Shown here: positions 1-64,000 of the stretch, piece by piece | How positions within the stretch are numbered: the stretch's first letter is position 1 | Layout: the number at the start of each line of letters is the position of its first letter | Source of the DNA: Escherichia phage vB_EcoM_WFbE185 | Reading direction: 5' to 3' (one strand) | Sequence record: MK373778.1 | Length of the DNA: 64,000 nt | Translations under genes and position numbers: made by a program | The notes under the pieces: generated by a model | What the model saw: only the letters and a program-made list of their open reading frames with translations | Databases searched by the model: none | What the model was told of the DNA's origin: nothing

Positions 1-1214
1 TTGTATCGATTTGGAATAGGTTCCTTAACAAAAGCGCCAGGATAAGGTTGAACCGGGTGAGAACGACCTTGTGGAATCACCTTGTTCTGCTCTTTAAGGC
101 TATTAAAAATAATAGCATCCCATGTTTTAATTGGGCTAAACACAGATTGAATCTGTATCTTAGCATAATAACCCATGTCCAAACTCAAGTTGATGAACTG
201 ACGCTTAGCATCAATTTGCAATACACGATACACGTCGATAATGTTATAAGAAATATATCGTTGGTGATTGCTTTCACGAAGCTTAGAAATAGGGCCGTCG
301 TATTTCAGTTTACCAACGTTCAATTCAAATTCTGAAATGTAATCCAGAGAATACGACGGTTGATTGGTAAAAGAGAATTTTTTGTAAAGGTCAATGTAAT
401 CAAGAACAGAGATACCGAACAATGTAATGATTTCACGAGAACCATACATGTTTTCGATAACTTTAACACGAGTTTTACGATGCGGTGATAAACGTTTCGC
501 AGTAGATTCGCCAAAAATATTCTTGATTCGGTTATACACATATGGAATATCAAATGACTCAACGTTCCATCCAGTCAAAATGACAGGAGTTTTCTGTTGC
601 CAGAAGTTGAGATATTCCATCAACAATTCTTTTTCGTTATTGAATGGCATATAAATGATTTTATCGATAATTTCGGATGGAACTTCATCACCGCCTTGTT
701 CTTGAAGCTTAGCAGCGATTTCAATAGACCATTCTTCTACATTACCATACGGAGAATTCAAAAGGTCAAATACATAAAACCTGTCATCAATTGAGTCATA
801 ATGGGTGATAGCATCAATCGGATGTTTTGCTTGTGACGGCTCAGGGAACCCATCCGGAGATGTTACTTCGATGTCGAAGTTAGCCACACGAATTTTTGTA
901 TGGTCGTATTTGATTTCATAGTTATAAGTGTCAGACAAATACGCCAATTTGAAATCGTCCATGCCGAGTGCTTCAAGTCCGATATCTTCCATGCGTTTAA
1001 TCCATTGGGAGGCATCACGCATATTAGCGAACAACTTACGAGTACACGGCTTACCGTAGATATCGAAATATTTCGTAGCCTGACTTTCCGGACAATGAGC
1101 AAACAGTGATGGTTTATATTCTACTTCACGAGTACGTTCACGGCCATTAGAATCGATGTAACGTTCAAAAATTGAATCACCAATCTGTTCAACCGTTAAG
1201 TAAAATTCTTTCAT
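1..1214 (-). CDS. 43: DNA polymerase gp43, N-terminal part (gene continues past window start)
   Basis: Open minus frame from ATG 1212-1214 to edge; hand translation MKEFYLTVEQIGDSIFERY and ANFDIEV exonuclease motif; absent from ORF track because no stop in window. Confidence 0.9.
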   Translation of the reverse strand, partial: MKEFYLTVEQIGDSIFERYIDSNGRERTREVEYKPSLFAHCPESQATKYFDIYGKPCTRKLFANMRDASQWIKRMEDIGLEALGMDDFKLAYLSDTYNYEIKYDHTKIRVANFDIEVTSPDGFPEPSQAKHPIDAITHYDSIDDRFYVFDLLNSPYGNVEEWSIEIAAKLQEQGGDEVPSEIIDKIIYMPFNNEKELLMEYLNFWQQKTPVILTGWNVESFDIPYVYNRIKNIFGESTAKRLSPHRKTRVKVIENMYGSREIITLFGISVLDYIDLYKKFSFTNQPSYSLDYISEFELNVGKLKYDGPISKLRESNHQRYISYNIIDVYRVLQIDAKRQFINLSLDMGYYAKIQIQSVFSPIKTWDAIIFNSLKEQNKVIPQGRSHPVQPYPGAFVKEPIPNRY

Positions 1215-1261
1215 TTAATTTCCTTTAGACGAGTTATTGTCTTTTGTTTGTTGATGAACTT

Positions 1262-1295
1262 ATTATACTCCAAATGGGACCGAAGTCCCATTGCT
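1262..1295 (-). promoter_or_regulatory. Promoter-like -10 TATAAT preceded by UUCG-loop hairpin, upstream of gene 43
   Basis: Minus reads AATGGGACTTCGGTCCCATTTGGAGTATAAT; hairpin AATGGGAC/GTCCCATT; no clear -35. Confidence 0.35.
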
Positions 1296-1664
1296 TTAAT
1301 TACCAATTGTATATTTTGCTTTCAAAGTCCAGTCATCTTTCTGTTTAAAAGAGATAACACGGAAGTTATTAGTCAGGCCAAACAGATCTTCACGAGCAGA
1401 GTCTTCAATAACAATCAAGCCCCAGTCTTCAAGCAACTGAGCAATCGAATCACGTCGCTGATAGTCTTCACCATCGATATCAACCTGACGTCCGTCCATA
1501 CGCAGCATTTCTTTAAAGTGGACGATGTAGTATTTACCTTGCTTTTGGAGGATATGACAGGACTGATAAAGGATTTTATCCTTGTTATTAGCGATGCCCA
1601 TACGGGTCAAAGTCTCTTTGACTTTCAGAAAATCTTCAGGGTTCTTCAATTTAATTTCAATCAT
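1296..1664 (-). CDS. regA: Translational repressor RegA
   Basis: ORF track 1296..1673; MIEIKLKNPEDFLKVKETLTRMGIANNKDKILYQSCH matches remembered T4 RegA; lies between 62 and 43. Confidence 0.9.
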   Translation of the reverse strand: MIEIKLKNPEDFLKVKETLTRMGIANNKDKILYQSCHILQKQGKYYIVHFKEMLRMDGRQVDIDGEDYQRRDSIAQLLEDWGLIVIEDSAREDLFGLTNNFRVISFKQKDDWTLKAKYTIGN

Positions 1665-1666
1665 TT

Positions 1667-2230
1667 TTACCATTCCAATGCTAATTTTTTAAATTGTTTT
1701 TGTTCTTTCACATTTTTTGTAACTTCTTTGAGAAACTCATCAGTGACCATGGCCTTCAGTTCTTTAAGGACTATTGGCAACTTGTTATTTTTTTCAAGGA
1801 GCCGCTTATACTCGGTAGCATCATTCATGTTGATTGTGTAATGTTTCATCAACAGTTTGATAACTAGTAACTCTGAAGTGTCTTCGACTAGTTTAGCCCA
1901 TTTAGAGAATCGACGACCACGCGGAATTGCAGCCATCATATAGTTGAAGTGCGCTTCATCACTTAATTCAGAACCGACTAAGTTCATCATGTAAACGGCT
2001 GGCATACATTCTGGGAACTGGGATAATGAGTTCTCAACCATAAATTTTGAGTAGTCGACCTGAGCAATTGACATAGATTTCTTTTCATTAATAGCATTAA
2101 TGATTTTAAAGAATTCATTCTCAGGTTTTTCTTTAAACATGTCAGCACATTTTTGAATCGCATCAGCGTCGTTAGACTTCCATGCAATTTGGTGCTCGTT
2201 AAGTTGGACGTCATCATCAAATAAGTTCAT
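1667..2230 (-). CDS. 62: Clamp loader small subunit gp62
   Basis: 187 aa ORF; resembles T4 gp62 ([14 protein letters not shown]...KLALEW); synteny 44-62-regA. Confidence 0.9.
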
Positions 2231-2231
2231 A

Positions 2232-3194
2232 TTATTTCCAAGTCAGTTCGCAGGTCAGTTGAAGAAGCATATACATAACATGTAATTCAATATTACTTGC
2301 TAATCCATGAAACTTATTATTTTCGCCTGCAATTTCATAAAGCGAAATAATACTTTTACCTGGTGCAACTTTGTCATAACACTCAGAAACTAATTTATCG
2401 ATGAACCATGAATAATCAGCGGCATATTTTGGAGCTAACGCACGAAGCTGTTTGATATCTTTATTTTTCATTGCTTCTATGACATCATCTACCGTGCCAC
2501 GATCATTGGTTACAATCGACAAAATACCTGCATCAAGAACACCTTTAGACGAGTACTGGTCTAATTGACCAATTGTACGTCGAAAGTCCGGGAAGTTCTT
2601 TTTAACCAGAGCTGCAACAACTTTCATATCAGCGATTTCGATATTTTCGTTCTTACAGATTTCAACCATGCGATGAATCATTTTCTTCATCATTGAGATT
2701 TTATCTTCTTCGGTTGGACGTCCGAATTCGATAACTCGACAACGACTACGTAACGGTTCGATAATTCCATCGATGTTGTTGGCAGTAATAATAATAGAAC
2801 AGTTACTAGAGAATTCTTCCATGAATGTACGAAGGTGACGTTGTGATTCAGCGAGGCCACTACGGTCAAATTCATCAATAACAATAACTTTAGGCTTGCC
2901 TTCCATTGAGACTGAACGAGCGAATGCAGTTAATGGGCCACGCACAAAATCAATCTTACAATCAGAACCGTTGACGAACATCATTTCAGCGTTGATATCG
3001 TTACATAATGCTTTTGCCACGGTTGTTTTACCGGTACCAGGAGAAGGAGAGTGTAAAATAATATGAGGAAGTTTTCCTTTAGATACTAAAGACTTGAATG
3101 TTTCATGGTCATACGCGGGCAGAATACATTCGTCAATGGAAGAAGGACGATATTTCTGTTCTAGAATGTGTTCTTTGGAATTGATAGTAATCAT
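2232..3194 (-). CDS. 44: Clamp loader large subunit gp44 (AAA+ ATPase)
   Basis: 320 aa; Walker A SPGTGKTT; Walker B VIVIDEFD; synteny. Confidence 0.95.
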
Positions 3195-3269
3195 GTAATT
3201 TTCCTCATTATCATTAAACTGGAGGATTTCTCCTCCATAATCGTACTACATTAAACGTAAAGCTTTGAC

Positions 3270-3956
3270 TTAGAAGTCGTGGGTAGAATCGGCTTCCATC
3301 GCAATAACATAACTTACTTGAGAGCTTTCAAACTTAGCTGCAACTTTATCACCAGCTCCCCACAACATTACTTTATAGTTACCTGGCTGGATTTTCATAT
3401 TAGCCATATTGATTACGAAGTTAAAGTTGTTAGAACCATCATAATCAGTAAGAGTCAAAGAATACTTAGGACGAGTCAAGCCAGAATCTTCAACTTTATT
3501 ATAGCCATTGATAACAATTTTACCATCTTTATTTGTAATAGCAATTGTATCAATCTGAAGACCACGTGAAACTCGAAGCAATTGTTGAAGGTCTTCAGCT
3601 TTAATTTCAGTAATCACAGAAGCCACTGGGAATTGAATTGGCTTATTAGGAAAAACAATGGTGCTCTTGTCAGCGGCAGGCCAATAAACTGTGGAACGTG
3701 TATCTGCAATTTTAATATTGCCATCAGTGTGCATTGAAATTTCAGCATCATCAGATACTAGACTCAAAATGCTTAAGAAGCTATTCAAATCATAAAGTGC
3801 TACGTCAAAATCAATTTCATCAGAGATATTTGCTTCCGCATAAGTGGTGCCATTAACTGCACGAGTCATAATAAATTTACCTTGACTCAGCAGAATGCCA
3901 GAGTTAATAGAGGCAAAGTTTTTCAGAATAGCGATAGTATCTTTAGACAGTTTCAT
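3270..3956 (-). CDS. 45: Sliding clamp gp45
   Basis: ORF track 3270..3971; from MKLSKDTIAILKNFASINSG closely matches remembered T4 gp45. Confidence 0.95.
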   Translation of the reverse strand: MKLSKDTIAILKNFASINSGILLSQGKFIMTRAVNGTTYAEANISDEIDFDVALYDLNSFLSILSLVSDDAEISMHTDGNIKIADTRSTVYWPAADKSTIVFPNKPIQFPVASVITEIKAEDLQQLLRVSRGLQIDTIAITNKDGKIVINGYNKVEDSGLTRPKYSLTLTDYDGSNNFNFVINMANMKIQPGNYKVMLWGAGDKVAAKFESSQVSYVIAMEADSTHDF

Positions 3957-3998
3957 TTTATTTCCTTTCAAGACAATTCAAAGTTTATAACAAATTTA

Positions 3999-4415
3999 TT
4001 ATGCAGCAACCATCTGCTTTTTAATAGCTTCAGGCAGTGATTCAATATATTCTGGAATTTTAGAAGCAACAATTTCGCCAGCTGCAATTAGTTGTTCGTC
4101 GGCATCAACACAGTAAAAATCTTCAAGGCGTTCAGAACCGTCTTTATCAAGAACGATTTTAGCACCTGCTTCGATAGAATCTTTATAGTGCTTACGCATC
4201 AAATGAATCCACATATCAGACACATCGTTATCAATAAAACCATAAATCATAAAACGAGTTTCTTGTGGCAAAGATTGGAGTTTTTTAGCACTTGCGTCAT
4301 CACAATGCAGGACCCATGCTTTACGAACACGATTATGGTTATGCGGGTTAGCGTCAGTACGGATAGAAGTAACTTTCAGATCAGCAGCGGTAAAACCTTT
4401 AGCAGTAGTAAACAT
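3999..4415 (-). CDS. rpbA: RNA polymerase-binding protein RpbA (by position)
   Basis: 138 aa ORF directly downstream of gene 45, as in T4; sequence not independently recognised. Confidence 0.55.
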   Translation of the reverse strand: MFTTAKGFTAADLKVTSIRTDANPHNHNRVRKAWVLHCDDASAKKLQSLPQETRFMIYGFIDNDVSDMWIHLMRKHYKDSIEAGAKIVLDKDGSERLEDFYCVDADEQLIAAGEIVASKIPEYIESLPEAIKKQMVAA

Positions 4416-4427
4416 ATTATTTCTCTC

Positions 4428-4628
4428 TTATTCGTAGAAGTCGGTAACTGTCCATGCGGAATTGCGATTAGACATTATTTTATTATACTCATCTTTAAAA
4501 GCAGATTTGAGCATTTGTTCAGTGACAATATGTTCTTCACCTGAAAACGTATTGGTCAAAACATATTTTTTAATTTCAGGGACAACGAGAAGATGTTGTC
4601 CAGTTGAATACTCCATGTTGTTCTCCAT
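4428..4628 (-). CDS. Small conserved protein, 45.2-like
   Basis: 66 aa ORF between rpbA and 46; position only. Confidence 0.5.
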   Translation of the reverse strand: MENNMEYSTGQHLLVVPEIKKYVLTNTFSGEEHIVTEQMLKSAFKDEYNKIMSNRNSAWTVTDFYE

Positions 4629-4670
4629 TTAATTTGATGTGGTCATTATAACCACATCGTGTTAAAGCGT

Positions 4671-6359
4671 TTATGAAACAGTCATTACAGTAAATCGTCC
4701 AACTTTGCTCATTTGCAAATGTTGTCCATAACGTTGAGGGTCATGGTCCCTATGAGAAATAATGAACACGTTAGTATTTTGTAAACTTCCAAGAATGGTA
4801 TCTATAGCCTTAACAGCTTCAGAATCAACTGCCCCATCAAAAACCTCGTCAAGAATCAGAGTGTTGATTTTAACACCAGAGACCTTTTCAGCAATATCTC
4901 GCCATGTAAACAACAACGCGATATCAATGCGTGCTTTTTCACCTTGACTAAATGAAGCATAACTAAAATCTTCACGACCACGTGATTTTATAGATTCATT
5001 GAATTCTTCATCAATAGAAAACACGTAATCAGCTTCCATAATTTTAAGATAATGGTTAATCTGCTTGTTGAACAGAGGCACATATTTTTTAATGATAGCA
5101 CCTTTAATACCAGAATCTTTTAACATATCTGTGATAATACCACGATGGTATTTTTCAAGAACGATATCCGATTTTGTTTTAATGATTTTATCAAGTTCTT
5201 TTTGAAGCAAAGCTATCTCATCGGCATGGTCGATAAATTCTGCTGAGGCTTGCTCTATTGCAGCTTTAACTTTCTTAGCTTTATCAATAGTGGCAATCAT
5301 TGCTTGTTTCTTGGTACGAATATCAGATGCAAGGTCCTGCTTAGTCTTAACATTAGCTCTATATTCATCAACTAGGACACTCAGATTATCTCTGTGACAG
5401 GTAAGTTGCTCGAATGAGTGATTACATTCATGAAGCTTATCGGTAATCTTAGAGACAATAGGATCACCCTGGTGCAACTGTGATGCACAAGTAGGACATG
5501 TACCACCATCATGATACATCTTAATAACTTTGTTATATGAGTCAATTTTAGATTTAATCAAGAATGCTTCTTGTCCGATCTTGTTGAATGCCTCAGTAGG
5601 GTCTTCGTCCAGAACGATATTAAGTAGACGCTCGTTAGCTTCTTCAATTTCTGCTTTTAATGAACGAGCTTCTTTGGCTAGGTCGTCATACATATTCTGT
5701 AGACGAGCTACATTATCACCAGATAATTTCTTTTGACGTTCGATATTCTCGTTATAAATCTTAATTTGTTGGATAACACCATCTTTCTTGGCATCGAGAA
5801 CTTGTCCCTGAGAATTAAGTTCGCGAACTTGAGACTTATTGATTTTATCCATTTCAGCGAGTGTGCCAACTTCTAAAAGGTCTTCGACAAGTTTTCTACG
5901 AGCAGGGGTGCTAAGAGCCATGAAAGGGGTATACCCTGCCGTCCCAAGCACAACGATTTGTTTAAAAGACGCGTATGACATTCCGATGCTACGTTCAAAT
6001 TCTTCTTGGAAGTCACGACTGCTGGCAGATTCATCAAGACGAACACCGTCAACGGAGATTTCGAAAATATTGGGCTTTTGGCCACGTCTAATGAAGTATT
6101 TTTTATCATCGAATTCCATCCAAAGCTCAACTAAGAGCTCTTTCTTGTTCGTGCTATTAATGATTTGTCCTTTCTTAACATCACGAAATGGTTTGCCGAA
6201 AAGTCCAAAAGTGATGGCTTCTAACATCGTAGATTTACCGCCGCCATTTTTACCAGTGATTAATGTCTTTTGGACTTTATCTAATTGGATATCAATAGGA
6301 TTCCCACCTACCGACATGATGTTTTGATAACGAACACGATTTAATTTAAATGATTTCAT
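4671..6359 (-). CDS. 46: Recombination endonuclease subunit gp46 (Rad50/SbcC-like ATPase)
   Basis: 562 aa; Walker A GKNGGGKST; long coiled coil; CPTC zinc hook; D-loop LILDE. Confidence 0.9.
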   Translation of the reverse strand: MKSFKLNRVRYQNIMSVGGNPIDIQLDKVQKTLITGKNGGGKSTMLEAITFGLFGKPFRDVKKGQIINSTNKKELLVELWMEFDDKKYFIRRGQKPNIFEISVDGVRLDESASSRDFQEEFERSIGMSYASFKQIVVLGTAGYTPFMALSTPARRKLVEDLLEVGTLAEMDKINKSQVRELNSQGQVLDAKKDGVIQQIKIYNENIERQKKLSGDNVARLQNMYDDLAKEARSLKAEIEEANERLLNIVLDEDPTEAFNKIGQEAFLIKSKIDSYNKVIKMYHDGGTCPTCASQLHQGDPIVSKITDKLHECNHSFEQLTCHRDNLSVLVDEYRANVKTKQDLASDIRTKKQAMIATIDKAKKVKAAIEQASAEFIDHADEIALLQKELDKIIKTKSDIVLEKYHRGIITDMLKDSGIKGAIIKKYVPLFNKQINHYLKIMEADYVFSIDEEFNESIKSRGREDFSYASFSQGEKARIDIALLFTWRDIAEKVSGVKINTLILDEVFDGAVDSEAVKAIDTILGSLQNTNVFIISHRDHDPQRYGQHLQMSKVGRFTVMTVS

Positions 6360-6610
6360 ATGTATTCTCTTCGAATGAAGTCCTCTACATATTTTAACAT
6401 GTCATCTCTATCAGCAAAATATTCATCTAGTTCTGCATACATAACAACACCTGGTGCATACTCACAGGTAACATACATTGTTCCAAAGAAACGAGGAGTT
6501 GATTCCTCGTAATTCTCAGTCCATTCAACGATGCCAATATAACCGTCACCAATACTAAATTCATGGCGATGGATTTCATAATCAGTCTTCGTCATTATAC
6601 GCATCCTCAA
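6356..6610 (-). CDS. Hypothetical protein (46.1 position)
   Basis: 84 aa ORF, start overlaps gene 46 stop. Confidence 0.5.
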   Translation of the reverse strand: MRMRIMTKTDYEIHRHEFSIGDGYIGIVEWTENYEESTPRFFGTMYVTCEYAPGVVMYAELDEYFADRDDMLKYVEDFIRREYI

Positions 6611-6839
6611 TACACGCTTCAGCCATTTTAAGAATAGAGCCAGGAGTATCGTTGTCCATTATATTAAAGCTAAATTCAATAGCCCAGTCGGTGCAGACAT
6701 GAACTGCTTTAACTTCATTGCCTTCAACGTGTAATGGCTCAATCCAATACTTGATAGTGTTCTCGAATCCATCATCATCTTTAATGTCTATTTCAACTTC
6801 AAGCCCGAGCCCAGCATTGTTAAATTCATCTAAAGTCAT
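6582..6839 (-). CDS. Hypothetical acidic protein (46.2 position)
   Basis: 85 aa ORF between 47 and 46. Confidence 0.5.
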   Translation of the reverse strand: MTLDEFNNAGLGLEVEIDIKDDDGFENTIKYWIEPLHVEGNEVKAVHVCTDWAIEFSFNIMDNDTPGSILKMAEACIEDAYNDED

Positions 6840-7855
6840 TGTGTTGCCTCAATATAAAGTTCGTTGGAATATTTGACCAGTGCTTCTCTGTCTTCGTCTG
6901 AGATATCTGGAATCGCGTCAATATATTCTTTAATGATATCTTGAAGTGATTTAATCTCGATTTCCTGGTCGTCATCAGATTCAACATTGTTATCAACTTT
7001 AGAAACCATACGAAGAGAGTGAACTACTTTTTCAAGTTCAGATTCAAACTTAGTCAACTCTGAATCAATTTCTGATACTATAACACGTACGGCTAGATTA
7101 GTATAATCAGAATAATTGATTTTGCCTTTAAACGGATAAGTGATTCGTCGATGCCATGTTGTTTCATTAGGAATAAATTCCATACGTTCAACATCAGTAT
7201 CAAATACCCAGAATCCGCGCGGGTCGTTCTCATCGCCTGCAGTAAGGGTCCATGGTGTCCCAATATATTTGACGTTAGCAGCTTCAGAGATTGTGTGGAA
7301 GTGGCCAGACCAGACTTGTTTATAGGTCTTTAAGAAATCAGGTTCAAGCCCATGAGACTTCATTCCTTTATAGAAATAAAAGCCATTCAGTTCCCAGTGC
7401 CCAACACAATACGCTGCGGAAGAAGTCTTGATGTGCTCTAAGATTTCACCTGTATTTTCTTCACACATCCATGGAACGATATCAATCAGACATCCGTCAA
7501 AATCTACAGTAGTCGGATGCTCGTAAATAGTAAAGTTTTCAAATTGAGTTAACAATTCAGAAACAGTGTTAGGTGTTATTGTATTCTTAAACGCCATGTC
7601 ATGGTTTCCTATCGTGACATGAACGTGAATGCCTGCTTTAGAAATCATATCAACGATTTCACGATTGAATTCCATTGTACGATGTGTTATTGCTTTACGG
7701 ACGTCAAACCAATCACCGTACTGAATCCAAGTTTTAATCCCGTGTTTCTTAGAGTATTCAATTGCTTGTTGAATACCATCACGTTGAATATCTTGAACCC
7801 ATGGGTCGTCTTGTTTGACTCCGATATGGAAGTCGCCTAAGTGCAAAATTTTCAT
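6836..7855 (-). CDS. 47: Recombination endonuclease subunit gp47 (Mre11/SbcD-like)
   Basis: 339 aa; phosphoesterase motifs GDFH, GDWFD, GNHD, GHFH. Confidence 0.9.
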   Translation of the reverse strand: MKILHLGDFHIGVKQDDPWVQDIQRDGIQQAIEYSKKHGIKTWIQYGDWFDVRKAITHRTMEFNREIVDMISKAGIHVHVTIGNHDMAFKNTITPNTVSELLTQFENFTIYEHPTTVDFDGCLIDIVPWMCEENTGEILEHIKTSSAAYCVGHWELNGFYFYKGMKSHGLEPDFLKTYKQVWSGHFHTISEAANVKYIGTPWTLTAGDENDPRGFWVFDTDVERMEFIPNETTWHRRITYPFKGKINYSDYTNLAVRVIVSEIDSELTKFESELEKVVHSLRMVSKVDNNVESDDDQEIEIKSLQDIIKEYIDAIPDISDEDREALVKYSNELYIEATQ

Positions 7856-7901
7856 ATTATTTCCTCATTAGTTAATTCATTCTATCATCCGTTTATAAAG
7901 C

Positions 7902-7925
7902 AAAAAAGGAACTCCGAAGAGTTCC
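7902..7925 (-). terminator. Rho-independent terminator (GGAACTC-CGAA-GAGTTCC then T-run)
   Basis: Hairpin at 7908-7925 followed on minus strand by TTTTTT (plus A6 at 7902-7907). Confidence 0.6.
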
Positions 7926-8098
7926 TATCCACATAGTACACCGTACAGAGGCTCATTTGAACTTTTAAATCGAATGGGCTTGTACGTAATAGTTCCTTCG
8001 GCTTTAGCTTTATCATAAGACTCTTTAAAACGTCTCATTCTTTCTGCTTTGCCTTTACGGATTTTATCGAAATTTTCAGAAGTCGGGATGTTCGTCAT
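7925..8098 (-). CDS. Small basic protein, 57 aa
   Basis: Hand translation MTNIPTSENFDKIRKGKAERMRRFKESYDKAKAEGTITYKPIRFKSSNEPLYGVLCG; below ORF-track cutoff; stop overlaps terminator hairpin. Confidence 0.4.
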   Translation of the reverse strand: MTNIPTSENFDKIRKGKAERMRRFKESYDKAKAEGTITYKPIRFKSSNEPLYGVLCG

Positions 8099-8137
8099 GC
8101 ATAAGCACCTCTCAGAAAATACCTAAATCGATTTCTC

Positions 8138-8344
8138 TTATCGTTTCCACCATTTCTTAACTTGAAATGAATCGACCCACACGAGTTGTTTTGGGTCTGC
8201 CTTTACAATAGGCGGACAAATTTCTGTAATAGAACCGTCGTGATATTCCTTTTCAGAAATTTTAACACAAAGAGGACCTCCCAATTTAAGGGTGAACCCT
8301 GCGTTCAGCTTTAGACGTTTAAACTTTGTTTGAACTAGCGCCAT
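8138..8344 (-). CDS. Hypothetical protein
   Basis: ORF track 8138..8359; start moved to internal Met to reduce overlap. Confidence 0.4.
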   Translation of the reverse strand: MALVQTKFKRLKLNAGFTLKLGGPLCVKISEKEYHDGSITEICPPIVKADPKQLVWVDSFQVKKWWKR

Positions 8345-8642
8345 TAATGATGTCCTCAATAGCCTGACGAGTAGTAACCCACTGGATTTTAATTAACTTG
8401 TCATTGTATGGTTGTCGTAGAATATCCCGAGATTTCTTAATAGCATATTCGTAAGCTTCGAAGTTGTTTTGAATTGCTGCTTCTTGAGCATGAGCATAAA
8501 GACGGTTTAGTTCAAAACGATTCTTTTTAAGAATCTTTTCGGATTTTTTACGTGCTTCAGCTTCATTTTTCTTTTGGATTTCTTGTAGCATTTTAGCTAC
8601 TGCATCTTCTGCTTCTTTATTTTCAATAATCTCGGTAGTCAT
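8319..8642 (-). CDS. Hypothetical protein, 107 aa, coiled-coil-like
   Basis: ORF track. Confidence 0.45.
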   Translation of the reverse strand: MTTEIIENKEAEDAVAKMLQEIQKKNEAEARKKSEKILKKNRFELNRLYAHAQEAAIQNNFEAYEYAIKKSRDILRQPYNDKLIKIQWVTTRQAIEDIINGASSNKV

Positions 8643-8643
8643 A

Positions 8644-8859
8644 TTATCTCATTAAATTAAAATAAAAACGTCCATCCTCTTCAATACAGAACTCATATTC
8701 AACTGGAGTCCCGTTTATCGAAAATGACACGTCATGTGGGTTCAAAGGGTCGATGTCAAAATTAATTTTAAATTCACGACCCAACAGTTTTACCAAATAA
8801 GGGATTGCTTCGTCAAAAGGTTCTTCTAAGTAGTTAGAGATGTCAATTGTCATCCTCAT
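8644..8859 (-). CDS. Hypothetical protein, about 71 aa
   Basis: ORF track 8644..8937 trimmed to internal Met ([11 protein letters not shown]) to limit overlap with gene 55. Confidence 0.4.
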
Positions 8860-9418
8860 ATAAAAAATCCAAACTAGGCGAATCGCTAACAACTTCCTTC
8901 TTTTCAGCCCCAGGAGCTTTATAAGCGGATTCTTCATAATGCGTCATTTTATCGTAGATGTCTTGAATAAATGTTTCATCTACCAACGCTACCATATCAT
9001 CGTCATGACTGTCGTAGACATTATGAACGAAGTAACTATATTTCTTTGCAACTTCCTTACGTTCTTTTTTGATACGTTGGACAAAAGCATTAAAACAAGC
9101 TCGAGTTATGTATGCATGTGGGTTATTGTACTTAGTTTCGTCGAAATTATGAAGTCCCTTAATAGAGGCTTCAATCCCATCTGCAATCATCTCCTGCTTC
9201 CAAGACTGGGTATATCCTGAAAAGTTGAAACGTTTGGACAGGCCTTCGGCGATAAGCATAATTGCTAAACCGATGGTATCATTCTGACGAATAATTTTGT
9301 TTGGGTCTTTATTATTTAAGAGCTCCTTTTTCCACTCGATTATAGCGGCGAGAAGCTCTTTATTATTCACATAGTTATTTTTAGGTTTTTGTTCAGTCAT
9401 AAGTACCTCTTGGCTCAA
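8843..9418 (-). CDS. 55: Late-transcription sigma factor gp55
   Basis: 191 aa; [27 protein letters not shown]...[48 protein letters not shown] matches remembered T4 gp55. Confidence 0.9.
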
Positions 9419-9429
9419 TTCATAGGTCT

Positions 9430-9465
9430 ATTATATCATAATATTTAGAGACCTATCTTAAAGCA
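9430..9465 (-). promoter_or_regulatory. Candidate early/middle promoter for gene 55
   Basis: Minus reads TGCTTTAAGATAGGTCTCTAAATATTATGATATAAT; MotA-box-like TGCTTTA upstream of extended -10; spacing not ideal. Confidence 0.35.
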
Positions 9466-9472
9466 CGAGATA

Positions 9473-9742
9473 CTATCGGAGCAAACAATAAGCCTGAAAC
9501 ACTTTTTCCATTAAACGTTTGAACTCATGGATATCGATATAAAGCTCAGTAAGACCGGCATTATAAAGAAAATCTAAAAAGTTCTCATGTGTTTCGTTAT
9601 AGTCGCCTTCGTTTAATTGAGATACATGAGTTTCCCAAAAACCAACACCTTTAACGAATGGAAAATACGTGACTTTCATGTATTCGTCAACATAAAATTC
9701 GCCCAGCTTTTCTTCAGTTATACTGATTCGAGTTAATTTCAT
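9473..9742 (-). CDS. Hypothetical protein, 89 aa
   Basis: ORF track. Confidence 0.5.
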   Translation of the reverse strand: MKLTRISITEEKLGEFYVDEYMKVTYFPFVKGVGFWETHVSQLNEGDYNETHENFLDFLYNAGLTELYIDIHEFKRLMEKVFQAYCLLR

Positions 9743-9966
9743 TCTAGTTCCTTTGCTGCTTCAAGAGCAGCATCCAGCGAATCAAATTGGTCAACGAAAT
9801 CAATATTCAACGCATCGTCAACCGTAGCATATAACCACCATTGTTTGAATTCGTATTCTAGAATAAATCCAGGACCTTCAATCTGAGGAAGACCTAGACT
9901 ATTTGTACCAACTTCGTAACCAGCTAGACGCAGGTCATTAATCAAAGTTTCTGTTAATACGCTCAT
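9739..9966 (-). CDS. Hypothetical acidic protein, 75 aa
   Basis: ORF track; start overlaps upstream stop. Confidence 0.5.
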   Translation of the reverse strand: MSVLTETLINDLRLAGYEVGTNSLGLPQIEGPGFILEYEFKQWWLYATVDDALNIDFVDQFDSLDAALEAAKELE

Positions 9967-10295
9967 TTTACCGCCTTAACAATTTTAAGGTCAACGAATT
10001 TTTTCTTACGTTGATTTTTCATACGACGGATAGTCTTTTCAGAGATTTCATGTTTCTGATAAGCTTTAGATTCAACACCAAATGCAGCAACGTCAAATTC
10101 AGAAAGAATATATTGTACTAGAATTTCGCGAATAGAATTACGTCCAATTTTCTGGTCGTGTTTTTGCATGATTTCATAAAGACGGAATTCCCACGCGTCA
10201 AGAACTTGAGGAGTAACAATATTGCCGGATTCCAGAAGAGCAACAACTTTATCGAAAGCGAAAGAATTAACTACGTTTTTGATTTTAGTAGACAT
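9963..10295 (-). CDS. Hypothetical protein, about 110 aa
   Basis: ORF track 9963..10343; start moved to ATG 10295 with SD GAGGAAAA, because early promoter lies at 10333-10361. Confidence 0.5.
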   Translation of the reverse strand: MSTKIKNVVNSFAFDKVVALLESGNIVTPQVLDAWEFRLYEIMQKHDQKIGRNSIREILVQYILSEFDVAAFGVESKAYQKHEISEKTIRRMKNQRKKKFVDLKIVKAVK

Positions 10296-10332
10296 ATTAT
10301 TTTCCTCGGTTATTTTATTATCCAACGAGAGA

Positions 10333-10361
10333 ATTATACTCATCTCTCAAGAGTTTGTATA
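10333..10361 (-). promoter_or_regulatory. Sigma70-type early promoter
   Basis: Minus reads TATACA-17-TATAAT; GAGAGA/TCTCTC inverted repeat flanks -10. Confidence 0.5.
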
Positions 10362-10601
10362 CTATTTTTTAAGCATGAAAAGTAAGTAATTTGTATCACG
10401 TGGAGTAATATCAACACCCATATCAAAGATGCCTTTATAGATTGGGTATTTGTTTTCGGTTGTATCGAAGCTGAAACTATTTCCATCACAACTAACAGTA
10501 ATAGCATCTGTTAAAATGTCATACTCAATCCTAACAATTGAATCCCCAATTTTAACGTCGAGGTGTTTTTTGAATTTGATAAAATCTAATTCTTGGGCCA
10601 T
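10362..10601 (-). CDS. Hypothetical protein, 79 aa
   Basis: ORF track. Confidence 0.5.
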   Translation of the reverse strand: MAQELDFIKFKKHLDVKIGDSIVRIEYDILTDAITVSCDGNSFSFDTTENKYPIYKGIFDMGVDITPRDTNYLLFMLKK

Positions 10602-10664
10602 GATATTTTCCTCATTTTAAGACGATAGGAAGATAATAACATGTCTTCCTATCGTTGTACATTA

Positions 10665-10865
10665 TTAACCGAACTTTTTAGCGCCTTTCCAGCCTTCGTA
10701 CATAACTGCACAAGTCAGTAGTACAGCGTGCTGGCATTCTTTGTATTTGTAAATCCAGAACCAGCGTAAGAAGTCTTCATCCTCAACGCCGTTGAGTTTC
10801 ATATTGGCAAAGAATTCGGCACGTTCTTCACGAAGCTTTTGCGATAACATAGATTCAGGATTCAT
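10665..10865 (-). CDS. Hypothetical protein, 66 aa
   Basis: ORF track. Confidence 0.45.
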   Translation of the reverse strand: MNPESMLSQKLREERAEFFANMKLNGVEDEDFLRWFWIYKYKECQHAVLLTCAVMYEGWKGAKKFG

Positions 10866-10996
10866 TTTGTGTTCCAGGCCCCATTTTCATCGATGAACTT
10901 AATCCAGTCATTTACAGACCATTTAGTTGTATCACCCTTTGGATTAACATTTAAAGTATATAATCCCTGCTTAAAAAGCATTCGTTTGATATTCAT
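10862..10996 (-). CDS. Small hypothetical protein, about 44 aa
   Basis: ORF track 10862..11089 trimmed to ATG 10996 with SD GAGGAAA. Confidence 0.3.
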   Translation of the reverse strand: MNIKRMLFKQGLYTLNVNPKGDTTKWSVNDWIKFIDENGAWNTK

Positions 10997-11003
10997 AATT
11001 TCC

Positions 11004-11297
11004 TCAACTGTAACGATAACATTCGTTAGCTTTACGTTTGGCTTCAGTATGAGAAGTATTATAATCATACTCTTCTTTACTGTAAACATCTTTTTTCAAC
11101 TTACGAACTTCTTTGCGGAGTTGTCGATTCATTTCGTTCTTGACTTCAGAATCAACGCCTTTCATACGTTTCCATTTATCTGAGCGGAAGATGTTTTCAA
11201 CCATGTCTTTGTGGCTAACACCGTCAGGAGCTTTACGCTTACCAAAATAGTCGTAATCGCGAACTTTCAAATCTTTACGACGATATGTTTTACCCAT
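11004..11297 (-). CDS. Hypothetical basic protein, about 97 aa
   Basis: ORF track 11004..11324 trimmed to ATG 11297; Lys/Arg-rich. Confidence 0.45.
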   Translation of the reverse strand: MGKTYRRKDLKVRDYDYFGKRKAPDGVSHKDMVENIFRSDKWKRMKGVDSEVKNEMNRQLRKEVRKLKKDVYSKEEYDYNTSHTEAKRKANECYRYS

Positions 11298-11304
11298 AAG
11301 TACC

Positions 11305-11553
11305 TCAGAGGTTGATTGATACAATGCGTTTGATAAAATTCACTTCACTTACTGAAAGGTCTTTAAGACCGATTGATTCTAAACGCTGAGTAAGCGTCAA
11401 CATCGGGATATAATCCCAATGAGTTTTATTTGCTTGATAAGTACGAACGCCATTAGCAATTTCAACATACAAATCGGAAATGGTAACGAATACCGGTCGC
11501 TCGTCATTAACTTTAAGGGTTAGAACAACTTTCTTTGAATCTAAACTAATCAT
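11305..11553 (-). CDS. Hypothetical protein, 82 aa
   Basis: ORF track. Confidence 0.5.
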   Translation of the reverse strand: MISLDSKKVVLTLKVNDERPVFVTISDLYVEIANGVRTYQANKTHWDYIPMLTLTQRLESIGLKDLSVSEVNFIKRIVSINL

Positions 11554-11732
11554 GGCTTAATTTCCTTCGCAATTGAACAGAAGATACCACGGTCACAAAG
11601 CATTTCACCAATTTCTGGATATTTGATTGAACGGTACCAAACATCCAGGCTTGAAACTCTGGTTATCTGTACGGCATTACCATTGACAGAATAGTACTGG
11701 TCAACCTTAATTTCTTTATCTTCAATTGTCAT
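11550..11732 (-). CDS. Hypothetical protein, about 60 aa
   Basis: ORF track 11550..11852 trimmed to internal ATG preceded by GAGGAAAATAAA. Confidence 0.4.
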   Translation of the reverse strand: MTIEDKEIKVDQYYSVNGNAVQITRVSSLDVWYRSIKYPEIGEMLCDRGIFCSIAKEIKP

Positions 11733-11870
11733 TTTATTTTCCTCTATAGTAGATGGTTTAATCTTAACACATCTATTGAGGATGTAAACTGTTTTATGAA
11801 AATATTTTTGATTTGAGAGGGGCACAAGGAGATAGTGAAGTGAAGATTCCAATGGATTATATTAGAAATG

Positions 11871-11899
11871 AGATAAAGAAGACCAGGCGGCCCCTGGTC
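11871..11899 (-). terminator. Candidate intrinsic terminator
   Basis: GACCAGG-cggcc-CCTGGTC hairpin followed on minus by TTCTTTATCT. Confidence 0.35.
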
Positions 11900-12220
11900 A
11901 ATCTTCTATGATATCAGAGTCGTATCCTAATGAAATCAAGGACTTTTTAAACTCTGCAATATTCTTTTGTTTCTTATCATTTAAAAATATGACAGGATAA
12001 CGAATATTAAGTGAAGTGAATCCTGCACGTTTAGCAAGAGATACGATTAAAGGACGGTCATATTCAATCTTACCATTATTAGTGAGGACTTTATAAAATG
12101 TATAAGGAGCATTGAGCTCCTTTAAAAGTTTTGTAACAGTATAACATCCTGGACAACGTCCAACTTCTTCAGGGATGCCATAAATTTCAATCTTGTTCTT
12201 TAAGTTCGAGTTTTGTTCCA
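11898..12220 (-). CDS. nrdH: Glutaredoxin-like protein (NrdH-like), start uncertain
   Basis: ORF track 11898..12350; CPGC redox motif after beta-strand KIEIYGIP; upstream part overlaps next ORF, so probable GTG start near 12220. Confidence 0.55.
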
Positions 12221-12504
12221 CGAGAAATAATTCCTTGGTAAGCCCAATAAGGAGGATTAACAGAATCCTCACCAGAGTTTTCTTCAGGAAAATAAACCTG
12301 GATAACGAAGCCGGATTCATCAAAGGTAAAATAAACCGTAGGCAGTTCACCTAACAAATCGGTACGAGCGTTGATTTCTTCGAGGTCTTGTTCACGTCCG
12401 GCCCAGAAGCTTGGGTTCAGACTACATTCATAGAAATAATAGTCATTACCGAACATATCAAAACCATTCCAACTCTCTACTACATACAGCTCAAAACTAA
12501 TCAT
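12187..12504 (-). CDS. Hypothetical acidic protein, 105 aa
   Basis: ORF track. Confidence 0.5.
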   Translation of the reverse strand: MISFELYVVESWNGFDMFGNDYYFYECSLNPSFWAGREQDLEEINARTDLLGELPTVYFTFDESGFVIQVYFPEENSGEDSVNPPYWAYQGIISRGTKLELKEQD

Positions 12505-12506
12505 AA

Positions 12507-12722
12507 TTAAGCCTTTTTATCAAGAACAGAATTCAGTTTATTAGTAATTTTGTCCAAACGTTCATTGAATTCGCTGGAGGATAAACCCTTTTCTGGAGAA
12601 ATTAAACTAATCACGAAAAATACACCAGTAAAAGGAATAAGAAAAATAGCTCCAACTGCCATAAACAAAAAGAACGTTACAGTTGTAAGAAAATCAGCTA
12701 AACCTTTACGAAATTTGTACAT
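12507..12722 (-). CDS. Small membrane protein, 71 aa
   Basis: ORF track; hydrophobic segment FLTTVTFFLFMAVGAIFLIPFTGVFFVISLI. Confidence 0.5.
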   Translation of the reverse strand: MYKFRKGLADFLTTVTFFLFMAVGAIFLIPFTGVFFVISLISPEKGLSSSEFNERLDKITNKLNSVLDKKA

Positions 12723-12832
12723 ATTTACCCTTAATTAACTAAGCATTGATAATCATTAAACTATATTGCGAATAAAATTCTGGACCAAAACGAAAAATCA
12801 TATCATTTATAGTATCCATAATGTAATTCAAT

Positions 12833-13303
12833 TTAATCATGTTTCCACACCCCATCGGTATTTGACCAAAGTCGCTGATTATCTGATCCTCGCCACAGCT
12901 TTTTAGTCGGAAGATTTTTCTCATACTTCCCATCAATAATAACATCAACATATTTAAGCATTTCTAGTTGTTTAATATCTTCAAACTTATATCCTGTCCA
13001 CAACCAAATGCTTTTATTGGGATAAAGATTTTTTACTGTTTGAGCAATGCAATGAATAACATCTCGGTTATCAGGATAGAGAGGGTCACCTCCGGTTATA
13101 GTTAATCCTTCTATATAATCATTATTCAAACATTCAATTAATTGTTCTAGTGTTTCACCAGTGAATGGAACACCATTTCTAGCATTCCATGTTGATTTAT
13201 TATAACACCCTTCGCATTTATGCAAACAACCCGTAACGAAAAGAACGACCCTGCATCCGGGGCCATTCACAAAATCGCAAGGATAAAATCTATCATAATT
13301 CAT
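12833..13303 (-). CDS. nrdG: Anaerobic ribonucleotide reductase activating protein NrdG (radical SAM)
   Basis: 156 aa; CLHKCEGC (CxxxCxxC) cluster motif; directly downstream of nrdD. Confidence 0.9.
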   Translation of the reverse strand: MNYDRFYPCDFVNGPGCRVVLFVTGCLHKCEGCYNKSTWNARNGVPFTGETLEQLIECLNNDYIEGLTITGGDPLYPDNRDVIHCIAQTVKNLYPNKSIWLWTGYKFEDIKQLEMLKYVDVIIDGKYEKNLPTKKLWRGSDNQRLWSNTDGVWKHD

Positions 13304-15117
13304 TGGTGTTTAACCCTATGCATGATTTCTTTATTTTTACCGAGATTAAATCCGCGTTCGTTCGGATTTCCCAAATAACCGCATGTTCTTCTTATGGTGT
13401 TCATCTTTTTAGGATCAGTTTCTCCACAAATAGAACAAACAAATCCGTTTTCAGTAGGAGTCATTTCATGGGTACTTCCACATGTAAAACATTTATCCAC
13501 TGGCATATTAACACCAAAATAATCTAAATGTTGTGCAGCATAATCCCAGACGGCCTCAAGCCCCTTTAAATTGTTTTTCATATCTGGAAGTTCAACATAA
13601 GAAATGTGACCGCCGGTCGCTATGAAATGATAAGGAGCTTCACGAGAAATTTTTTCAAACGGAGTAATATTTTCTTCTACTGAAACATGGAAACTGTTAG
13701 TGTACCAGCCTTTATCTGTAACATCCTTTACACTTCCATATTTTTCTGTATCAAGTTTACAGAAGCGATAACAAAGGTTTTCAGCAGGAGTAGAATATAA
13801 ACTAAAAGCAAATCCAGTTCTTTCAGACCACTGTTTAAGATGAGCATTCATTTTAGTTAAAATTTCTTGCCCAATATCACGACCAACAAGAATATTCAAT
13901 TCGTGAATACCAATGTATCCTAAAGACACTGAACTTCTACCGTTTTTAAATAACTCAATTATGTCGTCATCAGGTTTAAGACGAACCCCGAATGCACCTT
14001 CTTGGTAAAGAATAGGAGCAACAGTCGCTTTAACTCCTTTTAAGGAACTAATTCTACACATCAAAGCTTCAAAACACAGGTCCATTCGTTCGTTAAATAG
14101 CTCAACAAATTTCTGTTCATTGAACTGTGTTCCAATATAAGAATCTAACGCAATACGAGGAAGATTCAGTGTTACAACACCAAGATTATTACGTCCATCA
14201 AGAATTTCATTGCCAGTCGAATCTTTCCATACACTCAAGAAACTACGGCAGCCCATTGGAGAAACAGGAACTGAAGAACCGGTAATAGCTTTATTATTCT
14301 TAACCGAAATAATGTCAGGATACATTCTTTTGCTTGCACATTCTAACGCAAGTTGTTTAATATCATAGTTCGGATCATCTTTATAAAGATTAACACCTTC
14401 TTCAACAAACATAACAAGTTTAGGAAAAATAGGAGTTATTCCATCACGACCAAGACCTTTAATGCGGTTTTTAAGAATTGCCTTCTGAATCATTCGTTCA
14501 GTCCAGTCAGTTCCCGTACCAAATGTAATTGTTACAAAAGGCGTTTGTCCGTTTGAACTAAAGAGAGTATTTACTTCATATTCATAAGCTTGGAACGCGT
14601 CATAGACATCTTTTTCTGTTTTGGATTGAGCATAATTCAACGCATCAGCAATTTGCCATTTTTCTGCATCTTCAACATGTTTAGCGTATGTGCGTTTAAC
14701 ATAAGGAGAAAGAACTTTATCGACATTCGCAAATGTAGTTCCGCCATACTGGTGTGAAGCAACTTGTGCGGTAATTTGTGCCATAATTGCAGTAGCAACG
14801 CCAATAGATTTAGGCGTTTCAATTTGAGCATTGCCTAATTTAAATCCATTCTCAAGCATCCCCTTTAAATCGACTAAACAGCAATTGGTAAACGGAAGAG
14901 CAGGAGAATAATCAATATCATGCATGTGAATGATTCCGCTTTCATGCGCATTCATAATAAAAGACGGGACCATATTTTTGGCAATGTGCTTAGACACAAT
15001 ACCAGCCATAAGGTCCCGTTGAGTTGGAAAAACACGAGAATCTTTATTAGCATTCTCGTTCAAAAGATCTTTATTAGTTTTATAAATTAATCCTTCAATT
15101 TCTTTTTCAATTTTCAT
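13300..15117 (-). CDS. nrdD: Anaerobic ribonucleoside-triphosphate reductase NrdD
   Basis: 605 aa continuous ORF; C-terminal glycyl-radical motif RRTCGYLG and Zn-ribbon CFTCG...CSICG. Confidence 0.95.
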   Translation of the reverse strand: MKIEKEIEGLIYKTNKDLLNENANKDSRVFPTQRDLMAGIVSKHIAKNMVPSFIMNAHESGIIHMHDIDYSPALPFTNCCLVDLKGMLENGFKLGNAQIETPKSIGVATAIMAQITAQVASHQYGGTTFANVDKVLSPYVKRTYAKHVEDAEKWQIADALNYAQSKTEKDVYDAFQAYEYEVNTLFSSNGQTPFVTITFGTGTDWTERMIQKAILKNRIKGLGRDGITPIFPKLVMFVEEGVNLYKDDPNYDIKQLALECASKRMYPDIISVKNNKAITGSSVPVSPMGCRSFLSVWKDSTGNEILDGRNNLGVVTLNLPRIALDSYIGTQFNEQKFVELFNERMDLCFEALMCRISSLKGVKATVAPILYQEGAFGVRLKPDDDIIELFKNGRSSVSLGYIGIHELNILVGRDIGQEILTKMNAHLKQWSERTGFAFSLYSTPAENLCYRFCKLDTEKYGSVKDVTDKGWYTNSFHVSVEENITPFEKISREAPYHFIATGGHISYVELPDMKNNLKGLEAVWDYAAQHLDYFGVNMPVDKCFTCGSTHEMTPTENGFVCSICGETDPKKMNTIRRTCGYLGNPNERGFNLGKNKEIMHRVKHQ

Positions 15118-15587
15118 TTTAAACTCTTTCTAAGCTGCTTTTTGAATGAAGCTATTAATTGTGTTTTAGTATCAGATTCATTATATTCAAATCCTCTTTG
15201 AAGCATCTCGGACATCATTTCCTCTTTACCTAGTCTTGAGAACTCTTTAGTTTTGTCTGGAACAAAATTAGGATGGATATTATTATCAGAATAATCTTGT
15301 TTCAAATAAGCAAGAAGAGATTCAAGCCATTCGAGGTAGTCGACATCACGACCTTTAAGACCAGAACGGTTGAACTTATGCTTCATTTGGCCTTCTGCTG
15401 CGTTGCACAGATTACAGAGTAACCCACGAACTCTACCTGCTTTTGGCCCGTTTAATTCGTGGTCGTGGTCAAGATGGTTACCTTGAACATCAGGGTCTAA
15501 TTCACGGTGGCAAATAGGACACTTACCGTTCTGTGCATCATAAAATTTTTGTTTTTCTTCTTTGTATAATTTGCCAGATAATAACAT
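15114..15587 (-). CDS. 49: Endonuclease VII gp49 (Holliday junction resolvase)
   Basis: 157 aa; matches remembered T4 endo VII (CPICHREL...HLDHDHELNGPKAGRVRGLLCNLCN). Confidence 0.9.
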   Translation of the reverse strand: MLLSGKLYKEEKQKFYDAQNGKCPICHRELDPDVQGNHLDHDHELNGPKAGRVRGLLCNLCNAAEGQMKHKFNRSGLKGRDVDYLEWLESLLAYLKQDYSDNNIHPNFVPDKTKEFSRLGKEEMMSEMLQRGFEYNESDTKTQLIASFKKQLRKSLK

Positions 15588-15616
15588 AATAAACCCTTAC
15601 CATATATAGATAAGGG

Positions 15617-15624
15617 TATTTATA
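15617..15624 (-). promoter_or_regulatory. Late promoter TATAAATA upstream of gene 49
   Basis: Plus tatttata, about 30 nt upstream of ATG 15587. Confidence 0.6.
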
Positions 15625-15626
15625 AT

Positions 15627-15806
15627 TTAGTAAACGTTATAAAAGTCTCGATGAAAACGTTTATACTGTCGAATCATTCTTTTAGTAGGACGTGTTACCG
15701 AAATGATTGAAGTCCTCATGTTCGGATTGTTTGGAGCCCCAATCATAATAAATTTCCAGGATTTTTGGCCGTTTGTTCTTTCGCCATAAAATAGTTCAGT
15801 TTTCAT
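15627..15806 (-). CDS. Small basic protein, 59 aa (paralogue of 16231..16401)
   Basis: Hand translation MKTELFYGERTNGQKSWKFIMIGAPNNPNMRTSIISVTRPTKRMIRQYKRFHRDFYNVY; below ORF-track cutoff. Confidence 0.4.
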   Translation of the reverse strand: MKTELFYGERTNGQKSWKFIMIGAPNNPNMRTSIISVTRPTKRMIRQYKRFHRDFYNVY

Positions 15807-15815
15807 AATAAACCT

Positions 15816-16229
15816 TTAACTTAAACGTCTTTCTAAATATTCAATGTATTCCGCTGCGGCTTGCATCAGATTACCTTCATAACCGTCATTATTTTCTTGG
15901 GCGGCTAATTTAGCTAAAGCATAAGAAATACGTTCACCTTCGAATTCGCCAAGTCCACCATCACAAACTACTTGGTCAATTTCTTCGAGTTCATCTATTG
16001 AATGGGATTCCCAGAAGCACCAAAGAGAAGTATCACGGTCATAGATGCAAAGTTTCTCACCTGTGTTCAACATCACTTCAATAATGCCATGGTCGCCATA
16101 ACCATCTTCGGTAGTAGTACCAATTACCTTGATGATCGTATCTTTCTTTAATTCAGGAAACTTGACTTGTAGTTCTTCATCTTCTTTAACAATCTTGAAC
16201 CATTTACCGCGAGTTTCAGAAATATTCAT
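15816..16229 (-). CDS. Hypothetical acidic protein, about 137 aa
   Basis: ORF track 15816..16367 trimmed to ATG 16229, which is stop/start coupled with the upstream small ORF. Confidence 0.5.
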   Translation of the reverse strand: MNISETRGKWFKIVKEDEELQVKFPELKKDTIIKVIGTTTEDGYGDHGIIEVMLNTGEKLCIYDRDTSLWCFWESHSIDELEEIDQVVCDGGLGEFEGERISYALAKLAAQENNDGYEGNLMQAAAEYIEYLERRLS

Positions 16230-16230
16230 A

Positions 16231-16401
16231 TCAATATTCTCTATAAAAGTTACGATGAGAACGTTTAGCTTTGCGAAGCTGACGTTTAGTAGGACGAACT
16301 GTAAATGGTTGTCCAGAGAAAAAATTCGGATCGGTTTTAATAAGCAAATACCAATCATGCTTGCCATTTTTTAATAAACGGTACAATAATTTAACTTGCA
16401 T
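16231..16401 (-). CDS. Small basic protein, about 56 aa (paralogue of 15627..15806)
   Basis: ORF track 16231..16428; shares C-terminal VRPTKRQLRKAKRSHRNFYREY motif. Confidence 0.4.
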   Translation of the reverse strand: MQVKLLYRLLKNGKHDWYLLIKTDPNFFSGQPFTVRPTKRQLRKAKRSHRNFYREY

Positions 16402-16529
16402 AATAATCTCTTCCCATCTCCATATCAATTAATTCATTTATTGAAGGTTCATCATAACACGTTTCTTCGTCGTTGTAAACTGTTTCGACGTCTGGCTCGA
16501 CTGTCTCCCATCGAGCCGAATACCATGGC

Positions 16530-16886
16530 TTAACCCCGGAGTTTATTGAGCTCTTCATAATCAATCCAGGATTCTAGCCCTGACGGCAGGTCACATTCAA
16601 TGTTCCACAGAAGCTCTTCAATGGCTTGCAGGCGATTATATTCTTCAACGGTAATGGTAACCATTGGTGCAACCGGTTCTGCCTTTTTAACCATCATGTC
16701 GTTCATCAGGACGTAAAGGTCATCACGAACGACAGTGTCGTTCCATCCCCATGATTTGGCTTCGTAAGCTAATGATGAAGGGAGCACATTTAAAACTTCA
16801 ATAATAGTTGGAGCATCAGGACCAAGTTCATTGGCACAAACTTCGTATACATCTTGGAAATCTTTAAGATTTAATGAATATGTCAT
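16530..16886 (-). CDS. Hypothetical acidic protein, 118 aa
   Basis: ORF track. Confidence 0.5.
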   Translation of the reverse strand: MTYSLNLKDFQDVYEVCANELGPDAPTIIEVLNVLPSSLAYEAKSWGWNDTVVRDDLYVLMNDMMVKKAEPVAPMVTITVEEYNRLQAIEELLWNIECDLPSGLESWIDYEELNKLRG

Positions 16887-16904
16887 TTAAAATTTTCTCG
16901 CAGG

Positions 16905-17201
16905 TTATTGTTCTACCCATGAACAAGAGACTTCAAAATCAGGACCACCGTATTCCCAGTGATATTCACCAACAGGAATCCAGTCACCGTGCTCGTTTTC
17001 TTCATAGTCCTCAGGCTCAAGGCCAACGAATCGCCATTGGACACCGATGATTCGATTACCCATCATTACTCGAAATTCGCCCCATGGATTATCGATAGCA
17101 TACTGAATATCGTTCTTGGCACGAGAGCACATTTCTTGATATAATAAAGCTTCTAATTCACCCTGGTCATAAGGGCCAGGGAAAGTTAAATCAATACTCA
17201 T
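16905..17201 (-). CDS. Hypothetical acidic protein, 98 aa
   Basis: ORF track. Confidence 0.5.
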   Translation of the reverse strand: MSIDLTFPGPYDQGELEALLYQEMCSRAKNDIQYAIDNPWGEFRVMMGNRIIGVQWRFVGLEPEDYEENEHGDWIPVGEYHWEYGGPDFEVSCSWVEQ

Positions 17202-17461
17202 TTAAAATATTCTCGTAGTTGGTCAAATCCACCAATGTGACTTCCGTCAGGAGCAAACACCTGAGGCATAGTCAATCCAACTTGTGATTCACGTCCAAGC
17301 TTAACCAGAAGCTCAGTAATTTTCTCATCATCGAACACACCTTTTTCCGGCATAACATTAATGAATTCGAATGGTTGTTTCTTAACAGTCAGCAATCGTT
17401 TCGCATTATCACAATAAATGCATTTATGAATAGTAGAGTCATACCCGTACACTTTAAACAT
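17198..17461 (-). CDS. nrdC: Thioredoxin/glutaredoxin NrdC
   Basis: ORF track 17198..17476; from MFKVYGYDSTIHKCIYCDNAKRLL matches remembered T4 NrdC; CxxC active site. Confidence 0.85.
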   Translation of the reverse strand: MFKVYGYDSTIHKCIYCDNAKRLLTVKKQPFEFINVMPEKGVFDDEKITELLVKLGRESQVGLTMPQVFAPDGSHIGGFDQLREYFK

Positions 17462-17867
17462 TATTTTTCCTTTCATCGATTAAATATGCAATGCCAAATA
17501 CAATACATGTAATAAAACCTGTGATACAGATAGAAACCAACAATACTGTACCAAAGAACCAAATCAAGTTATCTTTGGTAGTTTGTTTGATATCCATCTC
17601 ACGAATTTCTATAGCTATCGTATCACCTTTATTCAGAAGCGTATAAAACGATGGCGATACACGCCTGTCAAAAACTCGTCCTTGCTCATCTTTATAGACT
17701 GCAATAAATTCTAATTTAGAATATTTTCCTGTAGATTGGCCTGAGATTAATTCCACTACCTCCACAGGAATTACTTTAGTTTCCATGTAAGTATTCTGGC
17801 TGTTCCAAATGAATGGAATAATAGCAAAAACTAAAGCTGTGATAAAACAACGAAGGCTATATCTCAT
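17454..17867 (-). CDS. Membrane protein, 137 aa
   Basis: ORF track; N- and C-terminal hydrophobic segments. Confidence 0.5.
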   Translation of the reverse strand: MRYSLRCFITALVFAIIPFIWNSQNTYMETKVIPVEVVELISGQSTGKYSKLEFIAVYKDEQGRVFDRRVSPSFYTLLNKGDTIAIEIREMDIKQTTKDNLIWFFGTVLLVSICITGFITCIVFGIAYLIDERKNNV

Positions 17868-18172
17868 TATAATGTTCTCTCAAATTTGTGGAAGCATTTA
17901 CGGCATTTCAATTTCAAGTTATCAGTTGTCCAGTTAACCAGTTGGACTTGGATAGTTCCACATTCCGGGCATGGATGTTTTGCTGCCGATTTGGCAGCAT
18001 TTTCACGTCGTTCAACCATTTTCATTATTTCGTTCCATGCCGGAGGAACAAACTCTTCTTCACCGTGGATTTTATCTCGCTGAACAAATTCAATCTTTGA
18101 ACTATCGTCAATAAACTTAACCAAGCCATGATTAGTGCTCATATCAATATCCTCTAAAAGACGTAGTTTCAT
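17867..18172 (-). CDS. Zinc-ribbon protein, 101 aa
   Basis: ORF track; CPECG ... CRKC pair. Confidence 0.5.
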   Translation of the reverse strand: MKLRLLEDIDMSTNHGLVKFIDDSSKIEFVQRDKIHGEEEFVPPAWNEIMKMVERRENAAKSAAKHPCPECGTIQVQLVNWTTDNLKLKCRKCFHKFERTL

Positions 18173-19122
18173 TATAACACCTCAATGGCATTTCGTAAAC
18201 CATCCGCTTTCGCATTCAGAGCTTTTAACGATTTAGTTTGTTCTGCAATCTGGGCTTCGACTTCTTTCAGACGAGATTTGAGATATTCGCGTTCTTCTCT
18301 TAAGTTATCAACTTTTTCTGCTTTAGGCTCTTTAATAGGCTTAGGCTTATACTCGTTAGGGTTCTTCAACTTAATTTGAATGCGAGAACTGTATAACATT
18401 GAACCATTATCTTCGGTTTCATCATACATTTCTACCACGTCCATGATTCTTAACATCATGCGAAGTTTATAAGACAGCGAACGAATGGTTTTATTGTGCT
18501 TCTTAATTTCTTCAGCTTTCATGGTGCCGAGATTACGTGAGTAATAATAAGGAACCTGAATATCAATTGATAATGATGCGGTACCATTACCGGTTGGTTT
18601 GAACACTGCAGTAACCCAATCTTTAGCATGAACTGTATTTGTACGATCATCGCCGCCTGTGAATAATTTACGAGAATGTTTAAAAAGCATATTCACTTGG
18701 TTATTGAATTCACAAGCAAATTTATCAGCAAATTTAGTTTCAGGAATGGTAGATAACCAATCAGCCAAATGAGTCTTTTTAACATCATTAACAATAGTGA
18801 ATTCAACCAAATCGGTTTTAGATGTCACAGATTTAATAAAGCTCGGCTTCATAAAGTTTTTAATGTTATCGCGAGCTACAGTAGAAGATAATAAACGAGA
18901 ACGTTTGAACCATTGAAGCAGTGTCCCTAATGAATGAGAATATGCATTTTGAGTATCTTTACAGATATGATTTTCTTGGCCTATGTATGTACCAAAATCT
19001 CGAAGAATACCACTTACTACATCTCGGTGTGGAACATCAAATCCTAGTGCACCAGAAGCACGTTGGGCATGAACGTTAGCGATAAGACCTGCAAAGTATT
19101 CAATGTAATGTGAACGTGTCAT
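18172..19122 (-). CDS. Hypothetical protein, 316 aa, paralogue family member 1 with C-terminal coiled coil
   Basis: ORF track; own early promoter at 19151-19180. Confidence 0.6.
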   Translation of the reverse strand: MTRSHYIEYFAGLIANVHAQRASGALGFDVPHRDVVSGILRDFGTYIGQENHICKDTQNAYSHSLGTLLQWFKRSRLLSSTVARDNIKNFMKPSFIKSVTSKTDLVEFTIVNDVKKTHLADWLSTIPETKFADKFACEFNNQVNMLFKHSRKLFTGGDDRTNTVHAKDWVTAVFKPTGNGTASLSIDIQVPYYYSRNLGTMKAEEIKKHNKTIRSLSYKLRMMLRIMDVVEMYDETEDNGSMLYSSRIQIKLKNPNEYKPKPIKEPKAEKVDNLREEREYLKSRLKEVEAQIAEQTKSLKALNAKADGLRNAIEVL

Positions 19123-19150
19123 AATATTTTCCTCTCGTTAAGATAGAAAG

Positions 19151-19180
19151 ATTATACTCCAACCATCCTTGGTTGTAAAC
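19151..19180 (-). promoter_or_regulatory. Sigma70-type early promoter
   Basis: Minus reads GTTTACA-spacer-TATAAT; spacer CCAAGGATGG shared with promoters at 20171 and 40617. Confidence 0.55.
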
Positions 19181-19184
19181 TGAT

Positions 19185-20144
19185 TTATGATTTTAACGCA
19201 TTCATTGCGTTAAAAAGTTTAGAATACTGCAACTGGAGATTCGTTACAACACTTTGAGCATCACGAAGCTTAGCTTGTGCTTTGTCAAGTTCAACAGACA
19301 GTTGGTCCATAGTGGCCTTGATTTGATTGTAATGGTAATCTTCGGCCGGAAGAAGGTCATTATAAACATTTAGTTTTACTGCAGACAGTTTGCACACATT
19401 TGGCAAACCTTTAAACATTGATTTAGCCGAAGTAGAATAAGCACTTAGGACTTCGGCTTGTTCAATTGGGGTCCCAGTAAGCGATGATTCAAACAATGCA
19501 TTTTCCTTTTTAAGATTTTGATAGTATTCAGAGTCTTTGTGCCACCATGGCGCAGGAACCTTTTTACCAATAGATACACGTGCCTGGATAGCGATATGGC
19601 CTTTATTCTTGATAGGGTTGATAATATTAAGCTCGCGAGAATAAATTGCTTTAATCTGGTGGATATTATCACCTAACACTTCCAACGCTTGGTGAAATAC
19701 ACGAGCAACGTTATCATTCTTAGGTTTATACGTAAGAGTGAACTCGTTCTCACTGATAACCATGATTTCTAACTTATCGTAAGTATATTTCAAATGTTTC
19801 ATGTTAATTGCTTGAGGACGAATACGAGAAGCAATGGCCATCAGATTGTTAAGGTTATTTCTGAACTGTTTAGCAAAATATTGTCCATAACCGCCAATGC
19901 AAAAATTACGAAGTTTCTGTTTGGCCAATAAACGGCTGAACTCGCCATTTTTAATGAACTCTTTAACGGGTGTGTTAGTAACGCATTCAAATTGAGTAAA
20001 CTTACGAGAATTAATCCCATAATACGAACAGATTTCCTCAATCTCTTCAGGAGTCTTTACAGGCATACGGATAGGATTAGGTCCTGGAGTATATGCGTTC
20101 GAGGTAAATTCTTTGATAAGTTCTCTACGTGTAATAAAAGCCAT
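19185..20144 (-). CDS. Hypothetical protein, 319 aa, paralogue family member 2
   Basis: ORF track; own early promoter at 20171-20200. Confidence 0.6.
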   Translation of the reverse strand: MAFITRRELIKEFTSNAYTPGPNPIRMPVKTPEEIEEICSYYGINSRKFTQFECVTNTPVKEFIKNGEFSRLLAKQKLRNFCIGGYGQYFAKQFRNNLNNLMAIASRIRPQAINMKHLKYTYDKLEIMVISENEFTLTYKPKNDNVARVFHQALEVLGDNIHQIKAIYSRELNIINPIKNKGHIAIQARVSIGKKVPAPWWHKDSEYYQNLKKENALFESSLTGTPIEQAEVLSAYSTSAKSMFKGLPNVCKLSAVKLNVYNDLLPAEDYHYNQIKATMDQLSVELDKAQAKLRDAQSVVTNLQLQYSKLFNAMNALKS

Positions 20145-20170
20145 TTTATATTCCTCATGTTGAAAAATTT

Positions 20171-20200
20171 ATTATACTCCAACCATCCTTGGTTGTACAT
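20171..20200 (-). promoter_or_regulatory. Sigma70-type early promoter
   Basis: Minus reads TGTACA-17-TATAAT; same spacer as 19151. Confidence 0.5.
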
Positions 20201-21195
20201 CATTCCTTAAGAAGTTTTACTACTTGAATAAGATTAGCTCGTTCTGTTTTATTTTTACCGTTTAAGCCTGCTAATCGTGAGATTTCATCGTCAGTCTGCT
20301 GAATAGTTACATTAAGTTCGTTAATCAAAGCTTCAAAGTATTTGATTTGCTCAGCATGTTTTGATTCAAATTTCTGAACTGGAATAACGTCTTGGTTTAG
20401 TTCATCAATAAGGTCTTTAAGAGCATCTTCTTGGTTGATATCATATTCAACTTCTTTTATTTCTTCAACAAGCTCGTCTTTATATCTAACGTCTTTTAGT
20501 CCTGGTGCTGGTCCTGAAATCTCTTCTTTAAGAGTACAAACATACCCAATACGGTATCCAATGCCGTCTCGCTTGATATCAACTTCGTCGATAAATCCAC
20601 AATGTTTAAGACCAGAGCCGATTAGGTCAAAATATCCTTGACGTCGTCCTTCAAACGTTACACGAACTACTAAGACAGTTTTGCCTGCAACCTTTTGAAG
20701 CTCACATTTATAAAAGTCAGTTGAACCTGAATAACTTGGATGAGTTTTAAAGTTCATCTGACGATCTAGGCCCATTTGTAAGCGTGCTGTTACGGCCATA
20801 AAACGTGTTTGGTTCTCGTTAAGATGAGCAACAATCCATTTCAAAGGCATTTTACACTGTTCACGGCCGAACAAATCAGTACGTCCTAGATTACGCAGGA
20901 TGTTGTTAGAGTTAATCATCGACAGAACGTTAAGTTTATTCAGCGCGCTGAAGATTCCATCAGCCATTGATTTTCCATAACCTTTACACGCTTTAATAAG
21001 TGCTCGCGGCAGATTAGTATAGATTTCAGACGGCATATGAAAATCAAATTTACTAGTCAGTAATTGATGAACTTGGATAGCAATTTGTTCATAATTAAGT
21101 GCCCTGCGATCATTATGGTCTTTAAACCATACTTTAATCTGTGAAGCACATAAACCGTTAATTTCATGTTTTACCGCATCAGATGTAATGCTCAT
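20200..21195 (-). CDS. Hypothetical protein, 331 aa, paralogue family member 3
   Basis: ORF track; N-terminal region aligns by eye with 18172..19122. Confidence 0.6.
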   Translation of the reverse strand: MSITSDAVKHEINGLCASQIKVWFKDHNDRRALNYEQIAIQVHQLLTSKFDFHMPSEIYTNLPRALIKACKGYGKSMADGIFSALNKLNVLSMINSNNILRNLGRTDLFGREQCKMPLKWIVAHLNENQTRFMAVTARLQMGLDRQMNFKTHPSYSGSTDFYKCELQKVAGKTVLVVRVTFEGRRQGYFDLIGSGLKHCGFIDEVDIKRDGIGYRIGYVCTLKEEISGPAPGLKDVRYKDELVEEIKEVEYDINQEDALKDLIDELNQDVIPVQKFESKHAEQIKYFEALINELNVTIQQTDDEISRLAGLNGKNKTERANLIQVVKLLKE

Positions 21196-21257
21196 AACTA
21201 TTTCCTCAGATTGAATTGGAACTCAAAACCATTATAACCCGTCCTTGGGTAAAGCGT

Positions 21258-21785
21258 TTATGCGTGAACCGTCTTTAAACGTTCTTCAAATTTCCGAAGA
21301 GTACTAATACGTTCTGCTTTCTGTTTTGTATAGTTTGCAATACGTTCTGAAGTGAGAGCGTATCGTTCGTTTACTGTTTCTTTCATGAAGTCAGGGATTT
21401 CACGAGAAGCTTTAATTTCATCAAACTTATCGAGTACTGCCTGGTCTTCAGCAATTAAATTTTCGTACATCTCGATATCTTTCTTGATGAAGTCGATATC
21501 TTCCTGGGTTACTTTGGATAAACGAGATGCCTTATCCTTTTTGTACTGCTCGTTAGTTTCACGAGACCAGAATAATGTACGTTTTTTGTTAGTGTTTTTG
21601 TAGACTTCCACAATTCCAACTGAATCGATGATAACAATCCAATTCCAGCGAGATTTGAAAATCTGACCTCCGTCCACGGTAATCTCGTTACCATAAGCAA
21701 TGTCATTAAAGAACTTACTTTGTGCTTCAGATTTAAATTTACCGTCGTTATAATTTACCAGGTTGAAAATATCTTTAGCGTTCAT
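21258..21785 (-). CDS. Hypothetical protein, 175 aa
   Basis: ORF track; promoter at 21824-21850. Confidence 0.55.
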   Translation of the reverse strand: MNAKDIFNLVNYNDGKFKSEAQSKFFNDIAYGNEITVDGGQIFKSRWNWIVIIDSVGIVEVYKNTNKKRTLFWSRETNEQYKKDKASRLSKVTQEDIDFIKKDIEMYENLIAEDQAVLDKFDEIKASREIPDFMKETVNERYALTSERIANYTKQKAERISTLRKFEERLKTVHA

Positions 21786-21823
21786 GTTTTACCTCCAGTA
21801 GTTGATAGGTCTATAATAACATA

Positions 21824-21850
21824 ACCATAGACCTTGTAAACAACTAAAAG
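21824..21850 (-). promoter_or_regulatory. Sigma70-type early promoter
   Basis: TTTACA / TATTAT; AGGTCTAT/ATAGACCT inverted repeat flanks -10. Confidence 0.45.
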
Positions 21851-22131
21851 AAACTTTTTTCGGTATTTTTTCCACTGAACCAAACAGACTTCGGGATTTT
21901 TTGTAATTTTTCAGATTTAAGTTTCTCTTCCTGTTCTTTCTTATATACACCCTTGTCGTACTGGAGCATCTCTATGGCATTCTTTTGCAAACGATCTAAG
22001 GTAATTAAGGCTTTAGTTTTTCCTTTCAAGGAAGAGTCCTGGCGAACCTCCTCGCTATATTGCATTGTAGAACTAACCATACGATGAGCATAGAGTTCGA
22101 CTGCGGCTTTAATTTTTTGCATAAAATCCAT
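21844..22131 (-). CDS. Hypothetical protein, 95 aa
   Basis: ORF track; overlaps another candidate ORF 22026..22232 in a different frame. Confidence 0.4.
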   Translation of the reverse strand: MDFMQKIKAAVELYAHRMVSSTMQYSEEVRQDSSLKGKTKALITLDRLQKNAIEMLQYDKGVYKKEQEEKLKSEKLQKIPKSVWFSGKNTEKSFF

Positions 22132-22269
22132 AACATATCCTCTTTGATTTGTACATCATTATTTTTAAATATTTCTATGCCCTCAGTAGGTTCCAGGTGT
22201 CCTTCTTTGAGGTAAGCCATATGATTATTCATCTTTATGGCTTTTGTTACCTCAGAACTTCCTATAAGC

Positions 22270-23262
22270 TTATTTCAGTAAAGTTACTTCAGAGATTTCC
22301 TCCCAGCCATCTTTATCAGTTGAAATAAAATCTGCTACATAAAGAGCGGTACGTAATGATACATTGCGAAGACGAGATACATTAGCCTTCATCCAGGACA
22401 ATGCTTTGTACGTTTCTGCATCCGTCAGGCCACGTTTCTGCATCATGTCAGTAGATAATATTACATCTTCAACTCGAACCATAATCTCTTCATTAGAGTG
22501 TACTCCAAGATCGAGATATACTGAACGAGATACTAAAGCTTGAAGGTGTGGAGCAAGTTTCGAACCCCGTTCTAACTCTTTATCGATATCAACGTTTGTA
22601 ATGAAAACGATAGTACCTTCAAACTCAAATTCTTTATCGATACCCTTATCATCAAGATAAGATGATGCAGTGCTCCAGCAAACTTTGCGTTTATCACCGG
22701 TATCTAATGCTGCTTTAAGAAGGTTCAAGATGTCCATATCCGAGAATACGTCAACGTCGTCGATTAAGAGAACGCTGTCTGCATCACGGTTGAGCCAAAG
22801 TTGTTCGTAAAGGCCAATACCTGAGATTTTACCATTAATGCTTTTGTATTTGATGAAACCATTATCATTAGCATTATTAAGTGCTTTATCCAGAGAATAC
22901 GTCTTACCAATACCGGCTGCACCTGAAATAATGAGTGAACGAATTTTGCCATCGATAATACCATTAGTCATCATGTTCATTACTTTAAAGCGTTTGTTGA
23001 TACGAGTTTTCATATCTTCAGTGCTTTCAACAACTGCAACTGGTGATGTCTCAGCTCCTTCCATTATGATGTCTGATTTGAAGACCCATACTCCACGTTC
23101 AGAACCATCGATCATAACGAAAATTTTACCATCACCTAAGTGGGAACATTCAGGATTAAGCTTTGCCGGGAACCATGTCTTTGTGGCAACATAAGAACCA
23201 GAGATTTCGTTATTACGATAGATACCTTTTTTGATTTGAACGTTGAACATTTTATTCTCCAA
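22270..23262 (-). CDS. P-loop ATPase, 330 aa
   Basis: ORF track; Walker A GAAGIGKT; Walker B VLLIDDVD. Confidence 0.65.
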   Translation of the reverse strand: MENKMFNVQIKKGIYRNNEISGSYVATKTWFPAKLNPECSHLGDGKIFVMIDGSERGVWVFKSDIIMEGAETSPVAVVESTEDMKTRINKRFKVMNMMTNGIIDGKIRSLIISGAAGIGKTYSLDKALNNANDNGFIKYKSINGKISGIGLYEQLWLNRDADSVLLIDDVDVFSDMDILNLLKAALDTGDKRKVCWSTASSYLDDKGIDKEFEFEGTIVFITNVDIDKELERGSKLAPHLQALVSRSVYLDLGVHSNEEIMVRVEDVILSTDMMQKRGLTDAETYKALSWMKANVSRLRNVSLRTALYVADFISTDKDGWEEISEVTLLK

Positions 23263-23289
23263 ATTTACTCATTTCGTTTCGATAGGTCT

Positions 23290-23318
23290 ATAATAACATG
23301 TTTAAAGCAAAAGTAAAC
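23290..23318 (-). promoter_or_regulatory. Sigma70-type early promoter
   Basis: GTTTAC-17-TATTAT; TGCTTTA motif in spacer. Confidence 0.5.
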
Positions 23319-23320
23319 AA

Positions 23321-23539
23321 TTATTTGCGACGAGATTTTTTGGTAAGAGGTTGAAAGAACACTGCTTTACCGGCAGGAGTCAAAGTGACTCGTAATGCAT
23401 TACCGATTCCCAAGGATGCTTTAACCAGACCTTTAGATTTCAGTTCACCGAATGCTTGACGTTGGTCTGCATTACGAGTGTTAACCATAAGACCTTTATC
23501 ACCAGCTTCACGAATCATTTCTAGCATTTTGGTTTTCAT
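23321..23539 (-). CDS. Small basic protein, about 72 aa
   Basis: ORF track 23321..23599 trimmed to ATG 23539 with SD AGAGGAG. Confidence 0.45.
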   Translation of the reverse strand: MKTKMLEMIREAGDKGLMVNTRNADQRQAFGELKSKGLVKASLGIGNALRVTLTPAGKAVFFQPLTKKSRRK

Positions 23540-23570
23540 TTTGTTTTCTCCTCTTGTTTTGATAGGTCCT

Positions 23571-23599
23571 ATAATAACATATCCTAAAAGCATGTACAC
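23571..23599 (-). promoter_or_regulatory. Sigma70-type early promoter
   Basis: TGTACA-17-TATTAT. Confidence 0.5.
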
Positions 23600-23619
23600 T
23601 ACTTTTTAAAAATATTTTG

Positions 23620-23644
23620 ACCCCCTAAAAGGGCCCGAAGGCCC
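23620..23644 (-). terminator. Rho-independent terminator (GGGCC-UUCG-GGCCC then U-run)
   Basis: Hairpin at 23631-23644 followed on minus by TTTTAGGGGG. Confidence 0.55.
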
Positions 23645-23647
23645 TTA

Positions 23648-24637
23648 TCATTTATAGTATGAATTATGATTTTCGAGATAGACTTGCTCAAGGAAATCAT
23701 CCCAGAAACTCATATCTACTTTTTGTTGCATACCGTTCTTAGCGGCTTGTTCTGACGCGTGTTCAACTTGGACAACGATATCTTCTAGGAATTCTTGTAC
23801 AGTTTTAAACGTATGTTTACCAAGCTTAACATCGAGAATAAATGGAGCATCTTGAAGTGGGTAAACCAGGTCGCCGGTTTTGTAAATTTCCAATAATTGA
23901 AGTCCACCACGACATGCATGACTCAATGCTTTCCAGTCAATACCTTCGTTAGCTTCTGCCTTACGAGCACGTTCACCATAGTTCTCTTCCAGTTTAACCA
24001 GGATGGCATTGAACTCTTTATTGGTTAACGTGTCTTGGAATTTACGGTCTAACAGATTATAGAATGTTTGCTTACCTGTTTTCTCATTTTCGGTTTCAAC
24101 CCACGAAGCAAATTCACCTATAGGCAGAACATTCTTCATATGTGATAAACGAATTACTGCACCGTTATCAAAGTATCGTCCCCATTCATTAGAACGTTTA
24201 AGGGCTTGACGAAGAACAGCCAGTCGAGAACCCTTGACGCCATATTTAGAAGCTTGCTTACGGACATACCCTAAATAAGATTTCATGTTAGTGGTATAGA
24301 AACGAGACCTGTTATCTTGAATATACTTCCATACATAAGGCAAATCAGATTTAACTACTAGACTTGGTGGAGTGTGAAGCATATCTAATGCGACGGTTTC
24401 ACCATCAGCAGCTAGTTTAAAGAAATATTTGAGACTATACAACTCATGGTCCACGTCGTCTTTTGTGTTCTTAGAAGATGTGTTATTCGTGTTCTTGCTC
24501 ATATGTTCTTTAACGTTACCGGTCAAGATATCACGAGCATGAGGGACATAAATTTCTTTAAAATCGACGTCAGATTCAGGAGTAGACGTTCCATAAAGGT
24601 GGCTACCAAAGTAGCCTTTCATAATTGTTTTCATCAT
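23648..24637 (-). CDS. Pol-beta-superfamily nucleotidyltransferase-fold protein, 329 aa
   Basis: ORF track; N-terminal signature FGS-x10-DVDF (YFGSHLYGTSTPESDVDF). Confidence 0.55.
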   Translation of the reverse strand: MMKTIMKGYFGSHLYGTSTPESDVDFKEIYVPHARDILTGNVKEHMSKNTNNTSSKNTKDDVDHELYSLKYFFKLAADGETVALDMLHTPPSLVVKSDLPYVWKYIQDNRSRFYTTNMKSYLGYVRKQASKYGVKGSRLAVLRQALKRSNEWGRYFDNGAVIRLSHMKNVLPIGEFASWVETENEKTGKQTFYNLLDRKFQDTLTNKEFNAILVKLEENYGERARKAEANEGIDWKALSHACRGGLQLLEIYKTGDLVYPLQDAPFILDVKLGKHTFKTVQEFLEDIVVQVEHASEQAAKNGMQQKVDMSFWDDFLEQVYLENHNSYYK

Positions 24638-25107
24638 TTAGCCTTATATTCAAGAGTAGGACAGACTTTTTCTTTACGAGCTTTAAGGTATTCACCTATT
24701 AATGATTTCTTACGTTCAATAGGCTCAAGTCCATTTTTAATTCGTTCTTGGTTTTGCGCAATGAGCTCAATTTCTTTATAATACTTCCGCTCTCTATATA
24801 AGTCGATTAGCCACGGTATGCCTAATACTAAAACTATAGAAATACCAACACATAATGCAATGAATAAAACACCTACACCAATTGAGGCCGGAACCAATGA
24901 CCATAAACTACTAAAGACAAAGAATTTAGTTAAAATTTCATGGCCAACGATTGTGGCCGCTGCTAAAATCGCAAATCCAATAATCGAAACAAACAATACC
25001 GGGAGAAACGTTTTCCAAAAATAAGCACACAACGTTTTCGGACGATTCCATGTACTATTAAACGCGGCATAAATTTTAAAGTGCCAAGAGTTTTCATTGA
25101 TAATCAT
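24634..25107 (-). CDS. Membrane protein, 157 aa, coupled to the nucleotidyltransferase gene
   Basis: ORF track; several hydrophobic helices; stop overlaps downstream start. Confidence 0.55.
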   Translation of the reverse strand: MIINENSWHFKIYAAFNSTWNRPKTLCAYFWKTFLPVLFVSIIGFAILAAATIVGHEILTKFFVFSSLWSLVPASIGVGVLFIALCVGISIVLVLGIPWLIDLYRERKYYKEIELIAQNQERIKNGLEPIERKKSLIGEYLKARKEKVCPTLEYKAK

Positions 25108-25116
25108 AATAATTCC

Positions 25117-25647
25117 TTATTTCAAAGTTGGGATAATAGAATCGAGATAAGCTTTAAGAGCAACTGCTTCATCTTTGTCTAATGTAACGATATGTTGACG
25201 AAGGTCATCAATTTGGCGAATAACTACAACATCGCCATCTTCATAAGAAGGATTAACGCCTAGGACCGTTGTATAGTCAGGGCGGTCCTGATTTGTAATA
25301 AAAGCATTACGGCATTTAGCCCATTGAAGTTTAGCCTTTTTGGCTGTTTCAGATTCCATTAATTCTTTCACCTTAGTGACAAACGTTTTCCAATTATTAA
25401 TAGAAAGGCATTCATCTTCTGTTTCGATATTAACCCCACTATAAAGACCGTGATAAAACCGAACTTGAAGGTCTTCATCGATGTTAATTACAGATGCATG
25501 GCCGGGCGGATTGAGTTTCAAAATCTTGTCCAGTTCCATAGGAAGAATAGTAACAGAATCATCTTCTTGTGTCAGAACATACACATAACCACGTTTTTCG
25601 ATAGACAAATCACCAAACAACTCGGTTGTTTCAATTACGGTTTTCAT
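25117..25647 (-). CDS. Hypothetical protein, about 176 aa
   Basis: ORF track 25117..25659; first ATG at 25647. Confidence 0.5.
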   Translation of the reverse strand: MKTVIETTELFGDLSIEKRGYVYVLTQEDDSVTILPMELDKILKLNPPGHASVINIDEDLQVRFYHGLYSGVNIETEDECLSINNWKTFVTKVKELMESETAKKAKLQWAKCRNAFITNQDRPDYTTVLGVNPSYEDGDVVVIRQIDDLRQHIVTLDKDEAVALKAYLDSIIPTLK

Positions 25648-25648
25648 A

Positions 25649-25828
25649 TTATTCACCAATTAAAGTTTCAACAAAATTCACCAAATCATTCAGACAAGCA
25701 TCAACCTGATTTTCATAAAAGTCTTCGTTATCATTTACTGCATGATAAGCTACATCATTCAAATCTGAATCGGCTTCACGTAAGTTACGGATAAGTTCCA
25801 TCAATTTATTAGCTTGTTCACGGGTCAT
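25649..25828 (-). CDS. Small acidic protein, 59 aa
   Basis: Hand translation MTREQANKLMELIRNLREADSDLNDVAYHAVNDNEDFYENQVDACLNDLVNFVETLIGE; below cutoff. Confidence 0.35.
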   Translation of the reverse strand: MTREQANKLMELIRNLREADSDLNDVAYHAVNDNEDFYENQVDACLNDLVNFVETLIGE

Positions 25829-25963
25829 TTTACCATACTCGTTTCAATAAGATTCACTATGCCGTTTACCATGTTATAAGTAAACATCGGATAATTGTAT
25901 TGTACTACAACATAAGCGATAAGCAAAAGTTTCATTTTGTTCTCCGTTCGTTTTGGTAGGACT

Positions 25964-25993
25964 ACTATAACATAATCCTACCAAGATGTAAAC
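25964..25993 (-). promoter_or_regulatory. Sigma70-type early promoter inside GGTAGGA/TCCTACC inverted repeat
   Basis: GTTTAC ... TATAGT. Confidence 0.5.
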
Positions 25994-26226
25994 TACCGAT
26001 TGTGTTTTAAATGTTGATAAAGTTCTTCAACTTGTTTAGGGTCCAAAACAATTAGGTCATTTTCTTGGCGAAGATAAATCCATCCCTTATCACCAGGGCC
26101 ATTTTTACAAAACATCACCACCGTATCATCATCTTCAGCGCTTTCAGGTAAAAGTTCAAGTACACCGTCTTCAGATTTTCCAGTATAATCGTAAAGCATA
26201 ATATCCTCACATAATCTCGTTAACAT
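25993..26226 (-). CDS. Hypothetical acidic protein, 77 aa
   Basis: ORF track. Confidence 0.45.
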   Translation of the reverse strand: MLTRLCEDIMLYDYTGKSEDGVLELLPESAEDDDTVVMFCKNGPGDKGWIYLRQENDLIVLDPKQVEELYQHLKHNR

Positions 26227-26386
26227 ACATTTGCAATTCGGTGTGGGTGTCAGCCATCTTTTTCATTGCCTTATTGATATCAATATCGCCATCTTCGCAC
26301 CCATGGGCATTCTCCCAATCAGATACGGCATTAGCGTACTCTTCAATCAAAAACATTAACTTAGAAATTTTTTCTTTACGTGACAT
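26207..26386 (-). CDS. Hypothetical protein, about 59 aa
   Basis: ORF track 26207..26425 trimmed to ATG 26386 downstream of promoter 26414-26442. Confidence 0.4.
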   Translation of the reverse strand: MSRKEKISKLMFLIEEYANAVSDWENAHGCEDGDIDINKAMKKMADTHTELQMYVNEIM

Positions 26387-26413
26387 AACGTTCTCCTCTA
26401 GTAAGTAAAGACT

Positions 26414-26442
26414 ACTATAACACAACCTGCGGAGAAGTAAAC
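26414..26442 (-). promoter_or_regulatory. Sigma70-type early promoter
   Basis: GTTTAC-17-TATAGT. Confidence 0.5.
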
Positions 26443-26452
26443 TGATAGATAC

Positions 26453-26480
26453 AAAAAAGCCCCGACCTTTCGGAAGGGGC
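26453..26480 (-). terminator. Rho-independent terminator, conserved GCCCC...GGGGC motif
   Basis: Minus reads GCCCCTTCCGAAAGGTCGGGGCTTTTTT; one of three near-identical copies. Confidence 0.6.
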
Positions 26481-26487
26481 TAGTAAA

Positions 26488-26791
26488 TTAGATAGATGTA
26501 GGCTCTAATTTTATTTTCATGAACTCGGCAAATTGTCTGGCAGTTTTTATGCCTTGTTCATGACATTCAAATGCATCATCACAGGGGCTATTTTTGTAAT
26601 GCTTTGCCATATACTTATAGAATTTTTCAGAATTCTCGACATTTTGAATTTCAAACAAAGTATATACGTTTTTAATACCTGATTCCATAAAGTTATCAAA
26701 ATATGGGTCAATATGTGCAGTACCAACGATAGGAGTTGTTGCTGCAAAAAAACCCCAGCATCGCTATGACAGCTATCGCTCTTAAGGCCAT
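26488..26791 (-). pseudogene. rI: Lysis-inhibition regulator rI, split by frameshift at a homopolymer
   Basis: ATG 26791 with AGGAGG SD gives MALRAIAVIAMLGFF then stops after 27 codons; the RI domain continues in the +1 frame after plus-strand A7 at 26746-26752. Confidence 0.6.
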
Positions 26792-26803
26792 ATAGGCCTC
26801 CTG

Positions 26804-27016
26804 TTAATTTTGGCCAGTATTTATTTTTCGCCTTTGGACGGCCTTAACATCTGCGAGGTATTTTTCCAGCTTGCGCTTGCGTGTATAATCAGCTTTAGAA
26901 CCAGTTTGACGAATATCCTCGTTTAAATGAGAAATAGAATGTCCTAATTCTCTTCGGATTTCGTCCAATTGGGTTACAGTAAGATTACGAAGTTGTCTTT
27001 CGTTTAATTGCTGCAT
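26804..27016 (-). CDS. Hypothetical basic protein (rI.1 position)
   Basis: ORF track 70 aa; late promoter TATAAATA 23 nt upstream. Confidence 0.5.
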
Positions 27017-27038
27017 ATACCTCTTGGTTAGATATTAG

Positions 27039-27046
27039 TATTTATA
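27039..27046 (-). promoter_or_regulatory. Late promoter TATAAATA
   Basis: Plus tatttata immediately upstream of ORF 26804..27016. Confidence 0.55.
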
Positions 27047-27623
27047 ACAACCCTGTCAAATCGTTCCAATGCTTCCGGCATAATGACACATATCTATCGG
27101 TATCACCAATTTCAATTTGACTGCCATCTGTAATTGGAAGTCCGTCTTCCGTGACTCTAGCTACCATTGTGGCCTTTTTACCACAATGACAGACACCTTT
27201 AAGTTCAACAAGCTTATCGGCAATAGCCATTAATGCTTGAGAACCTTCAAATAGATTACCTTTAAAATCTGTTCGTAGTCCATATGCCATTACCGGCACA
27301 TTGTACACGTCAACAATACGACTAAGTTGATACACCTTTTCAGTAGTTAAGAACTGAGCTTCGTCAACAAATACACAGTGAATATCCTTTTGTGCTGCAG
27401 CCCATTTATAGAATTCAAAGATATCCATGTCTTTTGTAATTATATTGGCGTCCTTACGAATACCAATACGAGAGACTATTTCACCTTTTGAATCGCGAGT
27501 ATCAATAGCCGGTTTAAGAACTAATACACCCATGCCACGTTCTTTATAGTTATGTGCGGCAGTAAGTAATGAAGCAGACTTACCAGCGTTCATAGCAGCA
27601 TATGTAAAAATTAAACTAGCCAT
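27042..27623 (-). CDS. tk: Thymidine kinase
   Basis: 193 aa; P-loop AMNAGKS; Zn-ribbon CHCGKK...CRKH; resembles T4 Tk. Confidence 0.9.
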   Translation of the reverse strand: MASLIFTYAAMNAGKSASLLTAAHNYKERGMGVLVLKPAIDTRDSKGEIVSRIGIRKDANIITKDMDIFEFYKWAAAQKDIHCVFVDEAQFLTTEKVYQLSRIVDVYNVPVMAYGLRTDFKGNLFEGSQALMAIADKLVELKGVCHCGKKATMVARVTEDGLPITDGSQIEIGDTDRYVSLCRKHWNDLTGLL

Positions 27624-27632
27624 AAGAGTCCT

Positions 27633-27815
27633 TTATAGTGAATTCACATAGTCAATGAGTTCTTGTTCTTTCCTGTCAAATGATTCCATCAATGCTTGAT
27701 ATTCTTCGTCTGTTAAAGGAGCATATTCATCGTACGCATTGGTGGCTGCTTGCTCATCCAATAGGTCATGGATAAGTTCGAACAGTTTAGTTTTCTCTTC
27801 TTTAGTCAATTTCAT
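27633..27815 (-). CDS. Small acidic protein, 60 aa
   Basis: ORF track. Confidence 0.45.
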   Translation of the reverse strand: MKLTKEEKTKLFELIHDLLDEQAATNAYDEYAPLTDEEYQALMESFDRKEQELIDYVNSL

Positions 27816-28033
27816 TTAGGTTCACCTTCTTTAACGAAATCTGGGTAAGGGTAAAATCCTGAGTAAAACCCTTCACCTTTATGATTGCTACAACCTTTGT
27901 TCGAACAGTAACACCAATAATCAAAATCACAAGCCATTTCGTCATTGCATAAAGCAAAAACTACAGGCCATTCGCATTTTTCGCATTTAGCACCTGTAAG
28001 AATTTTTGTTTGGCTCATAACAATGGTTCCCAA
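27812..28033 (-). CDS. Cys-rich small protein, 73 aa
   Basis: ORF track; CEKCEW ... CYCSNKGC. Confidence 0.45.
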   Translation of the reverse strand: MGTIVMSQTKILTGAKCEKCEWPVVFALCNDEMACDFDYWCYCSNKGCSNHKGEGFYSGFYPYPDFVKEGEPK

Positions 28034-28512
28034 TCAACAATCACAATTTCTAGTTTAGTGGAATACGTATCTAAAATCTCTTCGATGACATCCCAGTTTC
28101 CACCACCAATACCTGCACCAATTCTTGGCATATAAATTACAGGCTTTGTTATCTTATTTTTTCCGAATTCATTTAATTCTATTATACAATTCATTAAAGC
28201 AGAGTACTCAAAATTAGGTCCCGGCTCAAACTGTGTATAAAGATTAAAGCAATAAGCTTTATGGGTCTTAAAATATTTTTCATAAACCGAATAAGTCCCG
28301 AGTTTAGACTTGTCTCCGAATTCGGTTTGAAGTTTATCGGCTTCTAAAATTTTTGGATAAGCCTTTGCCAATTGACCTGCTACACCGGCACCCATTGTAT
28401 GAAAACAATTGCACCCATGAGCAATATTATTACCTTTAGAAAACAGGGCGACAATATCGCCCTTGATATAGTTTTTAATCACTTGCTGCAAGTCCTCTAG
28501 TATAAGAGTCAA
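28015..28512 (-). CDS. Macro-domain protein (predicted ADP-ribose binding/hydrolase), start uncertain
   Basis: ORF track; IAHGCNCFHTMGAGVAGQ and YMPRIGAGIGGGNWDVIEEIL resemble the two macro-domain loops; plus 28510-28512 is caa so the listed start is TTG, likely true start GTG about 28482. Confidence 0.55.
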   Translation of the reverse strand: MTLILEDLQQVIKNYIKGDIVALFSKGNNIAHGCNCFHTMGAGVAGQLAKAYPKILEADKLQTEFGDKSKLGTYSVYEKYFKTHKAYCFNLYTQFEPGPNFEYSALMNCIIELNEFGKNKITKPVIYMPRIGAGIGGGNWDVIEEILDTYSTKLEIVIVDWEPLL

Positions 28513-28822
28513 CTAGGCGGTCTACCATAGAATTGCATGCTGCCTTATCTTTAGGCTCCGCCACCGAGCATTCTAATATTTGCCATTTTTTATGATATCG
28601 TTTAATTAAGGTAGACGCCTTGAACCTACTAGACGCCCCATCTTTTTCTCCGTCTTTATATGCGTATAACAATTTTTGTGAAAAATCTACTTTACACTCT
28701 TGACTTTTACCACAATAATCAGACGCCGTTCTGTTTGTATACTCCGTTACATCAGTATATGTAGTATTAGCAAGAGCGTTAAATGAAACCAAGCCAACTA
28801 TTAAAGCCAACATTTTGGTCAT
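28475..28822 (-). CDS. Secreted Cys-containing protein, 115 aa
   Basis: ORF track; signal peptide MTKMLALIVGLVSFNALA; four Cys. Confidence 0.5.
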   Translation of the reverse strand: MTKMLALIVGLVSFNALANTTYTDVTEYTNRTASDYCGKSQECKVDFSQKLLYAYKDGEKDGASSRFKASTLIKRYHKKWQILECSVAEPKDKAACNSMVDRLVDSYTRGLAASD

Positions 28823-29361
28823 TCTTTTATTTCCAGTAGTTTATTTGATTTAAGGTAATTAGCCTTTTCTAGGACTTCAGAAGCATATTTACTTCCGGCA
28901 CTTGTCTTCCATCCCGCATTATATGAGGATATAGCTTTTCTTATATCCCCGTTATGTATATTTAACCAATAAGAAAATTCGATATAAGCCCATCTGGCTG
29001 AATTAGACCGCTTAGATAGCATTTTCTTAATTTGGGCATCAGTCATATTATAACCAAGTTGGTTAATTCTTGCCCTCATTGTTGGTAGATAATTTTGGAA
29101 CATTCCATACGCATGGTGACCTTTCTTATCTTTAAGATTAATACCGGCCGATGATTCCTGCCATAGTATTGCGGCCATTATGTATCCAAGTCCTTTCTTA
29201 TGCATATTTTCATGCGTTTTAAATTTTCCATCCTTAGAAAACTGTTCCCCAAACTGATAAGCATAATTCAAGTTATCGAGTTGGACATTACTAAAAGTAT
29301 GCTCGGAGCTATGTGCTGATAATGAAAGAGCAAATAGACCAGCGAGTAGTGCTTTTCTCAT
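28819..29361 (-). CDS. Secreted lytic transglycosylase-like protein (SLT domain)
   Basis: ORF track 180 aa; signal peptide MRKALLAGLFALSLSAHS; motifs LWQESS, YGMFQ, SYNAG. Confidence 0.6.
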   Translation of the reverse strand: MRKALLAGLFALSLSAHSSEHTFSNVQLDNLNYAYQFGEQFSKDGKFKTHENMHKKGLGYIMAAILWQESSAGINLKDKKGHHAYGMFQNYLPTMRARINQLGYNMTDAQIKKMLSKRSNSARWAYIEFSYWLNIHNGDIRKAISSYNAGWKTSAGSKYASEVLEKANYLKSNKLLEIKE

Positions 29362-29369
29362 GTTTACCT

Positions 29370-29828
29370 CTAGATTTTAATCACTGCTTTAGAAGCTTTT
29401 CCTGGTAGTCGTTTACTGTTAATAATAGCCATTCTACATTGAAGAGTCTTCATTTTAAATGCTGGATTTTCGCGACAAACTGTAAGTCCTAACCAAAGAT
29501 TTCCGTCAGTTATTTCTAAACGGCCCGGGCGATATTCGACACCTTCGTCAAAATCTTCATCAACATCTGGACGTGCCGGCATTGATAAAAATTCTGCAAC
29601 TTCTTTAACATGATTTTTTACTTTATGAAATAATTCAAAAACGTAATTCTCATCTATTTCTCTCTGGATGGCACGATCTAAGAGATGTTGAGAATACTTG
29701 ATATGAAAGCCTGGTAGTCCAAGAGACTTTGCAGCATCTTTTATACTGGCATTTATTTTGCGGAACTCCGTTTCAAAGATTCGACGGAGTTTATTACGGC
29801 GGATAAAAACGTCTGAATTGATAGTCAT
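29370..29828 (-). CDS. regB: Endoribonuclease RegB
   Basis: ORF track 29370..29852; from MTINSDVFIRRNKLRR...LKYSQHLLDRAIQREIDE matches remembered T4 RegB. Confidence 0.85.
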   Translation of the reverse strand: MTINSDVFIRRNKLRRIFETEFRKINASIKDAAKSLGLPGFHIKYSQHLLDRAIQREIDENYVFELFHKVKNHVKEVAEFLSMPARPDVDEDFDEGVEYRPGRLEITDGNLWLGLTVCRENPAFKMKTLQCRMAIINSKRLPGKASKAVIKI

Positions 29829-29856
29829 TTTGATTTCTCCTCTAGTTGACAAGTCT

Positions 29857-29885
29857 ATAGTAACACAACTAGAGGAGAAGTAAAC
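29857..29885 (-). promoter_or_regulatory. Sigma70-type early promoter nested in an 11-bp inverted repeat
   Basis: GTTTAC-17-TACTAT; arms TTCTCCTCTAG at 29835-29845 and 29869-29879. Confidence 0.5.
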
Positions 29886-29889
29886 TACT

Positions 29890-30105
29890 TTATTGATAAA
29901 ATGGAGTTAAAGCCCAAGATTCTTTAGATACCATATTGGCGAAATGCCTCATCTCTTCGATTTGGCGACGACGCTGGTCAGCATAGTCTTCTTCGCCTTC
30001 TTCCTTACAATCTTCAAGGTCTTCTTCAAGATACTTTAAGTATTCACTACAAATTTTGTTGACCTTTTCTTGAAAGTCCAATAACCCAGTAATAGTAGAA
30101 GCCAT
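29890..30105 (-). CDS. Hypothetical acidic protein, 71 aa
   Basis: ORF track. Confidence 0.45.
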   Translation of the reverse strand: MASTITGLLDFQEKVNKICSEYLKYLEEDLEDCKEEGEEDYADQRRRQIEEMRHFANMVSKESWALTPFYQ

Positions 30106-30371
30106 TAGTATTTTTCCTCAGGACGAAATACTGCACGACACGCCCACATGCTGGCTTCTTTTAGATGTTGCTTAGCATACTTAAGAGCCTGCACTGCATC
30201 CATATCTTCTTTGGTTTGTTCCTCTGTTTCATTTTCTTTCAAGATATATGCTTCTTCAATCAGAGCATCAAACAACAATCCAAGACGGACTTCGGCATCT
30301 TTAATAGCGTTCACTTTACTGATTTTATCATCGGTATGCGGCTTGTAGCCTTTGATGTCTTCAATCGACAT
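30105..30371 (-). CDS. Hypothetical protein, about 88 aa
   Basis: ORF track 30105..30539 trimmed to internal Met. Confidence 0.4.
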   Translation of the reverse strand: MSIEDIKGYKPHTDDKISKVNAIKDAEVRLGLLFDALIEEAYILKENETEEQTKEDMDAVQALKYAKQHLKEASMWACRAVFRPEEKY

Positions 30372-30585
30372 AAGGAATTTCCTCATCGGTGGCAAGGTCG
30401 TATTCGACCAATTGGATAGGCTCATTAATACCATATCCACGTACAGTGATATCAGTTGCCGGATAGTTTCCAGTAATATCACCCATTCTAAATGATTCAA
30501 TGAATGATTGCTCGCCTGAGCAACTAAACCAGGCGGCAAAACATTTTAAAACATCTTCGGACCCTTCTATAATCAATTTAGCCAT
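30361..30585 (-). CDS. Hypothetical acidic protein, 74 aa
   Basis: ORF track. Confidence 0.45.
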   Translation of the reverse strand: MAKLIIEGSEDVLKCFAAWFSCSGEQSFIESFRMGDITGNYPATDITVRGYGINEPIQLVEYDLATDEEIPYVD

Positions 30586-30947
30586 TATAGACTCTCAGTA
30601 AAGGTACGAGCAATAACGTCACGCTGCTGTTCCGGAGTCAGAGAGTTAAAGCGAACTGCATAACCGGATACACGGATGGTCAACTGCGGATATTTTTCTG
30701 GATGCTTAACTGCATCTTCCAGAGTTTCACGACGCAGAACGTTAACGTTCAGGTGTTGACCACCTTCAATTTTAACTTTAGGTTGATGTTCAATTTCAAT
30801 TTCACGGGCATTCAAACCGTAGAAAATTTCCGGGTCTACAATAGCGTCTTCTTTAAAAGTCTTAGAGACAATAATCCGGGCCTGAGTACCGTCTTCAAAA
30901 TAAATAGTGCCTTTGTGTGCACCTTCAAGAATTTGATATGCTTTCAT
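30585..30947 (-). CDS. grcA: Autonomous glycyl-radical cofactor (GrcA/YfiD-like)
   Basis: 120 aa; C-terminal [60 protein letters not shown] with RVSGYAV glycyl-radical motif. Confidence 0.85.
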
Positions 30948-30953
30948 ATAACC

Positions 30954-31262
30954 TCAATTAGAAAATAAATTTATCCAAGTTTTTTCTTTAATCAAAAATG
31001 GGTCGGAATTAAACGCCATTAAACTTTGAGTGATTAATCCCTTAAATGGCCCGTCAATAAATTCCATTTTGAAATGCGGAATACTAGTCATCAACCGTGC
31101 ATTAGGAGCAGTACAAAGAACCTGCTGCCCTGCAAACGGTCCTTTAGTTAAACGGTATCGTTTAGGTTTAAAATGGTAAATCTCGTAATTTTCTACAAGA
31201 GCCCTTTTATTGCATACTGGGCTGTTATAACAATACTCAAAAACTTCAATAGTTGTCATCAT
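30954..31262 (-). CDS. Hypothetical protein, 102 aa
   Basis: ORF track. Confidence 0.5.
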   Translation of the reverse strand: MMTTIEVFEYCYNSPVCNKRALVENYEIYHFKPKRYRLTKGPFAGQQVLCTAPNARLMTSIPHFKMEFIDGPFKGLITQSLMAFNSDPFLIKEKTWINLFSN

Positions 31263-31834
31263 TGCATTCCAATCACAAAAAATTGAGGACGAGCATTACC
31301 GCCGATGCAATATTTGCTTTTGCAGCAGTGCTGTACTGTTTTAATGTGGACATTGTAAATCTTATCCATATCAGGAGCTTTAATAGGCTCGTCAATTATA
31401 TACAGAATACGAGAAAGCGTTAATCCACGGAATTTAGAACCTTCATTGCCAATAAAACTACGAACAGAATCAGTAAATAAACGGAATCGAATATCGTCGC
31501 TAGAATAACGAAAAAATTCTTTTTCAATGTTGCCAGCAGAAATTTTAGCATAAGCTGAAGTATTAGAAAGAACAATAACTGTTCCGCCATCATACAGCCA
31601 ATTAGCAGCAAAGTTAGTCACAGCAATTGATTTACCTGATTGTCGGCCGCCGTCTAAACGAAGTGTACAGTACTGCTTGAGTACGTCTTCAAATGGTGTG
31701 ACATAACCGTTCTTACAAATTTCTTCTACTCTAGCATCAGAATGGTGTGTAAAAGCATTCATCAGGGATAGATAAGGTCCAGTTAAAAATGTTCTCATAT
31801 TATTTCTCTTAAGGTTTGGGCCATTCCGTGGCAC
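31259..31834 (-). CDS. P-loop-containing protein, 191 aa
   Basis: ORF track; GGRQSGKS Walker A-like. Confidence 0.5.
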   Translation of the reverse strand: MPRNGPNLKRNNMRTFLTGPYLSLMNAFTHHSDARVEEICKNGYVTPFEDVLKQYCTLRLDGGRQSGKSIAVTNFAANWLYDGGTVIVLSNTSAYAKISAGNIEKEFFRYSSDDIRFRLFTDSVRSFIGNEGSKFRGLTLSRILYIIDEPIKAPDMDKIYNVHIKTVQHCCKSKYCIGGNARPQFFVIGMQ

Positions 31835-31911
31835 ATGAATTGTCCATTTCTGTATTTACCCCTCCAAGTAATTATGAATATACTATCACAATTCTAGGAG
31901 AAAGTAAACTG

Positions 31912-32214
31912 TTATTTACCTTTAATTACTTTAGCTGCTTCGATAGCCGCTTGCTGAAGGTCATCCATAGACATACCGAATTTAGAAGCAAAGTTATCAA
32001 TTTTCTTTTCGACAGCATTCAAAGGCTTGGCCTGTTTACCTTCATTAGCGCCAGGAAGAGCGAGAATACGCTCTTTGTCAATATAAAGGCTTACAAGTTT
32101 CTTACGGTCTTTATCGGACAAATCATGAAATGAATGGGCTTTTTTATTTATAGCGGCTTCTAATTTACCTGCACTCACTCGCGCTTCAGTAATAAATTCT
32201 TGATATGTTTTCAT
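31912..32214 (-). CDS. Internal protein with capsid-targeting sequence
   Basis: N-terminus MKTYQEFITEA (CTS plus prohead-protease LxE site); 100 aa; basic. Confidence 0.6.
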   Translation of the reverse strand: MKTYQEFITEARVSAGKLEAAINKKAHSFHDLSDKDRKKLVSLYIDKERILALPGANEGKQAKPLNAVEKKIDNFASKFGMSMDDLQQAAIEAAKVIKGK

Positions 32215-32277
32215 TTTTTGTTTCCTTGTTTGTTTGATAGAGTAATTATACCATATTAATACTTAAGCGTAAACAAT

Positions 32278-32538
32278 TTAAGCTTTACCGCCAGAAATAA
32301 TTCCGAAGTTGTTAAAATCGTATCCAATATCGTCAACATCTACTTTAGGACTTGCTACAACATAAGCAATTTCACTACGTTTTGCGTAGGTGTTGATTTC
32401 TTTACCATCGCCACCTAAGAAAGAATACCCATTACGTTTTAATGAGCCAAAATCTTCCGCATCACCAATGAAAGCTTTAACTTTAAATTTAGGACCTTTG
32501 GCATCTGCTTCAGCGATAAATTCTTGATACATTTTCAT
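32278..32538 (-). CDS. Internal protein with capsid-targeting sequence
   Basis: N-terminus MKMYQEFIAEA; 86 aa. Confidence 0.6.
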   Translation of the reverse strand: MKMYQEFIAEADAKGPKFKVKAFIGDAEDFGSLKRNGYSFLGGDGKEINTYAKRSEIAYVVASPKVDVDDIGYDFNNFGIISGGKA

Positions 32539-32544
32539 TTTTCC

Positions 32545-32958
32545 TTAGTAAATTGATTTACCATAGTATTTGTACCAAGTAGGACGTTGAGCAATTTTTT
32601 CGTCTAAGCGTGCTTGACTTATCGCAATGGACGCTTCGGACGGGACGTAATTATTACGAAATTCGGCAGGGATGTCGGAAATATCCTGGACTGTTGTGTC
32701 CTTGATTTTGAAACCACGTTTCAAACATTCGGCGATTAGCTCGATTTGACGTAAACGTAAAAATTCGAGTTTGTCGTAAAAGAATGTTACGTGACCTGTG
32801 CCTAAGATAAATGTTGGAGAGATTTTAAAATCCTTTACACGTTTACCGTTTTGAACATGTTTACGGACTGCACCAAATACGCGTGGTAATTCACGATACT
32901 CAGCCATAAGATGTTGGTCGGTCAGTTCAGAAACAAGTGTTAAATTGATACGAGTCAT
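32545..32958 (-). CDS. denV: Endonuclease V, pyrimidine-dimer DNA glycosylase
   Basis: ORF track 32545..32970; from [12 protein letters not shown]...[15 protein letters not shown] matches remembered T4 DenV. Confidence 0.9.
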
Positions 32959-33016
32959 AATTTCCTCCAAGTAGTTGATGAATGTATAGTATCAAAGTCC
33001 TTGGAGGAAGTAAACA

Positions 33017-33298
33017 CTATTTTTCTGAAGCGCCTGAAATATATTTTTCAAGACGTTGTTTCATTAGCGAGCCGTTCTTAGCGATTTCTTCCGGTTTATC
33101 GCACATACGTAACAAGGCTTCAAGCTTAGCGATATCGCTGGTACGTTCAAATTTGCGAGTATCTATCTTACTAGCAAGTTCAGAAATACGTGCTAATAGA
33201 CTTTCGGCTTCAACCAAAGCTGCACCTAGCTTAGTTGCAAATGTGTCGGTAGCTTCGTTAAGAATAGATTCTGATAAAAATTCACTATATGTTTTCAT
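33017..33298 (-). CDS. Internal protein with capsid-targeting sequence
   Basis: ORF track 33017..33313; from [11 protein letters not shown]. Confidence 0.55.
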
Positions 33299-33783
33299 AT
33301 ATACGCTTTCCAAGTTCCTGTTTTAAATGTTGAGATTACGCGTTTCGCGCGATTAGGTGTCTGACGATACCATTTAGATTGGGCTAAATTTACTGCCGCT
33401 TCGTCCCAACGTTTCTGTTGAAGCATACGAAGAGAATTAGTAAAACCGGAGACGCCTGCTACACCCATTTGGAAGACCATATTGACCAATGCACATCGAC
33501 GAACCGCATCTAAAGAATCGTATACCGGTTTAAGTTTAGCATTACCCAAGATTCCGCGAACGGCTTTATCAACGTCTTCATTAAATAGCTTTTCAGCCTC
33601 ATCAAGGGTAATTGTACCGTTGCATTTACGTCCGATCATTCTGTCAAGTTCAGCTTTAGCTACGGCTAAAGACGGGTTCTTTGTTACTAAATGGCCTATG
33701 CCAATAGTCCAAAAGCCTTCGGTGTCTTTGTATAAAGTCAGTCTAAGACCTTCGTCATTACGAAGCATTTCAAATATATTCAT
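33295..33783 (-). CDS. e: Lysozyme (endolysin) e
   Basis: ORF track 33295..33795; [32 protein letters not shown] matches remembered T4 lysozyme with catalytic E11/D20. Confidence 0.95.
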
Positions 33784-33817
33784 AATACCTCCCACGTTTA
33801 TAGGAGGTATTTATTAC

Positions 33818-34276
33818 TTATAGGAGTGTAGTGAGCACCTTATATAATGATTTGCCCATTACATATTCCCATTGAGAAGGTTTAATTAAAGCGAATGCAT
33901 CAAATTCAGGAATCTGTCGTCCTTCTGGGAATGTATGATAGGAATTACAAACACTGTTTCTGAATTGCTCGTGCTCTACAGGGATGGTATATAGGAACAG
34001 ATGAATATTCTTATTGTCTGAGTAATGATGTTCACCTAGGTCTTTCAGGAAGGCAGGGTCATATTGTGTAAACCCAGTTTCTTCTTCGCATTCACGAATA
34101 GCGGCTTCAATAGGAGATTCACCCGGCTCGACACGTCCTTTAGGAATATCCCACCGATGAGCTAAAGAACCTTTAGGACGAGAACCAGTTACACGCCCCA
34201 TGAATAATTCTTTATCTTCGGTAAGGAAAATAATACCGGCTGATAGTTCTTTCACTTTATTTTTCTTACTCATCAT
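33818..34276 (-). CDS. nudE: Nudix hydrolase
   Basis: 152 aa; Nudix box GRVEPGESPIEAAIRECEEETGF; directly upstream of e as in T4. Confidence 0.8.
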   Translation of the reverse strand: MMSKKNKVKELSAGIIFLTEDKELFMGRVTGSRPKGSLAHRWDIPKGRVEPGESPIEAAIRECEEETGFTQYDPAFLKDLGEHHYSDNKNIHLFLYTIPVEHEQFRNSVCNSYHTFPEGRQIPEFDAFALIKPSQWEYVMGKSLYKVLTTLL

Positions 34277-34517
34277 CTCGGTCCCATGATTTGGCCATTA
34301 ATTCGGACATAAATTCTTCAATGCGCGTTTCTTTAGATGGACTTTCACTATTAGAGACCGCAAGTTTGTAATCTGCAATAGGACAGAACATATCAAGGTC
34401 CATATTAAGGTCGTCTTTGATTTTTTCTTCTGACACATCTTTATCGTATGTGTACAGATAACTATCACATGATTCTGATTTAATGTAAATTGCTATACTC
34501 ATCTCAAATTCCTGCAT
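34266..34517 (-). CDS. Hypothetical acidic protein, 83 aa
   Basis: ORF track. Confidence 0.45.
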   Translation of the reverse strand: MQEFEMSIAIYIKSESCDSYLYTYDKDVSEEKIKDDLNMDLDMFCPIADYKLAVSNSESPSKETRIEEFMSELMAKSWDRDDE

Positions 34518-34990
34518 TCGGTAATAAAACGTTCAACTTCATTATTCTTGGCCTTTATCTTGTCTTTACGTTCCTGTAAACTACTTTTAACAAGATTAAT
34601 AATGATGCCTACAGTACCTCCACCAATAATACCACCAATAATACTTACGATAGTAGATGCTAATAAGATAGCAATAATATCAACAAAACCGAAAGAACTC
34701 ACCTTAGTACTAAAAAACCATACCGACGGTACAAATATAATCCATCCTGTTATCCATTGGCACTTATTGAAAAACTTTTCAAGCTCAGCTTGAGTTGTTC
34801 GTATTACTTCATCGATAGGTTGATATCCGTTAATGTATCTGTTCACGATAATACCTGCTGGCTGGTCGATTTTAAATTCTTGGCAAATACGTTTAACTAA
34901 GTAGGATGGACATCCTGTCCAATCTACTGAATAGTATGAAATACCTTCGTTGCCATCGTCTATATTAGACCAATATGTTTTGTTAATCAT
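34499..34990 (-). CDS. Membrane protein, 163 aa
   Basis: ORF track; Gly-rich helix IIGGIIGGGTVGIIINLV. Confidence 0.5.
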   Translation of the reverse strand: MINKTYWSNIDDGNEGISYYSVDWTGCPSYLVKRICQEFKIDQPAGIIVNRYINGYQPIDEVIRTTQAELEKFFNKCQWITGWIIFVPSVWFFSTKVSSFGFVDIIAILLASTIVSIIGGIIGGGTVGIIINLVKSSLQERKDKIKAKNNEVERFITECRNLR

Positions 34991-35676
34991 TACCAGCCTT
35001 CCATAGGGAATTCCAGATAAACTTGAGCATTGACACGAATTTCATTGGTAATCTTTTTAACTCGGTCTGTATTACGAGATACACGTCCGAACCAACGCCA
35101 TCCGTTACTAATTGCACGAGAACCAGTGTGCCATGTTTGCCAATCAAACTGAAGAAGAGTACGATCTGGAGCTTCCCATTTCTCTAGTTCACCTTTTTCA
35201 ATTTTTTCGAGGACTTCTTTGTGCCACTGGCGATAGATAAGTTCGCCATCAGGAATCTGACTGAACTCTGCAGTTCCTGTTGCAAAATGAGTAGGACACA
35301 CGTCAGCGTTAACAAGACCAAGAATGTGTTCAGACAAATAGCGAGGATTGTCATAATCAGGTTGTCCTGCAGTAATAAAGTGTTGACCTACCGGAATATC
35401 CGGGCGTGGTACATCGTCATGGTGATAACCTGGGATAGCAGGGTACCAACCAGGCATCAGCATGTGGACTCGTGAATCAAATACAACCTGATCGGTGTTC
35501 CAATCATCTGGCAAGTTCATGATGAAGCTGCGAGTAATAGGACCGCCGTTATTATAAGCAAATTCTAAACTACAGTTGAAGAACATAGGCTCGTTTTTAA
35601 TCTGCTCGTTTTTAATCGCATGAGCAAAACCACCTACTGCACGAGCTTGACTATTAAACACTTTAGAACTATTCAT
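34990..35676 (-). CDS. Hypothetical protein, 228 aa
   Basis: ORF track. Confidence 0.55.
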   Translation of the reverse strand: MNSSKVFNSQARAVGGFAHAIKNEQIKNEPMFFNCSLEFAYNNGGPITRSFIMNLPDDWNTDQVVFDSRVHMLMPGWYPAIPGYHHDDVPRPDIPVGQHFITAGQPDYDNPRYLSEHILGLVNADVCPTHFATGTAEFSQIPDGELIYRQWHKEVLEKIEKGELEKWEAPDRTLLQFDWQTWHTGSRAISNGWRWFGRVSRNTDRVKKITNEIRVNAQVYLEFPMEGW

Positions 35677-35677
35677 A

Positions 35678-35983
35678 TTATTTTCCTCGACATTCTTTAA
35701 TGAAATTTTCTAGATTGGTAGATTCAATAGCTTTTTTACGAGCTTCTGCGTGTTCTTCTTCAGACAATTTACGTTTATAATTGACCCAGACATTATGGTC
35801 TAAACCGGTCGTGGCATATAATATCAAAGCTCCGACGAATAATAAAAACGGTGATAAAAATATACAACCAGGAACACCATCCATACTGTAAGCCTTTTGT
35901 AATACTGCAACAGAAAGAGCTGCGTAAAAAAGTGATGCAAATATTGTAAAAAGACCAATTCGGTTGGTTTCGCCTAATTTCAT
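35678..35983 (-). CDS. Membrane protein, 101 aa
   Basis: ORF track; two hydrophobic helices. Confidence 0.5.
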   Translation of the reverse strand: MKLGETNRIGLFTIFASLFYAALSVAVLQKAYSMDGVPGCIFLSPFLLFVGALILYATTGLDHNVWVNYKRKLSEEEHAEARKKAIESTNLENFIKECRGK

Positions 35984-36011
35984 AATATTCTCCTCATGTT
36001 TTAATAGGACT

Positions 36012-36041
36012 ACTATAACATAGCCCTATAATTGTGTAAAC
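36012..36041 (-). promoter_or_regulatory. Sigma70-type early promoter inside ATAGGACTA/TAGCCCTAT palindrome
   Basis: GTTTAC-18-TATAGT. Confidence 0.5.
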
Positions 36042-36053
36042 AGTTTTGTGAAG

Positions 36054-37010
36054 TTATTTGAAAGGTTTTACCATATGGAAATTTTGTTTGAAACGTTTTA
36101 CGTAATCGTCATGTCCTAAGCTTTGGTACATACTTACAACTTTGCTGTAGTTTTCCCAGGCGTATTCACGGAACCAACCGGAGGTGATGCTTGTGCAGAC
36201 TTTTTCTAATGCCATCATGAAACTGGCTTCAGGGTTAATTTTAAAGTCATTAGGAATCTGAGAACGTTCTAATGCTAGTACACATGATTCTTCATATACA
36301 CCGGCCAATTTGACCATTTCTGGTAACGATTCGAACTTCTCGCGTGAGGTCATGACTTCAGAACCGTCTTTCATATAAAATGTATACGCTGGGCGGTCTG
36401 TTAGCGCAATGGCTTCGTGAATAGTGTCATGGTCATATGTATAGATGTCATCTTTAAAGAACGCACTTTTAGAAGTGTCAAGAACTGGGTGAGCATAGTT
36501 CAAGGTTTCTTTCTGGCGTTTCAGCATAATTTCAGTAAGTTCATCGTTCAGTGTAACACCTTTACCACGAAGATACTGAATATGGTTCATAGTCTTTAAA
36601 AAGAATGGATTATTTTTCTTGAAACGATGAGACATCTTAATTGCAAGGCACATCTCAGGAGTCGCCCAGTAAAACCCGTTCAAACGGTCTTTAGACAAAT
36701 TTTTCTTGGCGTATTTTAAAAGGTCATAAGAAGACGTGAAATCTTCAGGAGTGAGTTCACCTACTAATTCACGGACATTAGTGATTGCCGGAACAATATA
36801 TGCTTCAAAATGAGTTTCGCGTCCATTATGGAAGCATTTGAAAACTTGGACATCAGGGTTATCTTGGTGAACATATACACCCATCATTTGATTTTTGAAT
36901 GCATTCCAAGAACATTGGTCCGCAATAAAGTCCCAATCACTATTTTTGATAGCGCTAGAATCAATAAGACCGTGATAGTGAAGTGCACGAGAACCAATAA
37001 CTAACATCAT
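36054..37010 (-). CDS. Hypothetical protein, 318 aa
   Basis: ORF track; N-terminal GS...SDWDF weakly nucleotidyltransferase-like. Confidence 0.55.
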   Translation of the reverse strand: MMLVIGSRALHYHGLIDSSAIKNSDWDFIADQCSWNAFKNQMMGVYVHQDNPDVQVFKCFHNGRETHFEAYIVPAITNVRELVGELTPEDFTSSYDLLKYAKKNLSKDRLNGFYWATPEMCLAIKMSHRFKKNNPFFLKTMNHIQYLRGKGVTLNDELTEIMLKRQKETLNYAHPVLDTSKSAFFKDDIYTYDHDTIHEAIALTDRPAYTFYMKDGSEVMTSREKFESLPEMVKLAGVYEESCVLALERSQIPNDFKINPEASFMMALEKVCTSITSGWFREYAWENYSKVVSMYQSLGHDDYVKRFKQNFHMVKPFK

Positions 37011-37038
37011 AATATTTTCCTCGGATTAATTCATTAAC

Positions 37039-37290
37039 TTAAATTTCACGACATGCGATATTATATTCATCCCAGAGGTCAACATGTGAAGCCTCTACCA
37101 ATGGAACGATTGTACCGTTTATGTCTTCATTATAAGGGCAAATTGTACAGTGCGCATCTTCGAATCGGATGCCTTTATGTTCAGATTTTTTATAACGCAT
37201 ATCGAATATCTTTGCAAACTTTTCACGACTAATAGTTTTAGCAACTACTTCAGTTCCGATACTTTCGTAATAAATCATTGTGGACTCCAT
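37039..37290 (-). CDS. Hypothetical protein, 83 aa
   Basis: ORF track; Cys/His-containing. Confidence 0.5.
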   Translation of the reverse strand: MESTMIYYESIGTEVVAKTISREKFAKIFDMRYKKSEHKGIRFEDAHCTICPYNEDINGTIVPLVEASHVDLWDEYNIACREI

Positions 37291-37306
37291 TTAATTTGAT
37301 AGGACT

Positions 37307-37336
37307 ACTATAACATAGCCCTATCTTGTTGTAAAC
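37307..37336 (-). promoter_or_regulatory. Sigma70-type early promoter inside 10-bp palindrome
   Basis: GTTTAC-18-TATAGT; arms GATAGGACTA / TAGCCCTATC. Confidence 0.5.
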
Positions 37337-37340
37337 TGTT

Positions 37341-37538
37341 TTAGCAAGAATAACTAGATGATACCCAGCCTTGAACAGTAATACTATTGTGGGATAATGA
37401 GATCGCGTCCTGGAGATTCAGACCTGCGTTATCTTCAATCCATAATGTAACTTCTTCGCGTTCTTCTGTTGCAATCTGGAACAGGTTTTCCAGAGCAGCT
37501 ACTGCGGTACGCACAGCACAATCTAATTCACGAGACAT
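37341..37538 (-). CDS. Small protein, 65 aa, with C-terminal GWVSSSxxC tail
   Basis: ORF track; ends QGWVSSSYSC. Confidence 0.5.
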   Translation of the reverse strand: MSRELDCAVRTAVAALENLFQIATEEREEVTLWIEDNAGLNLQDAISLSHNSITVQGWVSSSYSC

Positions 37539-37547
37539 ATTGTTTCC

Positions 37548-37820
37548 TTAACAAGTGTGAGAAGATGCGACCCAACCACCAGTTTCGAGGCTCAAGTTGT
37601 AGTCGTATTGGTAAACGTCAGCCCATTCAGCATAGCCGTTTTTTGTACAACGTTCAAGATCAGCTTTAAGATGTCCGGGTGAATGATAGGTTCCACCCAT
37701 ACCATAAGCTGGGTACAAGTTGAATGTTGTGTTTTGTTTATCGGCAATTTCTTTGGCAGCCTCAATAGCTGCATAGATTTTTGCTACAGCTTCAGCCAGT
37801 TCGGTTTGTTCTTTAGACAT
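37548..37820 (-). CDS. Small protein, 90 aa, with C-terminal GWVASSxxC tail
   Basis: ORF track; ends GGWVASSHTC. Confidence 0.5.
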   Translation of the reverse strand: MSKEQTELAEAVAKIYAAIEAAKEIADKQNTTFNLYPAYGMGGTYHSPGHLKADLERCTKNGYAEWADVYQYDYNLSLETGGWVASSHTC

Positions 37821-37829
37821 AATGATTCC

Positions 37830-38135
37830 TTAGCACAACGCAGAAGACGAAACCCAAGCACCTTCAGTAATAACGTAACCATTACCTTCACGCTTAACAT
37901 CGCCACCATTATTTTCAATTTCATCTTTCATCCACTGGGATACGATTTCACCCTTAGGATAATAAGTACGACCGCTACCATAATCACCTACAGAAAATGA
38001 TACGGCATATTGGTCTGCGATCTTTGTTGCTTCTTCTTCGATACGTTCAGCTTGATTCAGAAGTTTATAAATTGCATCTGAAGCGGATTTGGCATCATTA
38101 AACTCTGGTACTTTAATTTCAATAATCTTACTCAT
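37830..38135 (-). CDS. Small protein, 101 aa, with C-terminal AWVSSSxxC tail
   Basis: ORF track; ends GAWVSSSALC. Confidence 0.5.
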   Translation of the reverse strand: MSKIIEIKVPEFNDAKSASDAIYKLLNQAERIEEEATKIADQYAVSFSVGDYGSGRTYYPKGEIVSQWMKDEIENNGGDVKREGNGYVITEGAWVSSSALC

Positions 38136-38205
38136 TTTCTACATTCCTTAATAAAGTTTTCGATTGTTTCATTTTCACGTTTAGCTAGGAGTTCATTATA
38201 ACTAT

Positions 38206-38490
38206 TCATTTGAGAAGCGTAAACCCTTTTATTTTCTTGTTATGGTTTATAAAATCGTAGTAAAAATAGACTACAGTACAAAATGATGCGATTGATGCAA
38301 AGGCTTGAGTATATCGTAAGTCCTGCCACTGGTCTGTGAATCCACCAGTGTTCCCTATAAATCCTAACACAACGCCGTCAATAAGAAATCCAACTAATCC
38401 AAAGGCAAATCCCATGCCAATACTCATAATAAAAATTAGAATGTTCTCACCAAGAGAAGGCCATACGGTTAAGAGTTGAGGCTTTTGCAT
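38206..38490 (-). CDS. Membrane protein, 94 aa
   Basis: ORF track; hydrophobic. Confidence 0.5.
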   Translation of the reverse strand: MQKPQLLTVWPSLGENILIFIMSIGMGFAFGLVGFLIDGVVLGFIGNTGGFTDQWQDLRYTQAFASIASFCTVVYFYYDFINHNKKIKGFTLLK

Positions 38491-38894
38491 CTTATTTCCT
38501 TAACGAATTCCATAGCTTCTTCATATTCATACTTTTTAACAGCTTCATCATACTGAGCTTGGGCTTTTGCGCACTGAACTTTCCATTCTCTTAATCGGGC
38601 TCTGTGATGACGGCCTTGGTGCCAATATCCTGCCCAATTAATAGGCATTAATAAAAATGGTACAATAAGTGGGGCGACGAACATTAATGAAAATGCTGCA
38701 TCAGACGATATAACTTTACTAGAATCTAAAACAGCTCCTATAATCATAAAGATTAAAAATGCTAAAGCTAAAATAGGGCCAAATAGTACTTCGTTTGGGA
38801 TTAATTTACGTTTGTATTCGTATGCCCAGGGCTTAATTGGCATGTACAGGGTTGGCTTTGACATATTCTCTACATTCCATAATAAATTGCTCAA
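38469..38894 (-). CDS. Membrane protein, 141 aa
   Basis: ORF track; two predicted helices. Confidence 0.5.
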   Translation of the reverse strand: MSNLLWNVENMSKPTLYMPIKPWAYEYKRKLIPNEVLFGPILALAFLIFMIIGAVLDSSKVISSDAAFSLMFVAPLIVPFLLMPINWAGYWHQGRHHRARLREWKVQCAKAQAQYDEAVKKYEYEEAMEFVKEIRCKSLNS

Positions 38895-39456
38895 GGATTA
38901 AATTGTTAGTGAAATTAGGACTAACAACCATAGTTTCATAAAGCGCATCAATAGCACTTAAAGCATCAACTCTTTTAAGCAAAGGCTTGCCTTCATACAT
39001 AGTTTCAGAATCAACGATTAACGTAAAGTAATATTTTTTATTATCGACTAGAACTTCTGTGTCGATATAAAACATATTAGACCTCAGAAGCTTATCTCTA
39101 AAACCATAATAATCTTCTGAACGTTCGCTGATATATTCCCATTCAGTGTTTAAACAACAAACAGACCACGTAGGAGAAACGAAATCAGTGAATCTAATAT
39201 CATGGTCTGCAACTAGTTTAGCAATAGCTCCGATATCATGAATCATAATACCTGGGGCTAATAAAGATTTTCTGCTATGGCTAGCCGTTTTCTCAGTGGT
39301 CTCATAAGAAGCTGACCAGTACCATTTACGTCCGGTTGCAACATATCGTAATGAATCAACTAAAGACGTAGGTGGATTTACCTTATCTCGGAACTCTTCG
39401 AACATTGAGTCAATATCATTATTTTGGTTTCGCATGTTAACTCCTTTATTATCCAA
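38833..39456 (-). CDS. Hypothetical protein, 207 aa
   Basis: ORF track. Confidence 0.5.
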   Translation of the reverse strand: MDNKGVNMRNQNNDIDSMFEEFRDKVNPPTSLVDSLRYVATGRKWYWSASYETTEKTASHSRKSLLAPGIMIHDIGAIAKLVADHDIRFTDFVSPTWSVCCLNTEWEYISERSEDYYGFRDKLLRSNMFYIDTEVLVDNKKYYFTLIVDSETMYEGKPLLKRVDALSAIDALYETMVVSPNFTNNLILEQFIMECREYVKANPVHAN

Positions 39457-39484
39457 AAGGAGGACCGGAGTCCTCCGTATTATT

Positions 39485-40078
39485 TTATTTCAAAGAGTTA
39501 ATATATTCTTGTACATCAGCAGAAGTGGTTTCGACACCGGCTAGAGTGCCATTAAACGTTTCAACACGAGTCAGAGTGTCTTCGATATCAACCTTAGTCA
39601 GTGCAGCGATTTCAATTACATCATCGGCTGTAGAGATACCAAGGGCATTGGCTGCTCGAGTTTCACGAATGTATTCGAGTTTGATTGCCAGGTTCTGACG
39701 AGCATCGTCAAGTTCAACCACCTTACGAGCAATTTCAATTCGCATAGCGGCATACCCGTCAGCTTTTGTATTAAGTTGTTCGGCAGTTCGACGATACAGA
39801 AGACCAAGCTTAGCATGCATGGTAACATCTTGTCCTTCGGCCAAGAGCTTACGAATTTCACGTTCCTTAGAAGCGGCTTGCTTATTCTTTTCAATAACAA
39901 GTTCGCGAATACGTTTTTCTTCATTAATAGATTTAACAGAGGCCGTTTTTAGTTCTTTGATTTGGGTAATCAACTTATCTGCAGCTGCGTTATACTGTTC
40001 TTCGACAGTCAGATTTTTAGCCATAGCAGTACCCAGTTTAGTGCGGATGAATTCAACAAGTTTCTTCAGTGTGTTCAT
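39485..40078 (-). CDS. Coiled-coil protein, about 197 aa
   Basis: ORF track 39485..40120 trimmed to ATG 40078 (SD AAGG); heptad-rich. Confidence 0.5.
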
Positions 40079-40118
40079 ATTATTACCTTTCAATTGGTGG
40101 TTTATTATCCATGAGAGC

Positions 40119-40147
40119 ATTATACTCTGCTCTCAAGAGTTTGTAAA
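40119..40147 (-). promoter_or_regulatory. Sigma70-type early promoter
   Basis: TTTACA-17-TATAAT; GAGAGCA/TGCTCTC inverted repeat flanks -10. Confidence 0.55.
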
Positions 40148-40375
40148 TTATTTTTTAATCAAATTGACATAAAACTCTGCGTCTTCGGGGTGCATGCCTT
40201 CGCAGTATTCTTCAACCATGAACTTCTTAACGGCTTCATAAGGACCACTCAGATTAAGCTCAGTTGTCCAGAACTTGGAATCTTGTACTGAATCGATACG
40301 AACTTCAGGGTGACGGTTGCGAATAACTTCTTCTGTGTATTCATAATCAACGACATCAATACTAACTTTAGCCAT
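40148..40375 (-). CDS. Hypothetical acidic protein, 75 aa
   Basis: ORF track. Confidence 0.5.
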   Translation of the reverse strand: MAKVSIDVVDYEYTEEVIRNRHPEVRIDSVQDSKFWTTELNLSGPYEAVKKFMVEEYCEGMHPEDAEFYVNLIKK

Positions 40376-40403
40376 TTTGTTTTCCTCTTGATTTGATAGG
40401 ACT

Positions 40404-40432
40404 ACTATAACATAAACTTACTTAGATGTAAA
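40404..40432 (-). promoter_or_regulatory. Sigma70-type early promoter
   Basis: TTTACA-17-TATAGT. Confidence 0.5.
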
Positions 40433-40586
40433 TTATTTCAACGTCACCTTTAGCTGCTTTATAACCTTCAGCCCAAGATACAACAGAGTTTTTATCTGAG
40501 GATTCAAATTCAGGCATTGGACTTTCACCAATATTCACACAGTATGTTTCTTCATTTTCATCGAACCAAATAATTAAAGTAGTCAT
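40425..40586 (-). CDS. Small acidic protein, 53 aa
   Basis: Hand translation MTTLIIWFDENEETYCVNIGESPMPEFESSDKNSVVSWAEGYKAAKGDVEIIYI; SD GGAG; below cutoff. Confidence 0.35.
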
Positions 40587-40616
40587 TTTGTTTACTCCTC
40601 TGTAGTTGATAAGTCT

Positions 40617-40645
40617 ATAGTATCACCATCCTTGGTGCTTGTACA
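40617..40645 (-). promoter_or_regulatory. Sigma70-type early promoter
   Basis: TGTACA-17-TACTAT; CCAAGGATGG spacer. Confidence 0.5.
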
Positions 40646-40654
40646 TCGTTATTT

Positions 40655-40960
40655 TTAATTTTTCCAACTTAACAACTTGTAGTGTCCTTCATTCGTACGA
40701 GGTTTATCCCAAGAAATACTAATATATGATTCGCTATCAATAGAAGTCGCCGGGTTTTTCTCTACCGTAAGACCTTCACTTTCCAGCCATTCAATAGTAT
40801 TTGCGCATAAATCTGAAGAACACCTCATCGGAAACCGGCAAGATTTTTCACCTTTAGCTGCAGTGTTATACATCTTTTCTAAAATACGCTTTTGCACGTT
40901 TTTAAAAATAGTTTCAGCAGATTCTTCAGATTTTTTATTCAGTTCAGTGTAAAGACTCAT
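40655..40960 (-). CDS. Hypothetical protein, 101 aa
   Basis: ORF track. Confidence 0.5.
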   Translation of the reverse strand: MSLYTELNKKSEESAETIFKNVQKRILEKMYNTAAKGEKSCRFPMRCSSDLCANTIEWLESEGLTVEKNPATSIDSESYISISWDKPRTNEGHYKLLSWKN

Positions 40961-40979
40961 AATATTTTCCTCTGTAGTT

Positions 40980-41008
40980 GATAAGTCTATAATATCATGC
41001 CCTTAGAA
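40980..41008 (-). promoter_or_regulatory. Sigma70-type early promoter
   Basis: GTTTAC-17-TATTAT. Confidence 0.5.
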
Positions 41009-41050
41009 GAAGTAAACATCTTTATGAAATATTTTTATGCCCTAGATACC

Positions 41051-41077
41051 AAAAAGCCCCAACCGTAAGGAAGGGGC
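41051..41077 (-). terminator. Rho-independent terminator, conserved GCCCC...GGGGC motif
   Basis: Minus reads GCCCCTTCCTTACGGTTGGGGCTTTTT. Confidence 0.6.
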
Positions 41078-41085
41078 ATTCTATA

Positions 41086-41550
41086 TTATTTAATTTGTTT
41101 AGCAGACCAGATACGGTCTTTAATAAGTTTTTGGATATCTTCAACATACTCAAGGCTATGAGCGTGAGGATTATCTTTGAAGCTATGTGCTCGAGCGAGT
41201 TTCTGACCTTCAGTTTTGATTACCAAAAGTTCTTTAAGAATTGCTTCATACTTAGAAATAATTCCTTTGGCGATATTTTTTTCTTGAGCTGCTTTAGGGT
41301 CCGCTTTTGGTGATGGTGCTTTACCTGTAGCTTTCTGGAACAATTCACCTGATGCAGCTAGGCTTTTAAAAACTCGACTAACAGTATTAGCATTAGTAAA
41401 TCCTTCAGCTTTAAAATCTCTAATAAAACGGAAACGTTCTTCATCAGAGGCGTCTTTATAAGAATATTTACCTGCTTGAATTGCTGCAATTGCTGCGGCT
41501 TTTACATCTGAACTAGATTGTTCAGTCAAAAATTCTGCATATGATTTCAT
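41086..41550 (-). CDS. Internal protein with capsid-targeting sequence, 154 aa
   Basis: N-terminus MKSYAEFLTEQ; Lys/Ala-rich. Confidence 0.55.
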   Translation of the reverse strand: MKSYAEFLTEQSSSDVKAAAIAAIQAGKYSYKDASDEERFRFIRDFKAEGFTNANTVSRVFKSLAASGELFQKATGKAPSPKADPKAAQEKNIAKGIISKYEAILKELLVIKTEGQKLARAHSFKDNPHAHSLEYVEDIQKLIKDRIWSAKQIK

Positions 41551-41594
41551 GTTACTTTTCCTAAGTTAATTAACTTATCTATTTATTATTATGC

Positions 41595-41622
41595 AAAAAA
41601 GCCCCAACCTTTCGGAAGGGGC
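41595..41622 (-). terminator. Rho-independent terminator, conserved GCCCC...GGGGC motif
   Basis: Minus reads GCCCCTTCCGAAAGGTTGGGGCTTTTTT. Confidence 0.6.
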
Positions 41623-41665
41623 TATATACCTTGTCGGGGTCCCACCTGCTAAGGCAAGTGTTTGT

Positions 41666-41757
41666 ACGAAACGCCGGGATTCGAACCCGGTTATTAAGCA
41701 GTTGACGCTACTCAATATTTTTAAAAGGCCATATCTCGTCCATATCCGAACGTTCCG
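41666..41757 (-). ncRNA. tRNA-like element (canonical T-arm and 7-bp acceptor stem, atypical interior)
   Basis: Minus reads CGGAACG...CCGGGTTCGAATCCCGG-CGTTTCG; the 60-nt interior does not fold as a standard D or anticodon arm. Confidence 0.3.
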
Positions 41758-41925
41758 TCAAAAACGCTACTCGGCTTACGGCAAAGATATTTCCTCGAAT
41801 CGATAATTCTGTGCGCCGTTTCTGCTGTGATGTGAGGGGATATTAACAAATCGTAAAGATTTGTTAAGACCAGTCCTTACTCAGGGAACATCAGTCCGAC
41901 GTCTTGCCGGTAGCGACCCGGCTTC

Positions 41926-42270
41926 TTATTTTGGCATATCATCAATTTGCTCTCGACGCCGACGCCATAGATTAATCGCTTCATAGGCACATTCTGCGTT
42001 TGGTATATGACGGCAATAATATAATGATTCGCGTTTCTGGAACCGATGTTGCAACGGGATTTCGTTTAAAAGGTCTTTACGGTCAAAGTATTCAAAACTA
42101 GTTAACCCGGAACGGTTTTTAAGAAACTTCCAATGTCCGAATTCATTTTTAAAATAAACATAATCAGCATGTTGATATAATGAATTAATTAACCTATCGG
42201 AAATAACTGTTTCACGTTCGTTAAAATAAAACGTTAAATCATGAACTACCAGATACACATTGCCTTTCAT
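41926..42270 (-). CDS. Hypothetical protein, about 114 aa, embedded in the tRNA cluster
   Basis: ORF track 41926..42318 trimmed to ATG 42270 so it does not overlap tRNA-Arg. Confidence 0.45.
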   Translation of the reverse strand: MKGNVYLVVHDLTFYFNERETVISDRLINSLYQHADYVYFKNEFGHWKFLKNRSGLTSFEYFDRKDLLNEIPLQHRFQKRESLYYCRHIPNAECAYEAINLWRRRREQIDDMPK

Positions 42271-42288
42271 ATTTTCCTCACTTGAAGT

Positions 42289-42365
<77 letters not shown>

Positions 42366-42371
42366 AATATA

Positions 42372-42445
42372 TGACCCAGACCAGATTCGAACTGGTAACC
42401 TTTCCCTTATGAGGGGACTGCTGCTAACCATTGAGCTACAGGGCC
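42372..42445 (-). tRNA. tRNA with CAU anticodon (Ile2 or Met)
   Basis: Hand fold: T-arm ACCAG-TTCGAAT-CTGGT, anticodon loop CTCATAA, D-loop AATGGTTA; one mismatch in acceptor stem; CCA not encoded. Confidence 0.6.
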
Positions 42446-42524
42446 TAAATAACTTTCTATTATGAAAGGCACTTTAGAGCACCTTTGGTAATAGAGGGTA
42501 TGAATTAATAATAACACATAATTC

Positions 42525-43040
42525 TTAAAGCAAATCAATCATTTTAACAGTCGGCAAAACGATTTCTTCTTCAATATAAGCAAATTCAACACATTCAACT
42601 ACACGCAAGAAATCATAATCATAATATTCAGAAGCATGGCCAAGAATATCAATGAGACCTTCTGATACTAAATATCCATTCTCATGGAACAGGTCAAATA
42701 CACGCGATTCGTCTTCTTCAGATTTATTACCAAGGTCGACTTCAATATCAAAGACCTTTTTAATGAATTCTGGATAAAGCTGGTCCGAGAACAATCCTTC
42801 AACCAAGTATTCATAGATTAAAAGCGAGCAATCACTGAATAGTGTATTACCACAGTAACGTTCAGCTTTAGTGCTAGAATGACGACTCTTAAATTTCTTC
42901 AAAAGATATTTAAACTGTTGGAGCTCATGCTCTTCCACACCAAATAATGTTTTGGTTTTATAGTTGTCGCCGTCATTTTCCCAAGTAGTGACATCAATTA
43001 CGTAACCCTTAGGAATTGTACTGCCTAAACAAATATTCAT
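42525..43040 (-). CDS. Hypothetical acidic protein, 171 aa
   Basis: ORF track. Confidence 0.5.
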   Translation of the reverse strand: MNICLGSTIPKGYVIDVTTWENDGDNYKTKTLFGVEEHELQQFKYLLKKFKSRHSSTKAERYCGNTLFSDCSLLIYEYLVEGLFSDQLYPEFIKKVFDIEVDLGNKSEEDESRVFDLFHENGYLVSEGLIDILGHASEYYDYDFLRVVECVEFAYIEEEIVLPTVKMIDLL

Positions 43041-43044
43041 TTAC

Positions 43045-43335
43045 TCACCGTACCATATTAATGTAATTATATTCAATGCAACGTAATTTCAAAGGATTTT
43101 TGAAAATATCATATTCAAGAGGACCTTTTTCTGTTTCAATAAAGAAATCAAAGTTCACTGTATTAAATTTACGGTCTTCCCATAGTAATTTGACCTGTGA
43201 AGACGAACGGTCGATATAAACCTTTTCAACCTCAAAGTTAGTCAGAATACCGTAGTCGTCAACTAGTGCTTTAGCTGCACGTTGATCGCTTTCATATCCG
43301 TTCTCAATAGATGACACTTTAGCATAAAGAATCAT
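43045..43335 (-). CDS. Hypothetical protein, 96 aa
   Basis: ORF track. Confidence 0.5.
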   Translation of the reverse strand: MILYAKVSSIENGYESDQRAAKALVDDYGILTNFEVEKVYIDRSSSQVKLLWEDRKFNTVNFDFFIETEKGPLEYDIFKNPLKLRCIEYNYINMVR

Positions 43336-43727
43336 GAATGTTCCACCACTTCAAAGGTGTGAGCATCAACAATATGATACCAGTCAAAATTTTCTTCTGC
43401 GTTTTTATAAATTTCGCGAAGAGCCTCAACGGTTTTTCCTGTAGCAACAAGGTCGTCAATACCACCAAGAGGATAACAGTCGTAACCAGCAAACAGAAGG
43501 AAATTAATAGTTTCTGTAGGTTCTGGATGCAGTGTACCATTGTCATCGACTACTTCAAAGAACATATAACCAGGCGATTTAGATTTAATCCAAGCCCATG
43601 CTTGAGCTGCTGAATCAAATGGTTTGCGTATCAAACGACAATCAGGGTCTTTAGAAGGATTTGCTTCAAAATCCGCATATACGTGATATTTCATTTTACT
43701 CACCTTTTGCAATTTTATCCATAACAA
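43332..43727 (-). CDS. Hypothetical protein, 131 aa
   Basis: ORF track. Confidence 0.5.
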   Translation of the reverse strand: MLWIKLQKVSKMKYHVYADFEANPSKDPDCRLIRKPFDSAAQAWAWIKSKSPGYMFFEVVDDNGTLHPEPTETINFLLFAGYDCYPLGGIDDLVATGKTVEALREIYKNAEENFDWYHIVDAHTFEVVEHS

Positions 43728-43881
43728 TAGCGATTAAACCGATTAGAAATGCTACTACCAATGAGATAGAATTTTCAGTTGTTGTCAGTAGTCCGCAAAT
43801 GAATCCTACAAACATCGAAAAACTAAAAGCCATTGAAGCAATTACTACAGCAACATTACGAATCAGTTCAGCGCGTTTCAT
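43696..43881 (-). CDS. Small membrane protein, about 61 aa
   Basis: ORF track 43696..43902 trimmed to ATG 43881 with SD GGAG. Confidence 0.45.
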   Translation of the reverse strand: MKRAELIRNVAVVIASMAFSFSMFVGFICGLLTTTENSISLVVAFLIGLIAIVMDKIAKGE

Positions 43882-43918
43882 TTTATTTCTCCGTTTACTC
43901 ATTTGTTTTGATAGGACT

Positions 43919-43948
43919 ACTATAACATAGTCCTATCATCATGTAAAC
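43919..43948 (-). promoter_or_regulatory. Sigma70-type early promoter inside perfect palindrome
   Basis: GTTTAC-18-TATAGT; arms GATAGGACTA / TAGTCCTATC at 43910-43937. Confidence 0.55.
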
Positions 43949-43950
43949 TA

Positions 43951-44214
43951 TTAAATTCCAGCTTCGCGTTTAACATAATCAACATAAGCTTCGATAGCTT
44001 TCTTGCTGGTAATTTTTACCTGGCCACGTCCATTGCCTTCTTTAGAGTTTTTCTTAACAACTACATTACCATCTTTAACACCCCATACATGGACATAAGT
44101 ACCGATGTTTCGGTCGTAGAACATTGCATGGTCGTTGTTGTAAGAGAATGATTCGTAGTTCTCCGACAGAGTAGAAGATTGAGATTCAGCGATAAATTCT
44201 TTATACGTTTTCAT
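43951..44214 (-). CDS. Internal protein with capsid-targeting sequence, 87 aa
   Basis: N-terminus MKTYKEFIAES. Confidence 0.6.
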   Translation of the reverse strand: MKTYKEFIAESQSSTLSENYESFSYNNDHAMFYDRNIGTYVHVWGVKDGNVVVKKNSKEGNGRGQVKITSKKAIEAYVDYVKREAGI

Positions 44215-44249
44215 TTGTTTTTCCGTTTGGTTGTTGATTTGATAGGACT

Positions 44250-44279
44250 ACTATAACATAGTCCTATCGGCATGTAAAC
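44250..44279 (-). promoter_or_regulatory. Sigma70-type early promoter inside perfect palindrome
   Basis: TTTACA-17-TATAGT preceded by TG; arms GATAGGACTA / TAGTCCTATC at 44241-44268. Confidence 0.55.
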
Positions 44280-44282
44280 TAC

Positions 44283-44570
44283 TTACAGAAGAGTTTTTGC
44301 AATAATTTTAAGCTGAGCTACAGAAATATGCTTAGCTTTAAACAGTGCAGTCTCTTCGGCCGGAGAGATAACAATAGTAGCGCCGTCTTTCTTAGCAGAC
44401 CATCCGTCCCCTAAGTAAACAGTACCTTTTACTTCTTCACCGTCAACCAGACTAATCATTGGTTTACCCTCACGTCCTTTATTTGCTTTAATAACTTCGG
44501 AAGTAAGGGTTGCTTCGGTTAGAGTAGAAACGTTAGCATCAGGTGATATAAATTCTTTATAGGTTTTCAT
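44283..44570 (-). CDS. Internal protein with capsid-targeting sequence, 95 aa
   Basis: N-terminus MKTYKEFISPDANVSTLTEA. Confidence 0.6.
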   Translation of the reverse strand: MKTYKEFISPDANVSTLTEATLTSEVIKANKGREGKPMISLVDGEEVKGTVYLGDGWSAKKDGATIVISPAEETALFKAKHISVAQLKIIAKTLL

Positions 44571-44604
44571 TTTATTTCCTTGAGGTCGTTTATTTGATAG
44601 AATG

Positions 44605-44634
44605 ATAGTAACACACCATCATCCTTATGTAAAC
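44605..44634 (-). promoter_or_regulatory. Sigma70-type early promoter
   Basis: GTTTAC-18-TACTAT. Confidence 0.45.
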
Positions 44635-44647
44635 TGTTTTGTGAAAA

Positions 44648-45333
<686 letters not shown>

Positions 45334-45337
45334 TTTA

Positions 45338-46072
45338 TTACCTTAAGATTGTTTCAATTTTAGAATAAAGCTCTTCTAAAGAGCCGTCGTTTGTAATAAC
45401 TAAATCGCCTTCTTCAATAGGCAACCCAGCTTCTGTAATATGTTTATCGGTGGATTCCGTACCAGAGCGAACCACATGAATAACTGTAGCACCCATCGCT
45501 CTAGCGGTTTCCATTTCATGGACTTGGCGTGTATCGGTTACAACATAGTAATCGAAATCACTTCCAATATAATCCATATAGTTTAATGCAAAAAGCTTAA
45601 CCCAATACATACGGTCAAATAAATTAACGACAACATCCGTACCGAGGGCTTGCATAAGACGGCGGATTGACCATGTGTCGTTGGTATTATTTATAGCTTC
45701 ACGCAGGGCTTCGTATGGTTTAATATCTAGATATGAATACCCACCTTCTAATGATGATAATACTTTAACATTATTAATTGGTAAATATTGACTTTGTAAA
45801 TAAATTAGCGCTTCTTCCATTAATTCAAGAACATCCAACTTATTGATATTTAATGGTGTTTCACGGTCGTATCCAACACCTTCAAAGTATTCATATTTCA
45901 ACTCAGTGAATACATCAGGGTTTTCAGCATGTTTACGTCCCCAGGCTATTGCTAGAGCGTCTTTAATCGGATATGCCAATTGGTATTTTACGGATTTAAA
46001 GTTTGAATTGATGTAATCAGCAGTGGTGTCTTTACCACTACGTTTGATGCCGCTTAAAAAGATTAGCTCCAT
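45338..46072 (-). CDS. 1: Deoxynucleoside monophosphate kinase gp1
   Basis: 244 aa; P-loop GIKRSGKDT; synteny 57A-1-3. Confidence 0.9.
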   Translation of the reverse strand: MELIFLSGIKRSGKDTTADYINSNFKSVKYQLAYPIKDALAIAWGRKHAENPDVFTELKYEYFEGVGYDRETPLNINKLDVLELMEEALIYLQSQYLPINNVKVLSSLEGGYSYLDIKPYEALREAINNTNDTWSIRRLMQALGTDVVVNLFDRMYWVKLFALNYMDYIGSDFDYYVVTDTRQVHEMETARAMGATVIHVVRSGTESTDKHITEAGLPIEEGDLVITNDGSLEELYSKIETILR

Positions 46073-46125
46073 AGGTTTTCCTCATATAATTTATGAGTGA
46101 TTATAACATACGGAGCTAGAAGCGA

Positions 46126-46716
46126 TTAACGCAAGGAAGGGTGTCTAGAAATGGATTTAGATTCGGCTGCCTGACGTGGTTGTTGAGATACAATGACTTC
46201 GCCATCCTTTTCTATCGTCATATACGCGTAGTGAATAGTTGCTACGCACGTAACGGCAGGGTCAGAGTCTTCAGTGTAACTAAATTCAATTTCACTCAAA
46301 TCAGAAATCCATGGTTTATAGAAATTTGCCGTCAAAACGACTTCAGTCTTATTGTTGTTTAAAATGTGCAAAGTAACAAACTCAGGACCATCGGAGTGGG
46401 CCGTATTATGTCCGGTTATATAGTTATTAGTGCTGAGCATCCATTTATACATGTTCATCCAGGACGTCATGTCTTCATCAACTATAAATCGTACAACAAA
46501 AGGGTCATATTCAAATGTGGTGCCTGCACGCATTGCACGTCCTAACCCCATTGTGCCTGTCACAGTTTCAACAACAGGAATTCTCACACCTGGCAATGGA
46601 GCCGTTTGGGCATTGAGCACAAAACCCGAAGTTCGTGTACTATCTGGGATATCCACAACAAAGTTTGTTATATTTGTTTGGTTAAAAATCTGTCTCGCTG
46701 GACGAGTCATAAGCAC
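46126..46716 (-). CDS. 3: Tail completion / sheath stabiliser gp3 (start uncertain)
   Basis: 196 aa ORF between genes 1 and 2; position-based. Confidence 0.7.
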   Translation of the reverse strand: MLMTRPARQIFNQTNITNFVVDIPDSTRTSGFVLNAQTAPLPGVRIPVVETVTGTMGLGRAMRAGTTFEYDPFVVRFIVDEDMTSWMNMYKWMLSTNNYITGHNTAHSDGPEFVTLHILNNNKTEVVLTANFYKPWISDLSEIEFSYTEDSDPAVTCVATIHYAYMTIEKDGEVIVSQQPRQAAESKSISRHPSLR

Positions 46717-46812
46717 CTCAAAAACGCTTTAATAAAAATGCAGTATAATGGTTTTAGGTCTCTTCCATTAATCTGGTTCAACAGAATATCAGAAGAACGG
46801 AAGAGAATAGAA

Positions 46813-47634
46813 TTAAGATTTCCAAACAGTATTCGCAGAGAAACGTTTTCCTTTTGACATAAACTGCTGAGTAGGTAACATGATTATGTTAGCCCAGTCT
46901 TTAGGAGCTATTTCTGTTATTGTTCCTCTAATGTGGCCTGGCAGATATGCTTTAATCATTTTGTCAGCACCTTGAAATCCTTTCACCTTGCTCCAGTCTA
47001 TCTTCAACTTTGTGTTATTAGTAATAGTAGTTGTGCTAGCATATTGCTTCAGCAATTCTTCAAGAAACTGTTGACGTGCTTTAGGTGGGATATAGTGCAA
47101 GTTTAATCCATACATCAAATTATGTTTACCTAATCCTAAATAAATAATCAAAGGATATCTGTCCCAATACGGCAGAGTATCTTTATGTTTAGCATCATAC
47201 ACGTAAGTATAAATTTTGCCTGGCGTAGGCTTGACTACTTTATGACCTTTTACACTTTTCTTAATTGTTTCAACAAACCACTTAGATGATTTGTTGTTTA
47301 CTGCTGCGCCTTCATTTCTAATCTTTTCTCGTATTGAACTGCGAAACGAGTTTATCATCAGAAGTTGACGTTCTTGCTTATTGAGTTTATTTTTAGGTTT
47401 AGATTCAAGCGTTTCAATTTTCTGTGCGGTCTTAATAGATGATGCATATCTAGACATTGCAGATGTAAACGACGAGTATTTTATTCCTTTTGATTCTGCA
47501 AATGCTTTTGCAGTGATTCCTTTCTCTTTAGCTTTCTTGTATTCTAATCCTATCTCAATCCATTTTCTTTCATTCATAGACTGAGCAATCTTAGGGGCTT
47601 GTACGCCTTCAGATATAATTTGGAATATGCTCAT
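46813..47634 (-). CDS. 2: DNA end protector protein gp2
   Basis: 273 aa basic protein between genes 3 and 4. Confidence 0.8.
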
Positions 47635-47636
47635 AA

Positions 47637-48086
47637 TTACCCCTTGTATCCGAGTTTTCTAAGACCATCTTCGGTTAGAACTCGAAATTTTATATTTCTC
47701 TTTTCTGCGACAGCAGAAGCAGCTTTCCATTTGTCGCAGTTCACAGACCAGGTGTATATTTCATTCATATAACGTTTCTTTGCTGCGGTAGTAAGATTTG
47801 CAGGCTTAATAGGTGGTTGAGTTTCTTTCTTTGGTTTTATTTCTACAAAGAACTCTTGACCTGATGCATCTTTCATCCATATGTCCATATAGTATCGACG
47901 TTTCTTACCTTCAGCATTACAAAAATATGGAATTACTGCTGTTTCACTACCCCATGCAATAATTTCCGGATTTTTATCCAACCATTCGAAAAAGAATTTT
48001 TCCCAGTTTGAACGATACGTTATTTTGGTATGGTCTCCACGGTATTTTTTTAAATTTTTTGGGACCCATTTACCAGAGTAGGCCAT
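47637..48086 (-). CDS. 4: Head completion protein gp4
   Basis: ORF track 47637..48230 trimmed to ATG 48086 (SD GGAGGA); [18 protein letters not shown] matches remembered T4 gp4; late promoter upstream. Confidence 0.9.
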
Positions 48087-48097
48087 GTTGTCCTCCT

Positions 48098-48105
48098 TAT
48101 AAATA
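48098..48105 (+). promoter_or_regulatory. Late promoter TATAAATA for gene 53
   Basis: Exact TATAAATA about 43 nt upstream of ATG 48148. Confidence 0.7.
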
Positions 48106-48112
48106 GTATTAT

Positions 48113-48120
48113 TATTTATA
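48113..48120 (-). promoter_or_regulatory. Late promoter TATAAATA for gene 4
   Basis: Plus tatttata, 27 nt upstream of ATG 48086; divergent from the gene 53 promoter. Confidence 0.7.
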
Positions 48121-48147
48121 CCAATTTCATATTGGAAGGAGACTATC

Positions 48148-48723
48148 TTGTTATTTACATTCTTCGACCCAATAGGATATAGTGCTAAAACAGTTAATAA
48201 GAATGCACCTACTATTCCTATGACAGACATATTTCGTAACTATAAAGAGTACTTTAAGCGTGTGGCTGCCAATTATAGATTACGTTCTTATTATATTAAA
48301 GGCTCTCCACGTCCTGAAGAACTAGCTAATATCATTTATGGCAACCCGCAATTATACTGGGTTCTTTTGATGTGCAACGATAACTACGACCCGTATTATG
48401 GTTGGATTACATCTCAGGAAGCAGCGTATCAAGCTTCTATTCAGAAATATGCAAATGCTGGTGGAGACCAAATTCTTTACCATATTAATGAGAACCGTGA
48501 GAAATTTTACAATTTAGTTTCATATCCAGACGAGCCTTTAGTGTGGTACGATAAAGGTGATGAAGCTCGTAAGTATCCGCAATATAAAGGACCTTTAGCT
48601 GCAGTAGATACTTATGAAGCGGCAGTATTAGATAACGAAAAACTTCGTAAAATAAAAATTGTTGCAAAAGAAGATATAAACTCGTTTATTACAGATTTGA
48701 TTCGTGAGATGGAGATTGCATAA
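48148..48723 (+). CDS. 53: Baseplate wedge protein gp53
   Basis: 191 aa; MLFTFFDPIGYSAKTVNKNAPTIPMTDIFRNYK matches remembered T4 gp53. Confidence 0.9.
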   Translation: MLFTFFDPIGYSAKTVNKNAPTIPMTDIFRNYKEYFKRVAANYRLRSYYIKGSPRPEELANIIYGNPQLYWVLLMCNDNYDPYYGWITSQEAAYQASIQKYANAGGDQILYHINENREKFYNLVSYPDEPLVWYDKGDEARKYPQYKGPLAAVDTYEAAVLDNEKLRKIKIVAKEDINSFITDLIREMEIA

Positions 48724-50456
48724 TGGAAATGATTAGCAGTAGCCTTAATTGGTTCGTGGGTGTTGTCGAGGACAGAATGGACCCATTAAAACAAGGGCGA
48801 GTTCGAGTGCGAGTAGTTGGACTTCATCCAGCACAGAGAGTACAAGGCGATGTGCAGGGTATTCCTACAGAAAAACTTCCATGGATGACTGTTATTCAAC
48901 CTATTACGTCTGCATCAATGTCAGGTATTGGTGGTTCTGTTACAGGTCCTGTTGAAGGAACTCGAGTATATGGTCATTTCTTAGACAAATGGAAAACAAA
49001 CGGGATTGTACTTGGCACATACGGCGGAATCGTACGTGAAAAGCCTAATAGACTTGAAGGTTTTTCAGACCCGACAGGCCAGTATCCGCGACGTTTAGGT
49101 AATGATACGAACGTATTAAACCAAGGTGGTGAAGCTGGTTATTATTCGAACTCTAACGTAATTCAAGATAACAACTTGGATTATGGTATAAACCCAGATG
49201 ATACAGATTTAGCAAATATTCCAGAAGATGATGACCCTAATTTTACAATAACAGAAATGTTACGTCGTGACGAAGGTCTTCGTGATAAAGTGTATTGGGA
49301 CCATCTCGGGTATCCTACAGTAGGTATTGGACACCTTATCGTAATGGAAAAGACCCGAGATATGTCTCGAATTAATAAATTGTTATCTGATCAAGTAGGG
49401 CGTGAAGTAACAGGAAATCCGGGAACTATTACATTAGAAGAAGCAACAGCGTTATTTGAGAAGGACCTTGCTAAGATGCAGAAAGACATTCGTTCTAATT
49501 CTAAAGTAGGTCCTGTTTATGCTAAAATGAACAGATCTCGCCAAATGGCATTAGAAAACATGTGCTTCCAAATGGGCGTTGGTGGTGTAGCAAAATTCAA
49601 TACTATGCTTAAAGCAATGGCCGAAGGTGATTGGAAAACTGCATACAAATCTGGGCGTGATTCATTATGGTTCCAACAGACTAAAGGACGCGCTTCACGT
49701 GTAACAACAATTATTTTAACCGGTAACATGGAATCATACGGTGTTCCTGTTAAAACACCGCCTTCACCAGGAGTTGGTGCCGATTTAGTTACTAGAAATA
49801 CCGATTCAGAAGACCCGGCAGGTCCTCCTGTTCCATTAGATTCACGCATCCTTTTTAAAGAACCGGAATCAAGTTATCGTGGTGAGTACCCATATGTTCA
49901 TGCTATGGAAACAGAAAGTGGCCATATCCAAGAATTTGACGATACTCCAGGTAATGAACGTTATCGCTTAGTTCATCCAACAGGGTCATATGAGGAAGTT
50001 TCTCCATCAGGCCGTCGTACTCGTAAAACTGTAGAAGACCTTTTTGACATCACTAATGGTGACGGGAACTTCTTGATTTCTGGCGATAAGCTTGTTAACG
50101 TTGGTGCTAATGAAATATATTATAACATGGCAGACCGCCTCCATCAAATAGACGGCAATGACACAATCTTTATTCGTGGTAACCAATCTAAAACTGTTGA
50201 AGGCGATGGAACTCTTTACGTTAAGGGTAATATCAAAATAGTTGTTGACGGAAATGCAGATATTCTTGTTAAAGGTGATGCTAAAACTCAGGTAGAAGGG
50301 AATCATGATTACACCGTCAACGGAAACGTTAAATGGACTGTTAATGGTAATGTTGATATGACTGTTGCCGGGGATTGGGCAGAAACAATGTCTACAATGA
50401 GCTCAGTAGCTTCAGGACAATACACTGTTGACGGATCTCGTATTGATATTGGGTAA
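48723..50456 (+). CDS. 5: Baseplate hub and tail lysozyme gp5
   Basis: 577 aa; N-terminal OB domain, lysozyme domain (EGLRDKVYWDHLGYPTVGIGHL), C-terminal VxGxxxxx beta-helix repeats. Confidence 0.95.
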   Translation: MEMISSSLNWFVGVVEDRMDPLKQGRVRVRVVGLHPAQRVQGDVQGIPTEKLPWMTVIQPITSASMSGIGGSVTGPVEGTRVYGHFLDKWKTNGIVLGTYGGIVREKPNRLEGFSDPTGQYPRRLGNDTNVLNQGGEAGYYSNSNVIQDNNLDYGINPDDTDLANIPEDDDPNFTITEMLRRDEGLRDKVYWDHLGYPTVGIGHLIVMEKTRDMSRINKLLSDQVGREVTGNPGTITLEEATALFEKDLAKMQKDIRSNSKVGPVYAKMNRSRQMALENMCFQMGVGGVAKFNTMLKAMAEGDWKTAYKSGRDSLWFQQTKGRASRVTTIILTGNMESYGVPVKTPPSPGVGADLVTRNTDSEDPAGPPVPLDSRILFKEPESSYRGEYPYVHAMETESGHIQEFDDTPGNERYRLVHPTGSYEEVSPSGRRTRKTVEDLFDITNGDGNFLISGDKLVNVGANEIYYNMADRLHQIDGNDTIFIRGNQSKTVEGDGTLYVKGNIKIVVDGNADILVKGDAKTQVEGNHDYTVNGNVKWTVNGNVDMTVAGDWAETMSTMSSVASGQYTVDGSRIDIG

Positions 50457-50459
50457 TAT

Positions 50460-50975
50460 ATGGCACAAATACTTCCTTTAAATACCGACTTAGGAGAAGA
50501 CATGGAAGGGGTGTCTATTGACGTCCTTTTTACTCCACAGTTAGAAACAACCGAAACTTTAGTGTCAATAAATATAACAGATTATGAACCGACACAAGGC
50601 ATTACGGTAGATGGTAATCGTTTATATGGAACATATGAAAGTGTGTTTAGCTTTTCTTCGGATGCATTGAAATACCGATTAAATGATGATTTTGAAACCG
50701 CATCTTCATGGGATGATTTACCAAAAGATGAATCAACACAGTTATATTTGTGGAGAGCTCCTCAGAATCTTCGTAAAGTGTTTAGTTATACGGTTGAAAT
50801 GATTTATAACCACCAAGAAGAAAGTTCATCAGGCGGTTCTAGAAGTGACTCTGGTACAGAACCTCCACCGGCCCCAGTACAAAAAACTCTTACTAAGGTT
50901 TATACAAAAACCATAGTAGGAAATTGGAGCAAATGGGCTCATCAATTACGAAACTATGTTTATGTGAGGCCGTGA
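50460..50975 (+). CDS. Hypothetical protein (gene 5.1 position)
   Basis: 171 aa ORF between genes 5 and 5.4. Confidence 0.6.
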
Positions 50976-50977
50976 AA

Positions 50978-51271
50978 ATGTCTGGCTTAAGTTACGACAA
51001 GTGCGTTACAACAGGTCATGAAGCATGGCCTCCTACTGTAATAAATGCTTCCCAATCTAAAGTATTCACCGGCGGTATTCCTGTTCTTGTGGCAGGAGAC
51101 CAAATAACACCTCATACAGAAATTAAAAAACCATACGAGACTCATGGAGGTGTTACTGAACCTCGTACATCTAAAGTATACGTCACCGGTAAAAAGGCCG
51201 TTCAAATGGCTGACCCAATTTCATGCGGGGATACTGTTTCTCAGGCCTCGTCAAAAGTCTTTATCAAATAG
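50978..51271 (+). CDS. 5.4: Spike-tip PAAR-like protein gp5.4
   Basis: ORF track 50924..51271 trimmed to [14 protein letters not shown]; about 97 aa; position after gene 5. Confidence 0.7.
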
Positions 51272-51279
51272 GAATTAAA

Positions 51280-53253
51280 ATGGCAAACACTCCTGTAAAT
51301 TATCAATTAACCCGAACAGCGAATGCTATTCCCGAGATTTTTATCGGGGGCACATTTGCCGAAATCAAACAGAACATTATCGAATGGCTCAATGGGCAGA
51401 ATGAATTTCTTGATTATGATTTTGAAGGTTCGCGTTTAAACGTATTGTGTGACCTTTTAGCATATAACACTCTTTACATCCAACAGTTCAGTAATAGTGC
51501 AGTGTATGAAAGTTTTATGCGTACTGCAAACTTGCGTAGTTCTGTTGTACAAGCGGCTCAAGATAACGGATATCTGCCTTCATCTAAATCAGCAGCACAA
51601 ACAGAAATTATGCTCACATGTACAGATGCATTAAATAGAAACTATATCACCATTCCACGTGGCACTCGTTTCTTAGCATACGCTAAAGATACTTCTGTTA
51701 ACCCATATAACTTTGTTTCTACTGAAGATGTCATTGTAGTTAAAGACAAAAATAACCAATATTTTCCACGTCTTCGATTAGCTCAAGGACGTATTGTTCG
51801 CACTGAATTAACATTTGATAGATTAAAACCTATCATTATTCGTGATAAGAATATTGACCGTAATTTGGTTAAGTTGTATGTTGACGGAGCAGAATGGATT
51901 AACTGGACTCGTAAGTCGATGGTTCACGCTGGTTCTACGTCAACAATCTATTATATGCGTGAAACAGTTGATGGGAACACCGAATTTTATTTTGGTGAAG
52001 GCGAAATCTCTATTAACACGTCAGAAGGTGCGTTAACATCTAACTATATTGGTGGCCTTAAACCTGTTCAGGGTTCTAAAATCGTAATTGAGTATATTTC
52101 TACTAATGGCGCAGACGCTAACGGTGCCGTAGGATTTTCTTATGCTGATACATTAGCTAATATCACGGTGATCGATATTAACGAGAACCCTAGCAATAAC
52201 CCAGACTTTGTTGGGGCTGACGGCGGTGGTGACCCTGAAGATATTGAACGTATCCGCGAATTAGGCACAATTAAACGCGAAACTCAACAACGTTGTGTAA
52301 CCGCTTCCGACTATGACACATTCGTTTCTGAGCGGTTTGGTTCTATTATTCAAGCGGTTCAAACATTCACAGATTCATCTAAACCAGGGTACGCATATAT
52401 TGCTGCTAAGCCTAAATCTGGATTGTATTTGACTTCTGTTCAACGCGACGACATCAAAAACTATTTAAATGATTATAACTTAGGGACTATTACACCTGTT
52501 GTTATTTCGCCCGACTATTTGTTTATCAAAATGAATATCAAAGTTACATACGCGTTGAATAAACTTCAAGAATCAGAGCAATACCTTGAAGGACAGATTA
52601 TTAATAAGATAGACCGTTATTATATTGAAGATGTAGAAATTTTTAACTCATCGTTTGCAAAATCTAAAATGCTAACTTATGTCGATGATGCAGATATTTC
52701 TATTATTGGTTCTTCAGCTACTATTCAAATGGTTCGCGAAGTACAAAACTTCTATAAAACGCCTGAGGCCGGTATTAAATACAATAATCAGATTAAAGAT
52801 AGATCGATGGAATCTAATATATTCTCGTTTGATTCGCACAGACCTAATCCAGAAAATGCAAACGAAACTATTAAATATGGTGTTCGCATAGTATCTTCTG
52901 ACCGTAATGACCGTGGCATAGGTCAAGTTATTATTGGCCCATTTGCAGACGGCGATGTTGTTGAAAACGAAAATATACAACCTTATACAGGTAATGATTT
53001 TAATAAACTTACTGTTACTGACGGACGAAACAAATACTATTCAATTGGTGAAGTGAATTATCCTGCCGATTCGATTTATTGGAACATTGCTAAAATTGAC
53101 CTCACTTCAGACCGTTTTGAAGTTCAAACAATTGAACTTTATTCCGACCCTGCGGATGATATTATTTTTACAAAGGATGGTTCTTTAATCGTATTCGAAA
53201 ATGACTTACGTCCTCAGTACTTAACTATAGATTTGGAGCCTATTTCACAATGA
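51280..53253 (+). CDS. 6: Baseplate wedge protein gp6
   Basis: ORF track 51223..53253 trimmed to ATG 51280 (MANTPVNYQ); about 657 aa. Confidence 0.9.
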   Translation: MANTPVNYQLTRTANAIPEIFIGGTFAEIKQNIIEWLNGQNEFLDYDFEGSRLNVLCDLLAYNTLYIQQFSNSAVYESFMRTANLRSSVVQAAQDNGYLPSSKSAAQTEIMLTCTDALNRNYITIPRGTRFLAYAKDTSVNPYNFVSTEDVIVVKDKNNQYFPRLRLAQGRIVRTELTFDRLKPIIIRDKNIDRNLVKLYVDGAEWINWTRKSMVHAGSTSTIYYMRETVDGNTEFYFGEGEISINTSEGALTSNYIGGLKPVQGSKIVIEYISTNGADANGAVGFSYADTLANITVIDINENPSNNPDFVGADGGGDPEDIERIRELGTIKRETQQRCVTASDYDTFVSERFGSIIQAVQTFTDSSKPGYAYIAAKPKSGLYLTSVQRDDIKNYLNDYNLGTITPVVISPDYLFIKMNIKVTYALNKLQESEQYLEGQIINKIDRYYIEDVEIFNSSFAKSKMLTYVDDADISIIGSSATIQMVREVQNFYKTPEAGIKYNNQIKDRSMESNIFSFDSHRPNPENANETIKYGVRIVSSDRNDRGIGQVIIGPFADGDVVENENIQPYTGNDFNKLTVTDGRNKYYSIGEVNYPADSIYWNIAKIDLTSDRFEVQTIELYSDPADDIIFTKDGSLIVFENDLRPQYLTIDLEPISQ

Positions 53254-56200
53254 CAGTAAAAGCGCCAGCAGTCACAAGTCTCAGAATATCCAAGTTGTCC
53301 GCTAACCAAGTTCAAATACGCTGGGATGACGTTGGTGCTAATTTCTACTATTTCGTAGAAATCGCTGAGACTAAAACGGCAGACGGGGAAATAATTCCCC
53401 CTGCCAGCTACAGATGGATAAATTTAGGATATACTCCTAATAGCAACTGGTTCGAAAGTAGCTTAGACCCATTAACTTCTTATATTATTCGTGTATCAAC
53501 TGCAGCCGAAGGCTTCGAGAGATCTGATTGGGTATATACCGAAATATTTGAATCATTTCAGACTAACGCGTATACATTTCAACATATGATTGAAATGCAA
53601 TTGGCTAACACTTTTATTAGAGAAAAATTTACAAATAATAACATGGCTTATGTCGATTTTAATAACGACACTATAATGGCAGCTCTAATGAATGAATCGT
53701 TCCAATTTAGCCCTGCTTATGCGGATATTTCATCTATTAAAAATTTCATTATTGGCGAAAATGAGTATCATGAAATTCAAGGTTCGATTCAACAGGTGTG
53801 TCATGATATAAACCGTGTTTATTTGATGGAATCCGAAGGAATTCTTTATTTGTTTGAACGGTATCAGCCTGTGGTTAAAGTCTCTAATGATAAGGGACAA
53901 ACCTGGAAATCGGTTAAATTGTTTAATGACCGTGTAGGGTACCCTGTATCAAGAACAGTGTATTACCAGACAGGTTATACCACGTATGTTCTTGGGTACG
54001 ATAAATTATTTTACGGTCGTAAATCAACAGACGTTCGTTGGTCTGCTGATGACGTGAGATTTAGTTCCCAAGATATAACATTTGCTAAAATTGGTGACCA
54101 GTTAAATTTAGGATATGATGTAGAAATATTTGGTAACTACGCATCATTACCTGCTAACGTATCACGTATTGCAGAAGCTATCGTTTGCAACGACGATTAT
54201 GTATACGTTGCTGCTCGAGATAAAGTTCGTTTTATTAAAACTAGTAATGCCCCTATTGATTCAGACCCGTTATCTCCGACATATTCCGAACGTTTGTTTG
54301 AACAAGAAACATTTAACATCACAGGTAACCCTAAGGCAGTTTGCTATAAAATGGATTCTGTTGGTGGTAAAATATTTGCACTGATTATCGGTGAAGTTGT
54401 TAATCTTAACGATGACCCGAGGACCACTCCTATTGTTGATTCTGCTGATAAGGGTGTTTACGTTCTAGACCATGACGCTGGCACATTTAAACGTGTGTTT
54501 GGTAATACTGAAGAAGAACGTCGCCGTATTGAACCAGGGTACACTAGTATGTCTACCGATGGTGTTGAGTTATCTATTTCATCTAGTAATTTTAAATTTC
54601 TAGAATCTGATATTGTTGATGACCCAAAAACACAAATCAAGTACGGTTTAATCGGTGCTGTTAAATATGAGTATCCTCGTGAATGGCTGGCTGATAAACA
54701 TTATCATATGATGGCATTTATTTCAACTGAAGACTCTCAATGGGAATCGTTCACTCCTCAACCGATGGAATACTATGCCGAGCCATTCTTTAGTTATTCT
54801 AGAAAGTCTGGTACTCGTTGTTGGATTAATAACTCAGACAAGGCCGTTGTAATTTATTCTGATTTACTTTACACTAAGGTTATTGAGAATCATCCACTTA
54901 GTTCTTCAGACCGTGAAGTTCATGAATATTGGAAGGACGGTGACTGTACAATAGTGATGCCTAACGTAGATTTCACCGGATTTAAAAAATATGCATCCGG
55001 CATGATTTTCTATAAATCATCAGGTGAGATTATTTCTTATTATGATTTTAGTTATCGTGTTAGAGATAATGTTTCTATAATTTGGAAGCCTACTAATATA
55101 TTCTTAACAGCATCATTACAAAACCAAGAAAAAGATACCACATGGACTCCTGTAGAAGAGAACGGTATTGCAGACCCAGATTTACGACCATTGCTCACTA
55201 CAATGATGCCGGAGTCTTATCTTTTAGATAATACAAACTTCGAAGCATTCTGCGAGGCTTATATTCAGTATCTTTCTGACGGTTATGGGACCCATTATAA
55301 CAACCTTTTAAATCTTATTAAAAATCAATATCCGCGCGAAGAACATGCGTGGGAATATTTATGGTCTGAGATTTATAAACGAAACATTTACTTAAACGCA
55401 GAAAAACGCGATTTAGTGTCTCGTTTCTTTGAATCAAGAAGTTATGACTTCTATTCAACTAAAGGAACTGAAGCATCATATAAATTCTTGTTTAAAGTGC
55501 TTTATAACGAAGATGTTGAAATTGAAATTGAATCTAGTTCCGGGACCGAATATGATATCATCGTTGAATCTGATTCGTTGACAGAAGATTTGGTCGGACA
55601 AACCATATACACCGCGACAGGACGTTGTAATGTGACGTATATCGAGAGAAGTTACTCTAAAGGTAAATTACAATGGACTGTAACAATTCACAACCTCTTA
55701 GGTCGTTTAATCCAAGGACAGGAAGTTAAAGCTGAAAGACTCCCTGGTTTTGAAGGTGAAATTGTTCGTGGTATTAAAGGTAAAGAGCTTTCTCAGAACA
55801 ACATCGATTACATAAATCGTGGTAGAGCATACTACGTAATGAAGATTAAATCTAAACTTCCATCATCTCGTTGGAAATCAGACGTATTACGTTTTGTTCA
55901 TCCGGTTGGATTTGGATTTATCGCAATTACCCTTCTCACAATGTTTATTAACACCGGATTAACACTTAAACATGTTGAAACCGTTATTAATAAATACAAA
56001 AACTATAAGTGGGATTCTGGATTACCGACTAAATATGCAGACCGAGTGGCTAAATTAGACCCACAAGGAAATGTTGAGTTTGACCCTATTACAGGTAAAG
56101 CGATATATGAAATAGGCCCTATGGCTGGTCAAGATTATCCATTACCTGAAGATTATAACGCTGAAAACAATAACTCCATATTTCAAGGTCAACTTCCATC

Positions 56201-56348
56201 GGAACGACGTAAACTGATGAGCCCATTATTTGATGCGTCCGGAACAACATTCTCTAAATTTAGAGATTTGGTTGAACAGCGGTTAATCGATAATGTAGGA
56301 AATCCAAGAGACCCCGTGAATCCACCACAGGTTAAATTAGATGAATGA
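53250..56348 (+). CDS. 7: Baseplate wedge protein gp7
   Basis: 1032 aa; start overlaps gene 6 stop. Confidence 0.9.
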   Translation: MTVKAPAVTSLRISKLSANQVQIRWDDVGANFYYFVEIAETKTADGEIIPPASYRWINLGYTPNSNWFESSLDPLTSYIIRVSTAAEGFERSDWVYTEIFESFQTNAYTFQHMIEMQLANTFIREKFTNNNMAYVDFNNDTIMAALMNESFQFSPAYADISSIKNFIIGENEYHEIQGSIQQVCHDINRVYLMESEGILYLFERYQPVVKVSNDKGQTWKSVKLFNDRVGYPVSRTVYYQTGYTTYVLGYDKLFYGRKSTDVRWSADDVRFSSQDITFAKIGDQLNLGYDVEIFGNYASLPANVSRIAEAIVCNDDYVYVAARDKVRFIKTSNAPIDSDPLSPTYSERLFEQETFNITGNPKAVCYKMDSVGGKIFALIIGEVVNLNDDPRTTPIVDSADKGVYVLDHDAGTFKRVFGNTEEERRRIEPGYTSMSTDGVELSISSSNFKFLESDIVDDPKTQIKYGLIGAVKYEYPREWLADKHYHMMAFISTEDSQWESFTPQPMEYYAEPFFSYSRKSGTRCWINNSDKAVVIYSDLLYTKVIENHPLSSSDREVHEYWKDGDCTIVMPNVDFTGFKKYASGMIFYKSSGEIISYYDFSYRVRDNVSIIWKPTNIFLTASLQNQEKDTTWTPVEENGIADPDLRPLLTTMMPESYLLDNTNFEAFCEAYIQYLSDGYGTHYNNLLNLIKNQYPREEHAWEYLWSEIYKRNIYLNAEKRDLVSRFFESRSYDFYSTKGTEASYKFLFKVLYNEDVEIEIESSSGTEYDIIVESDSLTEDLVGQTIYTATGRCNVTYIERSYSKGKLQWTVTIHNLLGRLIQGQEVKAERLPGFEGEIVRGIKGKELSQNNIDYINRGRAYYVMKIKSKLPSSRWKSDVLRFVHPVGFGFIAITLLTMFINTGLTLKHVETVINKYKNYKWDSGLPTKYADRVAKLDPQGNVEFDPITGKAIYEIGPMAGQDYPLPEDYNAENNNSIFQGQLPSERRKLMSPLFDASGTTFSKFRDLVEQRLIDNVGNPRDPVNPPQVKLDE

Positions 56349-57345
56349 TTCAAGTGTTATCTATCGTGCAATAGTTACATCAAAATTTAGAACAGAGAAA
56401 ATGCTGAATTTTTATAATTCAGTTGGGGATGGAGATGATAAGAACTCCATTTATATTACGTTTGGACGTTCAGAGCCTTGGGCGTCAAATGAAAATGAGG
56501 TGGGCTTCGCCCCACCTTATCCTACAGATTCTGTTCTTGGTGTTACTGATATGTGGACCCATATGATGGGTACCGTTAAAGTTTTACCTTCAATGTTAGA
56601 TTCTGTTATTCCTAGACGTGATTGGGGAGATGTGCGATATCCAGACCCTTACACGTTTAGAATTAACGATATAGTCGCATGTAATACTGCTCCGTACAAC
56701 GCGACAGAAGTTGGAGCCGGTTGGTTAATTTACCGTTGTTTAGACGTCCCTGACGTAGGGCTCTGTTCAATAGAATCTTTAGATAATAAAGACGAATGTC
56801 TTAAATTAGGTGGTAAATGGACTCCGTCTGTTCGTTCTATGTCTCCTCCTGAAGGCAGAGGCGATGCTAATGGGGTTATCGAAACCGGTGATGGATATAT
56901 TTGGGAATATCTTTATGAGATCCCTGCCGATGTGTCAATTAACCGTTGCACTAATGAATATCTTGTAGTTCCATGGCCGGAAGAAATTAAAGAAGACCCC
57001 ACCCGTTGGGGATATGAAAATAACTTAACTTGGCAACAAGACGACTACGGCTTGATTTATCGTGTTAAAGCTAATACAATGCGGTTTAAAGCATATTTTG
57101 ATTCTGTTTATTTCCCTGAGGCAGCTTTGCCAGGTAACAAGGGTTTTAGACAGATATCAATTATCGCAAACCCATTAGAAGCTAAGAAAAATCCAAATGA
57201 CCCTAATGTTAAAGCAGAAAAGGATTATTACGACCCTAGAGACCTGCAACGTCATTCTGGTGAAATGATTTATATGGAAAACCGACCACCTGTTATTATG
57301 GCAATGGACCAAACAGAAGAAATTAACATTTTGTTTATGTTTTAA
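56341..57345 (+). CDS. 8: Baseplate wedge protein gp8
   Basis: 334 aa; synteny 7-8-9. Confidence 0.9.
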   Translation: MNDSSVIYRAIVTSKFRTEKMLNFYNSVGDGDDKNSIYITFGRSEPWASNENEVGFAPPYPTDSVLGVTDMWTHMMGTVKVLPSMLDSVIPRRDWGDVRYPDPYTFRINDIVACNTAPYNATEVGAGWLIYRCLDVPDVGLCSIESLDNKDECLKLGGKWTPSVRSMSPPEGRGDANGVIETGDGYIWEYLYEIPADVSINRCTNEYLVVPWPEEIKEDPTRWGYENNLTWQQDDYGLIYRVKANTMRFKAYFDSVYFPEAALPGNKGFRQISIIANPLEAKKNPNDPNVKAEKDYYDPRDLQRHSGEMIYMENRPPVIMAMDQTEEINILFMF

Positions 57346-57348
57346 TTA

Positions 57349-57372
57349 GGGAGCCTTCGGGCTCCCATTTTT
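57349..57372 (+). terminator. Rho-independent terminator after gene 8
   Basis: GGGAGCC-TTCG-GGCTCCC hairpin followed by ATTTTT. Confidence 0.65.
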
Positions 57373-57377
57373 GTATC

Positions 57378-57385
57378 TATAAATA
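57378..57385 (+). promoter_or_regulatory. Late promoter TATAAATA for gene 9
   Basis: Exact TATAAATA about 33 nt upstream of ATG 57418. Confidence 0.7.
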
Positions 57386-57417
57386 GAATATAATATCGGA
57401 CAACAAAAGGCAGAATT

Positions 57418-58290
57418 ATGGCATTTTTTAAGCAAACTCCTAAACAATTAATCGATACCGGCGAAATTGGTAATGCCTCAACAGGTGATATCTTATTCGA
57501 CGGTGGTAATAAAATAAATGACGATATCAACGCTATTTACAATGCATTTGGCGATCAACGTAAAATGGCCGTAGCAGATGGAACCGGACCTACAGGTCAA
57601 ACTATTCATGCCACAGGTTATTATCAAAAAGGAAAGGCGGTCGATTATCAAACTCCTATTAAACCAGGCACTATGCATGATATTGATGCTTCTGATGGTG
57701 GTGTGATTGTTATTATTGACCGTCCTGAATTAGGTGACTCTGTAGAATTCATAAACTCTAATGGGTCTATTTCTGTTAACAATCCTTTAAGTATCCAAGT
57801 AACTGATGGTTCAATTAAAGGTGTTCTTAATAATCTTGTTATTTCCACCCCTTATACCCATGTTGTTCTTCGTTGTGTTGAAATTAATGGGCCGACTTCA
57901 GTATGGAATTATTCTACTGATAGCATGTTTGGGCAGAAAGAATCTCCTGTCGATGGGACTTGGAGTCTTACAGGAAACACAGTTTCTATTCCTCTGTTTT
58001 ATCGCACAGATTATAACATGGCTAAATTGCTTGTTACATGTCAATCCGCTGACGGCAGAAAAATAAAAACATGTGAAATAAATATTCTAATAGATACAAT
58101 TAACTCAGAAGTTCTTTCTACCGAATTTGCAGTAATGCGAGTTGGTAATGTAGATGAAACCGACGAGATTGCTAATATTAGCTTTAGTATTATTAACAAC
58201 TTTGCTACTATGACGATTACATCCGATATTATTGGATTACGTTCGGCAGTTAAAATTATCTCAACTCAGAAAATTGGGGTCGCTCAATAA
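57418..58290 (+). CDS. 9: Baseplate wedge / long-tail-fibre socket protein gp9
   Basis: 290 aa; LIDTGEIGNASTGDILFDGGNKIN matches remembered T4 gp9. Confidence 0.9.
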   Translation: MAFFKQTPKQLIDTGEIGNASTGDILFDGGNKINDDINAIYNAFGDQRKMAVADGTGPTGQTIHATGYYQKGKAVDYQTPIKPGTMHDIDASDGGVIVIIDRPELGDSVEFINSNGSISVNNPLSIQVTDGSIKGVLNNLVISTPYTHVVLRCVEINGPTSVWNYSTDSMFGQKESPVDGTWSLTGNTVSIPLFYRTDYNMAKLLVTCQSADGRKIKTCEINILIDTINSEVLSTEFAVMRVGNVDETDEIANISFSIINNFATMTITSDIIGLRSAVKIISTQKIGVAQ

Positions 58291-60095
58291 TGAAACAAAA
58301 TATTAAAATTGGTAACGTCGTTGATGACGGACAAGGCGATTACCTTCGTCGAGGTGGTGAAAAAATAAATGAGAACTTTGACGAAATCTATTATGAATTA
58401 GGTGATGGTGAAGTTCCTTATGCCGCTGGTGCATGGAAGACTTATGATGCGGCTGATGGTCTTAATCTTAAGGCTGCTTGGGGTAAATCTTATGCAATTA
58501 ATACTACTTCTGGACGAGTTTCGGTAAATCTTCCTAAAGGGACAATTGCAGACTATAATAAAGTTATTCGTGCTCGTGACGTATTTGCAACTTGGAACAT
58601 TAACCCTGTTACTTTAATTCCGGCAAACGGAGACACGATTAAAGGTTCTTCATCTCCGGTGGAAATTAACGTTCAGTTCTCTGATTTAGAATTAGTTTAT
58701 TGTGCTCCTGGACGTTGGGAATACATCAAGAACAAACAAATTGACAAAATAGTTAGCTCTGACATTAGTAACGTTGCTCGTAGAGAATATCTGGTTGAAA
58801 CCCAAGGTCAGACCGATTTCATGGATGTTTTTAACGGGACCTCTTATAATGTTAACAACATTCGCGTAAAACATCGTGGCAACGAATTGTACTATGGTGA
58901 TGTATTCAGTGATAATAGTGATTTTGGTTCTCCAGGCGCTAATCCTGGTGAACTGGTTGCACTCGATGGATTTAATATTAGATTACGCCAACCATGTAAT
59001 GTTGGCGACACTGTACAAATTGAGACATTCTTAGATGGTGTTTCTCAGTGGCGTAGTTCATATACTCGTCGCCAAGTTCGCATTTTAGATAGTAAATTGA
59101 CTGCTAAAAAGTCTATTGATGGAAGTATTTACGTCACTGATTTGAGTACGTTCCGGTCTATTCCATTTACAGCATTTGGTATTAATCCTACGGAACCACC
59201 TAACCCTAATTCGTTAGAAGTTCGCTTCAATGGTATTCTCCAAGAATTAGCTGGTACTGTTGGAACTCCTATTTTCCGTTGTGAAGGTGTGGATGCTGAT
59301 TCTGAAGAGTCATGCGCTAATCTCGGTGGGACGTGGACTCAATCGTATACAGATTATGCGATTGAATATACTGATAATATCCCTAGCGCAATTCTGTTTG
59401 ACCGTCAATTTGAAGACCAAGACATTATTACCATCACATGGTTTAATAACGATTTAGGAACTCTTCTTGAAATGGAAGAAATCCTTGATGTCGCTGATGA
59501 GAAATATGTTTCTCAAGGGTCTAACATTGAAATTACTGGTGACGTTGCATTAACCGATTTCGATAAAATTGGATGGCCTAATGTAGAACCTGTTCCTAAG
59601 TATGAACGTGAATTCTCGACTATCTCAGCAATATTTGATACAATTTATCCTGTCGGGACTATTTACGAAAATGCGGTTAACCCTAATAATCCGGCAACTT
59701 ATTTAGGTTTTGGTTTGTGGAAAATTTGGGGACAAGGCAAAGTATTAGCAGGTTGGAATGACGACGCATCCGATCCTAATTTTGCATTAAATAATAATGA
59801 CCTTGACGTCAATGGTAACCCTACTCATACCGCAGGTGGTACCGTTGGTGTAACAACCATCACATTAGAAAATGCTGATTTACCAGCTACACAAACCGAT
59901 GAAAAGGTTCTTATTTCTGATGATAATGGTACAGTAATTATAGGCGGTTGCCAATATGACCCGGATGAAGAAGGTCCTATTTACACTAAATATCGTGAAG
60001 ACCATGCAAAGACTAATGGATCTCATGTTCCAGCGCGTTCTATAACTAATATTCAGCCATCTATAACTGTATACCGTTGGGTAAGGATTGCATAA
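58290..60095 (+). CDS. 10: Baseplate wedge / tail pin protein gp10
   Basis: 601 aa. Confidence 0.9.
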
Positions 60096-60754
60096 TGACT
60101 GTACTTAATACAAAGGCGGGAGTTATTTCCCGTCATGCTGATTTTTTGAATTACAGAAAAAATCCAGCTCAAATTGATGTTTTAAACAACCAAGCTGTAG
60201 GTTCCGTGACTATTTCTCAGTTAGCTCGCGGTTTTTATGATGCTAACGTAGAATCTGCAATAAATGATGTCCATAATATGGCACGAGCTGATATTGGTAC
60301 TGTTGTCACAAACACTTCAGGCGTATCGCCTGAAGGTACAGCACAAGTTGATTATTGGACTTTTTCTGGTGATGTTCTCGACGATACTTTGACCACTGGA
60401 ACGCCAGTCGTTATTAACGTATTTGGACTTGCTGTTAAAGCAACAATCGGTATGACTGATAACGAATTAACGGCACAAGTTCGTATAGCTTTACAAGAAG
60501 CCATTGCTAATCAAATCGCTATTTCTTCTTATAAAGACCATCCATCCGAAGGTAATAAACTTCAGGTGACATATTTAGATAACCAACGTCATGTGTTGCC
60601 AACATATGCTTCGTTTGGTGTAACAATTTCGCAAGAAATTTTGTCTGAAGCAAAATCCGGATACGGAACATGGAATTTATTAGGTGCCCAAACGGTTACT
60701 CTTGATAACCATGATACTCCTACCGTTTTCTACCACTTTGTGAGAGCCTCATGA
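60095..60754 (+). CDS. 11: Baseplate wedge protein gp11
   Basis: ORF track 60077..60754 trimmed to ATG 60095 (TAATG overlap with gene 10); [13 protein letters not shown]...TVFYHF matches remembered T4 gp11. Confidence 0.9.
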
Positions 60755-62334
60755 GTAATAACAATACATACCAACACGTTTCAAATGAATCTATTTACGT
60801 TGAATTTGACCCTACTGGGTCGAATTTTCCAGATACAGTCACTAATGTCCAAGCCGCATTAGCTGCTATTTCTCCTTCAGGTGTTAATGGCGTACCGGAA
60901 GCAACAACTACTACACCTGGAATTATTCAAATAGCCACTCCACAAGAAGTTATTGATGGATTAGATAATAGTAAAGCTGTTACTCCGGCATCACTGAATG
61001 CTCGTCTACAATATCCTAATGCAACCGAAATTCAATATGGTTTAACTCGTTATGCTACTGAAGATGAAGCAGTAGCCGGAGCTATTGACGATGCATCAAT
61101 TACTCCGCTTAAATTGAATCAAAAAATAGACAATGTATTCCAGACAAAAGTATCAACAGAAGCAACAAATGGTGTAATTAAAATTTCAACTTCTGCTGCG
61201 GCATTAGCTGGTTCTGACGATACAACGGCAATGACCCCGTTAAAAACACAACAATTAGCAATTAAACTTATTTCACAAATTGCTCCAAATAATAGCGACG
61301 CCACCGAATCTATTACAGGTGTTGTTCGTTTAGCTACAGTTGCACAAGCACAACAAGGCACCCTGCGTGAAGGCTATGCAATTTCACCTTATACCTTTAT
61401 GAATTCAGTAGCATCAGAAACTAATAAAGGTGTCGTTAAACTAGGGACACAGACTGAAGTAAATAGTAACAACTCTTCAGTTGTAGTGACCGGCGCAACA
61501 TTAAACGGACGTGGTGCTACAACTTCTTTACGTGGAGTTGTTCGTTTAACTACACAAGCGGGTAGCCAATCAGGTGGTGATGGTTCTTCTGTCCTTGCTT
61601 GGAATGCTGATGTTATCCACCAACGAGGCGGACAAACTATTAATGGCACTCTTCGCATTAATAATACGTTGACGGTTGGTTCTGGTGGCGCTAATATAAC
61701 GGGTAATGTCAATATGACCGGTGGTTATATTCAAGGCAATCGTATTGTGACTCAAAATGAATTAGACCGAATTCTTCCAGTTGGCGCTATTACAATGTGG
61801 GCTGCAGATAGTTTACCGAGTTCTGACTGGCGCTTCTGTCACGGTGGGACCGTTTCTGCTTCAGAATGTCCGGTATATGCTTCCAGAATTGGGACACGAT
61901 ATGGTGGTAGTTCTTCTAACCCAGGCTTGCCTGATATGCGTGGATTATTTGTTCGTGGCTCAGGTCGTGGCTCTCACTTAACAAATCCAAATGTTAATGG
62001 TAATGACCAGTTTGGTAAGCCTAGATTAGGTGTAGGTTGTACTGGTGGATATGTTGGTGAAGTACAGAAACAACAGATGTCTTATCATAAACACGCTGGC
62101 GGATTTGGTGAGCATGATGATTCTGGAGCATTCGGTAATACCCGTAGATCAAATTTTGTTGGTACACGTAAAGGACTTGACTGGGATAACCGTTCATACT
62201 TCACCAATGACGGATATGAAATTGACCCGGCATCACAACGAAATTCCAAATATACATTAAATCGTCCTGAATTAATTGGAAATGAAACACGTCCATGGAA
62301 CATTTCTTTAAACTATATCATTAAGGTAAAATAA
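60751..62334 (+). CDS. 12: Short tail fibre protein gp12
   Basis: 527 aa; close match to remembered T4 gp12 including the C-terminal receptor-binding region. Confidence 0.95.
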
Positions 62335-63782
62335 TGGCTGATATAACTCTGGTAGATTTACCATATGTTGACGGCCCGCCAGACGCGGGTCAGAGTCGTA
62401 TTGAATGGATTAAAAACGATGAAGAAATAACAGGTGCTGACACAAAATACGGTTCTGAAGGTGTAATGAACCGTCCTATTGTTGAAGTTCAACGTAACGT
62501 AGAAGCGTTAGATGTTAATATTAAAACTATAGCATCTTCTTTGAATACGGCCAACGAAGATATCAAAGTTATTCAAGGTATTTTAGATGTTTCTGGGGAT
62601 GTTGATGCTCTTGCACAGATAGGCCAGAACACCCAAGATATTGATGTCATTAAAGTCACAGTTCAAACCCATGCTAGTGAATTGAATGATTTGAATGAAC
62701 ATATTGATGCGAATACTGATGATATTGGTGTTTATAATCAGGAAACAGATTCAGTTTATAGAACGGTTCGTAACGACCTGCTTTGGATTAAAAATGAATT
62801 AGGACAATATACTGGTCAAGATATTAATGGGGTTCCTACTCCAGGAAATGATAGCACTGGTATGAAACGCCGTATTATGACTAATAGCTCCGTAATTGTT
62901 GACCACGGTGTTCGATTAACTGATTTAGAAACTAAATTTGCTGATTCTGACGTCGGCTCTTTAACTATTGAAGTCGAACACTTGCGCGAAGAAATGGGAC
63001 CTCGCACTTCTTTCACTACTCCAGTGTTTAGTCGTCTTTCCAGTATTGATTTAACTTTGTCGCGTCAAAATGCTGACTTGGATGGCATTAAACAGTCTAT
63101 TGGGTATCCTAATACGACTTCTATTATTACTACCACTAATGCAAATAGTTCAGCAATAAACGACATTAATCTTGAGCTCAATCAATCAGGTGGTATTAAA
63201 CCTCGTTTGACTACAGTAGAAACTGCCATTGGCGCTGATGATTTGCCTACTACAATCCAAGGACGTATTAAACTCAATACTGATGCTATCAGAGCATTGA
63301 ACACTGTTGTCGGCTCTGGTTCTTCGTCAGGACTGCGTTTTAATGTGTCATGGTTAAATAACGTAGTCGGTGTTGACGCTTCAGGTGGGAAACCGGAACC
63401 AGACGGCTCTTTGCTTTATCGTACTCGAGAGCTTGAAGGAACTATCGGTGGGATGAGTAATGACATTCAGAACATTCAAACTGATGTTGGGACTAATTCC
63501 ACAGGAATTAAGGGATCTGTAATCACATTAAATACTCTTATAAACGGCACCAACCCAAATGGTTCAACTGTTGAAGAACGCGGTATATTGCCTACAGTTA
63601 AAAGTCATGATACGACAATTAATGGTTTAACTTCTAGAATTGCTACTCTTGAAACTGATTTGGCCGCTGCAGAAGCCGAAATCCAAACTCTTAAGGACGC
63701 TGGATATATTGAAGATGCTCCTTCAGACGGTAAATTCTATGTTCGCAAAGATGGTTCATGGGTTGAACTTCCTACAGCTTAA
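62334..63782 (+). CDS. wac: Fibritin (whisker antigen control)
   Basis: 482 aa; N-terminus [16 protein letters not shown], coiled-coil repeats, C-terminal foldon GYIEDAPSDGKFYVRKDGSWVELPTA. Confidence 0.9.
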   Translation: MADITLVDLPYVDGPPDAGQSRIEWIKNDEEITGADTKYGSEGVMNRPIVEVQRNVEALDVNIKTIASSLNTANEDIKVIQGILDVSGDVDALAQIGQNTQDIDVIKVTVQTHASELNDLNEHIDANTDDIGVYNQETDSVYRTVRNDLLWIKNELGQYTGQDINGVPTPGNDSTGMKRRIMTNSSVIVDHGVRLTDLETKFADSDVGSLTIEVEHLREEMGPRTSFTTPVFSRLSSIDLTLSRQNADLDGIKQSIGYPNTTSIITTTNANSSAINDINLELNQSGGIKPRLTTVETAIGADDLPTTIQGRIKLNTDAIRALNTVVGSGSSSGLRFNVSWLNNVVGVDASGGKPEPDGSLLYRTRELEGTIGGMSNDIQNIQTDVGTNSTGIKGSVITLNTLINGTNPNGSTVEERGILPTVKSHDTTINGLTSRIATLETDLAAAEAEIQTLKDAGYIEDAPSDGKFYVRKDGSWVELPTA

Positions 63783-63787
63783 TGAAA

Positions 63788-64000
<213 letters not shown>

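Follow-up and report, generated by a model that had tools for sequence, protein, structure and literature searches.

Three open reading frames of similar length, here called ORFs A, B, and C, follow one another in the genome of Escherichia phage vB_EcoM_WFbE185 (MK373778.1). They raise the question of whether they share an ancestor, how the array changes between phages, and what its products do during infection. They lie in a window of 64,000 nucleotides, the whole stretch that was analyzed, and the DNA identity to Mosigvirus genomes is 98.8%. The original prediction described tandem, diverging paralogs with early promoters, and all three ORFs are present where it placed them, each on the minus strand (Table 1).

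Identity of the ORFs

By homology, ORFs A, B, and C are the nrdC.3, nrdC.5, and nrdC.6 genes of an RB69-like, T4-type coliphage of the genus Mosigvirus. ORF A is 56% identical to T4 NrdC.3 (E 1e-121) and weakly matches T4 NrdC.4 (E 4.6e-5). It belongs to phrog_1435, the family of NrdC.3 and NrdC.4, whose HMM it matches over its full length (E 2.6e-106), residues 1-316 aligning with positions 1-333 of the 334 in the model. It has the orthologous position upstream of nrdC.2, and its stop and the start of the NrdC.2 homolog (17867..18172) overlap. Pfam PF26897 is annotated on all of its close relatives. ORF B scores 407.3 bits against DUF7235 (E 6.2e-122; gathering score 30 bits), with residues 15-318 covering all 307 model positions, and the corresponding score of T4 NrdC.5 is 420.6 bits. 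The two proteins are only 25% identical (E 6e-11), and by this family assignment ORF B is a distant allele of nrdC.5, the gene with which T4 counters Dsr1. ORF C is 29% identical to T4 NrdC.6 (E 4e-19), and other Tequatroviruses have a 295-aa NrdC.6 to which its residues 27-330 are 32-33% identical. It is a member of phrog_2257 (E 9e-128), all 303 model positions being covered by residues 1-331.

The gene order in T4, nrdC.6-nrdC.5-(nrdC.4)-nrdC.3, is the same as the order C-B-A in the window. The two loci differ in that the window has no NrdC.4 copy and its nrdC.7 homolog sits elsewhere, at 17454..17867. Moreover, a frameshift has removed the C-terminal helix from the T4 reference NrdC.6, whereas ORF C retains it. 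GenBank commonly labels these proteins as thioredoxins, but no thioredoxin or glutaredoxin Pfam family matches A, B, or C, and the name seems to have been carried over from the nrdC.x locus names. Sequence searches of PDB, NCBIfam, and PADLOC returned nothing meaningful for the three proteins, and word-index searches for homologs recovered 33, 19, and 4 proteins, all of them close relatives.

Table 1. Coordinates of the ORFs, their C-terminal helices, and the associated regulatory elements in the window.
Feature	Position	Strand	Description
ORF A, 316 aa	18172..19122	minus	T4 NrdC.3 ortholog; phrog_1435; precomputed Pfam PF26897
ORF B, 319 aa	19185..20144	minus	NrdC.5-type; Pfam DUF7235 (PF23882); phrog_2351
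ORF C, 331 aa	20200..21195	minus	NrdC.6-type; phrog_2257; precomputed Pfam PF26899
C-terminal heptad helix of A, residues 267-316	18175..18324	minus	Ends ...GLRNAIEVL; heptad scan, three-family alignment
C-terminal heptad helix of B, residues 267-319	19188..19346	minus	Ends ...KLFNAMNALKS; heptad scan, three-family alignment
C-terminal helix of C, residues 281-331	20203..20355	minus	Ends ...NLIQVVKLLKE; AF2 and heptad scan
Early sigma-70-type promoter-like site, upstream of ORF A	19151..19179	minus	TTTACA-N17-TATAAT
Early promoter-like site, upstream of ORF B	20171..20199	minus	TGTACA-N17-TATAAT
MotA-box middle promoter-like site, upstream of ORF C	21231..21259	minus	AAACGCTTTA-N13-TATAAT
10-bp stem-loop	19191..19215	minus	UUUUAACGCA-AUGAA-UGCGUUAAAA; last codons of ORF B, before the ORF A promoter

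Remote Homology of the Three Proteins

The similarity among A, B, and C had been described as weak but consistent. Pairwise BLASTP detects nothing of the kind (best E-values 0.53, 3.0, and 0.22), and the similarity emerges at the level of profile-profile comparison with enriched profiles. As a baseline, unrelated neighbor families and reversed profiles gave hhalign E-values of 0.04-0.64. The initial comparisons with shallow families (A-C, E 0.058; B-C, E 0.039) could not be told apart from these controls and were not counted. A joint-profile search of 1.84 billion representatives produced just 13 matches, among them a bridging family, F4, that consists of Kanagawavirus and Mosugukvirus phage proteins and equals phrog_26858. 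The families of A and B (F1 and F2) align with each other at 90% probability (E 1.4e-6). When the profile of C was enriched with F4, it aligned with B over nearly the full length (97%, E 5.5e-11) and with A at 94% (E 1.2e-7). F4 itself aligns with the family of C (F3) at 98.6% (E 7e-16), with F2 at 96.7% (E 4e-10), and with F1 at 82-87% (E 4e-6 to 1e-5). The weakest link is that of ORF A, whose matches reach 82-94% probability and span only 70-130 aligned columns. The three profile alignments are nevertheless mutually consistent, placing A135, B90, and C121 in one column.

Models built by others bridge the same families. The F4 proteins match phrog_2257 at 3e-15, phrog_2351 at 7e-7, and DUF7235 at 30.2 bits, and phrog_26858 is weakly matched by T4 NrdC.4, T4 NrdC.5, and window B. 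An HMM made from F4 matches C (9.5e-14), B (1.6e-8), and T4 NrdC.4 (4e-4). DUF7235 has no match to ORFs A and C at E-values up to 1. Since A and C are linked to B through profile-profile comparison only, they are remote paralogs that lie outside the Pfam family as currently defined.

It could be argued that A, B, and C are unrelated ORFans of similar size with convergent coiled-coil tails and similar composition. The blank BLASTP comparisons, the background-level initial profile comparisons with C, and the ease with which coiled coils give spurious matches would all agree with this. However, the significant alignments agree with one another and lie in the N-terminal and middle domains, outside the coiled coil, and no reversed or unrelated control does better than E 0.04. 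In addition, the PHROG and Pfam models connect the families independently, and all of the copies, numbering from one to four, occupy one syntenic slot. This explanation is extremely improbable and is largely refuted here. At the resolution of profile alignments, A, B, and C are very diverged tandem paralogs that form, with phrog_26858, a proposed NrdC.3-6 superfamily of proteins of about 330 aa restricted to T4-like phages, with significant and consistent alignments outside the coiled-coil tail. The paralogy claim is borne out as remote homology only. The proteins are related, and since none of them matches a structural family, a structural-protein reading is rejected. Of the two motif pairings offered earlier in its support, DNIKNF with NNILRNL agrees with hhalign (A66-92 with C79-105), and SALGTLL with SALNKL is shifted by a few residues, the sequence of A in truth being SHSLGTLL.

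Common Architecture

The alignments and an AF2 model of C describe an N-terminal helical domain with the motifs FS..A...L.NFG and F...N.N...LA..ARL..G..R...FK. It is followed by a small domain of beta-hairpin, helix, and beta-hairpin, a variable disordered linker, and an amphipathic helix of about 45-50 aa that extends to the C-terminus (...L..A...LK). The heptad-rich C-terminal regions noticed earlier are found in A and B by heptad scan and more weakly in C (residues 281-310). The helix of B aligns with that of C in hhalign, and residues 281-330 of the C model form one long helix with pLDDT of about 80. Overall, pLDDT for C was 71.9 with a 14-sequence superfamily alignment and 49.7 with five sequences. 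The middle domain was predicted with moderate confidence (pLDDT 58-76) from an input alignment that contained B-family rows. The matches listed by a BFVD search with this model were members of the C and F4 families and other uncharacterized proteins of T4-like phages, with no A-family or B-family entries among them. No known fold was matched in the fold searches.

Promoters and Turnover of ORF B

The original prediction gave each gene an early promoter and called the sites at 19151, 20171, and 21824 near-identical. This description fits A and B. ORF C is instead preceded by a middle-type, MotA-box-like site, and the promoter near 21824 (21840-21813) belongs to another repeat family, together with 23288-23337 and 23569-23618, and lies upstream of a 175-aa NrdC.8 homolog (21258..21785) rather than ORF C. 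The A and B promoters have an exact 27-nt core in common, for which 0.01 matches are expected by chance. Its copies, at 19151-19177 and 20171-20197, are 1020 bp apart and so bracket ORF B. The spacer of the ORF A promoter contains the hairpin CAACCA-AGGA-TGGTTG. In phage NBG1, the same position as the ORF A promoter is annotated "promoter."

The ORF C site fits the T4/RB69 middle promoter consensus, (a/t)3TGCTTtA-N11-13-TataAT, at all positions but one, where a C replaces the T before GCTT, and MotA is present in RB69 (PMC1524935). It overlaps the NrdC.8 stop codon, and an orthologous element stands upstream of T4 nrdC.7. It carries a related core, CCAAGGACGG, and the sequence CCAAGGAYGG is common to all three promoters. 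The MotA-type site may be in use. As read from consensus matches, A and B are probably expressed early and C early-to-middle.

Promoter-early stem-loop cassettes (PeSLs), with an early promoter consensus of TTTACW-N17-TAYWAT, mediate the shuffling of modules among T4-type genomes (Arbiol 2010, PMC2839356; Comeau 2014, PMC4122927). As with PeSLs, near-consensus early promoters are repeated in a hyperplastic region of the window, where they bracket a variable ORF. A predicted stem-loop precedes the ORF A promoter. The region 19145-19225(-) folds at -18.3 kcal/mol (z -3.3), and none of 200 shuffles was as stable. This stem-loop and the ORF A promoter together are, by prediction, a PeSL-like composite. 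In contrast to PeSLs, the ORF B promoter has no significant stem-loop upstream of it (z -0.07), and the most conserved hairpin, CCA-AGGA-TGG, lies within the promoter spacer rather than upstream.

The repeat is also a natural deletion junction. In phage AV118, window positions 20171-21400 are joined to 18145-19177 through a single hybrid copy of the 27-nt repeat, and ORF B is lost exactly. Phage F27 has the same 55% coverage pattern as AV118. Recombination between the 27-nt promoter cores removes or adds precisely this ORF.

Copy Number and Selection

Copy number among T4-like phages is one, two, three, or four. PEi20 and PM2 have one copy, which adjoins nrdC.2; AV118 has two, the window and L010/L011 have three, and T4 has four. 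The single-copy gene of Kanagawavirus and Mosugukvirus overlaps the nrdC.2 start, as ORF A does. Copy number and synteny suggest a history of duplication from a single copy, as in those two genera, to the three or four of coliphages. A occurs in 653 phage records and C in 741. In L005, NrdC.4 is broken into two ORFs, and ACG-C40 and Pinarejo have only C-terminal remnants.

Diversifying selection had been proposed for the array, but gene-wide dN/dS between Mosigvirus alleles is 0.06-0.26 for all three genes, which indicates purifying selection, and there is no sign of positive selection. The variation looks like whole cassettes or alleles being swapped, gained, or lost.

Possible Functions

The nrdC.5 gene of T4, termed an early gene, restores infection of E. 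coli carrying dsr1 and is dispensable (Srikant 2022, eLife, PMC9391042). Published experiments thus support the proposal of host-takeover or anti-defense functions for a single member family, the DUF7235 family of ORF B, and by paralogy the proposal would extend to A and C. Because T4 NrdC.5 counters the Dsr1 sirtuin defense, an anti-defense role is plausible for B and, through paralogy, may hold for A and C. ORF B resembles T4 NrdC.5 in its Pfam family, genomic slot, length class, and C-terminal helix, and A and C are remote paralogs of the T4 protein. The anti-Dsr1 activity is experimental for T4 NrdC.5, whereas B, 25% identical to it, is known from its sequence. The literature that was searched contained no later work on nrdC.3, nrdC.4, nrdC.6, or the mechanism of NrdC.5.

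The joint explanation that we consider best, and somewhat favored overall, is that A, B, and C are diverged NrdC.3/5/6 paralogs subject to cassette turnover and are putative oligomeric inhibitors or decoys of immune proteins. Inhibitor or decoy is the likeliest mechanism because the sole tested member, T4 NrdC.5, neutralizes the Dsr1 SIR2 NADase defense. Each paralog would act as an oligomeric inhibitor or decoy, with the N-terminal and middle domains binding a host immune protein and the C-terminal helix mediating oligomerization. ORF B would act on Dsr1-like systems, and all three genes are probably dispensable for the phage. DSAD1, an inhibitor from an SPbeta-like phage, is reported to bind and block the SIR2 NADase defense DSR2, and is an analogy only.

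The paralogs could instead serve phage physiology or host takeover, acting on host transcription, the nucleoid, or nucleotide metabolism, perhaps with the translationally coupled zinc-ribbon protein NrdC.2, the anti-Dsr1 effect being indirect or lineage-specific. The ancestral copy always overlaps the nrdC.2 start (PEi20, PM2, T4, HX01, and the window), the neighborhood is one of nucleotide metabolism (nrdD, nrdC), and purifying selection would suit a conserved cellular target. NrdC.2 has weak zinc-ribbon matches, all below the Pfam curated cut-offs, a TFIIS_C match has been reported for it in one of six genomes (E 0.021; PMC1524935), and no mechanism has been published for NrdC.5 against Dsr1. 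However, the genes are dispensable and are lost in nature as well as in the laboratory. The family has an extremely narrow distribution, with its 13 matches, and it diverges very fast between genera, a pattern typical of accessory host-range genes. Moreover, the only known phenotype is defense-specific. A physiological role is rather unlikely.

Alternatively, only the NrdC.5-type ORF B might be a functional anti-defense gene, with A and C redundant or decaying duplicates in a hyperplastic region. The broken NrdC.4 of L005, the frameshifted NrdC.6 of the T4 reference, and the remnants in ACG-C40 and Pinarejo are signs of such decay. In the window, however, A and C are intact and have their own promoter-like and ribosome-binding sites, they are under the same purifying selection (dN/dS 0.06-0.26), and they persist in the hundreds of phage records counted above. 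In addition, the copy that some Mosigviruses have naturally lost is B. Decay of A and C is accordingly highly unlikely.

The anti-defense explanation has a more specific form. The TPR sensor domain of Dsr1 is common to Avs7 and to proteins with other effectors, and it recognizes major capsid proteins (preprint PMC12803255). The NrdC.3/4/5/6 array might then be a set of radiating immune-sensor antagonists, each specialized on a different Dsr1-family sensor, that form homo- or hetero-oligomers through their helices and are carried on swappable, promoter-bounded cassettes. This is a speculative proposal to which we give a low probability.

Significance

The genes themselves are already known, and the view of them as paralogs is new. 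Few accessory genes of T4 have a counter-defense role that has been demonstrated, and nrdC.5 is among them. If it has remote paralogs in nrdC.3, nrdC.4, and nrdC.6, three uncharacterized genes of the T4 early region, and in the Mosigvirus counterparts of these, they become concrete anti-defense candidates, carried by hundreds of therapeutic-type coliphages. The conserved core of the family and its variable parts have been defined, which is useful for mapping binding surfaces. The loss of ORF B at the 27-nt promoter repeat is a clean natural case of promoter-mediated cassette turnover in Mosigvirus, and natural, isogenic-like pairs of phages with and without ORF B exist for host-range tests. 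If the paralogs do prove to be radiating antagonists of immune sensors, the array would be the phage counterpart of a defense island, with specificities swapped between phages.

Genomic Setting and Identity of the ORFs

The 17800-21900 region shares 98-99% identity with many Mosigvirus genomes (RB69/mar005P1-like T4-type coliphages), and all of its genes are carried on the minus strand. The neighbourhood is the standard T4 block, consisting of nrdD, endonuclease VII, pin, nrdC and nrdC.1 to nrdC.11. The three ORFs that had been predicted there, designated A, B and C, are present and already known, being annotated in RB69 as nrdC.3, nrdC.5 and nrdC.6. The identity of B to T4 NrdC.5 is only 25%.

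Coordinates and assignments of features in the window
Feature	Coordinates	Strand	Assignment or evidence
Small ORF, 59 aa	15627-15806	-	repeat at 15638-15692
Small ORF, 65 aa	16231-16428	-	repeat at 16242-16296
NrdC.7-like gene	17454..17867	-	membrane protein; flanking gene
NrdC.2	17867..18172		flanking gene
ORF A, 316 aa	18172..19122	-	NrdC.3 orthologue; 56% identity, phrog_1435, precomputed Pfam PF26897; heptad stretch 267-316
A promoter-like site	19179-19151		27-nt core
ORF B, 319 aa	19185..20144	-	NrdC.5-type; Pfam DUF7235 (407 bits over full model), phrog_2351; heptad stretch 267-319
B promoter-like site	20199-20171		27-nt core
ORF C, 331 aa	20200..21195	-	NrdC.6-type; phrog_2257, precomputed PF26899, 29-33% identity; heptad stretch 281-310 (weaker)
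C promoter-like site	21259-21231	-	MotA-type
Site formerly assigned to C	21840-21813		5' of NrdC.8 homologue
Second promoter-like family	21811-21860, 23288-23337, 23569-23618	-	GTTTAC...ATGTTATTATAG
NrdC.8, NrdC.9, NrdC.10			other flanking genes
Spacer hairpin	40624-40637	-	within early-promoter-like site, ~40600-40650

The NrdC.7-like gene of the window has nrdC and nrdC.2 as its neighbours; in T4, nrdC.7 is flanked by nrdC.8 and nrdC.6. The two genera differ here by a local relocation of the gene. The small ORFs on either side of the pin homologue have in common a C-terminal motif, RPTKR..R..KR.HR.FY..Y, and a 55-nt DNA repeat with 76% identity, and they may be small duplicated genes. In GenBank records of relatives (e.g., OP870147, MN850590, OR352948), the whole nrdC.x block including A, B and C is widely labelled "thioredoxin," and one gene of the block "Mur ligase domain-containing." Neither label is backed by any family search, and both look like propagated annotation errors that originated from the locus names.

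Remote Paralogy of A, B, and C

The original prediction described the three ORFs as tandem paralogues. While pairwise BLASTP among A, B and C detects no significant similarity, the relationship does emerge from family profiles enriched with a bridging family. The alignments for each family drew on the window, T4, eight IMG/VR loci and the database hits. The first profiles linked the A family (NrdC.3+4) to the B family (NrdC.5) with 90% probability (E 1.4e-6), and the C family (NrdC.6) matched either of them at E 0.04-0.06, which is background level; controls with unrelated neighbour families and reversed profiles gave E 0.04-0.64. A joint profile was then searched against 1.84 billion representatives and returned 13 proteins, four of which, of ~340 aa, were new (P0061, P0063, P0064 and P0066). 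This family, phrog_26858 of Kanagawavirus and Mosugukvirus, bridges the other three, matching the C family with 98.6% probability (E 7e-16), the B family with 96.7% (E 4e-10) and the A family with 82-87% (E 4e-6 to 1e-5). Its HMM matches window C (9.5e-14), window B (1.6e-8) and T4 NrdC.4 (4e-4), and its proteins match phrog_2257, phrog_2351 and DUF7235. Additionally, T4 NrdC.4, T4 NrdC.5 and window B show weak matches to phrog_26858.

When the bridging and C families were merged, with C as master, the profile matched the A family with 94% probability (E 1.2e-7, A66-163 with C79-148) and the B family with 97% (E 5.5e-11, B52-319 with C75-331). The alignments agree mutually, placing A135, B90 and C121 at the same position of the motif F.xxFNxNxxxLxAxAxRL. 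Based on these profile comparisons, A, B and C are concluded to be remote paralogues; the relationship is firm for B and C and probable for A.

The C-termini are heptad-rich, as predicted, with a simple heptad scan marking only the last 45-50 residues of each protein. In the joint alignment these tails are in register to the C-terminal end (A ...GLRNAIEVL, B ...KLFNAMNALKS, C ...NLIQVVKLLKE). C alone was modelled with AF2, using a 14-sequence superfamily alignment as input (pLDDT 71.9, pTM 0.58). The model comprises an N-terminal helical domain predicted with confidence (residues 1-140, pLDDT 81-93), a beta-hairpin/helix/beta element (160-220, pLDDT 58-76), a disordered linker (209-277) and a single long helix (281-330). 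A BFVD search with this model matched, at E <=1e-3, uncharacterised T4-like phage proteins of ~210-380 aa, and matches down to E ~0.04 are mostly of the same kind. Among them are members of the C and bridging families as well as proteins from phages of Acinetobacter, Klebsiella and Aeromonas.

Promoter Elements and Cassette Turnover

Each ORF had also been assigned its own early promoter. The promoter-like sites upstream of A and B are real and share an exact 27-nt core, TACAACCAAGGATGGTTGGAGTATAAT, for which 0.01 matches are expected by chance. The third site, however, is upstream of the NrdC.8 homologue rather than C, and it belongs to a different promoter repeat family. Upstream of C is the promoter-like sequence AAACGCTTTA-N13-TATAAT, which agrees with the MotA middle-promoter consensus of T4/RB69, (a/t)3TGCTTtA-N11-13-TataAT, and holds a related core, CCAAGGACGG. 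Hairpin-containing CCA-AGGA-TGG elements are likewise found upstream of nrdC.3, nrdC.4 and nrdC.7 in T4, indicating that the promoters of the window and T4 are orthologous. The promoter elements were probably duplicated together with the genes.

The MotA-type promoter element found 5' of nrdC.7 in T4 is the one located 5' of C in the window. The second promoter-like family, distinct from the A/B repeat, lies upstream of NrdC.8, NrdC.10 and ORF 23321..23599. Only three promoter-spacer AGGA-loop hairpins occur in the 64-kb window; one, CACCA-AGGA-TGGTG, resembles those of the A and B promoters and sits in the site TGTACA...TACTAT.

Copy number of the family varies among related phages. Kanagawavirus PEi20 and Mosugukvirus PM2 possess a single member, directly 5' of nrdC.2 and overlapping its start. 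Two copies are present in Mosigviruses AV118 and F27, three in the window and two Dhakavirus-like loci (L010 and L011), and four in T4. In AV118, window positions 20171-21400 are joined to 18145-19177 via one hybrid copy of the 27-nt repeat, so that exactly ORF B is removed. Roughly 20 of ~150 Mosigvirus records, an estimate from uncurated record counts, possess A and C but lack B. This arrangement matches the description of promoter-early stem-loop (PeSL) cassettes in T4-type phages (PMC2839356, PMC4122927). A significant stem-loop is located 5' of the A promoter; none is significant 5' of the B promoter. In the literature searched, no statement was found that nrdC.3-6 form a single tandem family, diverged from an ancestor present in one copy, or that the NrdC.5-type gene is deleted exactly at a promoter repeat in natural isolates.

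Other differences are scattered among the relatives. In phage moha (L015, 5617-5817), an extra 66-aa ORF between the B and C homologues is another cassette-sized difference in this intergenic slot. NrdC.6 of reference T4 (L003, NC_000866) is 275 aa with a divergent tail, and the family C-terminal helix, FRLSGLSSKAKSEREKLIKIVDLLKS and a stop, is still encoded in another frame at ~5770-5853, between nrdC.6 and nrdC.5. The protein is intact at 295 aa in other Tequatroviruses, and the T4 tail seems to result from a frameshift in the reference sequence or strain. The NrdC.4 homologue of locus L005 (IMGVR_UViG_2974742932_000001, 10948-11980) is broken into a 193-aa and a 158-aa ORF and is apparently frameshifted or a pseudogene. 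Of an A-like gene in ACG-C40 (NC_019399, 47515-47652) and a C-like gene in Pinarejo (PP925831, 50021-50155), only the last ~45 codons persist, unannotated, apparently as relics of family members that have been deleted.

Selection and Possible Functions

The proposal that the ORFs are under diversifying selection is not supported by gene-wide dN/dS (Nei-Gojobori), calculated for the window against four Mosigvirus relatives. Values of 0.06-0.26 for A, B and C indicate purifying selection. The dS of adjacent genes differs up to ten-fold (e.g., A 0.056 and B 0.634 versus phage moha), which points to swapping of entire alleles, not diversification by point mutation, as the source of variation.

The only functional evidence concerns T4 nrdC.5. 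A T4 clone carrying deletions had lost infection of ECOR17 but regained it when dsr1, encoding a sirtuin defence protein, was removed from this host; in MG1655 with dsr1, infection was regained with plasmid-expressed nrdC.5, termed an uncharacterised early gene (Srikant et al., 2022, PMC9391042). The TPR sensor of Dsr1 is reported in a 2026 preprint to recognise major capsid proteins (PMC12803255). In the literature searched, nothing later on NrdC.3, NrdC.4, NrdC.6 or the mechanism of NrdC.5 was found. The best-supported reading, which reaches beyond homology, casts B as a possible anti-Dsr1-type inhibitor, with A and C as possible paralogous inhibitors acting on host targets. All three would probably be oligomeric via the C-terminal helix. 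Overall, the analysis describes no new kind of system, but it makes testable candidates for an anti-defence role out of three ORFs that had been uncharacterised.

Follow-up and report, generated by a model that had tools for sequence, protein, structure and literature searches.

The locus at positions 26,488 to 26,791 of the window (by which we mean the whole stretch of 64,000 nucleotides of MK373778 that was analysed) raises the question of whether the rI lysis-inhibition gene of phage vB_EcoM_WFbE185 is truly split by one additional base in a homopolymer, or whether an intact gene was misread by one base when this genome was sequenced. WFbE185, to which exact look-ups of four proteins of the window all lead, is a Mosigvirus from Wolfenbüttel sewage (2016) with a genome of 170,429 bp, and its closest matches among the phage genomes that were searched by BLAST are about 97% identical. 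In the annotation of MK373778, the rI gene is missing and a fragment of it is labelled hypothetical.

The interrupted rI gene and its neighbourhood

The first-pass annotation had described an rI gene broken by a +1 frameshift, and its coordinates and translations all hold: we found the AGGAGG Shine-Dalgarno sequence, the ATG at 26791, the stop after 27 codons, the continuation in the +1 frame and the plus-strand A7 run at 26746-26752 where it had placed them. The parts of the gene were assigned from an alignment with the intact rI genes of phages p000y, JK42, Shf125875 and RB69, and the features of the region are the following.

26488..26791, minus strand: rI (RI antiholin) gene, interrupted; 304 nt versus 303 nt in relatives
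26802-26797, minus strand: Shine-Dalgarno sequence AGGAGG, 5 nt 5' of the rI ATG and invariant in the alignment of the relatives
26791-26789, minus strand: rI start codon, ATG
26708..26791, minus strand: zero-frame ORF of 27 aa, made of 15 RI SAR residues and 12 out-of-frame residues, then a stop
26746..26752, minus strand: T7 homopolymer (plus-strand A7) in codons 14-15 (Phe14-Phe15), confirmed by regular expression
26488..26745, minus strand: remaining part of RI in the +1 frame (AATTPIVGTAHIDPYFDNFMESGIK...EPTSI, then TAA), with the end of the SAR and the entire periplasmic domain, including both conserved Cys
26488..26688, minus strand: 66-aa ORF from the internal Met35, the sole piece of rI annotated in GenBank (QBQ77611.1, 'hypothetical protein')
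26453..26480 (about), minus strand: intrinsic terminator 3' of rI, a GCCCC...GGGGC hairpin followed by T6
26785..26799, minus strand: hairpin AGGCC-UAUAU-GGCCU, which spans the Shine-Dalgarno sequence and the AUG of rI
26804..27016, minus strand: rI.1, the upstream neighbour, intact (70 aa) and 100% identical to the Shf125875 protein
27042..27623, minus strand: thymidine kinase gene tk, intact, which serves as the synteny anchor

Direct translation from the rI ATG gives MALRAIAVIAMLGFFCSNNSYRWYCTY, with a stop after 27 codons; in this zero frame, starting at 26791, MALRAIAVIAMLGFF is followed by CSNNSYRWYCTY and then by the stop at 26708. Directly 3' of the T7 run, the +1 frame reads AATTPIVGTAHIDPYFDNFMESGIKNVY... 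and stays open until the TAA at 26490-26488, so that the sequence AATTPIVGTAHIDPYFDNFMESGIKNVYTLFE...KIKLEPTSI precedes that stop codon. The break in rI is a direct reading of the sequence and not a statistical pattern. Since the wild-type relatives carry T6 where the window has its T7 tract at 26746-26752, this tract is the site of the +1 insertion. Removing one T creates a 303-nt ORF of 100 aa, and the claim that a one-base deletion restores an RI-like protein of about 100 aa is thus borne out. As written, rI is, to judge by its reading frame, which does not run uninterrupted from start to stop, a pseudogene or null allele of the antiholin family.

The identity of the gene was assessed on the repaired 100-aa product. 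This product matched the Pfam family PF24205 (Antiholin, with the title 'T4-like virus antiholin family') over residues 1-98 with an E-value of 2.9e-24 and 85.2 bits, for a cut-off of 27, and its residues 26-96 matched the periplasmic domain of T4 RI (PDB 6psk/6psh) with an E-value of about 4e-23. When counted in the alignment, 39 of 71 residues were identical to those of the T4 RI periplasmic domain, and both Cys residues were aligned. Residues 1-25 are rich in Ala, Gly and Thr and weakly hydrophobic (mean Kyte-Doolittle value of about 1.8), which fits what is expected of the signal-anchor (SAR) of RI; in the window as it is, the first 15 of these residues alone are in frame. The gene order, tk - rI.1 - rI - mobD.2a (DUF7438), matches that of RB69, Shf125875, JK42 and p000y. 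By profile, structural domain, SAR and position, the repaired product is thus identified as a T4-like RI antiholin, as had been proposed from the letters alone.

In RB69 (AY303349, locus positions 1171-1443) and Shf125875 (locus positions 27154-27426), rI is annotated from an internal ATG (Met11), giving a product of 90 aa; since most other records and the Shine-Dalgarno sequence favour the upstream ATG (100 aa), the Met11 start is an annotation inconsistency. The hairpin over the Shine-Dalgarno sequence and start codon is kept in the relatives, with one stem base fewer in Shf125875, and it could be a possible brake on translation initiation. At the other end of the gene, rI has its own terminator, and polar effects on downstream genes are therefore not expected.

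One might suppose that the 27-aa peptide, the 66-aa ORF or both have a function independently of each other, considering that the 66-aa ORF was called as a gene in GenBank (as 'hypothetical protein WFbE185_00106') and in one other assembly. This call, however, was made only because the full-length frame is broken. The sequence upstream of the internal ATG at 26688 contains no Shine-Dalgarno sequence, and ATG, GTG and TTG are all absent from the +1 frame upstream of Met35. The 66-aa fragment also lacks an export signal, since it does not include the signal-anchor that is needed to reach the periplasm, where RI acts, and the 27-aa peptide retains just 15 native residues. We consider it extremely improbable that rI is a functional split gene.

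Run length in relatives and origin of the T7 alleles

The locus has matches of 90-98% identity in about 154 Mosigvirus records. A first probe of 76 nt, centred on the run, matched 110 records, none of them identically; among the 60 matches listed, 58 had a span one base below that of the matched part of the probe, corresponding to T6. A second probe of 76 nt, which represents the other main haplotype, matched 24 records, all of which had T6, so that the T6 length was found in all but 2 of the 84 matches listed for both probes. With the exception of TH58, none of the 110 and 24 matched records gave a gapless match to a T7 probe. A regular-expression search of retrieved loci found T6 in 11 loci; the T6 loci include those of RB69, Shf125875, NHEP29, mogra, G2469, p000y and JK42, and also two IMG/VR contigs and three metagenome or ENA contigs. 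Altogether, the run length was read in the 84 listed matches and in 15 retrieved loci, out of roughly 155 records. Aligning the locus with the rI genes of related T4-like phages, as the first-pass annotation had suggested, thus showed T6, with the gene intact, in every public Mosigvirus record that can be read at the run, apart from TH58 (T7) and ECCR664 (T5). Four sibling phages from the same study and pipeline as WFbE185 (G53, KAW3E185, MM02 and G2469) have T6.

TH58 (MT446423) was sequenced on Illumina MiSeq (2x250) with Q30-filtered reads and a coverage of 55.7x, after three plaque purifications (PMC7498436). With MiSeq data, the consensus of TH58 is unlikely to have gained a base in a T6 run by over-calling. 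The record itself is flagged UNVERIFIED and is unannotated. It contains a second T6-to-T7 insertion, which splits nrdC.8 (at about 22113 of the reverse complement), and an insert of about 1 kb that interrupts nrdD (14604-15644 of the reverse complement) and that may be an intron or a homing-endonuclease element.

ECCR664 (OL631257) is a different case. Five one-base short calls in A/T runs are found within 3 kb of this record, the rI run included, and its tk, rI and several other genes are unannotated. It has the appearance of a long-read or flow-chemistry assembly that was left uncorrected and is unfit for homopolymer comparison, and we rejected its T5 as a biological variant, given five short homopolymer calls in 3 kb.

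Beyond these records, an exact look-up of the 66-aa product led to a Logan contig from run ERR14207008, in which rI has T7 and seven neighbouring genes are intact; a Logan contig from SRR23493913 ends inside rI and is uninformative on the run. Scans of IMG/VR and the JGI metagenomes with an exact T7 pattern gave no match; the T6 pattern itself gave merely 2 and 3 matches, too few to speak for uncultured populations. In JK42 (MK962756, at about position 1851 of the locus), rI is frameshifted at another site, by an additional T in GGCA-T-TAAAAAC near the 3' end; the last ~20 residues are replaced, and the annotation gives the product as a 103-aa 'rI lysis inhibition regulator'. This is a second case of a disrupted rI in a deposited Mosigvirus genome.

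In the alignment, the three T7 alleles are found on three flanking haplotypes, each of which has a T6 twin.

WFbE185: flank ...GCTGTCATAGCG...; T6 twin p000y, which differs only at a synonymous site (ATT/ATC) 34 nt downstream
TH58: G for A 13 nt upstream of the run; T6 twins are two IMG/VR contigs, across 38 nt upstream and 18 nt downstream
ERR14207008: flank ...GCCATTGTGGCG...ACGACT...; T6 twin Shf125875, which differs only by 1 nt in the spacer upstream of the ATG; RB69 is nearly identical

Since T7 occurs on three haplotypes with T6 twins, the insertion is recurrent. The distinguishing sites closest to the run are 9-13 nt away, so that inheritance of T7 from a common ancestor would call for a conversion tract of less than about 25 nt. 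Judged by these flanks, it is far more parsimonious that T7 arose by independent +1 insertions, in at least three Mosigvirus isolates.

Sequencing error, recoding or slippage mutation

PacBio consensus errors cluster at homopolymers, and the rI break could be one of them, in which case the true phage would have T6 and an intact rI and its consensus would have over-called the run by one base. The source study used PacBio RSII with HGAP or MiSeq with SPAdes, the choice not being stated phage by phage for WFbE185 (PMC6563267), and the platform for this phage may thus have been PacBio RSII with HGAP; the coverage of 190x (189.9x in the source-paper supplement), however, argues against an over-call, as do the four T6 siblings that came through the same pipeline. 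That miscalls are possible at this very run can be seen from ECCR664, with its T5 and four other short calls in 3 kb, but the same +1 at the same run is found in an Illumina MiSeq assembly (TH58) and in the independent Logan contig. Similarly, a handful of residual errors is expected in each 170-kb genome, which is comparable in magnitude with the ~1% of records that have T7, but three chance errors at one of about 60 runs are not expected.

The rest of the window bears on the same question. About 110 of its genes are collinear, full length and in one frame when compared with the Shf125875 proteins (all annotated proteins over 64 kb), and e.3 alone is frame-broken besides rI, relative to the Shf125875 annotation. 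The window contains 62 runs of at least six bases, four of them runs of seven, and none of eight or more, which makes the rI run an unusual one. A frame-breaking change in length is absent from the other 61 runs, which also speaks against an artefact at the rI run, and the other three runs of seven lie in intact genes whose products are 98.7-100% identical to reference proteins. Singleton indels of 1-2 nt were counted in six genomes over 48 kb: the window has 4, two of them cancelling each other out, while four assemblies used for comparison have 0-5 and TH58 has 13.

The e.3 gene (38206-38490, minus strand), which encodes a predicted membrane protein of 119 aa in relatives, is frame-shifted by a change at about 38227-38240, where A5-T-A5-GG in 103 relatives becomes A4-T-A4-GGG; the product is shortened to 94 aa (WFbE185_00136) and the ATGA overlap with the next gene is lost. 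The change was absent from all other records compared (n=103), and a second frame-breaking change that is unique to the window could count in favour of an artefact in rI too. It consists, however, of several adjacent differences, which do not look like a simple miscall, and the length of e.3 varies elsewhere (80-98 versus 119 aa): shortened products are also found in TU01, pEK20/pJBK and an E. coli-labelled contig. Considering this, and the normal indel count of the window, we set e.3 aside as a sign of an error-prone assembly. The data set is nonetheless not error-free, since the sibling assembly G2469 (MK327934) has a broken essential gene: at 3711-4452, the annotation gives the sliding-clamp gene 45 as two CDSs that overlap, and its tblastn pieces overlap by 22 residues in a locus that is about 55 nt too long, which suggests a short duplication or an assembly artefact. 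All in all, we judge a consensus error at the rI run to be rather unlikely.

Elsewhere in the window, a segment of about 550 bp (15692-16242) that Shf125875 lacks occurs in NHEP29, mogra, G2469 and TH58 with 89-93% identity; in these genomes, the annotation names it PinA, the Lon protease inhibitor. Further mosaic replacements, again with Shf125875 as the reference, are located at about 29889-30100 (vs.3) and at about 43892-44185 (internal head protein).

A third possibility is that RI is still made from the T7 allele, through a +1 ribosomal slip or through slippage of the RNA polymerase back to U6, in which case the gene would be down-tuned and not dead. Programmed frameshifting had been called unlikely in the first-pass annotation, and the uninterrupted T6 gene of the relatives agrees with this; the reason that was given, that a seven-U run is typically a -1 and not a +1 site, is the weaker one, since U7 would allow a perfect re-pairing of tRNA-Phe in +1. 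Indeed, GGG UUU UUU UGC would permit this re-pairing in the P site and would regenerate ...GFFAATT..., and a GGGG stretch is located 3 nt upstream of the shift codon, at a spacing that resembles that of the Shine-Dalgarno-like stimulator of prfB. The A-site codon, however, is UGC, an ordinary sense codon and not a stop, and nothing sets the local RNA fold apart (z = -2.2), which has no specific downstream structure. Low-level slippage is generally known to occur on runs of seven, but such a run is shorter than what efficient transcriptional slippage takes, and read-through, if there is any, would probably be of ~1% or less. Moreover, the two-frame layout is not conserved: all readable relatives except TH58 and ECCR664 have T6 and a single ORF, and T7 is therefore derived and not an evolved signal. 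Recoding of this kind is in our view very improbable, and a trace of leaky RI expression from T7 is possible.

The two explanations that had been put forward at first, a sequencing error and a genuine null allele, are thus both still live, and the three haplotypes, the MiSeq assembly of TH58, the T6 siblings and the lack of any other broken run in the window shift the balance towards the genuine allele. Judging from the assembled sequences, we think it likely that T7 is a real slippage mutation and that the WFbE185 stock is rI-null, the mutation having been either fixed by plaque purification or selected during propagation.

Expected phenotype and comparison with known systems

In T4, the periplasmic domain of RI binds and blocks the T holin; when RI is missing, the T holin is unrestrained, lysis takes place earlier and superinfection does not delay it. 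We propose that the T6 run of the Mosigvirus rI gene, which encodes Phe14-Phe15 in the signal-anchor, may be a hot spot of replication slippage, and that the WFbE185 stock would carry its +1 (T7) allele. Essentially no RI would then be made, the holin would fire without restraint by the antiholin, and one would expect a shorter latent period, rapid lysis and larger and clearer plaques.

WFbE185 was purified through at least four single-plaque passages, its lysate was harvested at 5 h at the latest, and the harvest in the source study consisted of the centrifugation and filtration of cleared or 5-hour lysates (PMC6563267). T7 could have become the consensus if a mutant plaque was picked during the repeated single-plaque purification; alternatively, centrifuged and filtered lysates, taken when cleared or after 5 hours, would favour early lysers, and T7 would have been selected at harvest. 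Repeated plaque bottlenecks and the loss of phage inside lysis-delayed cells would both favour an early-lysing mutant. Since slippage would be symmetrical, a high rate of reversion from T7 to T6 is also to be expected.

Spontaneous r mutants have a frequency of 1e-3 to 1e-4 and form larger and clearer plaques (PMC6832632). For RB69, the same review describes that all six sequenced short-latent-period mutants obtained by serial transfer (6/6) had rI mutations, five of which were different, and that rI loss-of-function alleles of RB69 arise readily and are favoured by early-lysis regimes at high host density (PMC6832632). It also reports that RB69 is without lysis inhibition and its rI mutants have a shortened latent period, RI apparently lengthening the basic latency (PMC6832632). 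Since RB69, the type Mosigvirus, has an intact rI with T6 and is nevertheless reported without lysis inhibition, the phenotype of WFbE185 may, by analogy, be a shorter latency with larger plaques and not a loss of classical lysis inhibition. An rI-null stock of a T4-like phage would be expected to lyse faster and to give larger plaques and smaller bursts at high density, which is of relevance to biocontrol and to comparative phenotyping.

The recurrence of T7 raises the question of whether the tract itself has a function. In T2, T4 and T6, homopolymers of at least 6 nt carry frameshift variants at a mean of ~3e-4 in lysates, rIIA with an engineered +A in its A6 run reverts some 1e4-fold faster than a point mutant, and such tracts have been named phage contingency loci (Gomez, Barrick and Waters 2025 preprint, 10.1101/2025.10.21.683753). 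The rI tract resembles these in being a homopolymer of at least 6 bp inside an ORF (T6 in relatives, T7 here) and in having changed its length independently, with T7 on three haplotypes and the T5 of ECCR664 discounted. It might then be a working contingency locus, where frequent and reversible T6/T7 switching would keep both RI-on (long-latency) and RI-off (rapid-lysis) phages in every population as a bet-hedge of lysis timing against fluctuating host density and where the T7 isolates would represent the off state and not accidents of the laboratory. The sequence, however, does not seem to indicate that the tract is maintained for its mutability: an AT-rich phage would be expected to encode Phe-Phe as TTT TTT, and long runs are strongly depleted in the genome, a first-order Markov model predicting about 138 runs of at least six (62 observed), about 48 of at least seven (4 observed) and about 16 of at least eight (0 observed) for the window. 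On the plus strand, the 62 runs are split into 46 of T and 16 of A. We regard a contingency function of the rI tract as doubtful; the tract is nonetheless a convenient test case for the idea that phage homopolymers act as contingency loci.

Returning to the reading that we prefer, a slippage mutation in rI, the finding adds a new null allele to a gene that is already well known, and the mechanism is a textbook one. It refines, and does not change, current understanding; the added point is that the same tract was hit independently in at least three isolates.

The loss of RI is the classical cause of the rapid-lysis (r) plaque type, and the closest known parallels are the rI mutants of T4, such as r48, in the RI-T holin system. 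The WFbE185 gene resembles that of T4 in its family (PF24205), in 39/71 identical residues, in both Cys and in its position beside tk; unlike these mutants, it belongs to a Mosigvirus, and its lesion is specifically a +1 in a T6 run. The rI mutants that were obtained by serial transfer of RB69 (Abedon, Hyman and Thomas 2003, as related in PMC6832632) are similar in genus and gene, but, according to what is related there, they come from a designed evolution experiment, whereas T7 was found here in an isolate deposited as 'wild-type'. With respect to genes that depend on prfB-type +1 frameshifting or on transcriptional slippage, rI has in common a slippery run with perfect re-pairing and a G-rich stretch 3 nt upstream, while its run is short and not conserved and is followed by neither an A-site stop nor a rare codon. 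In mechanism, the nearest relatives are the A6 runs of the T4 rII genes, the classical frameshift hot spots of Benzer and Streisinger: in both cases, a homopolymer of at least six bases in an r gene gains one base, the gain recurs and high reversion is expected. The gene concerned here is rI and not rIIA, and the rI tract is known from assemblies whereas the rates come from rIIA; with this difference in mind, the T6 tract of Mosigvirus rI would be a natural hot spot of frameshifts, like the A6 runs of rII, in a gene that controls the timing of lysis.

Follow-up and report, generated by a model that had tools for sequence, protein, structure and literature searches.

A Mosigvirus orthologue of T4 tk.4 (adfM) encodes a free-standing macrodomain, a probable eraser of DarT2 marks on phage DNA

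The macrodomain gene described here was found on the minus strand of a 64,000-nucleotide stretch of Escherichia phage vB_EcoM_WFbE185 (MK373778.1), the whole of which is referred to as the window. The window is from a Mosigvirus, an RB69-like T-even phage, and the gene is the Mosigvirus (RB69-group) orthologue of T4 tk.4, which was renamed adfM (anti-DarT factor, macrodomain). The encoded protein belongs to the ALC1/TARG1-like class and is a free-standing macrodomain. By orthology with T4 AdfM, it most probably acts as an orphan antitoxin-like hydrolase, erasing the marks made by DarT2 from phage DNA. This was considered highly probable rather than certain because the evidence for Mosigvirus was based on orthology, and because no enzyme assay of T4 AdfM/Tk.4 was found in the literature searched, which offered genetics and structural similarity. 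The gene has been annotated for two decades, and its role in defence evasion was published in 2025-2026.

The open reading frame on the minus strand (28015..28512) was originally predicted to encode 165 amino acids, a length counted from a TTG codon, which is the longest possible reading. The real start was almost certainly the GTG at 28482, and the protein had 155 amino acids. A non-ATG start near this position had also been predicted, and the comparison with related phages agreed with it. In a codon-level alignment, the GTG (28482..28480) stood opposite the T4 tk.4 ATG, and in T4 this ATG forms an ATGA overlap with the stop of vs. Upstream of it, a GAGGA was present, and T4 and phage a48 had the same GAGGA 11 nt before the ATG. 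In T4, an in-frame TAG was located directly upstream of the tk.4 ATG, and therefore the 10-codon extension to the TTG was not conserved. Furthermore, the same GTG occurred in three other Mosigvirus records (JK42, SA79RD, and FL31), and the annotations of JK42 and SA79RD start the gene there. The alignments of the relatives began at residue 11 of the 165-aa reading, and the gene-caller length was 155 aa, in agreement with the GTG start. The TTG at 28512 was thus ruled out as the start by the T4 TAG, the alignment of the relatives, the annotated starts, and the gene-caller lengths. At the other end, the TGA stop (28015..28017) overlapped the ATG of the next gene as ATGA, as read from the sequence. 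With start and stop overlaps at both ends, the macro gene was thus tightly coupled to both neighbours. The features of the locus are listed in Table 1.

Table 1. Coordinates of the macrodomain gene, its conserved motifs and its neighbours in the window
Feature	Position	Strand	Remarks
regB	29370..29852	-	Pfam REGB_T4, E = 1e-69
vs.1	28819..29361	-	PHROG 600, weak SLT match
vs (valyl-tRNA synthetase modifier)	28475..28822	-	directly upstream of the macro gene; PHROG 1256, E = 1.8e-35
Shine-Dalgarno-like GAGGA	28493..28497	-	10 nt upstream of the GTG; read from the sequence
GTG start codon	28480..28482	-	within GTGATTAA; overlaps the vs TAA stop (28475..28477)
Macrodomain CDS	28015..28482	-	155 aa; GTG start, TGA stop; orthologue of T4 Tk.4/AdfM
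Macro loop 1	28372..28425	-	IAHGCNCFHTMGAGVAGQ; H22, N25, G-x-G motif
NLYTQ motif with Q84	28231..28245	-	HMM and MAFFT alignments
Macro loop 2 (diphosphate-binding loop)	28072..28143	-	PVIYMPRIGAGIGGGNWDVIEEIL; P119, I121, G122, G124
Cys-rich Phage_zn_bind gene	27812..28018	-	directly downstream of the macro gene; Pfam PF23895, E = 4.6e-29
DUF7438 gene	27633..27815	-	
tk	27042..27623	-	two genes downstream of the macro gene

The 2.9 kb surrounding the macro gene showed 98-99% identity to Mosigvirus genomes such as FL31 and JK42. The gene order regB, vs.1, vs, macro, small genes, tk was common to the window and T4, in which it reads regB, vs.1, vs, tk.4, tk.3, tk.2, tk.1, tk. Moreover, vs was annotated directly upstream of the macro gene in JK42, T4, a48, and Klebsiella phage EI, and the linkage of the two genes persisted as far as the last of these (52% identity). 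The gene had been described in the original prediction as lying next to tk and rI, which was not confirmed. The tk gene lies two genes downstream, and rI was ruled out as the upstream neighbour, the gene there being vs; rI itself was located beyond tk and rI.1, about 1.2 kb from the macro gene. The novelty was therefore overrated in that prediction, in which T4 tk.4 was not recognised and the neighbour was mislabelled as rI. Its description of the surroundings as a run of small secreted or Cys-rich proteins was roughly right, since the N-termini of Vs and Vs.1 resembled signal peptides on visual inspection of the sequence and the downstream gene encoded a Cys-rich Phage_zn_bind protein.

Compared with T4 Tk.4 (NP_049723), the protein was identical at 131 of 155 positions (85%), with 94% positives, no gaps, and an E value of 6e-105. 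Both proteins had 155 aa and carried H22, N25, Q84, and the G-x-G loops, and both genes occupied the slot between vs and the tk.x genes on the same strand, with a start overlapping the vs stop. They differed in the start codon (ATG in T4, GTG in the window) and in loop 2 by G127K, which reads GIGKGNW in T4 and GIGGGNW in the window. In addition, tk.3 of T4 was missing in the window between the macro and Zn-binding genes. The genetic demonstration of anti-DarTG2 activity, discussed below, was for T4 only. A homologue was encoded in 2800 phage records, and many records of Mosigvirus and Tequatrovirus named it 'macro domain protein' or 'Poa1p-like'. According to a published survey, macro domains were present in 41% of myoviruses (PMC9503650).

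The assignment to the macro domain, which was the central claim of the original prediction, held by three independent routes, namely the profile search, the sequence comparison with solved macrodomains, and the predicted fold. The Pfam Macro model (PF01661) was matched at positions 2-117 of 118 with 28.2 bits (E = 1.9e-6), above its gathering score of 22 bits, and PHROG 335 was matched with an E value of 1e-66; together with the 2800 phage records that encode a homologue, these matches were far beyond chance. In a single-sequence search of solved structures, the E values were 1.8e-10 for BT1257, 1.4e-8 for yeast Poa1p, 6.8e-5 for SCO6735, about 7e-4 for TARG1, and 1e-3 for the DarG of T. aquaticus. 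With a 62-sequence family profile, they were 1.8e-16 for BT1257, 2.4e-16 for TARG1, 3.6e-14 for SCO6735, 1.2e-12 for Poa1p, and 4.1e-12 for the DarG of M. tuberculosis. An AlphaFold2 model built from the family alignment had a pLDDT of 94.7 and a pTM of 0.90, and the three-layer alpha/beta/alpha macro fold was present in this predicted structure. The model was compared with the PDB by Foldseek, a check that had been suggested with the original prediction. TARG1 (3.9e-9), Poa1p (2.5e-8), T. aquaticus DarG (3.6e-8), BT1257 (5.9e-8), M. tuberculosis DarG (3.3e-7), and SCO6735 (7e-7) were matched with a probability of 1.00 and TM values of about 0.7-0.8, and viral macrodomains came next. Among the PDB matches listed, the best 50 all had a probability of 1.00, and each was either a macrodomain or a serine hydrolase for whose design a macrodomain scaffold had been used.

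The two loop peptides quoted in the original prediction, IAHGCNCFHTMGAGVAGQ and PVIYMPRIGAGIGGGNWDVIEEIL, were both present in the protein. They carried most of the family-invariant residues, namely H22, G23, N25, C26, G33, and A35 in loop 1 and P119, I121, G122, and G124 in loop 2, and ADP-ribose would most likely be bound through both of these conserved ligand-binding loops. Of the 120 homologues, 119 had N25 and 117 had H22, and the four loop-2 residues were found in 118, the remaining two being gapped there. The residue at position 84 was Gln in all 120 homologues in the MAFFT alignment. N25 is the equivalent of N22 in DarG and N27 in SCO6735. Q84 aligned with the catalytic Lys of DarG (K80), TARG1 (K84), and PhiKZ AdfM (K78), and also with the essential Gln85 of SCO6735. 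Moreover, the position of TARG1 D125 was Gly126 in the window protein and Gly or Ala across the phage family.

The role of the T4 gene in the escape from DarTG2 was reported in a preprint (bioRxiv 10.1101/2025.11.20.689424). There, a transposon-sequencing screen of T4 on a DarTG2-expressing host gave one significant hit, tk.4; a clean tk.4 knock-out sensitised T4 to DarTG2, and the gene was dispensable on E. coli K-12. The DarTG2 toxin ADP-ribosylates thymine in DNA. Its authors described a similarity to the macrodomain of DarG, renamed tk.4 as adfM, and proposed that ADP-ribose is enzymatically removed from DNA. A previous study showed that T4 without adfA and adfN was still resistant to DarTG2, so that a further anti-DarT factor was to be expected (PMC11825919). 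In addition, gp104 of PhiKZ, which was independently named AdfM, removed DarT2-made T-ADPr from an oligonucleotide in vitro, and N23 and K78 were its putative active-site residues (PMC13309987). The original prediction had offered two kinds of mark that such a protein could erase, and the one set by host defence was supported by the published deletion genetics for T4 tk.4, the 85%-identical orthologue. The RB69-group phages have inactive alleles of AdfA and AdfN (PMC11825919), and therefore the activity of the window allele is not to be assumed, though its sequence is intact.

In the proposed mechanism, thymine in single-stranded phage DNA would be ADP-ribosylated by the toxin DarT2 once the host DarTG2 system has released it. 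The phage macrodomain would bind the thymine-ADP-ribose mark through its two conserved loops and hydrolyse the base-ribose bond, and replication would continue. Chemically, the reaction would follow SCO6735, with Asn25 positioning Gln84 and Gln84 positioning the distal ribose for the attack of water, unlike the lysine type of DarG and TARG1.

It is to the SCO6735 type that the active-site pattern points. SCO6735 from Streptomyces coelicolor and BT1257 from Bacteroides (PDB 5E3B and 2FG1, respectively), the latter being the best PDB match by sequence, shared with the phage protein the H-x-C-N motif and the Gln at the position of DarG K80. The pattern of SCO6735 is H-V-C-N27 ... Q85, to which N25 and Q84 of the window protein correspond. 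SCO6735 cleaved thymine-linked ADP-ribose on DNA faster than DarG and rescued E. coli from DarT (PMC9411070). The cleavage of T-ADPr DNA was abolished by Q85A and nearly abolished by N27S, and a water-mediated mechanism was proposed in which the Gln positions the distal ribose (PMC9411070). As SCO6735 cleaves T-ADPr with the same Gln and Asn, the missing Lys was therefore no argument against a hydrolase activity of the phage protein. The identity to SCO6735 and BT1257 was about 25-28%, and both are cellular proteins, unlike the phage protein. The mobile loop of the SCO6735 subclass is five residues longer than that of DarG and TARG1, and this long loop was missing in the phage protein. The distance from Q84 to Y93 was 9 residues, as in TARG1, compared with 15 in BT1257, in which 6 residues were inserted when it was aligned with the profile of the phage family. 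Membership in the SCO6735/BT1257 subclass was rejected on account of the missing loop that defines it, despite the presence of the Gln and Asn. The phage protein was accordingly filed as one that may work like SCO6735, by analogy, without belonging to its subclass. Hydrolysis by a protein without the Lys that is essential in DarG is thus suggested by analogy with SCO6735, yet the extended mobile loop of SCO6735 is missing, which counts against it.

DarT2 might also be neutralised mainly without catalysis, through binding of the toxin or shielding of the ADP-ribosylated DNA, with the macrodomain as a reader or decoy. The catalytically dead variants SCO6735 Q85A, DarG K80A, and TARG1 K84A inhibited DarT in vitro, and SCO6735 was the strongest DarT inhibitor of the three (PMC9411070), so that partial protection by binding is possible; the catalytic Lys of DarG and TARG1 is also missing in the phage protein. 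However, the C-terminal domain by which DarG binds DarT is absent, and the residues required for hydrolysis of the SCO6735 type were invariant or nearly so in the 120 relatives. That Q84 never varies among them, and N25 hardly ever, speaks for selection on catalysis. Furthermore, the de-ADP-ribosylation by PhiKZ AdfM in vitro required its active-site Asn (PMC13309987). A mainly non-catalytic action was accordingly judged improbable, and hydrolysis of the thymine mark was retained as the preferred reading.

The relation to DarG was investigated in the same way. The protein shared the fold, at a TM of about 0.7, and the loop-1 Asn with the DarG of T. aquaticus (5M31/5M3E) and M. tuberculosis (5M3I), and the reversal of DarT2 thymine ADP-ribosylation has been proposed or shown for DarG and PhiKZ gp104 AdfM. 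It was different from both in that their catalytic Lys (K80/K78) was a Gln and their FPTK-x-HWR motif was replaced by NLYTQ. The macrodomain part of the DarG HMMs was matched, with an E value of 1.2e-8 for the PADLOC model (positions 4-145 of 329) and of 1.2e-7 for NCBIfam NF048014 (positions 4-146 of 338), where the 31.3 bits fell below the equivalog cut-off of 250 bits. The C-terminal DarT-binding domain was absent from the 155-aa protein, only the N-terminal part of the DarG models being matched. No darT gene was adjacent, the direct neighbours being vs and the Phage_zn_bind gene. A DarG proper was thus ruled out by the score, the C-terminal domain, the missing darT neighbour, and the missing Lys80 (FPTK). 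ICP1 AdfB and RB69 AdfA were ruled out as relatives, neither being a macrodomain.

The DarG HMM scores were 31-33 bits for the window protein and 133-138 bits for PhiKZ AdfM, and the two proteins had 20% identity. The unequal scores, the low identity, and the different active-site residues thus indicated that the two proteins named AdfM are separate lineages. With the invariant Gln at the position of the catalytic Lys, T-even AdfM is, as far as its sequence goes, a glutamine-type lineage separate from the lysine-type AdfM of PhiKZ. The split of the lineages and the replacement by Gln were seen directly. A wider proposal, which we regard as rather doubtful, is that T-even AdfM is a glutamine-type T-ADPr hydrolase that was acquired independently of PhiKZ AdfM and possibly has broader substrates. 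As in SCO6735, these might include uracil-linked ADP-ribose in RNA and other ADP-ribose marks, which is speculation by analogy. If the broader range were true, the reach of a single small enzyme would extend beyond DarTG2, for example to further ADP-ribosylating defences or to the products of the phage's own ADP-ribosyltransferases.

Human TARG1/OARD1 (4J5R) and yeast Poa1p (6LFR) were the top Foldseek matches and had the same size and topology. The short mobile loop was shared with TARG1, and the catalytic dyad was not, K84/D125 of TARG1 being Q84/G126 in the window protein. Poa1p is an ADP-ribose-1''-phosphate phosphatase, which the phage protein resembled in fold and sequence. The phage protein could correspondingly be an ADP-ribose-1''-phosphate phosphatase or an O-acetyl-ADP-ribose deacetylase that clears small ADP-ribose metabolites and takes no part in DNA repair. 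The RefSeq annotation of T4 tk.4 reads 'phosphatase; Tk.4; contains A1pp phosphatase motif', the label of PHROG 335 is 'phosphatase', and relatives are called 'O-acetyl-ADP-ribose deacetylase' by JGI. Moreover, Poa1p was the third-best PDB match by sequence (E = 1.4e-8), and its mutated residues H23 and S30 corresponded to H22 and T29. However, these names were derived from domain similarity and not from assays, and the activities may occur as side activities. The pattern of Asn and Gln in the active site was that of the DNA T-ADPr hydrolase SCO6735. In addition, we know of no need for the disposal of ADP-ribose-1''-phosphate in E. coli or in T-even infection. The sole phenotype reported for the T4 orthologue in the preprint was specific to DarTG2. 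A metabolite-clearing enzyme was thus considered an unlikely explanation, and the removal of DarT2 marks was preferred.

The other kind of mark, named first in the original prediction, was that made by the phage itself through Alt, ModA, and ModB, and nothing was found in support of this option. The enzyme would then erase or tune these marks on host proteins, or the RNAylation by ModB. T-even phages have three ADP-ribosyltransferases of their own. An arginine-specific macrodomain also exists in the literature (Legionella MavL), and macro domains co-occur with ADP-ribosyltransferases in myoviruses (PMC9503650). However, the residue modified by Alt, ModA, and ModB is arginine, which is not among the known substrates of ALC1/TARG1-class macrodomains, and no linkage to alt, modA, or modB was seen at the locus in the window. 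Furthermore, tk.4 was non-essential on K-12, and a defect was reported only on the DarTG2 host, according to the accessible part of the preprint. This explanation was considered very unlikely compared with the erasure of DarT2 marks.

The main value of these results is in correct annotation, as the T-even anti-DarTG2 factor was found to be present and intact in an RB69-group phage. This is relevant for the prediction of host range on DarTG2-carrying E. coli, and also for phage-therapy genomes, which often label the gene 'hypothetical' or 'phosphatase' or start it at the wrong codon. The sole point beyond the literature searched was that the two AdfM proteins differ in the active-site residue (Gln in T-even phages, Lys in PhiKZ and DarG); they also resemble DarG very unequally (about 32 bits compared with about 135 bits). 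The Gln-type active site therefore suggests SCO6735, and not DarG K80, as the mechanistic template for T4 AdfM.

Several related genomes differed at the macro gene. In FL31, the closest public genome (L005, 2218..2598), it was annotated as a 'Poa1p-like family protein' of 126 aa because the GTG start was missed, and the internal ATG that was used removed the first strands of the macro domain. In the mutant T4 clone T4_7t1 (OL964745.1; L002, 2073..2448), three deletions of 2 nt each, compared with reference T4, divided tk.4 into two ORFs labelled 'macro domain-containing', which would be consistent with tk.4 being dispensable where the host lacks DarTG2, or with artefacts of sequencing. The macro protein of a48 (L007, 601..1080) had only 58% overall identity to the window protein, and the first ~13 codons of its gene and the upstream end of vs were identical to T4, which suggests, at the level of sequence, a recombination junction inside the macro gene. 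In Acinetobacter phage vB_AbaM_B09_Aci05 (85973..86428), a macro homologue of 35% identity adjoined a nicotinamide phosphoribosyltransferase gene, which hints that macro domains may be connected with NAD+ salvage in other phages.

Regulatory elements were also searched for. A terminator-like hairpin, AGGGCGATATTGTCGCCCT, was located at 28445..28463 on the minus strand, in codons 7-13 of the macrodomain gene and just past the vs stop, with 8 bp and a dG of about -13 kcal/mol, followed by GUUUUCU. T4 and a48, whose DNA hardly differs from that of the window in this stretch in any case, had the identical hairpin, and Klebsiella phage EI lacked it. The hairpin could attenuate transcripts reading through from vs, or it could be a coincidence of the coding sequence. 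In the region, 5 terminator-like sites were found compared with 2.2 +/- 1.7 expected, without clear enrichment, and the 14 sigma-70-like promoter matches were at the chance level (14.8 expected).

Among the neighbouring genes, JK42 (L001, 2518..2730) and SA79RD (L006, 1318..1530) had a 213-nt gene between the macro and Zn-binding genes, in the slot of the 213-nt tk.3 of T4; it was absent from the window (28015..28018 junction) and from FL31. The gene for the lysis-inhibition antiholin rI (26488..26791, minus strand) was apparently frameshifted in the window. The ATG at 26791 was followed by 7 consecutive T, where JK42 and FL31 have 6, which led to a stop after 27 codons, and the remainder (MESGIK...KLEPTSI) formed a separate 66-aa ORF at 26488..26688. 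The window is either from a rapid-lysis (r) mutant or affected by a homopolymer sequencing error. In JK42, a 1-nt insertion in rI (GGCATTAAAA, compared with GGCATAAAA in the window and FL31) garbled the C-terminus. In addition, the minus strand encoded at 30585..30947 a GrcA-like autonomous glycyl-radical cofactor homologous to T4 vs.6, for which the annotation in T4, FL31, and JK42 is GrcA or pyruvate formate-lyase.

Follow-up and report, generated by a model that had tools for sequence, protein, structure and literature searches.

Orthologs of the T4 genes vs.1 and vs in a Mosigvirus, predicted to encode an exported SLT/GH23-type lytic transglycosylase and an exported four-helix protein with two cysteine pairs

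Two overlapping genes of a T4-like Mosigvirus, comparison of their sequences indicates, are the orthologs of T4 vs.1 and vs, and each codes for a protein with a predicted export signal. We favor, with moderate confidence, an explanation in which the two genes form an exported module of the pre-replicative phase that consists of a lytic transglycosylase and an accessory, possibly inhibitory, partner. The genes were found in a window of 64,000 nt (the whole stretch of DNA that was analyzed), which shows 98% identity with Mosigvirus genomes. Both ORFs are located on the minus strand, and their positions agree with those given in an earlier note on this DNA: vs.1 (28819..29361) codes for a 180-aa precursor and vs (28475..28822) for a 115-aa precursor. 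A GAGG is present 7 nt ahead of the ATG of the 180-aa ORF.

The product of the first gene is 83% identical to T4 Vs.1 (T4p112, UniProt P13311) and matched PHROG 600 (E 3.7e-67). The product of the second is 67% identical to T4 Vs (T4p111, UniProt P13310), matched PHROG 1256 (E 1.8e-35), which bears the name valyl-tRNA synthetase modifier, and has a precomputed assignment to Pfam PF26829. NCBIfam contains no family for either protein, and a phmmer search of PDB sequences with each of them returned no match. The window and T4 share the regB-vs.1-vs-tk.4 order and the same overlapping arrangement with no substantive difference, the window being the Mosigvirus version of this locus. The identity of the pair with T4 vs.1 and vs had gone unrecognized in the earlier note, and the cysteine-containing partner described there is the gene annotated as valyl-tRNA synthetase modifier.

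The stop codon of vs.1 and the start codon of vs overlap in an ATGA (28819..28822, minus strand). Overlapping start and stop codons are the rule in the vs.1-vs region; the ATGA is compatible with translational coupling of vs.1 and vs, and such overlaps are also common among T4 early genes. When positions 26800..31000 were scanned for promoters and terminators, the number of sites was no higher than in shuffled sequence, and a hairpin detected immediately downstream of vs lies on conserved codons of the macro domain. Therefore, no transcription-unit boundary was drawn.

Both proteins begin with a positively charged n-region, followed by a hydrophobic core of 11-12 residues and by small residues at positions -3 and -1. 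The predicted signal peptide of Vs.1 comprises residues 1-18, MRKALLAGLFALSLSAHS (29308..29361, minus strand), with cleavage predicted after AHS (MRKALLAGLFALSLSAHS/SEH), and that of Vs also comprises residues 1-18, MTKMLALIVGLVSFNALA (28769..28822, minus strand), with an A-L-A cleavage site (MTKMLALIVGLVSFNALA/NTT). Cleavage of T4 Vs.1 after S18 would give SEHTFSNVQLDNMR as the mature N-terminus, and cleavage of T4 Vs after A20 would give DTSYTEIR. The predicted mature forms are a protein of 162 aa (18.7 kDa, pI 9.6) for Vs.1 and one of 97 aa (11.0 kDa) for Vs. Signal peptides were scored with a crude heuristic of our own. Of the 161 ORFs of the window that begin with ATG and code for 60 aa or more, only 10 pass it, and vs.1 and vs are two of these. 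By this heuristic, the signal peptides that had been proposed for both ORFs are present and conserved: it was passed by 57 of 62 distinct Vs.1 relatives, in which the n/h/c organization is kept and the N-terminal sequence varies, and by 55 of 56 distinct Vs relatives, whose N-terminal sequences diverge. In three of these 56 Vs relatives, a lipobox (LSGC) takes the place of the cleavage site. We regard export of Vs as very likely. When T4 Vs was produced in the cytoplasm with an N-terminal His tag, it was insoluble (PMC8076793).

The suggestion that the 180-aa protein is a divergent protein of the SLT/GH23 type with an export signal is supported, and these features are kept across its relatives. 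The resemblance of T4 vs.1 to SLT was already published in 2006 (PMC1524935). In full-length numbering, the motifs of Vs.1 are E69-S70-S71, G86-M-F-Q89-N90 and S146-Y147-N-A-G150, and residues E69, S71, G86, Q89, N90, Y147, N148 and G150 are invariant in an alignment of 43 Vs.1 sequences. The motifs ES, GMFQ and YNAG of the earlier note are thus borne out by invariant E, G, Q, Y, N and G residues. The codon for Glu69 (WQE69SS) occupies 29155..29157 on the minus strand; its invariance and the position of the residue at a helix end in the structural model suggest that Glu69 is the single catalytic acid/base. On the same strand, the G86-M-F-Q89 motif (29095..29106) is the counterpart of G-L-M-Q in family-1 lytic transglycosylases, and the Y147-N-A-G150 motif (28912..28923) is the counterpart of A-Y-N-x-G.

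In profile comparisons with hhalign, which gave weak scores throughout, E69 was in register with RQESAW of Slt70 and WTESRF of T7 gp16, whose ES motifs we take to hold their catalytic Glu. GMFQ corresponded to GLMQ in Slt70 and to GMMQ in gp16, and YNAG to AYNQG in gp16. The score of Vs.1 against Pfam SLT (PF01464) was 18.8 bits, which is below the gathering cutoff of 21.3; 39 of the 43 Vs.1 relatives matched SLT at E <=0.01 (best E 1.3e-7), and no other family was matched. A profile built from the 43 relatives recovered no SLT chain from the PDB, and its matches to a metacaspase and a methylase were set aside as chance hits.

The AF2 model of Vs.1 (pLDDT 90.5) places E69 at the C-terminal end of helix 58-69. 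When the PDB was searched with this model using Foldseek, the best 30 matches were all GH23/SLT or other lysozyme-like enzymes, including the GH23 chitinase 3w6e, MltD (8rhi), Slt (5o2n, 6fcq and 1sly), phi6 P5 (4dq5) and T7 gp16 (9jyy), with probabilities up to 1.0, TM of about 0.5 and E of only about 1e-2. The modeled Vs.1 has the lysozyme-like helical fold of SLT/GH23 enzymes, and it is quite probable that this protein is an exported peptidoglycan glycosidase of the lysozyme superfamily. It should be noted, however, that the closest of the Foldseek matches was chitinase 3w6e, that E128 is a second invariant acidic residue in the 43-sequence alignment, and that the sequence match of Vs.1 to SLT is marginal. 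These observations would suit a protein that has the GH23 fold but acts hydrolytically, in the manner of a goose-type lysozyme or chitinase, or that binds peptidoglycan without being catalytic. We consider this improbable, since the E-S, G-x-x-Q and Y-N-x-G of Vs.1 are motifs of family-1 lytic transglycosylases. In addition, goose-type lysozymes have extra Asp residues in the loop that corresponds to E69-G86 of Vs.1, whereas no conserved acidic residue was found in this loop in the 43-sequence alignment.

Vs.1 has the lysozyme-like helical fold in common with family-1 SLT/GH23 enzymes such as E. coli Slt70 and MltE and P. aeruginosa Slt and MltD, and is also like the family-1 lytic transglycosylases in its helix-end E-S, its G-L-M-Q-type and A-Y-N-x-G motifs and, by prediction, its periplasmic location. 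It differs from the bacterial enzymes in being a minimal single domain of ~160 residues that is phage-encoded and very divergent in sequence. Its fold and motifs are also those of the virion-borne N-terminal domain of T7 gp16 and of virion-borne phi6 P5; PRD1 P7 is another virion-borne phage lytic transglycosylase. However, T7 gp16 and phi6 P5 are brought along by the infecting particle and work from the outside, whereas Vs.1 has a Sec signal and is made inside the cell in the early-middle period; we infer that it is absent from the virion. Small exported SLT-domain enzymes are also encoded by mobile elements (VirB1, P19 and EtgA); these specialized lytic transglycosylases of envelope-spanning machines make local openings in the sacculus, often under the control of a partner protein. 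Unlike for these three, we know of no envelope-spanning assembly that requires Vs.1.

The 115-aa neighbor is a second protein with a predicted export signal and four cysteines, as had been noticed before, and both features are kept across its relatives, all four cysteines (C37, C43, C85 and C96) being conserved in the Vs family. The AF2 model of Vs (pLDDT 84.6) has four helices. In this model, the first cysteine pair, C37-x5-C43 (28694..28714, minus strand), flanks the loop between helices 1 and 2, and the second pair, C85-x10-C96 (28535..28570, minus strand), flanks the loop between helices 3 and 4. This 2+2 pattern was found in 54 of 56 distinct Vs relatives, and the loops differ in length, the spacing being x5, x6 or x10 in the first pair and x8 or x10 in the second. 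C85 and C96 are invariant in all 18 sequences compared from the enterobacterial and Acinetobacter clades, and C-terminal of them is an invariant motif, L103..Y107..G110-L111. Of the two cysteine pairs, only the first is deleted in an 85-aa form of Vs in Dhakavirus.

A Foldseek search of the PDB with the Vs model gave nothing better than E 0.79, the matches being generic helical bundles, and a search of BFVD structures returned only Vs relatives. A PDB entry of DUF1311 (Foldseek probability 0.03) was not counted as a structural relative. Because Vs and the RI antiholin share a C-x5-C loop and an export signal, we also compared Vs with an RI alignment using hhalign; the probability was 1.3% over 9 columns in the signal region only, and RI was rejected as a paralog. 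A word-indexed protein search found 4 Vs relatives, and 7 representatives were found among 1.84 billion, none beyond a narrow phage family. The wider Vs family was found via a combined profile run on the ORFs adjoining vs.1, and the Acinetobacter form was spotted by eye and then confirmed by hhalign.

The label of vs, valyl-tRNA synthetase (ValRS) modifier, is found in T4 and about 800 relatives. In many records it has drifted to 'valyl-tRNA synthetase', and some published genome papers infer phage translation machinery. If the annotation is taken at its word, Vs is a cytoplasmic ValRS modifier, the tau peptide; its hydrophobic N-terminus would then be non-functional for export, or would direct only a fraction of the molecules out of the cytoplasm, and its adjacency to vs.1 would be meaningless synteny. 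The mass of the tau peptide is roughly 10 kDa, to which the 11.0 kDa of predicted mature Vs is close, and this fits the possibility that tau is a processed form of the vs ORF. The annotation is shared by hundreds of relatives and by PHROG 1256, and the region as a whole is broadly syntenic. Classical genetics and biochemistry (McClain et al. in 1975, Mueller and Marchin in 1977, and Marchin in 1980) reportedly assigned a cytoplasmic ValRS phenotype to the vs locus. However, among the papers that our literature search covered, none was found that links the vs ORF to ValRS experimentally. Moreover, the signal-peptide-like N-terminus is kept in all but one of the distinct Vs members despite sequence drift, the lipobox of three members is sensible only for an exported protein, and invariant cysteine pairs with variable spacing are typical of disulfides in an oxidizing compartment. 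Retention of the family in Acinetobacter phages is a further point against the annotated role. As far as can be judged from sequence, predicted export does not fit binding of ValRS in the cytoplasm and argues against access of Vs to this enzyme in vivo. The annotated function appears rather unlikely to us.

A gene for a putative vs.1-like lytic transglycosylase with a predicted signal peptide is conserved in the records examined of Straboviridae, Ackermannviridae and Felixounavirus. Among 70 T4-like viral loci, a Vs-like ORF was located directly downstream of vs.1 in 55, with an intergenic gap of -8 to +7 nt, and within 1.3 kb of vs.1 in a further 8. Such adjacency could be plain synteny: the regB-vs.1-vs-tk.4-tk-rI order is general among T4-like phages, and in enterobacterial phages the adjacency of regB and vs.1 is conserved to a similar degree. 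The vs.1-vs pair is also retained in Acinetobacter phages without regB, tk.4 and tk nearby, and for each of the 23 Vs loci in viral contigs, vs.1 was present on the same contig.

These data bear on whether the two exported proteins act together. They might act independently, with Vs targeting a component of the host envelope, such as a host lytic transglycosylase, an outer-membrane protein or a receptor. Vs was not detected beside Vs.1 in Aeromonas T4-like phages or in the one Ackermannviridae locus and the one Felixounavirus locus examined, which makes Vs dispensable for Vs.1. This wide occurrence of Vs.1 without Vs speaks for independent action, as does the distance of 0.5-1.2 kb between vs.1 and vs in the KP15/GAP161-like group. 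The two genes also fall in different fitness classes upon knockdown in T4: by CRISPRi-ART, vs.1 was 'Semi-Fit', and vs and regB were 'Not Fit', the effect for vs.1 being modest with a score of 0.81 and a KS p of 0.099 (PMC11879866 supplement). Both genes are small and non-essential. On the other hand, none of the 23 loci sampled had Vs without vs.1, and vs.1-vs adjacency survives a change of both flanks. Independent action is, in our estimate, not very likely. We hold somewhat more readily, albeit tentatively, to an action of Vs upon Vs.1 or jointly with it.

The earlier note had suggested that the 180-aa protein, as a periplasmic muramidase, may act in superinfection or lysis timing, and had argued from its position near rI. 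Spelled out, the idea would be a role of Vs.1 alongside rI, either in excluding superinfecting phage or in setting when lysis and lysis inhibition occur. The predicted compartment of Vs.1 would suit such a role. In addition, vs.1, vs and rI of the Acinetobacter phage DLP2 stand, with two further exported ORFs, in one uninterrupted row, and the vs.1-like gene of the Felixounavirus JH2 is located between rIIB and a spanin gene. However, the positional argument finds no support in the window or in T4, where rI is ~2 kb from vs.1/vs in what is the general T4-like gene order. Six genes (tk, tk.1-tk.4 and rI.1) separate vs from rI, and at least two of them, encoding thymidine kinase and a macro domain, are for cytoplasmic-type enzymes. 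In addition, rI of the window is apparently frameshifted, whereas vs.1 and vs are intact. T4 Vs.1 and Vs were both detected during infection, as middle proteins whose RNA is early (PMC9697503 supplement); thus, their genes are not expressed alongside the late lysis genes. In the literature searched, we found neither a lysis phenotype for vs.1 or vs nor an experiment that showed an envelope function of T4 Vs.1 or Vs. A role in superinfection or lysis timing is hence hard to favor, and we would be surprised if it were correct.

In the explanation that we prefer, an exported lytic transglycosylase with an accessory partner, Vs.1 would be exported via the Sec pathway and, after removal of its 18-residue signal peptide, would be a soluble periplasmic lytic transglycosylase of the SLT/GH23 type. 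Cleavage of the MurNAc-GlcNAc bond of peptidoglycan would rely on Glu69 as the single acid/base and would leave 1,6-anhydro-MurNAc ends. The sacculus of the host would probably be loosened or remodeled during infection, and phage fitness would gain modestly. Vs, translated from the overlapping downstream gene, would likewise be exported, in some phages as a lipoprotein, and its fold in the periplasm would be a four-helix bundle stabilized by two disulfides, C37-C43 and C85-C96. There it may be an accessory binding partner of Vs.1, most likely one that restrains or targets the enzyme, comparable to T4 Spackle and the gp5 lysozyme. Spackle (gp61.3), Ivy, PliG and MliC are small periplasmic proteins with signal peptides that bind and inhibit a peptidoglycan glycosidase, and Spackle, the inhibitor of the gp5 tail lysozyme, is helical and disulfide-bonded. 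This is a functional analogy only; Vs showed no sequence or structural similarity to these inhibitors in the PDB and BFVD searches and is thus not a member of the inhibitor families.

Export of Vs would mean that 'valyl-tRNA synthetase modifier' is an incorrect or incomplete name. Gene names of T4, the reference phage of this family, have spread to thousands of genomes. A more specific proposal, which we regard as speculative, is that vs encodes an exported, disulfide-stapled four-helix protein dedicated to Vs.1, probably an inhibitor or targeting factor and not a ValRS factor, in a module that remodels the wall. Were this true, the classical tau/ValRS activity would belong to another ORF of the region or would reflect mixing of compartments in extracts. 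If Vs is the partner of Vs.1, the two would constitute a previously undescribed module of phage-encoded enzyme and regulator, through which the host wall is reshaped from the inside while the latent period lasts. The conservation of an early, putatively exported lytic transglycosylase and the fitness cost of its knockdown in T4 suggest an unstudied editing of the host wall by phage from within, well before lysis.

Both ORFs are known, named T4 genes, which the earlier note had not recognised; T4 orthology and PHROGs agree on this. The 180-aa protein (28819..29361, minus strand) is 83% identical to T4 Vs.1 and falls in phrog_600 (unknown function), and the 115-aa protein (28475..28822, minus strand) is 67% identical to T4 Vs, annotated "valyl tRNA synthetase modifier", and falls in phrog_1256, which has the same annotation. 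Every gene of the region lies on the minus strand of the window, in the order regB (29370..29852), vs.1, vs, the macro-domain gene tk.4 (28015..about 28482), three small ORFs and tk (27042..27623); the T4 order at corresponding positions is regB, vs.1, vs, tk.4, tk.3-tk.1, tk. Genomes of Mosigvirus, a T4-like Straboviridae genus, are 98–99% identical to the window in this region. Public labels have drifted: vs.1 is found as "endoribonuclease" (copied from adjoining regB), "leucine aminopeptidase, subunit E, domain 1" or "site-specific RNA endonuclease", vs often loses "modifier" and becomes plain "valyl-tRNA synthetase", and in one genome paper at least the mislabelled vs is treated as a phage tRNA synthetase.

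The tk.4 gene apparently starts with GTG in the window and with ATG in T4. Its product (28015..28482, minus strand) matched Pfam Macro (28 bits) and, weakly and far under the cutoff, NCBIfam NF048014 (DarG antitoxin macro domain, DNA ADP-ribosyl glycohydrolase; 31 bits). A terminator-like hairpin (28445..28463, minus strand; AGGGCGATATTGTCGCCCT followed by GTTTTCT), located 12 nt past the vs stop and within the 5' end of tk.4, is kept in T4 and UPEC07; since it codes for the conserved macro-domain KGDIVAL, its conservation may stem from the protein. Neighbouring genes for tRNA-Arg(tct) and tRNA-Met(cat) occur at 42289..42445 (minus strand) and also in related Mosigvirus genomes.

Every feature described in the earlier note is present in the sequence. 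The N-termini of Vs.1 (MRKALLAGLFALSLSAHS, followed by SEH) and Vs (MTKMLALIVGLVSFNALA, followed by NTT) are both predicted signal peptides, with a positive n-region, a hydrophobic core and small residues at -3/-1. Of the 161 window ORFs that start with ATG and have 60 aa or more, 10 passed a simple signal-peptide heuristic, Vs.1 and Vs among them. Conservation is the more telling sign of predicted export: among distinct relatives, 57 of 62 for Vs.1 and 55 of 56 for Vs passed, although their N-terminal sequences drift. The three SLT motifs of Vs.1 are E69-S70, G86-M-F-Q89 and Y147-N-A-G150 (full-length numbering), and E69, G86, Q89, N90, Y147, N148 and G150 are invariant in 43 relatives with identity down to 40%. 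The four cysteines of Vs are C37, C43, C85 and C96.

Judged from the window protein alone, sequence evidence that Vs.1 belongs to the SLT family is marginal: Pfam SLT scored 18.8 bits (E 1.3e-3) against a cutoff of 21.3 bits, NCBIfam gave no match, and neither phmmer nor the family profile found a match in PDB. Judged as a family, the case is good. SLT was the sole family matched by Vs.1 relatives (39 of 43, best E 1.3e-7). For an AlphaFold model built on the alignment (pLDDT 90.5, pTM 0.83), the top 30 Foldseek matches in PDB were all lysozyme-like (probability ~1, TM ~0.5, E ~1e-2), among them a Ralstonia GH23 chitinase, P. aeruginosa MltD and Slt, E. coli Slt70, phi6 P5 lysin and T7 gp16. 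Alignment of the family with the single sequences of Slt70 and T7 gp16 by hhalign gave weak scores, in a register that placed WQE69SS on RQESAW of Slt70 and WTESRF of gp16, GMFQ on GLMQ/GMMQ, and SYNAG on AYNQG. The catalytic Glu of the SLT family is expected at the C-terminal end of a helix, and E69 has this position in the model. From the family matches, the model and the motif register, we conclude that Vs.1 is a predicted divergent, minimal GH23/SLT protein; the earlier note's SLT assignment stood, and the enzyme may be either a true lytic transglycosylase, as that note had proposed, or a hydrolase. The resemblance had been described before: in six T4-like genomes, Nolan et al. (2006) found vs.1 to match SLT marginally, and they referred to PSI-BLAST results that were older still (PMC1524935); some GenBank records already carry an SLT-domain label.

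Vs is the more interesting half of the pair. Initial searches yielded four relatives in an indexed protein search and seven representatives among 1.84 billion, and tblastn found Vs in 795 phage records and Vs.1 in 2060. In an Acinetobacter phage, the 109-aa ORF that follows vs.1 combines a signal peptide with C-x5-C, C-x8-C and YITGLL at the C-terminus; it shares PF26829 (precomputed Pfam) with the window Vs and aligned with the enterobacterial Vs family with all four cysteines in register (hhalign probability 95%, E 2.7e-8). The 2+2 cysteine pattern occurs in 54 of 56 distinct Vs-like sequences, with spacings of x5, x6 or x10 in the first pair and x8 or x10 in the second. An 85-aa Vs in Dhakavirus vB_EcoM_005 (2393..2650 of the sampled locus) lacks exactly the segment bearing the first pair, and in three of the 56 sequences a lipobox (ALSGC, then K) replaces the A-x-A site. 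In the group resembling Enterobacter phage PG7, the Vs homolog (ORF start at about 3546 in loci L068, L069 and L092 and about 2495 in L066) begins MKKLFVLLVV(V/F)ALSGC, then K, a lipobox that predicts a lipoprotein and not a soluble protein of the periplasm. In the AlphaFold model of Vs (pLDDT 84.6), four helices form a bundle and each cysteine pair flanks a helix-helix loop. Variable spacing, loss of a single pair and the lipoprotein variant fit disulfides in a putatively exported Vs and would fit a cytoplasmic zinc site poorly. Foldseek searches of PDB and BFVD gave no significant structural neighbours outside the family. A relationship of Vs to the antiholin RI was also considered, but hhalign against RI detected none. 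An 80-aa metagenomic protein (P0128) joins the conserved C-terminal half of Vs to an unrelated charged N-terminus without a signal peptide.

We consider it highly probable that Vs is exported. If exported and oxidised in the periplasm, Vs would have no access to valyl-tRNA synthetase (ValRS) in the living cell; its conflict with the name is real. The vs gene was reportedly defined genetically and biochemically by McClain et al. in 1975, Mueller and Marchin in 1977 and Marchin in 1980, and the 1977 work is said to have described the tau peptide, the classical ValRS modifier, as ~10 kDa. The predicted mass of Vs is 11.0 kDa for the mature form versus 12.8–13.1 kDa for the precursor. The literature searched, with the classical vs/tau papers outside it, contained no experiment linking the vs ORF to ValRS activity; N-terminally His-tagged T4 Vs produced in the cytoplasm formed inclusion bodies (PMC8076793). 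The explanation would be that the ORF was assigned from its map position and size, that binding of ValRS by a processed form takes place only once cells are broken, or that the signal peptide goes unused. That Vs is a true in vivo ValRS modifier, which is not strictly exclusive of export, appears unlikely.

A combined Vs profile was searched against ORFs around 70 vs.1 loci from viral contigs. A Vs-like ORF lay immediately 3' of vs.1 (gap -8 to +7 nt) in 55 loci, was truncated in one and lay 0.5–1.2 kb downstream in eight; this profile found none in six (Aeromonas phages and two 300-kb contigs). Acinetobacter phages that have none of regB, tk.4 and tk close by still keep the adjacency, vs and tk.4 can be separated by inserts but vs.1 and vs seldom are, and vs.1 was present on every contig with a Vs locus (23 of 23), all of which favor pairing. 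Vs.1 without Vs occurs in Aeromonas T4-like phages, and also in a Felixounavirus and an Ackermannviridae phage, of each of which a single locus was examined. Vs not seen without vs.1 in those 23 loci, and Vs.1 found alone, is the pattern expected of an enzyme's accessory factor. Against it, the loci lack independence, synteny extends over the whole region, enterobacterial phages keep regB-vs.1 just as constantly, and stop and start codons commonly overlap in the early regions of T4. Functional pairing is a tentative proposal, somewhat doubtful on balance. Most economically, Vs would be a binding partner that restrains or places the Vs.1 enzyme, by analogy with T4 Spackle, which acts on gp5 lysozyme, and Ivy-type proteins, which act likewise in bacteria; Vs showed no homology to either. 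In Aeromonas phage avDM4, where no Vs was detected after vs.1, a 146-aa predicted lipoprotein (MKKSIAAVLALSIYGC...; 2986..3426 of the sampled locus) lies 0.5 kb downstream of vs.1 and could be an unrelated exported neighbor or a Vs analogue.

In T4, Vs.1 and Vs have both been detected; their RNA is early and their protein appears in the middle phase (PMC9697503 supplement), which places their action ahead of late lysis gene expression. In a genome-wide CRISPRi-ART screen, vs.1 (score 0.81, KS p 0.099) was classed as "Semi-Fit", like four other T4 genes of unknown function, whereas vs (0.35) and regB (0.14) were "Not Fit" (PMC11879866 supplement). On the best reading, Vs.1 would act on the sacculus from the inside in the latent period, remodelling or loosening it; this might serve to prepare for rapid lysis, to accommodate the swelling infected cell or to counter a host response. 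The earlier note's suggested role in superinfection or lysis timing, which it saw as fitting the nearby rI, found little support in the window, where rI is 2 kb away and six genes intervene, including thymidine kinase and the macro-domain gene. However, Acinetobacter phage vB_AbaM_DLP2 (1938..3784 of the sampled locus) has five consecutive genes, vs.1, the vs homolog, a 141-aa ORF, a 99-aa ORF and rI, all with predicted N-terminal export or anchor signals and uninterrupted by the tk and tk.4 genes that part vs from rI in T4; this order keeps the rI link alive. In the window, rI (about 26488..26791, minus strand) has an apparent frameshift at 26746..26752, a T7 homopolymer where Shigella phage JK42 and phage SCS57 have T6, so the frame from ATG 26791 runs for 27 codons and then stops; of 154 related records, most align over 300 nt with the 301-nt query. 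The frameshift may be a sequencing error in the homopolymer or an r-type (rapid lysis) mutation.

Thus, the observation in the earlier note was confirmed and its interpretation partly supported. Members of the "valyl-tRNA synthetase modifier" family are predicted to be exported, to carry two disulfides and in some cases to be lipoproteins, and the family is tied to vs.1 both in T4-like phages of enterobacteria (Tevenvirinae and relatives) and in phages of Acinetobacter (Twarogvirinae); both points appear unreported in the literature searched. The family poses a cheap, well-defined experimental question in the best-studied phage.
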